Positions 1 to 33,624 of a stretch of DNA of 33,624 nucleotides are shown here, piece after piece. Position 1 is the stretch's first letter; each line of letters starts with the position of its first letter. The stretch lies in assembly GCA_964490075.1 (NCBI GenBank), contig CAZBBK010000065.1, positions 1 to 33,624 on the forward strand, given 5' to 3'. The stretch is from an uncultured Gemmatimonadota bacterium. GTDB taxonomy: Bacteria; GCA-2686955. The position numbers were made by a program, and so were the translations under genes. Under the pieces are notes generated by a model. The model saw only the letters and a list, made by a program, of their open reading frames with translations, was not told the origin of the DNA and did no database searches.

Positions 1-1220
1 GTAGCCGGAGCAGGCCTGGATCACGTCGTGCAGGGTGAAGCTGTTGAGCAGACTGTCGTCCTCGTCACCGAGAAAGCTCGAGATCTGGAAGTCCGGATAG
101 GTCTCGTTCCAGAGGCAGACCGCGCAGGGGTCCTCACCGTTCAGCGGATCGCAAGGAGAGCAGTCTGCCGGGGGGACGTCATTGCGGTACTTGTCGTACA
201 TGGTCTGGGCGAAGAAGCGCTTGGCTTCGGAAGGGACGTTCTCGCCTTTGGTGTCGGAGTACTGACAACCCATCACCAGCCAACGCAGCCACTGGCGTTT
301 CTTCCAACCGCCCGGTGCGGTGGCATCGTCCCAGAACCAATACGGCTCCTCGCTCAGGGTGACGGCGAAGACGTCCTTGCGGATGCCGAGCCCTTGCTCG
401 AAGTGGCCGTCGGTGTCGGGGTTGCCATCGGGCGGTCCCAGCGCCACCCGTGCCGCCCCATCGGCGACCTTCAGAAAGTCGTTGGTGAAGGGGTCAGGGT
501 AGGCGTACATGTAGATCTTGTAGCTGATCGGTGGCTCGCTGCAGTCGTGGTTCTTGATCTTGTAGTCGCCCTGGTCCTGATAGGGCAGCCCGAGCTGGAA
601 GTTGATCACCGGCGACCAGGGAAAGTAGATGTCGAGAGGCCCGTTGATGGTGTTGAAGAGGTCGTAGGAGTCCCAGAAAAACTTGAAGGTCATCTTTGGG
701 TCGTCTTCGCGAAGCGGGCAGTAGGGCGGGTCGCTACCATCGAGCATCGAAACGCAGACGGCGCTCTCCCAACTGGCCTCCGGGCCGCTGTCATCATCCG
801 CTCGAATCTCGTGGTAGACCCTCCAGCGCGACAAGAACGACCCGGCGTTGACGTTGTTGGCCCGCAGGCGCTGCACGACATCGAGCGCCCAGGCCTCAAG
901 TCGCTGGCGCTCGGTCTTGGCGCACGAGGAGTAGAAGTTTGTCAGGCAGTCGGGATCGTACTGCTCCAGGTACTCCCGCCAGACGAGCTGAAACTCGTTC
1001 TGGATCCGCCCCACACACCGGTGGGGATCCAGGGGTCGCCGAAGCCGTCGTGGAAGCGCCAGCGGTAGGTGCCGTCGACATCGTCGACGCTGACCGTGTG
1101 GTAGCCGGGAGGGGTTTCCCAGGCGAAAGCGCTAGGAATAGTACTGCTCACGGCACACAGGATGGCCCCGAGCACGAGAGCGCGAGAGCGCGAGAGCGCG
1201 AGAATCAAACATCGTCCCAA
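1..1220 (-). pseudogene. Putative secreted protein, frameshifted near 1009-1012, running off the left window edge
   Basis: The minus frame from ~1010 to position 1 has no stop (RIQNEFQLVWREYLEQYDPDC...DCSPCDPLNGEDPCAVC...IQACSGY). The signal-peptide-like N-terminus (ALVLGAILCAVSSTIPSAFA-WETPPGY) lies in a different frame (ORF 942..1220). One extra G in the GGGG run would join them. Confidence 0.6.
1175..1203. repeat. 8-bp tandem repeat (CGAGAGCG) x3.6
   Basis: cgagagcg cgagagcg cgagagcg cgaga read directly. Confidence 0.9.
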
Positions 1221-1428
1221 TCCTCGTCAAGTTGTTTTGACCAAAGCACTTGGCTCCGATCGCCCGGCTCTTTCGGGCGCTTCTCTTCGCCCGGTCTTCG
1301 AGCACGGGATTGAGGGTAGTCAGCGGTTTTGGCTCTCGCAAGGGGCTTTTTTTGCCGGCGTCTTGCTCTCACCCGTCCCACTCACTCGACCCACAGCACC
1401 CTTCTGAGGTCGAATGCCGCACTGCCGC

Positions 1429-1457
1429 TTGCCAACCAGACATTTGTCTGCTACCTT
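1429..1457 (+). promoter_or_regulatory. sigma70-like lexA promoter with a palindromic operator in the spacer
   Basis: TTGCCA (1429-1434), 17 bp, TACCTT (1452-1457). The spacer holds CAGACA-TT-TGTCTG (1437-1450). RBS AGGAGG at 1476-1481. Confidence 0.75.
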
Positions 1458-1485
1458 TCAAGCAGGTCCCGATCCAGGAGGAACC

Positions 1486-2154
1486 ATGGGCCGCACGCCC
1501 CCCGGAGAGACCCGGGCCAAGATTCTCGACTTCATGCGCAGTCGCATTCTGGCGGGAGAGCCCCCGACCGTGCGCGAGGTGCAACGGGCTTTCGGTTTTC
1601 GCGCGGTGGAGTCGGCGCGCGCCCATCTGCGCGAGCTGGTGCGCGGCGGGCTGCTGGTGCAGACGCCGGGGCTGGCGCGGGGCTACCGGCTGCCCGGGTT
1701 GCTCGGGCAGAGCACGCTTGCGCCGCTCGTGGGCCGGGTTCAGGCGGGGGGGCTCAGCGAGGCGATCGAGGATCCCGAGGGGTATCTCTGCGTGCAGCAT
1801 GCGGCGCCGGGGGAAGGACTTTTTGCGTTGCGGGTGCGGGGTCCGAGCATGCGCGACGCCGGCATTCTGGACGGCGATCTGGTGATCGTGCGGCGCCAGC
1901 CGAGCGCCCGGGCCGGGCAGGTGGTGGTGGCGCTGGTGGGCGACGAGGCGACCGTGAAAACTTTGCGCTTGCGGGGCGGGCGGGCGGTCTTGCAGCCCGA
2001 GAATCCCGACTTCGAGCCGATCGTGCCCGACCCCGCGGAGCTGCGGATCCTGGGGCGGGTGGTCGAGGTGCGGCGCCTGCTGGAAGAGCGCGGCGCCGCG
2101 GGTGGAGCCGCCGGGCGATCCACCGCGAACCGACCGAGGAGCAGTTCGTCATGA
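1486..2154 (+). CDS. lexA: LexA repressor
   Basis: HTH region PPTVREVQRAFGF, Ala-Gly cleavage site (GRVQAG), catalytic Ser (VRGPSM..AGILDGD) and Lys (EATVK). ATG at 1486 follows AGGAGG. Confidence 0.95.
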   Translation: MGRTPPGETRAKILDFMRSRILAGEPPTVREVQRAFGFRAVESARAHLRELVRGGLLVQTPGLARGYRLPGLLGQSTLAPLVGRVQAGGLSEAIEDPEGYLCVQHAAPGEGLFALRVRGPSMRDAGILDGDLVIVRRQPSARAGQVVVALVGDEATVKTLRLRGGRAVLQPENPDFEPIVPDPAELRILGRVVEVRRLLEERGAAGGAAGRSTANRPRSSSS

Positions 2155-2795
2155 GCCATGCCACCGCTTCGATTCAGCTACCCAAAGCGCTGCTCAGCGC
2201 GCGCCAGCTCCGGCTCGGCGCGCTGCCGCAAGAGGCGCCGGCGCAGTGGTGCTTCGCCGAGCTGACCGGGCGCCTCACCGAGCTTTCCGCGCTCGGCCCC
2301 TCCGCCACCTTGACCCTGGCCTTTCGGGTGCTGCTCGATGCCCAGTCCCAGGGCGAGACCGTGGCCTGGGTCGCGGCACGGTCCAGCACCTTCTTCCCGC
2401 CCGACGCGGCGCGCAGCGGGGTCGATCTGCGGGCGCTGGTGGTGGTGCGCGCGGCGGGTGTGCGCGGGGCGACGCGGGCCGCCGATCATCTGCTGCGCTC
2501 CGGGGGCTTCGGCCTGGTGGTGCTCGACCTGGGGCCCACGCCCAAGGTGCCGGTGGCGGCTCAGTCGCGCCTGCTGGCCCTGGCGCAGAACCACGGCGCG
2601 GCGCTGCTCTGCCTCACCGAAAAGGGGGCCCAGGTCGCTTCGCTCGGTTCGCTGGTCTCGCTGCGGGCCGAGACCCGACGAGAACGGGTCGCGGAGAACC
2701 GTTTTCGTTGCCAAGTCCAGGTTCTGAAAGACAAGCGCCGCGCTCCCGGCTGGAGCGACGCGGAGATCTACCGTGGCCCGGCTGGCCTGCGTTGA
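2151..2795 (+). CDS. imuA: ImuA (RecA-like mutagenesis protein)
   Basis: RecA-like motifs (GRLTEL, VAWV, FFPPDAARSGVDL, LLRSGGFGLVVLD). ATGA overlap with the lexA stop. Position in the cassette. Confidence 0.88.
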   Translation: MSHATASIQLPKALLSARQLRLGALPQEAPAQWCFAELTGRLTELSALGPSATLTLAFRVLLDAQSQGETVAWVAARSSTFFPPDAARSGVDLRALVVVRAAGVRGATRAADHLLRSGGFGLVVLDLGPTPKVPVAAQSRLLALAQNHGAALLCLTEKGAQVASLGSLVSLRAETRRERVAENRFRCQVQVLKDKRRAPGWSDAEIYRGPAGLR

Positions 2796-4380
2796 TCTGC
2801 CGGCCTTTCCCCTCCAGCTCTTGCTGCGGGAGCACCCCGAGTGGCGCGACCACCCGGCGGCGGTGGTGGAGCACGACCGGCCCCAAGGTACGATCCTGTG
2901 GGTCAACTCGGCCGCCACCCGGCTGGGGATCCGCCCCGGACTGCGTTATGCGGGGGGATTGTCGCTGGCCGCCGAGCTGCGCGCCGGAACGGTTTCGGAG
3001 CAACAGATTCGCCAAGGAGTGGACCAGGTCGCCGGGCAGCTTCGTCGCTTCTCCCCCGAGGTGGAGCCCTGCGCCGAGCTGCCGGGGGTGTTTTGGCTCG
3101 ACGCCGGCGGGCTCGGCCGCCTGCACCCCGATCTGCGGGTGTGGGGCGACCGGCTGCGGGCCCGGCTGCGGGCCGAAGATCTCTATGCGCTGGTGGTGGT
3201 GGGCTGGACCCGCTTCGGCACCTTCGCGGTGGCGCGCGGGCTGCGCCACGGCAGCGCCGACCGGGGCATCGGCAGTCGCGCCGCGGGGGGCAAGGCGCGG
3301 CCACGGCGCGGGCGCCCCGCGCCGCCTTCGGGCACCGTCGATCTGCCCGACCGCGGGCGCGAGGCGGCGCTGGCGCGGCGGGTTCCGCTGCAACGTCTGG
3401 CGATCTCGCCCAAGAGCCGCGACCTGCTCGAAAAGCTCGACGCGCATAACGTCGGCGACCTGCTGAAGCTGCCCGCCGGGGGCTTGCGAGAGCGTTTTGG
3501 TCCCGAGCTGCACCAACTCCACTGTCTGGCGCGCGGTGACGATCCGCTCCCTTTGCAGGGCCGCCCCCCCGATCCGCCGCTGGAGGCGCGCTGCGATCTG
3601 GAGCCGCCGGTCGCCAACATCACCGAGCTGGTGTTTCATTTCTCGCGCCTCTTGCATCCCTTGCTGGAGCGGCTGGCCGAGCGTGGCAATGCCCTGGCCG
3701 AGCTGCGGCTCGCGCTCACGCTGGAAGAGTCCCCGAGCTCGAGAGGCGACGCGCGGCGTCTGCGCGAATCGCTGCGCCCCGCCGTCCCCACCCTCGACGC
3801 GCCGCAGCTTCTGCACCTGATGCATCTGCGTCTGGAACGGATCGAGCTGGCGGCGGTGGTCGAGACGATCGCGCTGGCCGCCGAGGCAGTGGCGGCGACC
3901 GAGGAGCAGCTCCTGCTCTTCGTCGAGGCTCCGCGGCGCGACCTGGAAGCCGCCGATCGCGCGCTGGCCCGGATCCGCGCCGAGCTCGGCAACGACGCGG
4001 TGGTGCGGGCCGCGCCGCACGACGCCCATCTGCCCGAAGCATCGTTCCGCTGGGAGCCGGTCGATCGTGTGTCGCTTCCGATCCTCGCCGACGCCGACGC
4101 CCAGGGCGATGCCGCGCCGCGCACTCTGATCCGGCGCATCGAGCGGCACGCCCTGCTGCTCCCCCCCCGCCCGCGCATCGAGCCCGACGGCTGGCTGCTC
4201 GCCGAGCTGGAGGCCGGTCCGGTGGTCAAGAAGAGCGGCCCCTACCTGCTCTCGGGCGCCTGGTGGCACAACCTGATCCACCGTGAGTATCACTTCGCGG
4301 AGCTGCGCCGCGGCGACATCGTCTGGGTCTACTGCGATAGGCGTCGCAAACGTTGGTTCCTGCAAGGGGCAGTAGAGTAG
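2773..4380 (+). CDS. imuB: ImuB, Y-family DNA polymerase-like protein
   Basis: [12 protein letters not shown]-terminus, FSPEVE, FWLDAGG, C-terminal GPY..SGAWW...REY...WFLQG. Lies between imuA and dnaE2. Confidence 0.9.
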
Positions 4381-4385
4381 TTGCC

Positions 4386-7541
<3,156 letters not shown>

Positions 7542-7584
7542 TGTTATGCTGCCGGGCCGCCTCCTCTGAACCCAAGGATCGACT

Positions 7585-8379
7585 GTGCTCTCCTGCATCC
7601 CTGCACCTCGGCTACGTAGCGCGCTGGCCGTCGCTCTCTGCCTGCTGGCGGAGCCCGGCGCCGTGGCCGATACCGTGCACGTGGCGGTGGCGGCCAATTT
7701 CCGCGCCACCGAGACACGCCTGGCCCAACGCTTCCGGGCAACGACCGGGCATCGGGTGGTCGCCAGCACCGGCTCGACCGGACAGCTCTACGCGCAGATC
7801 GTCCACGGGGCCCCTTTCGAGGTCTTCCTGGCGGCGGATACGTTGCGCCCGGCGCGCTTGGTGGAATCAGGGCACGCGCTGCGGGGCAGCACCTTCACCT
7901 ACGCCCTGGGCTCGCTGGTGCTCTGCTCGACCACGGAGATCGACTCGGGCGATGGCGCGGAGATGCTGCGAAGCGGGCGCTTTCGGCGCCTGGCGATCGC
8001 CCATCCCGAGACCGCCCCTTACGGCCGCGCGGCGCTGGAGACTTTGCGCCGACTCGGCCTCGAGGACGCGATGGCCGGGCGCCTGGTGCGCGGCGAAAAC
8101 GTGACGCAGGCCATGCACTTCGTGACCAGCGGAGCGGCCGACCTGGGCCTCGTGGCGCGGGCGCTGGTCTCCCGCGTGCCGGCGACGCGCATCTGGCAGG
8201 TGCCGGGCGACTTGCACGGGCCGATCCGCCAAGATGCGGTGCTGCTCTCCACGGCGGCGGTCAGGCCAGCGGCGCGCGACTACCTCGACTTCCTGGTCTC
8301 CGCCGAAGGACGCGCTCTGATCGCGTCCGCCGGCTACGACCTGCCGCCTCCCGCGACCCGGCCCGAGAGGCGCCCGTGA
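7585..8379 (+). CDS. modA: Molybdate ABC transporter substrate-binding protein
   Basis: Signal peptide, VAVAANF, GSTGQLYAQIVHGAPFEVFLAAD, APYGRAA, GENVTQA. Start codon uncertain. Confidence 0.93.
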   Translation: MLSCIPAPRLRSALAVALCLLAEPGAVADTVHVAVAANFRATETRLAQRFRATTGHRVVASTGSTGQLYAQIVHGAPFEVFLAADTLRPARLVESGHALRGSTFTYALGSLVLCSTTEIDSGDGAEMLRSGRFRRLAIAHPETAPYGRAALETLRRLGLEDAMAGRLVRGENVTQAMHFVTSGAADLGLVARALVSRVPATRIWQVPGDLHGPIRQDAVLLSTAAVRPAARDYLDFLVSAEGRALIASAGYDLPPPATRPERRP

Positions 8380-9044
8380 CGATCGACTGGGCACCGATCA
8401 CCCTCACGCTGCGCCTCGCGGCCACCACCACAGTCATTCTCCTCATGTTGTGCACGCCCCTGGCGTGGTGGCTGGCCCACACCCACGCCCGACTGCGCAC
8501 CGCGGTGGAAGCGATGGTCGCCCTGCCTCTGGTGCTGCCCCCCACCGTGCTCGGCTTCTACCTGCTGGTCGTCCTGGGGCCACACGGCCCGATCGGTGGT
8601 CCCTGGGAAGCGATCGGCGGCGACCGGCTGGTGTTCTCCTTCCCGGGCCTGGTGATCGGCAGCGTACTCTACTCCTTGCCCTTCGTGGTACAGCCGCTGC
8701 AGAACGCCTTCGCGGCGATCGGGGCGGGACCCCTGGAGGCGGCCGCCACCCTGGGCGCGGCGCCGGTCGACCGCTTCTGCAGCGTGGTGCTGCCACTGGC
8801 CCGCTCCGGTTTTCTGACCGCCGCCACGCTCGGCTTCGCCCATACCGTAGGCGAGTTCGGCGTGGTGTTGATGATCGGCGGCAGCATCCCCGGCCGCACC
8901 CAGGTGCTTTCGATCGCCATCTACGATCACGTGGAGGCGATGCAGTACGGCCAGGCTCACCTGCTCTCGGCCGGCATGCTGCTCTTCTCGTTCGCGGTGC
9001 TGCTGGCGGTCTACTCGCTGAGCCGCAGGCTGGACGGGCGATGA
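8376..9044 (+). CDS. modB: Molybdate ABC transporter permease
   Basis: LPLVLPPTVLGFYLL, EAAATLGA loop, FAHTVGEFGVVLMIGG. GTGA overlap with modA. Confidence 0.95.
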   Translation: MTIDWAPITLTLRLAATTTVILLMLCTPLAWWLAHTHARLRTAVEAMVALPLVLPPTVLGFYLLVVLGPHGPIGGPWEAIGGDRLVFSFPGLVIGSVLYSLPFVVQPLQNAFAAIGAGPLEAAATLGAAPVDRFCSVVLPLARSGFLTAATLGFAHTVGEFGVVLMIGGSIPGRTQVLSIAIYDHVEAMQYGQAHLLSAGMLLFSFAVLLAVYSLSRRLDGR

Positions 9045-10114
9045 ACGCGCGCTTCCACCTCGCGCTCGACGCCTTCGAGCTGGACGCCGCTTTCCGCGCA
9101 CCGGAGCGCGGGATCACCTGCCTGCTGGGACGATCCGGCTCGGGGAAGACCACCCTGCTGCGCTGCGTCGCCGGGCTGGAATCCCATGCCCGCGGCCACT
9201 TCCATCTCGGCGACCGTTGTTGGCTGGACAGCGAACGCGGCCGCTTCGTGCCCCCCCACCGGCGCCCGGTCGGTTTCGTGTTCCAGAACGCCAACCTCTT
9301 TCCCCATCTCAGCGTGCGCGGCAACCTGCGCTATGCCGAGCGGCGCGTGCCGCGCTCGCGGGAGCGCTTTCCCGTCGATCGGGCGATCGCGTGGCTGGGC
9401 CTGGAGACGCTGCTCGAGCGCCGTCCCGCGCGGCTCTCGGGCGGCGAACAGCAGCGCGTGGCGATCGCGCGGGCCCTTCTGCGGAGCCCCCGGCTGCTGC
9501 TCCTGGACGAACCCCTGGCCTCGCTCGACCACGCCGCGCGGCGGATCATCCTGCCCTACCTGGAACGGCTCCACGCCGATCTCGACATCCCGATCCTCTA
9601 CGTCACCCACAGCATGGGCGAGGTCGCCCGCCTCGCCGACCACGTGATCTGGATCGACGCCGGCCGGGTCGCCGCCGCGGGATCGCCGCGCGACATCCTC
9701 GGCCGCTTCGACCTGGCCGAGGCCACCCACGACGATCCGCTCAGCGTGGTCGACGCAAAAGTGCGCACCCACGACACGGGCGACCACATCTCGGAGCTGG
9801 ACAGCGCGCTCGGGCCGATCTACGTCAACGGCCTGGACCATCTCCTCGGCAGCTCGGTGCGGGTGCAGATCCACGCCCGCGACGTGAGCATCGCGCTCGA
9901 GGCGGAGGTCCACCACAGCATCCTGAACGCCTTCGAGATGGAGATCGTGCGGCTCGAGCCAGCCGGGCCGGGCCAGACTCTGGTCTACCTGGCGCTCGAG
10001 CGCAACGCGCCGCCGACGCTGGTCGCCAGGATCACGCGCAGATCGGCGGTCAGACTCGATCTGGAGCCCGGGAAGCGGGTGTGGGCACGGGTGAAGGCGC
10101 TGCGGGTCGATTGA
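9041..10114 (+). CDS. modC: Molybdate ABC transporter ATP-binding protein with TOBE/Mop tail
   Basis: GRSGSGKTT, LSGGEQQRVAIARAL, LLLLDEP, C-terminal SILN...ARITRRS...VWARVKA. ATGA overlap with modB. Confidence 0.95.
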   Translation: MNARFHLALDAFELDAAFRAPERGITCLLGRSGSGKTTLLRCVAGLESHARGHFHLGDRCWLDSERGRFVPPHRRPVGFVFQNANLFPHLSVRGNLRYAERRVPRSRERFPVDRAIAWLGLETLLERRPARLSGGEQQRVAIARALLRSPRLLLLDEPLASLDHAARRIILPYLERLHADLDIPILYVTHSMGEVARLADHVIWIDAGRVAAAGSPRDILGRFDLAEATHDDPLSVVDAKVRTHDTGDHISELDSALGPIYVNGLDHLLGSSVRVQIHARDVSIALEAEVHHSILNAFEMEIVRLEPAGPGQTLVYLALERNAPPTLVARITRRSAVRLDLEPGKRVWARVKALRVD

Positions 10115-10193
10115 CTGCGCCGCGACACACGATTTGACAGAGCAGACACAAATCCGCAACAAGAGTGGTGCATCATGTTCTGCACATACCAGA

Positions 10194-10412
10194 GGCGACC
10201 GATAGCCGAATGCGCTTTCCCCCCAAGCGCAGGACAGTTCTTCCCCCCGAACCGACACGGCTGGTCGCCCGCCGGAGCTCACCGCTTCCCCCCCAGCGGA
10301 GTTCCGAATCGCGCGCCGGTCGCTCCCCCCCAAGTGACCGGCGCGCCTGCGTTGGGTCGTCCAACCCACGCTCGCTCGGCTGTGCGATGATCGGTCTCTC
10401 TCACACCCGATC
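10194..10412 (+). ncRNA. Candidate structured RNA with four C-rich-loop hairpins
   Basis: Hairpins at 10211-10231, 10237-10252, 10273-10306 and 10311-10346 have loops UCCCCCC, UUCCCCCC, UCCCCCCC and CCCCCCCA. An enclosing stem (10194-10208 with 10258-10269) and two more hairpins follow. G-U pairs favour the + strand. Confidence 0.65.
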
Positions 10413-10436
10413 CCCCTTCCCCCGACGCCCAGCGCA

Positions 10437-11168
10437 GTGGACCCGCCGATCCAACCGTCCGCTCCCACCCCCGCCCCCGAGCCCGAGCCCGAGGGCTGGG
10501 TATTCGACGAGGTGAGCCGGATCGAGAACGGGCGCGCGCTGCTCCACGACATCTCGCTGCGCATCGCCTGGAACGAGCGGGTGGTGCTGACCGGGCCCTC
10601 GGGCAGCGGCAAGACCACCTTGCTGCGCCTGCTGCCGCGCCTCGACGACCCCGACGGCGGCGAGCTGCGCCTCCAGGGCCGGCCGCTGAGCGCCCACGAG
10701 CCGCGCGGCCTGCGGCGCCAGGTGCGCTACATCCCGCAGCATCCGGTGGCGCTGCCGGGCAGCGTCGCCGACAACCTCGAGTGCGCGGCCAGGCTCGTGC
10801 GCAGCACCAGCTCCAGGACGCGGATGGAGTCGCTGCTGGCCAGCTTGAGGCTCGACCCCGATCTGCTCGACGCCAACGTGGAGCGCCTCTCGGGCGGAGA
10901 GCTGCATCGGCTGGCGGTGGCGCGGGCGCTGATGGCGGCGGGCGCTTCCCCCGGAGGCGCCTTCTTCGTGCTCGACGAGCCGGCCGCGCATCTCGATCCG
11001 GAGAGCGCGCGCGCGATGCTGGCCACGGTCGCCGACGCCGGCGGCCTGCTGGTCGCCGACCACCACGGCCTGGCCCACGACCTGGTCGGCCGGGCGGTGC
11101 GGATCGAGAAGGGACGGATCGTCGCCGACCGGCCGCTCGGCGAAGGAGAGCGATGCAGCAGGGCCTGA
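10437..11168 (+). CDS. ABC transporter ATP-binding protein (FetA/YbbL-like)
   Basis: GPSGSGKTT, LSGGELHR, VLDEPAAHLD. Paired with a UPF0014 permease. Start uncertain. Confidence 0.85.
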   Translation: MDPPIQPSAPTPAPEPEPEGWVFDEVSRIENGRALLHDISLRIAWNERVVLTGPSGSGKTTLLRLLPRLDDPDGGELRLQGRPLSAHEPRGLRRQVRYIPQHPVALPGSVADNLECAARLVRSTSSRTRMESLLASLRLDPDLLDANVERLSGGELHRLAVARALMAAGASPGGAFFVLDEPAAHLDPESARAMLATVADAGGLLVADHHGLAHDLVGRAVRIEKGRIVADRPLGEGERCSRA

Positions 11169-11944
11169 TCGTTCCGACCCCGGTCGACCTTGCGCTGGCG
11201 GCCGCGCTGGTGTTGGGCAGCGCCGCGCTGCTCTGGCTGCGGCGCGTGGCTCTGGCCCGCGGTCTGCTGATTTCCGCGGCGCGCTGCGGCGTGCAGCTCC
11301 TGGCGGTCGGCTATCTGCTGAACGCGGTGTTCGGCCTCGACTCGGCCTGGGCGGTGCTGGCGCTGCTGGGGGCGATGATGGCGGTGGCGGCGCAGACGGT
11401 GACTTCGCGGATGCCCGACACCGGCCTGGGACTGCTCTGGCAGGTCGGTGCGGCGTTGGCCTGCGGGACCGTTCTCACGCTCTTCTTCGCCACCACCGTG
11501 GTGCTGGCGGTGGAGCCCTGGTTTGCGCCGCGCTACCTGATCCCGCTCTTCGGGATGCTGCTCGGCAACAGCCTCAACGGGGCCACCCTGGCCGCCGAGC
11601 GGATCGACGCCGAGGTGCGGCGCCGCGCGCCCCAGATCGAGACCCTGCTCTGTCTGGGGGCTTCGTCCCGCGAGGCCGGCGCCGAGACCGCGCGCGCCGC
11701 CCTGACCGCCGCCCTGCTGCCAACCGTCAACGCCATGGCGGTGGCCGGTGTGGTGGCGTTGCCGGGCATGATGACCGGGCAGATCCTGTCGGGGACCGAA
11801 CCGACCGTCGCGGTGCGCTATCAGCTCTTGATCTGGCTGCTGATCGCAACCTCGGTGACGGTGTCGGCGGTGCTGCTGGTGTCGCTGCGGCTGCGACACC
11901 ACTTCACGGCTGCTCATCAGCTTCGCCGGCCTCGGCGATCGTGA
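11153..11944 (+). CDS. UPF0014/FetB-like ABC permease
   Basis: R..VQLLAVGYLL, RYLIPLFGMLLGNS, LPGMMTGQILSG..P..AVRYQ. ATG at 11153 follows GGAG. Confidence 0.88.
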   Translation: MQQGLIVPTPVDLALAAALVLGSAALLWLRRVALARGLLISAARCGVQLLAVGYLLNAVFGLDSAWAVLALLGAMMAVAAQTVTSRMPDTGLGLLWQVGAALACGTVLTLFFATTVVLAVEPWFAPRYLIPLFGMLLGNSLNGATLAAERIDAEVRRRAPQIETLLCLGASSREAGAETARAALTAALLPTVNAMAVAGVVALPGMMTGQILSGTEPTVAVRYQLLIWLLIATSVTVSAVLLVSLRLRHHFTAAHQLRRPRRS

Positions 11945-12533
11945 TCCTGCCGGCGCAGCGCTCGCGGAGCTGGAGCACCAGGTGCTCGAGCGCGTCGATC
12001 GGAGTCTCCACGACCAGGCGCACGCCGGCGCCGTAGCGCGCCTCGGTCGGCTCCAGGGCGTGCGCCGCGAGCACCGCGTCGACGGCGCCCGATCGGGAGT
12101 AGTCGAAGCTCAGCGCGAGCGCCGTGGTGCGAGGCAGCTCGACGATCTCGGCCCGCTCCAGGGCCGCCGCCAGCGCGCCCGCGTAGGCCCGCGCCAGTCC
12201 GCCCCGGCCGAGCTTGGTGCCGCCGAAGTAGCGGGTGACGACCGCGGCCACGCGCACCAGCTCGCGGCCGCTGAGGCGATCGAGCATCGGGCGTCCCGCC
12301 GAGCCCGAGGGCTCCCCGGCATCGGAGTAGCGAAAGCCGTCGTCCCGGTCGCTGAGACGCCAGGCATAGCAGTTGTGGGTGGCGTCGGCGAAGCGCCGTC
12401 GAATCGCGGCGATGAAACGCTGCGCCGCATCCACGTCGCCGACCGGCGCCAGGTGGGCGATGAAGCGCGAGCCTCGGACCTTCTCGCCCTCGAAGCTGAG
12501 GGGCGCGGCGATGGTGCGGATCGGGGAGCTCAT
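11904..12533 (-). CDS. yigZ: YigZ/IMPACT family protein
   Basis: SRFIAHL, DATHNCYAW, SDAGEPSGSAGRPML, VVTRYFGGTKLGRGGLARAY. Confidence 0.93.
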   Translation of the reverse strand: MSSPIRTIAAPLSFEGEKVRGSRFIAHLAPVGDVDAAQRFIAAIRRRFADATHNCYAWRLSDRDDGFRYSDAGEPSGSAGRPMLDRLSGRELVRVAAVVTRYFGGTKLGRGGLARAYAGALAAALERAEIVELPRTTALALSFDYSRSGAVDAVLAAHALEPTEARYGAGVRLVVETPIDALEHLVLQLRERCAGRITIAEAGEADEQP

Positions 12534-12648
12534 GGGGATGGGAGAGGAGGGCCCCGCGAGGACGCCGGGACCCTCGGATTGGAGATCTCGTTCGCAGGCC
12601 CGATCTACTGTACCGTTACCATGCGCAATAGCGTCTGGAGATCCGATT

Positions 12649-14724
12649 TTGACCGGTCAGCTCATTTATCCGCTCGCCTGCGTCGCCTCGGCGACCCTCT
12701 TCGCGTGCACCGGCCCAACCCCGCAGACCCCTGAGGAGGAGCTCCCGAAGAGCGCGCCGAGATACCTGGAGCTGGGCGATCTGCCGGAAATACAATCCCA
12801 CGGTCTGCTGCGCGTTCTGACGATCAACCAGGTGCCCCGGGCCCAAGGCGCGGCGAGCGCCCATTTCGATGGCGCCCTGCTCGATGCATTCGCCCGGCAG
12901 AAAGACCTCGAGCTCGACTGGATACACGTGCACCGAGCCGGCGAGCTGGTCCCCCGCCTGCTCGAGGGCCGGGGCGATCTGATCGTCTCCGAGGCACCGC
13001 TCACCCTCGGCGAACGCCGCCGCATCGCGCAGACCGTGCCGGTCGCCAGCGTCCATGCCCGCGTCGCCGCACGTGTGGGCGAGTCGGTCGACACGCCCGC
13101 CAGCCTGGCCGATCGCCGCGTCGCCGCGCGCCCCTTCCACGAGGGCTGGGAGGCCTTCGAAGAGCTGCGCTCCGACCACCCCGGCATCCGCCTGGAGCGC
13201 ATCGTCGACACCGTGACCGAGCGCGAGCTGCTGCAGCGGGTGGCCGACGGACGCTACGACATCGCCCTCTCGGACGACCGTTCGATCGCCGCCGCCATCG
13301 ATGCTGGGTTGCCCTTGCTGCCGGGACTGTCGATCGGTCGCCCGCGACTGCTCCGTTGGAGCGTGCGCCCCGGCGCCGCGGCGCTGGTGGCGGCGCTCGA
13401 CCGCTTCCTGAACCAGAGCCAGGTGCTGACCGCGCCGCGCGAGCTCTTCCTGGACGACCTGGCCGGAATCCGCCGCCGCGGCACCCTGCGCGTGCTGACC
13501 CGCAACAGCCCGGCGAGCTACTACGTCTGGCGCGGGCGCCTCATGGGCTTCGAGTACGAGCTCTGCCGCAGGTTCGCCAAGAAACAGCGGTTGGCCATCG
13601 AGATGGTGGTTCCGCCGCCGGAGGCTGACCTGATCGACTGGCTGCTGGAGGGGAAGGGCGACATGGTCGCGGCCTCGCTGGCGATCACCCAGGAACGGAT
13701 CGAGCGCGGCGTCGCCTTCACCCGCCGCTACCACCAGGCGGTCGAGAAGATCATCGCCCGCCACGACGACCCGCTGCGCTCGGTCGAAGAGCTCGGCGGC
13801 CGGACGGTCGTGGTCAACCCCGCCAGCTCCTACTGGAAGAGCGTGGAGCGCGTGCAGCGATCCGGCATCGACGTGACGCTCGAACCGCCCCCCGAGCCGC
13901 TGGGCACCGACGAAATCATCTCGCGAGTGGCCGACGGGGAGTTCGACCTCAGCGTCGCCGACAGCCACATCGCCGCGCTGGAGATGGCCTGGCGCGACGA
14001 CATCGTCGCCCGCGTCGACATCGGCGCTCCGGTCGACCACGGCTGGGCGGTGCGGGCCGCCAGCTCAGAGCTGCTGGCCGCGCTCGACGGCTTCATCGGC
14101 AACGAGTATCGCGGCCTGTTCTACAACGTGGTCTACGATCGCTACTTCAAGGCCAGCGAGGGAGGCGCGGCCTTGCCCGCCGAGGCACGCGCCGAGGAGC
14201 AGCTCTCGCCCTGGGACGACCTGGTTCGCAGCTACGCCTCGAGCTACGGCTTCGACTGGCGTCTGGTGGTCGCCCAGATGTGCCAGGAGAGCCGCTTCGA
14301 TCCCCAGGCCCGCTCCACCAACGGCGCCCTGGGCCTGATGCAGATGCTGCCGCGCACCGCGGGGCAGCTCGGCTTCGGCGATCTGCACGATCCCGAGACC
14401 GGGATTCACGCCGGCGTGAAGTACCTCGCTTGGCTGCGCGACCGCTTCGAATCCGACCTGACGGTCCACGATCGCACCTGGTTCGCGCTGGCCGCCTACA
14501 ACGCCGGCTACGGCCACGTGGAAGACGCGCGGAGGCTGGCGCTCGAGCTCGGCCTCGATCGAGATCGCTGGTTCAGCAACGTGGAGCGGGCGATGCTGCT
14601 GCTGTCCCGTCCGGACTATGCCCAGGGGGCCCGCTACGGATACTGCCGGGGTCGCGAGCCGGTCGCCTATGTGCGCCGCATCCGCGACCGCTTCGCGGCC
14701 TACACTCGAACCGCCGAGTCCTGA
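12649..14724 (+). CDS. MltF-like lytic transglycosylase lipoprotein with two solute-binding domains
   Basis: TTG start after GGAG, lipobox LFAC, two DL..I...G.LRVLT repeats, SLT motifs QESRF, GALGLMQ, ALAAYNAGYGHV. Confidence 0.88.
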   Translation: MTGQLIYPLACVASATLFACTGPTPQTPEEELPKSAPRYLELGDLPEIQSHGLLRVLTINQVPRAQGAASAHFDGALLDAFARQKDLELDWIHVHRAGELVPRLLEGRGDLIVSEAPLTLGERRRIAQTVPVASVHARVAARVGESVDTPASLADRRVAARPFHEGWEAFEELRSDHPGIRLERIVDTVTERELLQRVADGRYDIALSDDRSIAAAIDAGLPLLPGLSIGRPRLLRWSVRPGAAALVAALDRFLNQSQVLTAPRELFLDDLAGIRRRGTLRVLTRNSPASYYVWRGRLMGFEYELCRRFAKKQRLAIEMVVPPPEADLIDWLLEGKGDMVAASLAITQERIERGVAFTRRYHQAVEKIIARHDDPLRSVEELGGRTVVVNPASSYWKSVERVQRSGIDVTLEPPPEPLGTDEIISRVADGEFDLSVADSHIAALEMAWRDDIVARVDIGAPVDHGWAVRAASSELLAALDGFIGNEYRGLFYNVVYDRYFKASEGGAALPAEARAEEQLSPWDDLVRSYASSYGFDWRLVVAQMCQESRFDPQARSTNGALGLMQMLPRTAGQLGFGDLHDPETGIHAGVKYLAWLRDRFESDLTVHDRTWFALAAYNAGYGHVEDARRLALELGLDRDRWFSNVERAMLLLSRPDYAQGARYGYCRGREPVAYVRRIRDRFAAYTRTAES

Positions 14725-14767
14725 AAAAAGCGCGAACTCTACCGATCACCCATCCAGGAGCCTCGCC

Positions 14768-15358
14768 ATGACTTCCACCGCCATCCCGAACACGGTCACT
14801 CCCGAGCGTCTCGACGCCCTGGCGGCGCATCTCGACTCCCTCAGCGACGAGGCGCGGGTGCGTTTCGTGCGCGCCCTGGGCGCGAAGACCCAGGCGCGGC
14901 TCTGGGAGGCGGCGGAGGGCAGGCCCGCGTCGCTGAACGACCTGGTGCCGCCCTCGGTGGGGCCGGGCGTCGAGGTGATCCACCGCGGAAAGAACAGCCT
15001 GCCTCTCTTGTCCCACTTCGAAAAGCGCTTCTGTCGATCCGTGGAGCGTGACGACACGCTCTTCGGCTACAACGAGGGACCGACGCGAGACCTTGTCGGA
15101 CCCGGCTATTTCGTGGTTCACTCCACATCTGGGTGCGAGGAGATCGCGGTCGACTACCGCGAGGTGCCGGCGGCGCACGACGCGCTACCCCTGGGATGGC
15201 CCGAGGTGAGGGAGAACGGGCTCGGCCTTCAGAAGCTGGTGTACGCCAACATGGTGGACCATATGCGCCGCATCTCCCGGCACGTGACGATCGGGCGTGC
15301 GACGCGCGAGGGCCGTGTGACCAACAACTTCTTTCTGCTCTGCAGGGTTGGGGACTGA
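14768..15358 (+). CDS. Hypothetical protein
   Basis: ATG after AGGAG; globular-looking sequence (GKNSLP..SHFEKRFCR, GYNEG, VGPGYF); no family recognised. Confidence 0.75.
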   Translation: MTSTAIPNTVTPERLDALAAHLDSLSDEARVRFVRALGAKTQARLWEAAEGRPASLNDLVPPSVGPGVEVIHRGKNSLPLLSHFEKRFCRSVERDDTLFGYNEGPTRDLVGPGYFVVHSTSGCEEIAVDYREVPAAHDALPLGWPEVRENGLGLQKLVYANMVDHMRRISRHVTIGRATREGRVTNNFFLLCRVGD

Positions 15359-15391
15359 TCGTTCCGACCCGGCGAGCTCCGGGGCAGCAGC

Positions 15392-16150
15392 TTGCGGATT
15401 TCGCCCATACCTCGGGCCTTCGTGGTCGGCGCATCGGGCTACACCGGCCGCGCGGTGGTGCGCGAGCTGCTGCGCCGGCGCGTCGAAGTCATCGCCCACG
15501 TGCGACCCGATTCACCGTACCTGGAGCACTGCCGCGAGGAGTTCGCCGAGGCCGGCGCCACGGTCGACACCACGCCCTGGAAGAGCCAGCCGATGCGCGA
15601 CGCGCTGGAGCGGGCGCGGCCCTCGCACGTCTTCTCGCTGCTCGGCACCACCCGGGCGCGGGCGCGCACAGCCCGCGGCCGGGGTGAGGGCGCGCCCAGC
15701 TACGACTCGGTCGACTATGGCCTCACCGCTCTTCTGATCGAGGCCTGCGCGGCACTGCACCCGCCGCCGCGCTTCATCTACCTTTCCGCCTCCGGAGTCC
15801 CGACTCTGAGCGCCCGCCCACCGCTCGGCAGCTACTACCGGGCGCGCTGGAAGGCGGAGCAAGACCTGGACGCCAGCGGCCTGCGGGCGGTGATCGCGCG
15901 CCCCGGCTTCATCACCGGCGGCGATCGGGAGGAGTTTCGCCCCCTCGAACGGCTCGGCGCCCTGCTGTTGGACGCGGCCTTGCGCATCGCCGGCGCCACC
16001 GGTCTGAAGGGCCTGCGAGAGCGCCATCGCTCCTTCACCGCCGCGGAGCTGGCCGAGGCCCTGGTCTCGCTCGCGCTGACCGATCGGGGCGGGCTCTTCC
16101 ACGGCGGCATACTGCGCCGCTACGTGCGCGGTGGCGCGCGCACTTCCTGA
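15392..16150 (+). CDS. NAD(P)-binding Rossmann-fold protein (atypical SDR)
   Basis: FVVGASGYTGRAVV, LLGTT, VDYG, IARPGFITG. Confidence 0.85.
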   Translation: MRISPIPRAFVVGASGYTGRAVVRELLRRRVEVIAHVRPDSPYLEHCREEFAEAGATVDTTPWKSQPMRDALERARPSHVFSLLGTTRARARTARGRGEGAPSYDSVDYGLTALLIEACAALHPPPRFIYLSASGVPTLSARPPLGSYYRARWKAEQDLDASGLRAVIARPGFITGGDREEFRPLERLGALLLDAALRIAGATGLKGLRERHRSFTAAELAEALVSLALTDRGGLFHGGILRRYVRGGARTS

Positions 16151-17419
16151 TCAAAGACAGCGCGCCGCGATCAACCAGACGGTCCGATACCAACGCAGCA
16201 TCTCCGGCGTCACGAAGGGTTTGCCGGTGGTGATCAGGCACACGCTGATATCGCGCTCCGGATCGGCGTAGGCCAGTATGTAGCTGAACCCCAGGTGCCC
16301 GAAAGCCTGGGGAGTCCCGGGTCCGTAGAGGCTCACGTAGCGTGCGCCGAGCATGAAGCCCATCCCGTAGCGCGTCGGCACGCTCAGAGTCCAGTCGAAG
16401 TCGAGATAGGTCTGCTCGGCGACGGCGCGCGCCACGGTGCGCGGGCTCAGGATCCGCACTCCGTCGAGGCTGCCGCGTCGCAGCAGAAGTTCGAAGAAGC
16501 GGCCGATATCGGATGGCGTCCCGATCACGTTGCCGGCTGGAACCAGACCGGTGAGGATGCGCGGATCGTTGGAAACGTCTCCGACCTGGCGAATGGTGGC
16601 GCCGAGAGAGCGCTCCAGCAACCAGCTATAGGGTGGCAAGGGGGGAAAGCCGGTGAAGGCGTTGCGGGCGACGTTCGGGATCTGCTCCGGCCTCACCCCG
16701 TAGCCCATCCGCTCGATGCCGATCGGCTCCAGGATCCAGGTGCGCAGCACGGCGCGGATGTCCTCCCCGGTGACCCGCCGCACCACCTCGCCCAGCAAGA
16801 AGCCGCCGGTCAGGGCGTGGTAGGCGAGCACCCGCCCGGGTCGCCAGACCGGTTTGGCGTCGCACAGGATCGCCAGCGCCAGGTCGGGATCGCCCAGTGC
16901 CTTCAGCCCTTCGGTGCCGGAGTGGCCGGCCGGGATGTTGGGAATCCCTGCGCGGTGGGTCAGAACGTGGCGGATGGTGATCCGCTCCTTGCCGTGGCGG
17001 CCGAACTCGGGGATGTACTCGGCGACCGGGTCGTCGATGTGCAGGTAGCCCTGCTCGTCGAGCAGGTGGATCACGGTCGCGGTGATCGCCTTCGAGGCGG
17101 AGAAGATGTTGTAGAGCGTGCTCGGAGTGGCCGGCACCAGGTCGGCGTCGCGCGGATCGCCCGGGCAGTTGCCGGCCGCATGGCCGATGGCCCGGTCGAT
17201 GACCACCTGGCCGCGGCGCCGCAGACACAGGGCCACGGCGGGATGCAGGCGGGTCCGGTAGATGTCCTCGACCGAGCGCCAGATCTCGTCGACATCCTCC
17301 TCGCTCAGCCCGCCGGCCTCCGCCTCCACCTCCTGGCTGCCCTCCAGGCTGGTGACCTCGGCGGGATCGAAGGCTCGCACCCAGCGGGGCAGATAGTCGA
17401 GGGGACTCGGGATGCGCAT
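16151..17419 (-). CDS. Serine hydrolase, beta-lactamase-like family (esterase)
   Basis: FSASK (SxxK), VLTHRAG, AYHALT, FGHLG. Likely start MRIPSP at 17419. Confidence 0.9.
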   Translation of the reverse strand: MRIPSPLDYLPRWVRAFDPAEVTSLEGSQEVEAEAGGLSEEDVDEIWRSVEDIYRTRLHPAVALCLRRRGQVVIDRAIGHAAGNCPGDPRDADLVPATPSTLYNIFSASKAITATVIHLLDEQGYLHIDDPVAEYIPEFGRHGKERITIRHVLTHRAGIPNIPAGHSGTEGLKALGDPDLALAILCDAKPVWRPGRVLAYHALTGGFLLGEVVRRVTGEDIRAVLRTWILEPIGIERMGYGVRPEQIPNVARNAFTGFPPLPPYSWLLERSLGATIRQVGDVSNDPRILTGLVPAGNVIGTPSDIGRFFELLLRRGSLDGVRILSPRTVARAVAEQTYLDFDWTLSVPTRYGMGFMLGARYVSLYGPGTPQAFGHLGFSYILAYADPERDISVCLITTGKPFVTPEMLRWYRTVWLIAARCL

Positions 17420-17600
17420 CGCCGCTTTCCGTGGTTTTCGTACCAGCGCTCGGTTCGCGATTCGACCTGCTCGGGGCTGACGAGTATGGCACGGTGGGGA
17501 GCGGTTCCGGCAAGGATGCCGACAAAGCGCTCTGGCCTCCAACGACACGGCTCGTTATCATCGTCCACTTACATGCCAGGATCGAAAGGAGGCACCAGCC

Positions 17601-18350
17601 GTGGATCTTGGACTAAAAGGCAAAGGCGCGATCGTCACGGGCGGAAGCCTGGGGATCGGCCAGGCCACCGCGCTCAAGCTGGCCCAAGCGGGCTGCAACG
17701 TCGCGATCAACTACCGCCGCCACGACACCGAGGCCAAGCAGGTGGTGCAGCGGATCGAGGAGATGGGCGCCAAAGGACTGGCGATCAAGGCTGACGTTTC
17801 GAGCTATGCCGACGCCGAGCGGATGGTGGAGCGCGTGGTCGACGAGTTCGGCAGCTTCGATATTCTGGTCTGCAACGCCGGCATCACCTGGGACGGGATG
17901 ATCTGGAAGATGTCGGAAGAGCAGTTCGACCAGGTGATCACCGTCAATCTCAAGGGCTATTTCAACTACAACAAAGTCGCCGCGATCCATTTCAAGGACC
18001 ACAAGTACGGCAAGATCGTAAATGTGTCGTCTATCAACGGAATGCGCGGCAAGGCGGGCCAGGCCAACTACGCCGCGTCGAAGGGGGGCGAGATCGCGTT
18101 GTCGAAATCGCTCGCCAAAGAGCTCGGGCGCTTCAACATCAACGTAAATGTGGTGGCGCCAGGAATGGTGCTCACGGAAATGATGGCCCAGGTCCCGCCC
18201 GAGTTCAAAAACGTCGCGATGAACGAGACCGTCGTCGGCCGGTTCGCCAGCCCTGACGACGTGGCCAATCTGACCGCGTTCCTGTGTTCCGACCTGTCGC
18301 GACATATCACCGGCGAGGTGATCAAGATCGACGGTGGACAGTACATCTAG
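17601..18350 (+). CDS. SDR oxidoreductase, FabG/3-oxoacyl reductase-like
   Basis: TGGSLGIG, CNAG, NVSS, YAASK, IDGG. GTG follows AAAGGAGG. Confidence 0.93.
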   Translation: MDLGLKGKGAIVTGGSLGIGQATALKLAQAGCNVAINYRRHDTEAKQVVQRIEEMGAKGLAIKADVSSYADAERMVERVVDEFGSFDILVCNAGITWDGMIWKMSEEQFDQVITVNLKGYFNYNKVAAIHFKDHKYGKIVNVSSINGMRGKAGQANYAASKGGEIALSKSLAKELGRFNINVNVVAPGMVLTEMMAQVPPEFKNVAMNETVVGRFASPDDVANLTAFLCSDLSRHITGEVIKIDGGQYI

Positions 18351-18371
18351 CCCGCCCGGGCGGAGGATCCC

Positions 18372-19526
18372 ATGTCACGAGTAGGAGTCATCGGAGCCGG
18401 CCACGGAGTGTTCGGCCGGCGCAGCGACGCCACCGTTCAAGAGCTGGCCTTCGAGGCCTTTCGAACGGCGATGGCCGATGCCGGCATCGAGCGCGGCATG
18501 CTCGACGCCTCGGTGGTGGCCGCGGTGCCGGAGTACCACAAGCAGCGCTCGGTCGCCGGCGTGGTGCAGGAGTATCTCAACCTCAACCCCTTGCCCACCT
18601 GGCTCACCGAGGTGGCCTGCGCCTCGGGCAGCGCCGCGCTGCGCACCGCCTGGATGGCGATCCGCTCGGGGCTGCACGACGTGGTGGCGGTCATCGGCTG
18701 CCAGAAGATGACCGAAATGGAGACCGCGGAGATCCTGGCCCTGATGGGCAGAGTCGGCGAGGTGCAGTGGGAGTCGGTGTTCGGCACCACCTTCCCCGGC
18801 TACTACGCGATGTTCGCCAACCGCCACATGCACGAGTTCGGCACCACCCACGAGCAGATGCTAGCGGTCGCTGAAAAGAACCACTACTACGGCGCCCGCA
18901 ACCCCAACGCCCTGTTCCGCAAGGAGATCACCCTCGAAAAGGCGCTCGCCTCCGACCCGGTCTCTTCTCCATTCTGCGTCTACGACTGCTGCGCCAACGC
19001 CGACGGCGCCGCCTGCCTGATCCTGGCCCGCGAAGAGGTCGCCCGGGAGATCGGCGCTCCAACGGTCTGGCTGGACGGCGTCGGCTGCGCCACCGCCAGC
19101 ATGTCGGTGCTGCGCCGCCCTGACCTGGTCGGGCTGCCCTCGGCGCGCGACGCCGCTCAGCAGGCCTACGACATGGCCGGCGTGCGCGCCGCCGACGTCA
19201 AGGTGGCCGAGGTGCACGACTGCTTCACCATCGCCGAGATCATGGCCTACGAAGACCTCGGCTTCTGCGAGAAGGGCGAGGGCGGACGTTTCATCGACGA
19301 TCGCCAGTCGTACATCGGCGGCGAGGTCGCGGTCAACGTCGACGGCGGCCTGAAGGCCAAGGGGCACCCGATCGGCGCCACCGGCGTCTCGATGGCCTAC
19401 GAGATCGTGCGCCAGCTGCGCGGCGAATGTGCCGAGCGCCAGGTGCCGGATGCCGACGTCGGTCTGACCCACAACGTCGGCGGAATCGGGCAGTACACCT
19501 TCGTCCACGTCTTCAAGAGGGACTGA
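18372..19526 (+). CDS. Thiolase (SCP-x/archaeal-like acetyl-CoA acyltransferase)
   Basis: EVACASG catalytic Cys, DGAA, EVHDCF, GHPIGATG, HNVGG. Confidence 0.93.
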   Translation: MSRVGVIGAGHGVFGRRSDATVQELAFEAFRTAMADAGIERGMLDASVVAAVPEYHKQRSVAGVVQEYLNLNPLPTWLTEVACASGSAALRTAWMAIRSGLHDVVAVIGCQKMTEMETAEILALMGRVGEVQWESVFGTTFPGYYAMFANRHMHEFGTTHEQMLAVAEKNHYYGARNPNALFRKEITLEKALASDPVSSPFCVYDCCANADGAACLILAREEVAREIGAPTVWLDGVGCATASMSVLRRPDLVGLPSARDAAQQAYDMAGVRAADVKVAEVHDCFTIAEIMAYEDLGFCEKGEGGRFIDDRQSYIGGEVAVNVDGGLKAKGHPIGATGVSMAYEIVRQLRGECAERQVPDADVGLTHNVGGIGQYTFVHVFKRD

Positions 19527-19530
19527 AACG

Positions 19531-19989
19531 ATGTTCAGTTGGTTCGGCAAGGTCAGCTTCGTTCCTTACTCCAAGGTGGGGGATTTCGCCGTGCACCTGA
19601 AGGACGGCCGCCTGATGGGCTCGACCTGCGGGCGCTGCGGATTTCGCACCTTTCCTCCGCGCGCCGACTGTCCGGAGTGCATGAGCGACGATTTCTCGTT
19701 CACCGAGTACTCCGGCAAAGGCGAGGTCTACACCTACACCAAGACCGAAGCGGCCCCCACGGGATTCGACGACTACGCCCCCTACACCGTGGTGGTGGTC
19801 GAGCTCGAGGGCGGCGGACGCCTGGTCGGTTGGCTCGGCGACACCATTGCCGACGCCGATCTGCAAATCGGCAGTGCGGTGCAGGTCGTGCCCCGGGTCT
19901 GGGAGGAAGGCGAGGAGATCAAGGTCTACTTCACCGTCGAGCGGGCCGGCACCACCTGGCACCAGGCGCCGGAGCCGCATCTGGACTGA
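19531..19989 (+). CDS. Zn-ribbon/OB-fold (DUF35) thiolase partner
   Basis: CGRCG..FPPRADCPEC, GEVYTYT, PY.V.VVELE.G. Confidence 0.92.
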   Translation: MFSWFGKVSFVPYSKVGDFAVHLKDGRLMGSTCGRCGFRTFPPRADCPECMSDDFSFTEYSGKGEVYTYTKTEAAPTGFDDYAPYTVVVVELEGGGRLVGWLGDTIADADLQIGSAVQVVPRVWEEGEEIKVYFTVERAGTTWHQAPEPHLD

Positions 19990-20047
19990 TTCGGAGCAGG
20001 AGTTGGATCCCGAGCGAGAAGCCGCCCGACGCATCAAGGGGCGGATC

Positions 20048-21091
20048 GTGGCACGGCTGGTCAGCGAAAACCTGAGCAGTGCGAAAGCCCGGCGGCGGCG
20101 GCCTCGCTCGGCCGGCCCGTCGCCGCGGCGCCGCCCGATCTTGCTCCTTGCCCTCTCGATGGCCACCGCGGTCGTGCTGGTGGCCGGCGGCCGAGCGCTC
20201 TTGCGGCTCGGGTCGACCGGCCCTGACGACGCGCGAGCTTCGCTCGCGCAGCACTACGTCACGCCGCCAGCGCTCGCCCATCCCGCCCCCCCCACGCCTC
20301 TCTCCGCGACGCCTGGCGCCGGGAGCGGGGCCGCCGCTCGCTTTCTCGACTCAGACGAGCGCATGCCCCTGGCCGACCTCTTCCACCTCGGGGTGCGCCA
20401 CATCGTCATCGATCCCGGCCACGGCGGCCGCGATCCCGGCACCATCGGGCCGACCACCGGTCTGACCGAGAAGGACCTCACCCTCGACATCTGCCTGCGC
20501 CTGGCATCGCTCCTGGAAGCCGATCCGGAGCTTCGCGTGACCCTGACGCGCTCGACCGATTCCGAGCTCGGGCTGCGCCGGCGCGCCGAGATCGCCAACG
20601 CCGCGGCCGGCGACCTGTTCCTGAGCGTGCACATCAACTCGTTCGAGAACCCCGAGTTCCGGGGGATCGAGACCTTCTACCTGGGGTTCCCTACCGACGC
20701 CGGCGCCGAGCGCGTCGCGGCGCGAGAGAACGTCGAGGGGGAAGGGCGCATCGGCGAATTCGAAGCGCTGATCGCCAAGATGGGCGACACCCTCAAGGAG
20801 GAGGAGAGCGCTCTTCTCGCCCGGCGGCTCCAGAATCGGCTCTACCATGGGCTGGCGGAGGTTCGGGGCCCCTCGATCCGCAACTACGGAGTGCGGCAGG
20901 CCCCTTTCCTGGTGCTTCTCGACACCCGCATGCCGGCCGTCCTGGCCGAAGTTTCGCTGATGAGCGACCCCGCGGAAGAAGGCAGGCTGGCGCACGAGCC
21001 CTACCGCCACCAGATCGCGGACTTGCTTTCCGCGGGCATTCGGGACTATATCGAAGGGCTTGCTCGGCGCCGCCTGGCGGCGAGCGAGTGA
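20048..21091 (+). CDS. N-acetylmuramoyl-L-alanine amidase (Amidase_3)
   Basis: IVIDPGHGGRDPG, EKDLTL, FLSVHINS, MPAVLAEV. N-terminal basic stretch plus TM segment. Start uncertain. Confidence 0.92.
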   Translation: MARLVSENLSSAKARRRRPRSAGPSPRRRPILLLALSMATAVVLVAGGRALLRLGSTGPDDARASLAQHYVTPPALAHPAPPTPLSATPGAGSGAAARFLDSDERMPLADLFHLGVRHIVIDPGHGGRDPGTIGPTTGLTEKDLTLDICLRLASLLEADPELRVTLTRSTDSELGLRRRAEIANAAAGDLFLSVHINSFENPEFRGIETFYLGFPTDAGAERVAARENVEGEGRIGEFEALIAKMGDTLKEEESALLARRLQNRLYHGLAEVRGPSIRNYGVRQAPFLVLLDTRMPAVLAEVSLMSDPAEEGRLAHEPYRHQIADLLSAGIRDYIEGLARRRLAASE

Positions 21092-21161
21092 CGACCGACC
21101 GATCCAACGCAGACCATCCTCGCCGAAAGGGCCGCGGGTGCGGCCAGAGAGGGAACAGAAC

Positions 21162-22199
21162 GTGGCGACCAGAAAGCGCAAGGCCCTCGACGATCTCTTC
21201 GTCGGCATCGATCTCGGCACGGCTCGCAGCTCCGTGGCCACCTCCGCGGGCGCCGCGGCCTGGGACCGCAGCCTGGTGGGGTGGCCGAAAGACGGAATCG
21301 CTCGCAAGCTATTGAAAAAAGAGGTGGTCTTCGGAGCGGAGTGCCTGGAGCACCGCCTGGCCCTGAACCTCTTCCGCCCCTTGCGCGACGGCGTCGTGCG
21401 CAAGAACACCGAGCGCGACGAAGAGGCGATCCGGGCCCTGGCTCAGCACCTGATGTCCCTGGTCGACGCCGAGGACGGCCAGCGGGTGCACGCGGTGATC
21501 GGGGCTCCCGCCGAGGCTTCGTCCTACAACAAGGGGCTCCTGCGCGAGGCCTTCGAGGAGCTGGTCGACGCTTCGATGGTGGTCAGCGAGCCCTTCACCG
21601 TCGCTTACGGCCTCGACATGCTGGTCGACGCGCTGGTGGTCGATATCGGCGCCGGAACCATCGACCTGTGCATCATGCGCGGCACCGTCCCCACCCCGGA
21701 GGACCAGCGCACCATCGAGCAGGCCGGGGACTACATCGACCGCCAGCTGGCCGACCTCTTGCGCGATCGCTTCCCGCAGGCTCAGTTCACCGACTCGATG
21801 GTGGTCAGGTGGAAAGAGGAGCACGCTTTCGTCGGCAAGGACCCGGGCGCCAAGGTGAAGGTCACGATCCCGGTCGAGGGCAAGCCGACCGCGCACGACA
21901 TCACCGACGAGATGCGCACCGCCTGCGAGAGCATCCTGCCGCACCTCCTGGGCGAGATCCGGGCGCTGATCGCCAGCTTCGATCCCGAGTTCCAGGAGCA
22001 GGTGCGCCAGAACGTGCTGCTGGCCGGAGGCGGCAGCCAGATTCGCGGCATCGACCGGGCCGTCGAAGCGGCCCTGGCGGATCTCGGCGGCGGCCGCGTC
22101 ACGGTGGTCGAGGACGCCCTCTTCGCCGGTGCCCACGGCGCTCTCGAGATCGCCAAAGACACTCCGGCGGACGACTGGCAACGGCTGGCGCGGGAGTAG
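21162..22199 (+). CDS. MamK-like bacterial actin
   Basis: Actin motifs GIDLGT, SEP, VDIGAGT, LAGGGSQIRG. Also segments typical of MamK rather than MreB (VGWPKD, PLRDGV, SEPFTVAYGLD, GTVP..EDQ). Confidence 0.85.
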   Translation: MATRKRKALDDLFVGIDLGTARSSVATSAGAAAWDRSLVGWPKDGIARKLLKKEVVFGAECLEHRLALNLFRPLRDGVVRKNTERDEEAIRALAQHLMSLVDAEDGQRVHAVIGAPAEASSYNKGLLREAFEELVDASMVVSEPFTVAYGLDMLVDALVVDIGAGTIDLCIMRGTVPTPEDQRTIEQAGDYIDRQLADLLRDRFPQAQFTDSMVVRWKEEHAFVGKDPGAKVKVTIPVEGKPTAHDITDEMRTACESILPHLLGEIRALIASFDPEFQEQVRQNVLLAGGGSQIRGIDRAVEAALADLGGGRVTVVEDALFAGAHGALEIAKDTPADDWQRLARE

Positions 22200-22216
22200 A
22201 GAAGCTCGCGGCGCGC

Positions 22217-22972
22217 TCAGCCGACCTTCTCGTTGACCGCTTCGGGCACCAGCCCGAAGCGCCGGTCGCGGCGTTGGAACTCGCGGATCGCCGCATAGAG
22301 GTGGGGGCGGCGGAAGTCGGGCCAGGGGACGTCGACGAAGCAGAGCTCGGCGTAGGCGATCTGCCAGATCATGAAGTTCGAAATGCGCTGCTCTCCGCTG
22401 GTGCGGATCACCAGGTCGGGCTCGGGGAGCTGAGGCCGGTAGAGCTCGGCGGCGATCATCGCCTCGTCGATCGACTCCGGCGCCAGCTCGCCCCGGGCGA
22501 CGCGCGCGGCGAGCTGCTTGACGCCGTCGACCAGCTCCGCGCGGCCCGAGTACGAGAGGGCCAGGTTGAGCACCATGCCCTGGCAGTGGCGGGTCATGGC
22601 GCATGCCCGATCGAGCGCCTTGCGCACCATGGCGGGGAGCTGATCGGTGCGTCCCATCGCAACCAGGCGAACGTCGTTGTCGATCATCTCGTCGACTTCG
22701 CGCACCAGGAAGCTGCGCAGGAGGCGCATCAGACCGCTGACCTCGCGCGGCGGGCGCCCCCAGTTCTCGGTGGAAAAAGCGTAGAGGGTGAGGGCTTCGA
22801 TGTGCATCTCGGCGCAGGCGGTGACCGTCTCGCGGACCGAGGCCACGCCTTCACGGTGCCCCATCAGGCGCGGCATCGAGCGCACGCGCGCCCAGCGTCC
22901 GTTGCCATCCATGATGATGGCGATGTGCCTCGGCAGCGGGGCGCCGGCTTCGGGGAGGATCGGCTCGGTCAT
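22217..22972 (-). CDS. uppS: Undecaprenyl diphosphate synthase (cis-prenyltransferase)
   Basis: PRHIAIIMDGNGRWA, YAFSTENWGRP, IRTSGEQRISNFMIWQ, RDRRFG. Confidence 0.96.
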   Translation of the reverse strand: MTEPILPEAGAPLPRHIAIIMDGNGRWARVRSMPRLMGHREGVASVRETVTACAEMHIEALTLYAFSTENWGRPPREVSGLMRLLRSFLVREVDEMIDNDVRLVAMGRTDQLPAMVRKALDRACAMTRHCQGMVLNLALSYSGRAELVDGVKQLAARVARGELAPESIDEAMIAAELYRPQLPEPDLVIRTSGEQRISNFMIWQIAYAELCFVDVPWPDFRRPHLYAAIREFQRRDRRFGLVPEAVNEKVG

Positions 22973-23011
22973 CGGAGGTCCTGGTAAGTCGAGATCATCG
23001 TGGGCGCCGGC

Positions 23012-23356
23012 TCAGTGGTCGCGAACGGCCTGGATCAGCGCTTCCATGTGGTCCAGGTAGCGTCCCAGGGCCTTGCGGCCCGCCTCGGTCAACACGTAGA
23101 CGGTGTGGGGTACGCGGCCCTCGAAGCTCTTGCGGCACTCGACATAGCCACCCTCTTCGAGCTTGCGCGCGTGCACGCTGAGGTTTCCATCGGTGGTCTT
23201 GAGCAGTGCCTTGAGATCGTTGAAAGAGAGCGAGTCGGTGACGGCGAGGGCGCTGACCACGCCCATCCGCACCCGCGCGTGGATCAGACTGTCGAACTCC
23301 TCCGCGGGCTTCGGGACTTGCACCCGGGCATCGCTCACACGTTCTCGATGGGCCAC
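23012..23356 (-). CDS. Winged-helix transcriptional regulator (ArsR/MarR-like)
   Basis: DSLIHARVRMGVVSAL, FNDLK..L.TTDGNLSVHARKLEEGGYV, T.Y.LT.AGR. Confidence 0.9.
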   Translation of the reverse strand: MAHRERVSDARVQVPKPAEEFDSLIHARVRMGVVSALAVTDSLSFNDLKALLKTTDGNLSVHARKLEEGGYVECRKSFEGRVPHTVYVLTEAGRKALGRYLDHMEALIQAVRDH

Positions 23357-23360
23357 GGAC

Positions 23361-23981
23361 TCAACCCCCGTAGCGCCGTGCGATCACGACCCCGAAGAGC
23401 ACGTGAAGGCCGCCGAAGCCGATCGCCAGCATCGTGTTGCCCCAGGCGGCCGGGCTGAAGAGTGTGAGCGCCCCCAGACAGAGGAAGCAGATTCCCATGA
23501 CCGGCACGATGCGGATCGCGGAGTAGGCGCCGCCGGTCACCACGCCGGTGCCGTAGAGCAAGAGCCACATCCCGGGCACCGGCTGCAGATTGCGCGCCAA
23601 GAGCATCGCGGTGGTGAGCAGGGCGCCGGCGCCCATCGGCGTGAAGAGGCTGAGCACGAAGCGCCGCAGCGAGCCCTTCCAGAGCGACACGCCGCTGCTG
23701 CGGCCCTTGTACCAGAGCGTGATCCCGAAGATTCCGACCGCCAGCATGGCCGCCGAGAACCAGACCGCCAGCCAGCGCTCGGCGCTGGGCTGCAGCTCCG
23801 CCAGGAGGGCGGCCGCGAGCGCGATCACGCCCATGGCCAGGACTCCCAGCCCCGGCACGGCGGTGATCGGATCGGCGGCCTCGATCGTTTCGCGGATGAA
23901 GCGAAGATCATGCACCGCACGGGTGTGCAGCGGCTCTTCGAGCTCGGGATTGGTTCTGATGTGTCGTTGGGCGGATTTCAT
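23361..23981 (-). CDS. Integral membrane protein co-transcribed with the regulator
   Basis: DLRFIRETIE followed by about six TM segments, ending GFGGLHVLFG; 4 bp from the regulator. Confidence 0.85.
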   Translation of the reverse strand: MKSAQRHIRTNPELEEPLHTRAVHDLRFIRETIEAADPITAVPGLGVLAMGVIALAAALLAELQPSAERWLAVWFSAAMLAVGIFGITLWYKGRSSGVSLWKGSLRRFVLSLFTPMGAGALLTTAMLLARNLQPVPGMWLLLYGTGVVTGGAYSAIRIVPVMGICFLCLGALTLFSPAAWGNTMLAIGFGGLHVLFGVVIARRYGG

Positions 23982-23989
23982 GGGCGGCT

Positions 23990-24038
23990 ACTCTAGTGAG
24001 GGTCGACTACCCGTGCAAGAACTTTGCATCATAAAGTT
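23990..24038 (-). promoter_or_regulatory. Putative promoter and palindromic operator
   Basis: Minus strand TTGCAC-17-TAGAGT (24018-24013, 23995-23990). AACTTT-N7-AAAGTT at 24020-24038. Confidence 0.55.
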
Positions 24039-24124
24039 GCGATTGGCAAGTTGGGCGTATTGGGATGTTCCGACATTCGACCAGGACAACTGACCTGATC
24101 GACTTCTTCCGCCGCCTTGTAGCC

Positions 24125-24358
24125 ATGAGAATGATGGGCATCTCCGAGTTCAAGGCGAAGTGCATCGCCGTGATACGCGCCGTTCAGCGCGTCCGCGCGC
24201 CGACCACCGTCACGCGCCGGGGCGTGCCTCTGGTGCGCATCGAGCCGCTGGTCGGGGGGCGCTCCCGCCGCCGTCTCGGCGCCCTTCGCGACGACACCGC
24301 GATCCGCGGCGAAATCGTCCGCACAGATTTCCCCGACGAATGGGAGACGGAGGCGTAG
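24125..24358 (+). CDS. Phd/YefM family antitoxin
   Basis: ISEFKAKC...V.....VTRRGVPLVRIEP; immediately upstream of a PIN gene. Confidence 0.85.
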   Translation: MRMMGISEFKAKCIAVIRAVQRVRAPTTVTRRGVPLVRIEPLVGGRSRRRLGALRDDTAIRGEIVRTDFPDEWETEA

Positions 24359-24360
24359 GC

Positions 24361-24618
24361 GTGGCCACGCTCCTCGACACCCACGTCTGGGGCTGGTCGC
24401 AGGCGACGCCCGAACGGCTCGGACCCGAGAGCACGGCGCTCTCGAACGACGCCCTGGAGCCGCTTCGCGTCTCCCCCGTCTCAGCGCTGGAGCTGGCTCG
24501 CCATTGCCGGCATGGGCGGCTGGCGCTCGCCCCCCATCCACCAATCGCACGCGAGGCTCGACAGCCCCTGCAGCTGAATGAACGACCAACGCGGTCAACA
24601 GGGCGAGCTCTGTCATGA
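24361..24618 (+). pseudogene. Truncated VapC/PIN toxin
   Basis: LLDTHVW...PERLG...VSPVSALELA...GRL; 85 aa, lacking the C-terminal DPxDR-type acidic motif. Confidence 0.75.
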
Positions 24619-24726
24619 CTCCTGCTCCGGAAACCGGCCAGAATCTCCGGAATCAGGGCGGACAGAATTTCTGGAACTCGCACCACCATCGCCCTCGCCG
24701 AGCCGCTCGGCGAAACCCACTACCGC

Positions 24727-26349
24727 TTGGAATCGGTCCGTTCTTACTGGTCGAGCACTCGCAGCTTCGCCGGCGGCGAGCACCTGATCCGCCTGGGGAC
24801 GATTTTCCAGCGGGTCGCGCTGCACCCCTACGCCGAACAGCCTTCCTCATCATGGCGGGGGATCGTTACGGGGTTTTCTACCACGCGTCCGGCGGACCAC
24901 TCAAGTCGGCTCGTGTCGATTCCACAGGTCATGTGTTGCCAGGGCCGGGTTCGTACGGAAGCGACAATCGCGCAGTCAAGAGCAGTCGTGGATTGGACCA
25001 TGTCTTCGCGAATGACGAGGGCGGCCTCCAGCTCAATCGAATCGAAGAGCCCGCGGTTCTCACCCACCTCGAGACCCTGCTCGACTATCCTGTCGGCCCG
25101 ATGGACGTCTGGAACGATCCGCTCCGTCGCGTCGATCGGGTCGCCGCGGTCGGCGCGCGACACTCTTTTCGTCTTCGAGATCGACGAGAACAGCCAATCG
25201 TCGCTCCTGCTCGCCGACGGCGAGCTGGGCAGCTCGATGTCGCAGCGCCTGGTCTTCCTCGAATCCGGCCGCCTCTGCTACTCCGACGGCGGCAACCTGG
25301 TGTGGCTCTTCGAGGGGTCCGATCTGGAGAATCGCGAGCAGCTCGTGCTCGACCAACCAGACATCCGCAGCATCGCCGTCGCTACCGGCGGCGACGGCTG
25401 GGCGAGCTACGGCGGAACCGACGGCGCCGGATGGATACTCTCGTACGGCAGTGGGATGGGGGCCGGCTTCGCCTCCCCCGGGACGACTACCTGCTTCCCC
25501 CACGCCTCGCTCATGGCAATGAACGACACACACCTCTACGCGGGCATCAGAAGAGAAGATCTCGTTTCGAGCTCGACGGAGTGGTACTACGTCTTCGAGC
25601 GAGGCGATTCCTTGGCCCTGACCGATTCGATCGCGACGCCGTTTCGGACCAATCACCAATACGCGCCTTGGACCATCGAGCGTGGATTTCTGCTGACCGC
25701 AAACCCGGTATTCGACCTCGCCGACCCGGCCCATCCCACACTGCTCGGCACCTTCATCGATCCGGAGCTGTCGGTGTACCATCCCCTGATCGACGTCGCC
25801 GCACGCCCCTTTTTCGGCTCCGATACCGACCTGCTGGCGGCGGTCCAGATCTATGTCTACGCCGACACCCTGGCCTTCTACCGCGTCTCTCGCGAGCGGA
25901 TCTACGACGAGGTCCACGAGCTCGGCGCCCACTACGCCTTCGACGATACCCGCGACCTCTTCTACCGAGCGGTCTTCGACGACGATACGCCGATCTGGGT
26001 TCACGATATCTCCGATCCGTACCACCCCGAGCCGATCTACAGCTTCCAATTCAGCGACGGCGACCCCTCCCCCCGCTTCACCACCGAGCTCACCGTCCAC
26101 GAAGGCGTGTTGCACGTCGGCGCCCGCAGTGGGCAGCTCGGCTACAACTCCCGCGGGATGATCACCCCGCTCTGGTTCGATGGCGAACGCTTCGTGCCGG
26201 CGGGCAAGCCCCTGCACACGGGGCTGAATCTCATGCACGCGCACAATCGGGCCGGCTACTTCGCCGCGACATGGGACGGCGCCGCCCTCCTCAGCTTCGA
26301 CCCACCCCCGTTGCCGCGGCGCGTGGAACACCCCGCGGACGGACGCTGA
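24727..26349 (+). pseudogene. Frameshifted LVIVD-repeat-like (beta-propeller) protein
   Basis: Repeats VFDLADPAHPTLLGTF and VHDISDPYHPEPIYSF. Protein-like reading switches frame near 24836 and 25155; no credible 5' end. Confidence 0.6.
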
Positions 26350-26430
26350 ACCCCTCCGCGGCACCACCCTCTTCCAGCACGAAAGCGCTCTGCAGCGACT
26401 CGGCTCAGACCCACGCCTGGCAACTCGTGC

Positions 26431-26976
26431 CTAGCGCGCCCCCCGCGCCCGAATCCCCCCGACCAGCAGATAGACCAGCCCCGCCAGCACGATGGCGAAC
26501 TTCGGCAGGGCGCAAAGCAGCGCAACGCGCGGCCACAAATCGCCCGTGCCGCCCAGCAGCACCCGAATCAGCGCCAGGTTCTCGAGCGCGTCGAGCGCCG
26601 CGGCCAGGGGCAGAGCCCAGGCCAGGGTGAGCCCCAGGCGGAGCCATGCCCGGCTGCCCTGCGCCAGGCGCCGCGCCACCCAGACGCAGCCCAGCGCGAT
26701 GGCACCGGCGTAGGCGAAGAGAAATAGGTAGTCGAGCCCCAGGCTGAGCCCGGCATAGACCCGGCCCTCGGTGCCCCAGGAGGCGATGATCGCCGCGGCC
26801 TCCGCCCGGCCGCCGGCGAGCTCGAAGGAGACGATGCCGAGCGGAGCGGCGTCGGTTCTGAGCGGCGCGTCGAGCAGACGCAGAGCGACCATGGTCGCCA
26901 GTGTGAGCAGCGTGAGCGCGAGGGCGGAGCGGCGCAGGTCGGCCGGCGCCAAACGGTCGAAAGGATGAGGTGCCAC
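26431..26976 (-). CDS. Hypothetical membrane protein
   Basis: About four TM segments with GIVSFELA, LDYLFLFAY, DALEN, KF motifs; GTG start at 26976 inferred. Confidence 0.8.
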   Translation of the reverse strand: MAPHPFDRLAPADLRRSALALTLLTLATMVALRLLDAPLRTDAAPLGIVSFELAGGRAEAAAIIASWGTEGRVYAGLSLGLDYLFLFAYAGAIALGCVWVARRLAQGSRAWLRLGLTLAWALPLAAALDALENLALIRVLLGGTGDLWPRVALLCALPKFAIVLAGLVYLLVGGIRARGAR

Positions 26977-27011
26977 GGAGACGCTTCCGGTGAGGTGGGG
27001 TGAACGCGCAA

Positions 27012-27192
27012 GGGTCCGCGCAGAAACAACTTCCCATTTTGGCGCCCAGATGTGGTTCAGATCTGGTCGATCGGCGAGTCCCGAAACCGGAGGAATAGCA
27101 GCGTTACTTCGAGGATTCTCGGGGCTCGCCGATCGGCCAGAGATGGGCTGCAGATGGGATGCCAAGATGGGAAGTTGTTTCTGCGCGGACCC
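27012..27192. mobile_element. 181-bp palindromic MITE/REPIN-like element, copy 1
   Basis: ~32-bp terminal inverted repeats GGGTCCGCGCAGAAACAACTTCCCATTTTGGC / GCCAAGATGGGAAGTTGTTTCTGCGCGGACCC; flanks CAA and TAA; interior also self-complementary. Confidence 0.8.
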
Positions 27193-27293
27193 TAAGTGTC
27201 GCACGGCGCACCGAATCCCGCGACCCCGTGGCGCAGGTCTATACTCCCGGCGCCTCCCGCGTCCCCCGTTCCACTCCTTCTGCTCTGCCACCC

Positions 27294-28952
27294 ATGGCCC
27301 TTCTCCAGATCGCCGCCGCCCCCTACCGCTGGGTCGAGCGCATCGTCGTGCTGCGCGAGAAGCAGCGCTACTCCTTCCACACCGTGCTGGGAATCGCGAC
27401 CTTCGTGGGGATCGTGCGCCTGATCCTCGAGTTCATGGTCTGTTCCCCGGGGCTCTACTCGAGCACCGCCGGCTATCTCTCCTACATCACCTTCTACCTG
27501 ATGAACGCCTTCCTCTACGTCACGGCGATCGACCTCTTGATCGACGTCGACTGGCGAAAGAGCATCAACGTGGTGCTGATCGGGGTGTTCGTCGGCATCT
27601 TCCCGCCGCTGATCGACGCACTGGTTCTGGGACCACACAGCTTTCGCTACGCCTACAACTTCGCCTGGCTCGAGGGCTGGACCTGGGCGATCTACAACCC
27701 CGCCGCCCACATCAGTCCGGGCGAGGCCGCGACCCTCTGGTTCACGATCCTCCTCCTGCCGCTCTACGTCTGGGTCAAGACCCGCTCGATGGCTCGCAGC
27801 GCCGCCGCCCTGGCCGCCGGCTACGGCGTGGTCTTCTTCTACGTCACGGTCGTCGCGTCGGCCTCGGCGAGCCTGCTGCAAGGTCTTTTCGAGCCGATGC
27901 TGGCGACCACCGAAGGGGCGCTGGTCGCGCCGCTGGAGCAGACCTGGCGCGGCGCCGAAGATCCGGAGCGAATCCGCCTCATCTTGCGCCGCATCGAGGC
28001 GCTCAGCTTCAACCGCGGCGAGCTGTCGATCGCGCTGACCACCGGCGCCCAGGTGCTGGTCGCCCTGGCCTGCTACCTGGTCCTCAACCCCCGCCTGGCC
28101 CGCCACCTGGCGCTGCGCGCCGGCCACTCGCTGCCCTTCGCCCTGCTGGCGCTGCTCGGCGCCGCCGCCACCCGCCACTTCCGGCCAGAGATCGATACCG
28201 GCACCTGGATCGGCCTGGCGCCGGCCCTGGCGATGGCGCTCTGTGTCTTCCATGCCTTCAACGTGGCGATCGTGCAGAACGACCATTTCGACCGCCACGA
28301 AGACCGCCGCGGCCCCCTGCCCTACCTCGACGTGCAGGACATGCACTTCTTCAACGCCAGCATGTGGCTCGTGGCGGCGGCCGTGTTCAGCGTGCGGCCG
28401 CGCATCGGCGCGCTGCTGGTGGTGTTCCAGATCGTCTCGATCCTCTACAACTACGACTTCTACCGCGCCAAACGCTACTTCCCCGCCAACTACAAGATCG
28501 AGGCGATCTGGGGCTGGAGCGCTTTCATGATCGGGGTCTACAGCGTGCTGCATCCGCGCATGGCGGCGCCCGATGCGGTGCTGGTGATGAGCCTGGCGGT
28601 ATTCGGCGGCTGGTCGGTCTTCAACTGCTTCAAGGACTACAAGGACATCCGCGAGGACACACGGGCCGGCGTCCAGACCGCCTATGTGCTGCTGCGGCGC
28701 CGCGGCCGCTCGCTGCGCTCTTTCCACCTGTGGATTCGGCGCCTGATGGCGGCCGGATTCTGCGTGCCGCTCGGCGCGCTCTATCTCTGGGGGGCGCCGG
28801 CGGCGGCGGTCGGCGGGGTCGGGGTCGCATGCATCGCGGCGCTCTGGCTGGCCCTGGGTCGCGGCCCCACCAAGGCGACGGTGGAGGCGACGCTGGCGAT
28901 CGTCAGCGCTTATGTCGCCGCGCTGGTCGTGCTCTTCGAGGTGGGGCTCTAA
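27294..28952 (+). CDS. Polytopic membrane protein with a C-terminal UbiA-prenyltransferase-like domain
   Basis: Asp-rich motifs NDHFDRHED and KDYKDIREDTRAGVQT; many TM helices; extra N-terminal TM region. Confidence 0.75.
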   Translation: MALLQIAAAPYRWVERIVVLREKQRYSFHTVLGIATFVGIVRLILEFMVCSPGLYSSTAGYLSYITFYLMNAFLYVTAIDLLIDVDWRKSINVVLIGVFVGIFPPLIDALVLGPHSFRYAYNFAWLEGWTWAIYNPAAHISPGEAATLWFTILLLPLYVWVKTRSMARSAAALAAGYGVVFFYVTVVASASASLLQGLFEPMLATTEGALVAPLEQTWRGAEDPERIRLILRRIEALSFNRGELSIALTTGAQVLVALACYLVLNPRLARHLALRAGHSLPFALLALLGAAATRHFRPEIDTGTWIGLAPALAMALCVFHAFNVAIVQNDHFDRHEDRRGPLPYLDVQDMHFFNASMWLVAAAVFSVRPRIGALLVVFQIVSILYNYDFYRAKRYFPANYKIEAIWGWSAFMIGVYSVLHPRMAAPDAVLVMSLAVFGGWSVFNCFKDYKDIREDTRAGVQTAYVLLRRRGRSLRSFHLWIRRLMAAGFCVPLGALYLWGAPAAAVGGVGVACIAALWLALGRGPTKATVEATLAIVSAYVAALVVLFEVGL

Positions 28953-29042
28953 GGGTCCACGCAGAAGCAACTTCCCATTTTGGCATCCCATCGGAAGCCC
29001 ATCTCTGGCCGCCAAAACGGGAAGCTATTTCTGCGCGGACCC
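28953..29042. mobile_element. 90-bp internally deleted, inverted copy 2 of the same element
   Basis: 28953-29011 matches the reverse complement of the copy-1 right arm with few mismatches; ends ...TTTCTGCGCGGACCC; flanks TAA and CAA. Confidence 0.78.
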
Positions 29043-30203
29043 CAAGAACCCAACCAGCTCCCCACGCCAGAGACGGTCGATGAAGACCGCCGCGGGGAGG
29101 ATCTCGACGCCGTCTTCGGTGCGGCGGGCCTTGGGTTCACGGCAGACCACGACCCGCTGCTCGACGCCCGGGTGATCCCGCACCAGGCCGCGCAGACCCT
29201 TGAGGTGCGCGCTGGTAATCCGCGCGCTCGACTTGACCTCCACCGCCAGATCCATCTCGCCCACGATGAAGTCGACTTCGACCCCGCTCGCCAGGCGCCA
29301 ATAGGAGAGACGAGCGTCGACGTCTCGATAGCTCAGGAAAGTCGACAGCTCGTGAAAGACCCAGTTCTCGAACGCCTTTCCGTAAAGCTCCGAGCCAGCG
29401 GTCAGCTCCCCTCTCCGCGCCAGGCGATTCACCACGCCGACGTCGGCGAAGTAGAACTTCGCCGCACCGATGGTCCTGCGCTTGGTGCGTCGGCGATACG
29501 CGGGGAGCCAGCGGGCCAGCAAGGTGTCTTCGAGGATTTGGAAGTAGCTCTTGGCTGTGTTGTTGGAGACGCCGCACTCGCGCCCCACGTTGGTGAAGTT
29601 GACGATCTCCCCATCACTGAGCGCGGCGACATCGAGGAAATTCGCGAACCCCGGCAGGTTCCGCACCAGACCCTCCGCGGCCACCTCCTCCTTGAGGTAA
29701 TCCGCGACGTAGGCGTCGAGCATCCGCCGCGGTCGACTCGCCTGATACATCCGCGGCAGGTAGCCGTGGTTGAGCATCCGATCCAGATCGAAACCAGCCC
29801 CGATTTCGGCGGCCGAGAGGGCGTGCATCTCGTAGCGGATCGCCCTCCCTCCCAGCAGATTGGCCGCTCCGCGCTTGACCTTGCGGGCGCTGGACCCGCA
29901 GAGCGCGAAGTGATGTCCGCGGTTCTCCATCAGCCAGTGGACCTCGTCCAGCAGCGCCGGGACCTTCTGGATTTCGTCGATGACGATCTGGCTCCCGCGG
30001 CCGGGAGGCGCGGACTCGAACTCTTGGCGAAGCAGCTCCGGTCTCGTTACATAACGCCGGAACTGATCGGCCTTGAGGAGATCCACCCAGTGCTCGGTGC
30101 CGTAACGCTCCTTCAGCAGGGTGCTCTTGCCGGTCTGGCGGGGCCCCCAGAGGAAGAAGCTCTCCCTTGCGGGGGAGGGAAGAGGAACGGATCGTGGGAA
30201 CAT
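29025..30203 (-). CDS. AAA+ ATPase (AAA_14 + DUF4143 type)
   Basis: GPRQTGKST, IVIDEIQK, CGSSARK..LLGGRA, KFYFADVG, YWR..SGVEVDFI...AVEVKS. Confidence 0.92.
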   Translation of the reverse strand: MFPRSVPLPSPARESFFLWGPRQTGKSTLLKERYGTEHWVDLLKADQFRRYVTRPELLRQEFESAPPGRGSQIVIDEIQKVPALLDEVHWLMENRGHHFALCGSSARKVKRGAANLLGGRAIRYEMHALSAAEIGAGFDLDRMLNHGYLPRMYQASRPRRMLDAYVADYLKEEVAAEGLVRNLPGFANFLDVAALSDGEIVNFTNVGRECGVSNNTAKSYFQILEDTLLARWLPAYRRRTKRRTIGAAKFYFADVGVVNRLARRGELTAGSELYGKAFENWVFHELSTFLSYRDVDARLSYWRLASGVEVDFIVGEMDLAVEVKSSARITSAHLKGLRGLVRDHPGVEQRVVVCREPKARRTEDGVEILPAAVFIDRLWRGELVGFLGSAQK

Positions 30204-30269
30204 GTGCTTAAAGATATCATGATAAACTGAAGTGTCTAGTCAGGATATCTCCCAGCCGGCCCAGCCTCC

Positions 30270-30878
30270 TCAATCCCCGTGGGCGACCTGGAAGGCGGTG
30301 CGCTGGGAAAGCCTCGATACGTAGGCACCGAGCACCGGCTGATCCCCGAGCAGACCGCTGAGCCCGGCCCAGGCGCAAATCGACCCGATCATGACGTCGG
30401 CGGCGGTGAAACGGTTCTCGACCAGGTATTCCTGGTCGTGCAACGCTGCGGAGAGCACCTGCGCCGCCACCGCGAACTCCTCGCGCGCCGCGCTCACCTC
30501 GCTCTCGATGCGCTTCTCGGGCGGCAGAATGCGAGTGTGCAGAAAGGCCCGGTAGACCGGGGGCTCGGCCGCGCTGATTCCAAAGGCCATCCACTGGTAG
30601 TAGGCGCCACGCCCGGGAGAAGCGAGCGCCGGGGCCATGTTCTTCTCGACGAAGCGATCGGCCAGATACATGCAGATCGCGCCAGACTCGTACATGGTCA
30701 CGTCGCCGTCGACCAGCGCCGGCACCCGCAGTGTGGGGTGAATCGCCTGGTAGCCCGACTCGGCCCGCCCGCGGTGGGCACGGGGCAGGCGGATCAGCTC
30801 GTACGGGACGGCCATCTCCTCCAGCAGCCAGCGCGGCCGCATCGCGCGAGTCATCGGAACGTAGTAGAGCTTGATCAC
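30270..30878 (-). CDS. Glutathione S-transferase family protein
   Basis: KLYY...TRA.RPRWLLEE, VPALVDG..TMYESGAICMYL, FTAADV. Confidence 0.93.
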   Translation of the reverse strand: MIKLYYVPMTRAMRPRWLLEEMAVPYELIRLPRAHRGRAESGYQAIHPTLRVPALVDGDVTMYESGAICMYLADRFVEKNMAPALASPGRGAYYQWMAFGISAAEPPVYRAFLHTRILPPEKRIESEVSAAREEFAVAAQVLSAALHDQEYLVENRFTAADVMIGSICAWAGLSGLLGDQPVLGAYVSRLSQRTAFQVAHGD

Positions 30879-30958
30879 GGGTCAGCTTCCCCTTGGTCTG
30901 CAGCCATGCCGCCGAGTCCGCGATTTTGCGACATTCCGCCGCGCCGCGGCACCCACCG

Positions 30959-32314
30959 TCAATCGGGATTGGCGGGATCGGCGAACTCCATGGTCACGCA
31001 GTGCCAGGCCCCCCCGGATTCGATGATCACCTGGGCGTCGACCGAGTGGATCGTTTTGCCGGGCAGCAGCGCCTCGTGGAGCGCGACCGCGCTTGCGTCG
31101 TAGCCGATGCCGTAGGTCGGCAGGATCACCTCGTCGTTGACGATCAGCGAGTTGGTGTAGGTGCGCACCACCGGGAAGATGAAAAGCACGTAGTAGACGT
31201 CGGGCTGCCAGATCCGCACCACGTTCCAGGGATCACCGGCGCCGTTGGTGGAGTTGGCGAAGAGCGTCGCGGCGTCCTCGCAGACCTGGTAGTCGCGCTC
31301 GTCGGAATCGTACTGAGCGACCAGCACCGTGCTCTCGTCGACGATCTTCGTGAACATGTCGATGTGGCCGGTGCCGTCCAGGCTCGGATCCTCCGGGACG
31401 ATTGCCTGGGTGGCCGCGAACGCGCTCATGATCCTCTGGTCGACGACCGAATGCGCCACGCCACTGTTGCGCTCGTAAGTGCGCTGGGAGTAGGTCACGG
31501 TGCCGAGCCGATCGTGGTTCAGGTTGCCGCCCTCGGTGTAGAGCAGCTTGGCACCGCTCTGCCGGTTCATGACCGGGGCATTGGTCGCGCCGGCGACGAA
31601 GAGCGGCGTGTCGTCGTCCTTGGGCCGGTTGTTGTAGTAGTGGAAGTCGACCAGACCCCAGCCGTCGCCGCCGATCTCGTGCAGGAAATTGGGACCGTAG
31701 TCGCGGATCCAGACGGTCGAGGTCTCCTCGATGACCCAGCGCACGTGGCCGGCTCCGACGCCCTGGTTGGACAGATAGGTCTTGGCGGCGTCTTGCTGGC
31801 TCTGGTTGTTGGTCCACATGTAGATCAGCGCCCCCGAGCCGGACAGGGCGTCGACCATCTCGGAGTAGCGAACGCGCTGCGAGGCCCAGTCGAAGGGCCA
31901 GCGCATCAGCACCGCCTTGATCGGCTCGATCTCGGCGGCGGCGCGGAACTGCAGAGCCTCGGGCTCGACCTCGGGCGCGGCAGCGGCGACCACCGGCCGC
32001 ACGACACCTTCGAGCGGCAGGCCACACTTGGCGTAGACCGCCTCGACCAGCACCCTCCCCCGCTCCAGACTGAGCCCCAGCTCGGCGAAGCGACCGGCCT
32101 CGTCGAGGACCCGGACCAGCTCCGCGGCGCTGCGATCGGTGCGCGGCTGGGCGGGTGCCGCGGCTCGATCAACCCAGTCGAGCATCGCCGAGAGGTCGCC
32201 GTGGTGGGCGGCTTCGAGCGCCGTCCATTGCGCCTCGCCGGAAATCCGGGCGGCGTTCCCGGCGATAGGGAGCGCGGTCAAGGTGGCGACGGCAAGCAGG
32301 GCACGGTGCTTCAT
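30959..32314 (-). CDS. Secreted agmatine/peptidylarginine deiminase family protein
   Basis: Signal peptide MKHRALLAVATLTALPIAGNA; WIRDYGP, EGGN, GHIDM, YTN and GGAWHC catalytic motifs. Confidence 0.9.
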   Translation of the reverse strand: MKHRALLAVATLTALPIAGNAARISGEAQWTALEAAHHGDLSAMLDWVDRAAAPAQPRTDRSAAELVRVLDEAGRFAELGLSLERGRVLVEAVYAKCGLPLEGVVRPVVAAAAPEVEPEALQFRAAAEIEPIKAVLMRWPFDWASQRVRYSEMVDALSGSGALIYMWTNNQSQQDAAKTYLSNQGVGAGHVRWVIEETSTVWIRDYGPNFLHEIGGDGWGLVDFHYYNNRPKDDDTPLFVAGATNAPVMNRQSGAKLLYTEGGNLNHDRLGTVTYSQRTYERNSGVAHSVVDQRIMSAFAATQAIVPEDPSLDGTGHIDMFTKIVDESTVLVAQYDSDERDYQVCEDAATLFANSTNGAGDPWNVVRIWQPDVYYVLFIFPVVRTYTNSLIVNDEVILPTYGIGYDASAVALHEALLPGKTIHSVDAQVIIESGGAWHCVTMEFADPANPD

Positions 32315-32397
32315 GGGACGGGATCTCCGAGTCGGAGGGGTGGACGAGAACGGCGTCCCGTCGACGATAACCCCATTCCCGCGCTCGGTTTGGTGCG

Positions 32398-33441
32398 TCA
32401 GTCGGATTGCACCCGAATGGTGCCGGGGGGACCCGACTCGATCTCGCCGATCAGGGCGAAAGGCGGCGCTCCCGGCCGGCCATCCGCGGCCAGCATCGCG
32501 TCGACTCCTTCGGGCGGCAGCGCGACCAGGAGCCCGCCGGAGGTCTGGGCGTCCGCCAACACCAGGCGCTGCGCCTCGGAGAGGCGAGGGTCGAAGTCGA
32601 CGTGGGGGGCGACGTAGTCCAGGTTGCGCCGCGACCCGCCAGGCACCAGTCCTTCGGCGGCCAGCACGTCGATCCCGGCGAGGCGTGGCACCGCGCGCGC
32701 GTCGATCCGCGCCGCCACCCCCGAGGCCTGGGCGAGATGGTGCAGGTGGCCTAGCAGTCCGAAGCCGGTGACGTCGGTCGCCGCGCGGGCGCCGCCGGCC
32801 AGCGCCGCGTCCCTGGCCCGGTCGTTGAGGGTCAGCATCAGCTCGATGCAGGGCGCCAGGGCGCCCTCGTCGATGCGGCCCTTGCGGAAGGCCTGGGCGC
32901 TGATCCCGGAGCCGAGCGCCTTGGTGAGGACCAGGCGGTCGCCGGGGCGGGCGCCGGTCTGGGTCAGAGCGCGCCCGCCGACCGAGCCGAGCACCGCCAG
33001 TCCGTATTTCAGCTCCGGATCGACCACGGTGTGGCCCCCCACCACCGCGCAGCCGGCCTCGGCCGATTTCTCCTGTCCCCCCCGAAAGATGCGCTCCAGG
33101 AGCTCGAGTCCGATCTTGTCGTCCGGAAACCCGCAGACCGCCAACGCCGCCTGAGGCTCGCCCCCCATGGCGTAGACGTCGGAGAGCGAGTTGGCCGCCG
33201 CGATGGCGCCGAAGGTCGTGGCGTCGTCGACGATCGGGGTGATGAAATCGACCGTGAAGACCAGCTGAGAGCCGCCGGGCGCGGACAATAGGGCGGCGTC
33301 TTCCATGAATCCGACCGGCTCGCGGACCCATGGATGGGGAAAGGCCGCCATTCTTCCGAGGACCTGGACCAGGTCCTTGGCGCCGAGCTTGCGGGCTCAG
33401 CCTCCGGCGGGCACCAGATCTGTCAAACGGATCTTGCTCAT
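32398..33441 (-). CDS. selD: Selenide,water dikinase with selenocysteine at codon 15
   Basis: MSKIRLTDLVPAGG-(TGA 33399-33397)-ARKLG is in frame with ORF 32398..33351 (EDAA, TVDFITP, AANSLSDVYAMGG, GGHT, DVTGFGLLGH, DAQTSGGLL). Confidence 0.93.
33359..33377 (-). promoter_or_regulatory. Putative bacterial SECIS apical hairpin
   Basis: AGGACCUG-GUC-CAGGUCCU, a perfect 8-bp stem starting 19 nt 3' of the UGA. Confidence 0.75.
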
Positions 33442-33574
33442 GATTGGGGGGCTTTCTCGGGGCGCAAGCCTAAGCGATCACGCCCCGGAGGGCGACCGGA
33501 GGTTATCCTCGCCCTTACGAGCCGAGAGGCCGAGCTGCCCCGGTCTGGCGAATCCGCGCCCTAAGACTGCGGAC

Positions 33575-33624
<50 letters not shown>

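Follow-up and report, generated by a model that had tools for sequence, protein, structure and literature searches.

Known small RNAs with C-rich loops and a candidate new family

Small RNAs (sRNAs) in which several hairpins present one C-rich word have been described in Alphaproteobacteria (cuckoo), Actinobacteria (6C), Xanthomonas (sX13) and Firmicutes. The cuckoo or ar14 RNAs, among whose named members are CcsR/RSs0680, NfeR1 and SmelC397, are described as two to four adjacent hairpins with CCUCCUCCC loops and variable stems, present in many copies, and in the same account they form no multiloops (PMC4615179). The C-rich loops of 6C are described as binding mRNAs directly at G-rich sites and chaperone-free, with three loops (L1-L3) predicted (PMC6486639). 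The 4C/5C loops of sX13 are reported to need G-rich motifs near start codons, the mRNAs with such motifs being repressed, and to act independently of Hfq (PMC3771888). In staphylococci, C-rich loops are described as pairing with ribosome-binding sites, with the possibility of more than one loop per target (PMC4615179, PMC3771888). A literature search on C-rich-loop sRNAs, which was not aimed at the phylum studied here, returned only the families named in this text, and by that search nothing of this kind is on record for the phylum.

Here we describe an element of this general design in the window, the stretch of 33,624 nucleotides of an uncultured Gemmatimonadota bacterium that was analysed. 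It is highly probable that the element belongs to a functional structured RNA family, and very probable that this is a family of sRNA genes not yet in the databases, with a known type of design. Our reading, to which we give a probability of roughly 0.55, is that positions 10194-10346 of the + strand are the A1 gene of a family of trans-acting sRNAs whose C-loops pair with G-rich sites.

Locus and fold of the window copy

The gap between modC, which encodes ABC_tran and TOBE domains, and the next ABC ATPase open reading frame (ORF) is 322 bp long (stop at 10114, start at 10437). The original prediction placed four hairpins, H1-H4, and a junction closing the first two of them in this gap. Both the sequence and the minimum free energy (MFE) fold have them at these positions: on the + strand, 10194-10346 forms a three-way junction in which P1 encloses H1 and H2; H3 and then H4, with its 14-bp stem, come 3' of it. 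The elements are as follows.

10194-10200/10263-10269, + strand: P1a, closing helix (MFE fold)
10204-10208/10258-10262, + strand: P1b, stacked with P1a (MFE fold)
10194-10269, + strand: three-way junction of P1, H1 and H2 (MFE fold and eight-copy alignment)
10211-10231, + strand: H1, loop UCCCCCC (MFE fold)
10237-10252, + strand: H2, loop UUCCCCCC (MFE fold)
10273-10306, + strand: H3, 7+5-bp stem with a CA bulge, loop UCCCCCCC (MFE fold)
10311-10346, + strand: H4, GC-rich 14-bp stem, loop CCCCCCCA (MFE fold)
10347-10436, + strand: outside the conserved RNA; non-conserved hairpin at 10349-10371, then fetA-proximal region from about 10378

The fold is far more stable than those of shuffled controls: the + strand of 10190-10415 has an MFE of -101.7 kcal/mol (z = -5.36), which none of 200 shuffles equalled, and the - strand of the same region has z = -2.07, with 5 of 200 shuffles equally good. 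The 153-nt core of the window copy reaches z = -7.9. Two further hairpins that had been proposed, at 10349-10371 and 10389-10412, do fold, but neither is conserved. Matches to both covariance models introduced below stop at H4 in all copies, and the window from about 10378 on resembles the fetA-proximal DNA of a related genome (G003, locus L064, compared by eye), so that this stretch is assigned to fetA and not to the RNA.

All four apical loops of the window copy are C6-7. A scan of both strands of the 5.7-Mb genome for three C6 runs lying within about 100 nt gave 16 places. Twelve of these are poly-C low-complexity sequence, mainly at contig ends; three are the window locus and the two paralogues described next, and the remaining one, on contig C118, is a different element.

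Eight copies in four genomes

The reference set for the phylum holds five species genomes: that of the window (G000), three others of the same family (G001-G003), and the only genome from a sister family (G004). Eight copies of the element were found in four genomes, all of one family. They fall into three paralogous groups, A1, A2 and B, all three of which are present in G000. R1 denotes a single-sequence covariance model of the window copy, and R2 one built from the three A1 copies only. The copies are:

A1, G000: window 10194-10346, + strand, 153 nt
A1, G003: contig C223, 2006-2154; found with R1 (51.7 bits, E 2e-6)
A1, G001: contig C213, 5881-6026; found with R1 (45.3 bits, E 3e-5)
A2, G000: contig C79, 19571-19711, + strand; paralogue with the same architecture
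A2, G002: orthologue, from pattern and BLAST searches
B, G000: contig C33, 4570-4740, - strand; paralogue with the same architecture
B, G003 and G002: orthologues, from pattern and BLAST searches

In A2 of G000 the helix GCUGGAC/GUCCAGC encloses two C-loop hairpins and is followed by a third; H4 has 12 bp and the loop CCGCCCC. The B copy of the same genome contains a closing helix and C6 runs, four in number; its terminal hairpin is long, and UUCUCUUU comes after it. In all eight copies the P1 three-way junction is part of the MFE fold, and sense-strand z-scores range from -3.7 to -10.9.

BLAST of the region returned only the self-match in its own genome, and short chance matches (best non-self E 0.002) in 60 other genomes; the paralogues and orthologues escape it because their sequences are too diverged. 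A covariance model does detect the paralogues that BLAST missed: within 18.7 kb of preselected loci, R2 matches every A2 and B copy with E-values from 5e-6 to 4e-4. Outside the phylum R1 had no match at E <= 0.01 in any of 146 genomes, and neither R1 nor R2 found a copy in G004. The assemblies of G001-G003 are 83-84% complete, so paralogues absent there may merely be unassembled.

A pattern scan of the genome-contig collection gave 57 hits, of which three were scored by R1 at E <= 1, and a scan of metagenome contigs gave two hits and no members. Among the pattern hits rejected as new members, one from Pseudomonas is a terminator-like hairpin, one (L131) a single hairpin, and one (L121) is identical to the A2 copy of G002 over the compared stretch. 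Multi-C6 spots without the architecture were also set aside, namely C118 in G000, C26, C134 and C226 in G002, C664 in G003, and a tandem repeat on C15 of G004.

Covariation of the stems

The original prediction held that stems differing in sequence beneath near-identical loops point to selection on RNA structure. The homologues agree with this view: across the eight copies the stems covary and the loops are C-rich, and between orthologues the stems of H1-H3 are mostly rewritten while their loops remain C-rich. Counts of base pairs changed on both sides were taken from alignments fitted to the covariance model, and they refer to eight sequences from only four related genomes:

A1 trio: 92.9% of cells paired; two-sided changes in 17 of 49 pairs; 6.7 +/- 1.9 in shuffles, with 0 of 500 at the observed count; slid controls 0-2
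All eight copies: 92.0% of cells paired; two-sided changes in 37 of 49 pairs; 17.8 +/- 2.6 in shuffles, with 0 of 500 at the observed count; slid controls 4-11

Changed pairs come from all helices, including the long-range P1. In the eight-sequence alignment the junction (helices 1-4) contributes 17 of 23 pairs, H3 (helix 5) 10 of 12 with 90% of cells paired, and H4 (helix 6) 10 of 14 with 98% of cells paired. Unfitted MAFFT alignments scored with RNAalifold give compensatory pairs at only 3 of 36 positions for A2 and 4 of 45 for B. MAFFT misaligns H1 and H2 in the A1+A2 and A2-pair alignments, which leads RNAalifold to undercount compensatory pairs, and the model-fitted alignments were used for this reason. 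The family alignment is good enough to serve as an Rfam seed.

Comparison with known RNA families

The RNA had been called undescribed, and the Rfam scan sustains this, since within the window no family scores as high as its gathering threshold. The biologically sensible sub-threshold matches are all to C-loop sRNAs, and all lie on the C-strand:

6C (RF01066): 24.3 bits, E 0.47, threshold 47; covers only H4 and the non-conserved hairpin that follows
sX13 (RF02232): 19.9 bits, threshold 50; covers only H4
Scr3202: 19.4 bits, threshold 52; sub-threshold, + strand
ar14 (RF02344), window copy: 16.2 bits, threshold 58.8
ar14 (RF02344), G001 copy: 33.8 bits over the full-length model, threshold 58.8; the best Rfam match in the family

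The sub-threshold list for the window also holds chance matches to miRNA, lncRNA and snoRNA models.

The cuckoo RNAs are alike in that adjacent hairpins repeat one C/U-rich, anti-Shine-Dalgarno-like word and the last hairpin is terminator-like. Their several copies per genome, with differing neighbourhoods and variable stems, are paralleled by the three paralogues of G000. The loops described here are, however, mostly pure C6-8 and not CCUCCUCCC; CUCCUCC-type loops occur only in G001, whose four loops read CUCCC, CUCCUCC, CCCCC and CCCCCC. Moreover, P1, which itself covaries, encloses H1 and H2 as a junction in 8/8 MFE folds, and the cuckoo RNAs are Alphaproteobacterial whereas the present family comes from another phylum.

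With 6C the family shares high-GC hosts without Hfq and hairpin loops of at least six C. The Rfam model of 6C has its C-run in the first of two hairpins, whereas here four C-rich loops are mounted on a junction; there is no sequence homology, and the accounts of 6C drawn on here do not describe it as multi-copy. The sX13 RNA of Xanthomonadaceae likewise has stable stems, three in number, with apical 4C/5C loops, but it measures 115 nt, has three loops and lacks a junction, and its 5' region is unstructured. Staphylococcal RNAIII and Rsa RNAs have C-rich loops too; these are short UCCC motifs from low-GC Firmicutes, and in a comparison made by Rfam scan alone their sequence and architecture are unrelated. 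CsrB and RsmZ resemble the family in carrying many near-identical hairpin loops per RNA and in the possibility of paralogous RNAs. Csr/Rsm loops, in contrast, carry GGA and bind CsrA, and the + strand loops of the window are without G. Because the family scores below each threshold, has loops unlike those of cuckoo RNAs and is built on a junction, we interpret it as a convergent form of the C-loop sRNA design, outside all of these families.

A conserved upstream region

When the eight copies are aligned on a -10-like hexamer upstream of P1, four G(A/T)CAC-type boxes spaced by 10-11 bp fall into fixed columns. In the window they are:

10124-10128, + strand: box 1, GACAC; column kept in 8/8 copies
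10134-10138, + strand: box 2, TTGAC; column kept in 8/8 copies
10145-10149, + strand: box 3, GACAC; column kept in 8/8 copies
10156-10160, + strand: box 4, GCAAC; column kept in 8/8 copies
10171-10176, + strand: -10-like hexamer CATCAT; CAYNNT in 8/8 copies

The hexamer starts 18-26 nt 5' of P1, and its A2 and T6 are invariant; elsewhere it reads CATCTT (twice), CACTAT, CATAAT, CATTCT, CATACT and CATTGT (once each). A position weight matrix (PWM) derived from the five foreign copies ranks the G000 loci 1st, 2nd (the window) and 6th among about 11.4 million positions, and with a PWM from the foreign A2 and B copies only the window site still ranks 11th. In a regulon search with the PWM no site emerged beyond the three sRNA loci, the next-best sites falling inside ORFs. 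A simple consensus sigma-70 scan flagged no promoter in the window, the G001 copy or the B copy of G002.

From this arrangement a transcription start is predicted at about 10183-10188. OmpR/PhoB-type activators typically bind phased direct repeats that stand where a -35 element would be. The phased boxes are a candidate activator site replacing the -35 element, and a response regulator may bind them. No regulator gene was seen beside the three G000 loci, where the neighbours are modC, fetA and the genes for a beta-helix, an FG-GAP and a ceramidase-like protein.

Host factors and proposed mode of action

Hfq (PF17209) was found in none of the five genomes of the phylum; the control search matched in 5 of 14 known genomes. 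CsrA is encoded in four of the five, with no link to the RNA. Shine-Dalgarno sites of the organism are of the GGAGG type: among 286 unambiguous start contexts, in which the start codon overlaps the previous stop, 122 contain GGAG, 49 GGGG and 25 GGGGG. Pure C-runs mismatch the A of GGAGG. Judged by complementarity, they would pair best with the G-tract subset of these sites, and the CUCCUCC loop of G001 would match GGAGG itself. That one orthologous RNA has drifted between C-run and CUCCUCC loops is the strongest hint from within the family that sequences of the ribosome-binding type are what the loops recognise. Near crudely called starts, runs of G6 are not enriched (19 genes in the 20-nt window examined, where the background is about 9 per 10-nt bin), and a target search for the C-loops found no target.

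We infer from these features a transcript, its strand and ends, an activator and pairing with G-rich targets, which together would act as follows. Independently transcribed RNAs of about 135-170 nt, from three paralogues per genome (A1, A2 and B), would be driven by an activator bound to the four phased G(A/T)CAC boxes. Transcription would begin about 7 nt past the CAYNNT -10 element and terminate at or after H4. The covarying scaffold would display four apical loops of C6-8, or of the CUCCUCC type in G001. Thus exposed, the C-loops may form G-C-rich kissing or loop-to-single-strand pairs with G-rich stretches of mRNAs. The sites paired would be GGGGG- or GGAGG-type ribosome-binding regions, and translation would be blocked independently of Hfq. 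Multivalency and dosage would come from the four loops on each RNA together with the three co-regulated paralogues. The pairing mechanism, which we somewhat favour, is grounded in anatomy and analogy.

The element had been predicted to be a multivalent trans-acting sRNA or a sponge. The paralogues, the covariation and the upstream region fit an undescribed trans-acting sRNA, but a sponge of the Csr/Rsm type is not supported, as the + strand loops lack GGA. Sponging of a different sort is a possibility, albeit an unlikely one. By the logic of CsrB/RsmZ, the + strand RNA could act as a decoy that titrates a protein binding C-rich single strands, either of the KH/poly(C) type or Rho. Rho prefers C-rich RNA, YC-rich RNA being what its primary sites bind. 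A rigid scaffold carrying four near-identical loops, encoded by three co-regulated paralogues, is a layout typical of sponges, and the lack of enrichment of G-rich mRNA targets speaks in the same direction. Against a decoy, the loops of G001 have drifted to CUCCUCC, an anti-Shine-Dalgarno word that suggests RNA pairing, and the nearest C-loop analogues, 6C and sX13, are described as acting by base pairing (PMC6486639, PMC3771888).

A more speculative extension, for which the odds are rather poor, is a Csr-like global switch running on a different code. The RNAs would then be stoichiometric sponges under two-component control through the phased boxes, titrating either a poly(C)-binding regulator or, at several leaders per RNA, the mRNAs that have G-tract ribosome-binding sites. 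If true, this would amount to a master circuit of post-transcriptional control that is specific to the phylum and works in bacteria lacking Hfq.

If the family is one of trans-acting C-loop sRNAs, as we prefer to read it, it would be the first candidate regulatory RNA family of an uncultured, high-GC phylum that is barely sampled (five species genomes). It would add an independent, apparently convergent case of several hairpins presenting one C-rich word, and would strengthen the idea that G-C-rich loop pairing is the general Hfq-free solution for sRNAs in GC-rich bacteria. The structural model, the three paralogues and the shared promoter motif make this directly testable with transcriptomes or with more genomes of the lineage.

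Probable transcribed strand and 3' end

We put the odds that the C-strand (+ in the window) is the transcribed one at roughly 4 to 1. The original prediction relied here on G-U pairs that work only on the + strand. This is true of the window copy, with two G-U pairs and no A-C, but it does not extend to the family, where 14 G-U/U-G cells stand against 13 A-C/C-A cells and wobble pairs therefore do not settle the strand.

A transcript of the opposite strand, which we consider improbable, would present four G6-8 loops and might serve as a Shine-Dalgarno mimic, a CsrA-type sponge or a G-quadruplex switch. The hairpins exist on both strands, the antisense folds are also better than shuffles (z from -2.1 to -8.7), and the wobble counts do not discriminate. 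Some antisense loops read GGGGGGA, and CsrA is encoded in most of the phylum's genomes, as noted above. The GGA of these loops is not conserved, however, being present in one of four loops in A2 of G000. The boxes and the -10-like region lie 5' of the C-strand in 8/8 copies, sense z-scores are more negative than antisense ones in 7/8, and the sub-threshold Rfam matches to C-loop sRNAs are confined to the C-strand. Downstream of H4 on the C-strand, 4/8 copies have a U-rich tail, namely the three B copies and that of G001.

In the window copy and the A2 copies no U-tract follows H4, and a short UGCGU(AC) word stands there instead. H4 is a probable 3' terminal or terminator hairpin; a simple terminator scan of the window, the G001 copy and the B copy of G002 did not flag it.

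Genomic neighbourhood

The A1 copy lies 80-105 nt downstream of modC in two of three genomes (G000 and, at about 105 nt, G003). This position would suit a 3' element of the modABC operon, such as a terminator, a 3'UTR stabiliser or a C-run Rho-loading site, and a hypothesis mentioned in the 6C account holds that, in high-GC bacteria, C-rich stem-loops serve as alternative terminators (PMC6486639). We regard such a role as very improbable. The A1 copy of G001 is not beside modC, and modC and the RNA are separated by a promoter-like region with invariant A2 and T6. Upstream of B lies a divergent gene, ceramidase-like in 3/3 genomes carrying B, so that these copies belong to no 3'UTR. Four covarying hairpins and a junction are, besides, unneeded for termination.

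A cis-acting leader or riboswitch of the FetAB-like exporter genes had also been suggested. In G000 the RNA is 90 nt upstream of the ABC ATPase and UPF0014 genes and co-oriented with them, but it abuts fetAB in only one of three A1 orthologues. In G003 about 2.7 kb of the same contig, with minus-strand ORFs, separates A1 from fetA, and the DNA just 5' of fetA is without C-loop hairpins. In G001 A1 is flanked by an alpha/beta-hydrolase gene on one side and a convergent UPF0029 gene on the other, with no fetAB between A1 and the latter. This UPF0029 gene corresponds by homology (59% identity) to window 11904-12533 (- strand), just past fetAB. By this synteny fetAB stands between the RNA and UPF0029 in G000 and is missing at that spot in G001. 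The neighbours of A2, which is flanked by convergent genes for a beta-helix and an FG-GAP protein, and of B are unrelated, and no Rfam riboswitch matched the region. The cis position upstream of fetAB is thus not kept, and synteny largely refutes a fetAB leader, which we hold to be scarcely credible. Comparison of neighbours indicates that the RNA either stays in place or relocates without regard to any one downstream gene.

That there is no RNA gene at all, and that the locus is a DNA repeat or mobile element, i-motif or G4 DNA, a small proline-rich ORF or a product of chance, is very unlikely: ORFs of 71 and 116 aa do overlap the region and in these MAGs poly-C tracts frequently occur as assembly debris, but the genome has three copies, two of them syntenic across genera, 37/49 pairs are compensatory, the lengths of the A1 orthologues (153, 149 and 146 nt) differ by amounts not divisible by three, and the identical sequence, free of variants, is present in four DNA runs of one marine-metagenome study, one of which is possibly the source. 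Low-depth contigs from those DNA runs break at C-runs.

Sequences flanking the probable sRNA

Genes around the probable sRNA of the window, and sites of a word that follows the last, long hairpin (H4) in some copies of its family, are listed here.

Genes around the sRNA (window coordinates) and sites of the word after H4 (window and locus extracts)
4353-7541, dnaE-like DNA polymerase III alpha
7585-10114, modA, modB and modC
11904-12533, - strand, UPF0029/DUF1949 (YigZ-like) gene, convergent with fetB
12373-14724, SLT + SBP_bac_3 (MltF-like) lytic transglycosylase
10347-10353, word after H4
L075:1650-1660, word after H4
L071:413-424, word after H4
L044, - strand, word after H4

The word, UGCGU(ACG) or GUGUACGG, is found immediately 3' of H4 in those copies of paralogues A1 and A2 that are without a U-tract, and in three copies it contains a palindrome, CGTACG or GTAC. 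It might mark the 3' end or serve as a processing signal. A second word, ctgtgcgatSatc..., is short and conserved between the window (10378-10400) and the same-family relative G003 (L064:1100-1150), and in both it lies ~40-60 nt 5' of the fetA-like ATPase gene. It may be the promoter or operator of fetAB, or an element of a 5' leader.

Upstream of the G003 copy of paralogue B, the fluoride riboswitch model matches L067:364-404 weakly, with 19.6 bits (E 0.15); this is below the gathering threshold of 34 and is probably due to chance.

Low-complexity tracts and loci outside the sRNA family

Several of these MAGs carry long low-complexity poly-C/poly-G tracts at or near contig ends, which look like sequencing or assembly artefacts.

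Poly-C/poly-G tracts by contig
Window genome: C19:50-128; C23:5-53; C62:37150-37193; C65:33591-33624; others
G003: C171:1-63
G004, the sister-family genome: C27, C121, C159

The C-runs of the sRNA are break points of low-depth contigs from other DNA runs.

Contig C15 of G004 (L070, - strand, oriented 1075-1146) has three tandem repeats of a 33-nt unit, CCCCCCGGTTTGGTGTGCCCAGGGACTCCAGTT, whose architecture is unrelated to that of the sRNA family. In the window genome, C118:5146-5221 (L073:247-322) has three C6-8 runs close to a hairpin, CCGGCGAAAGCCGG, and to a word, GTCATTCCGG, that occurs repeatedly; this locus does not fit the model of the family and may be a repeat element of another kind.
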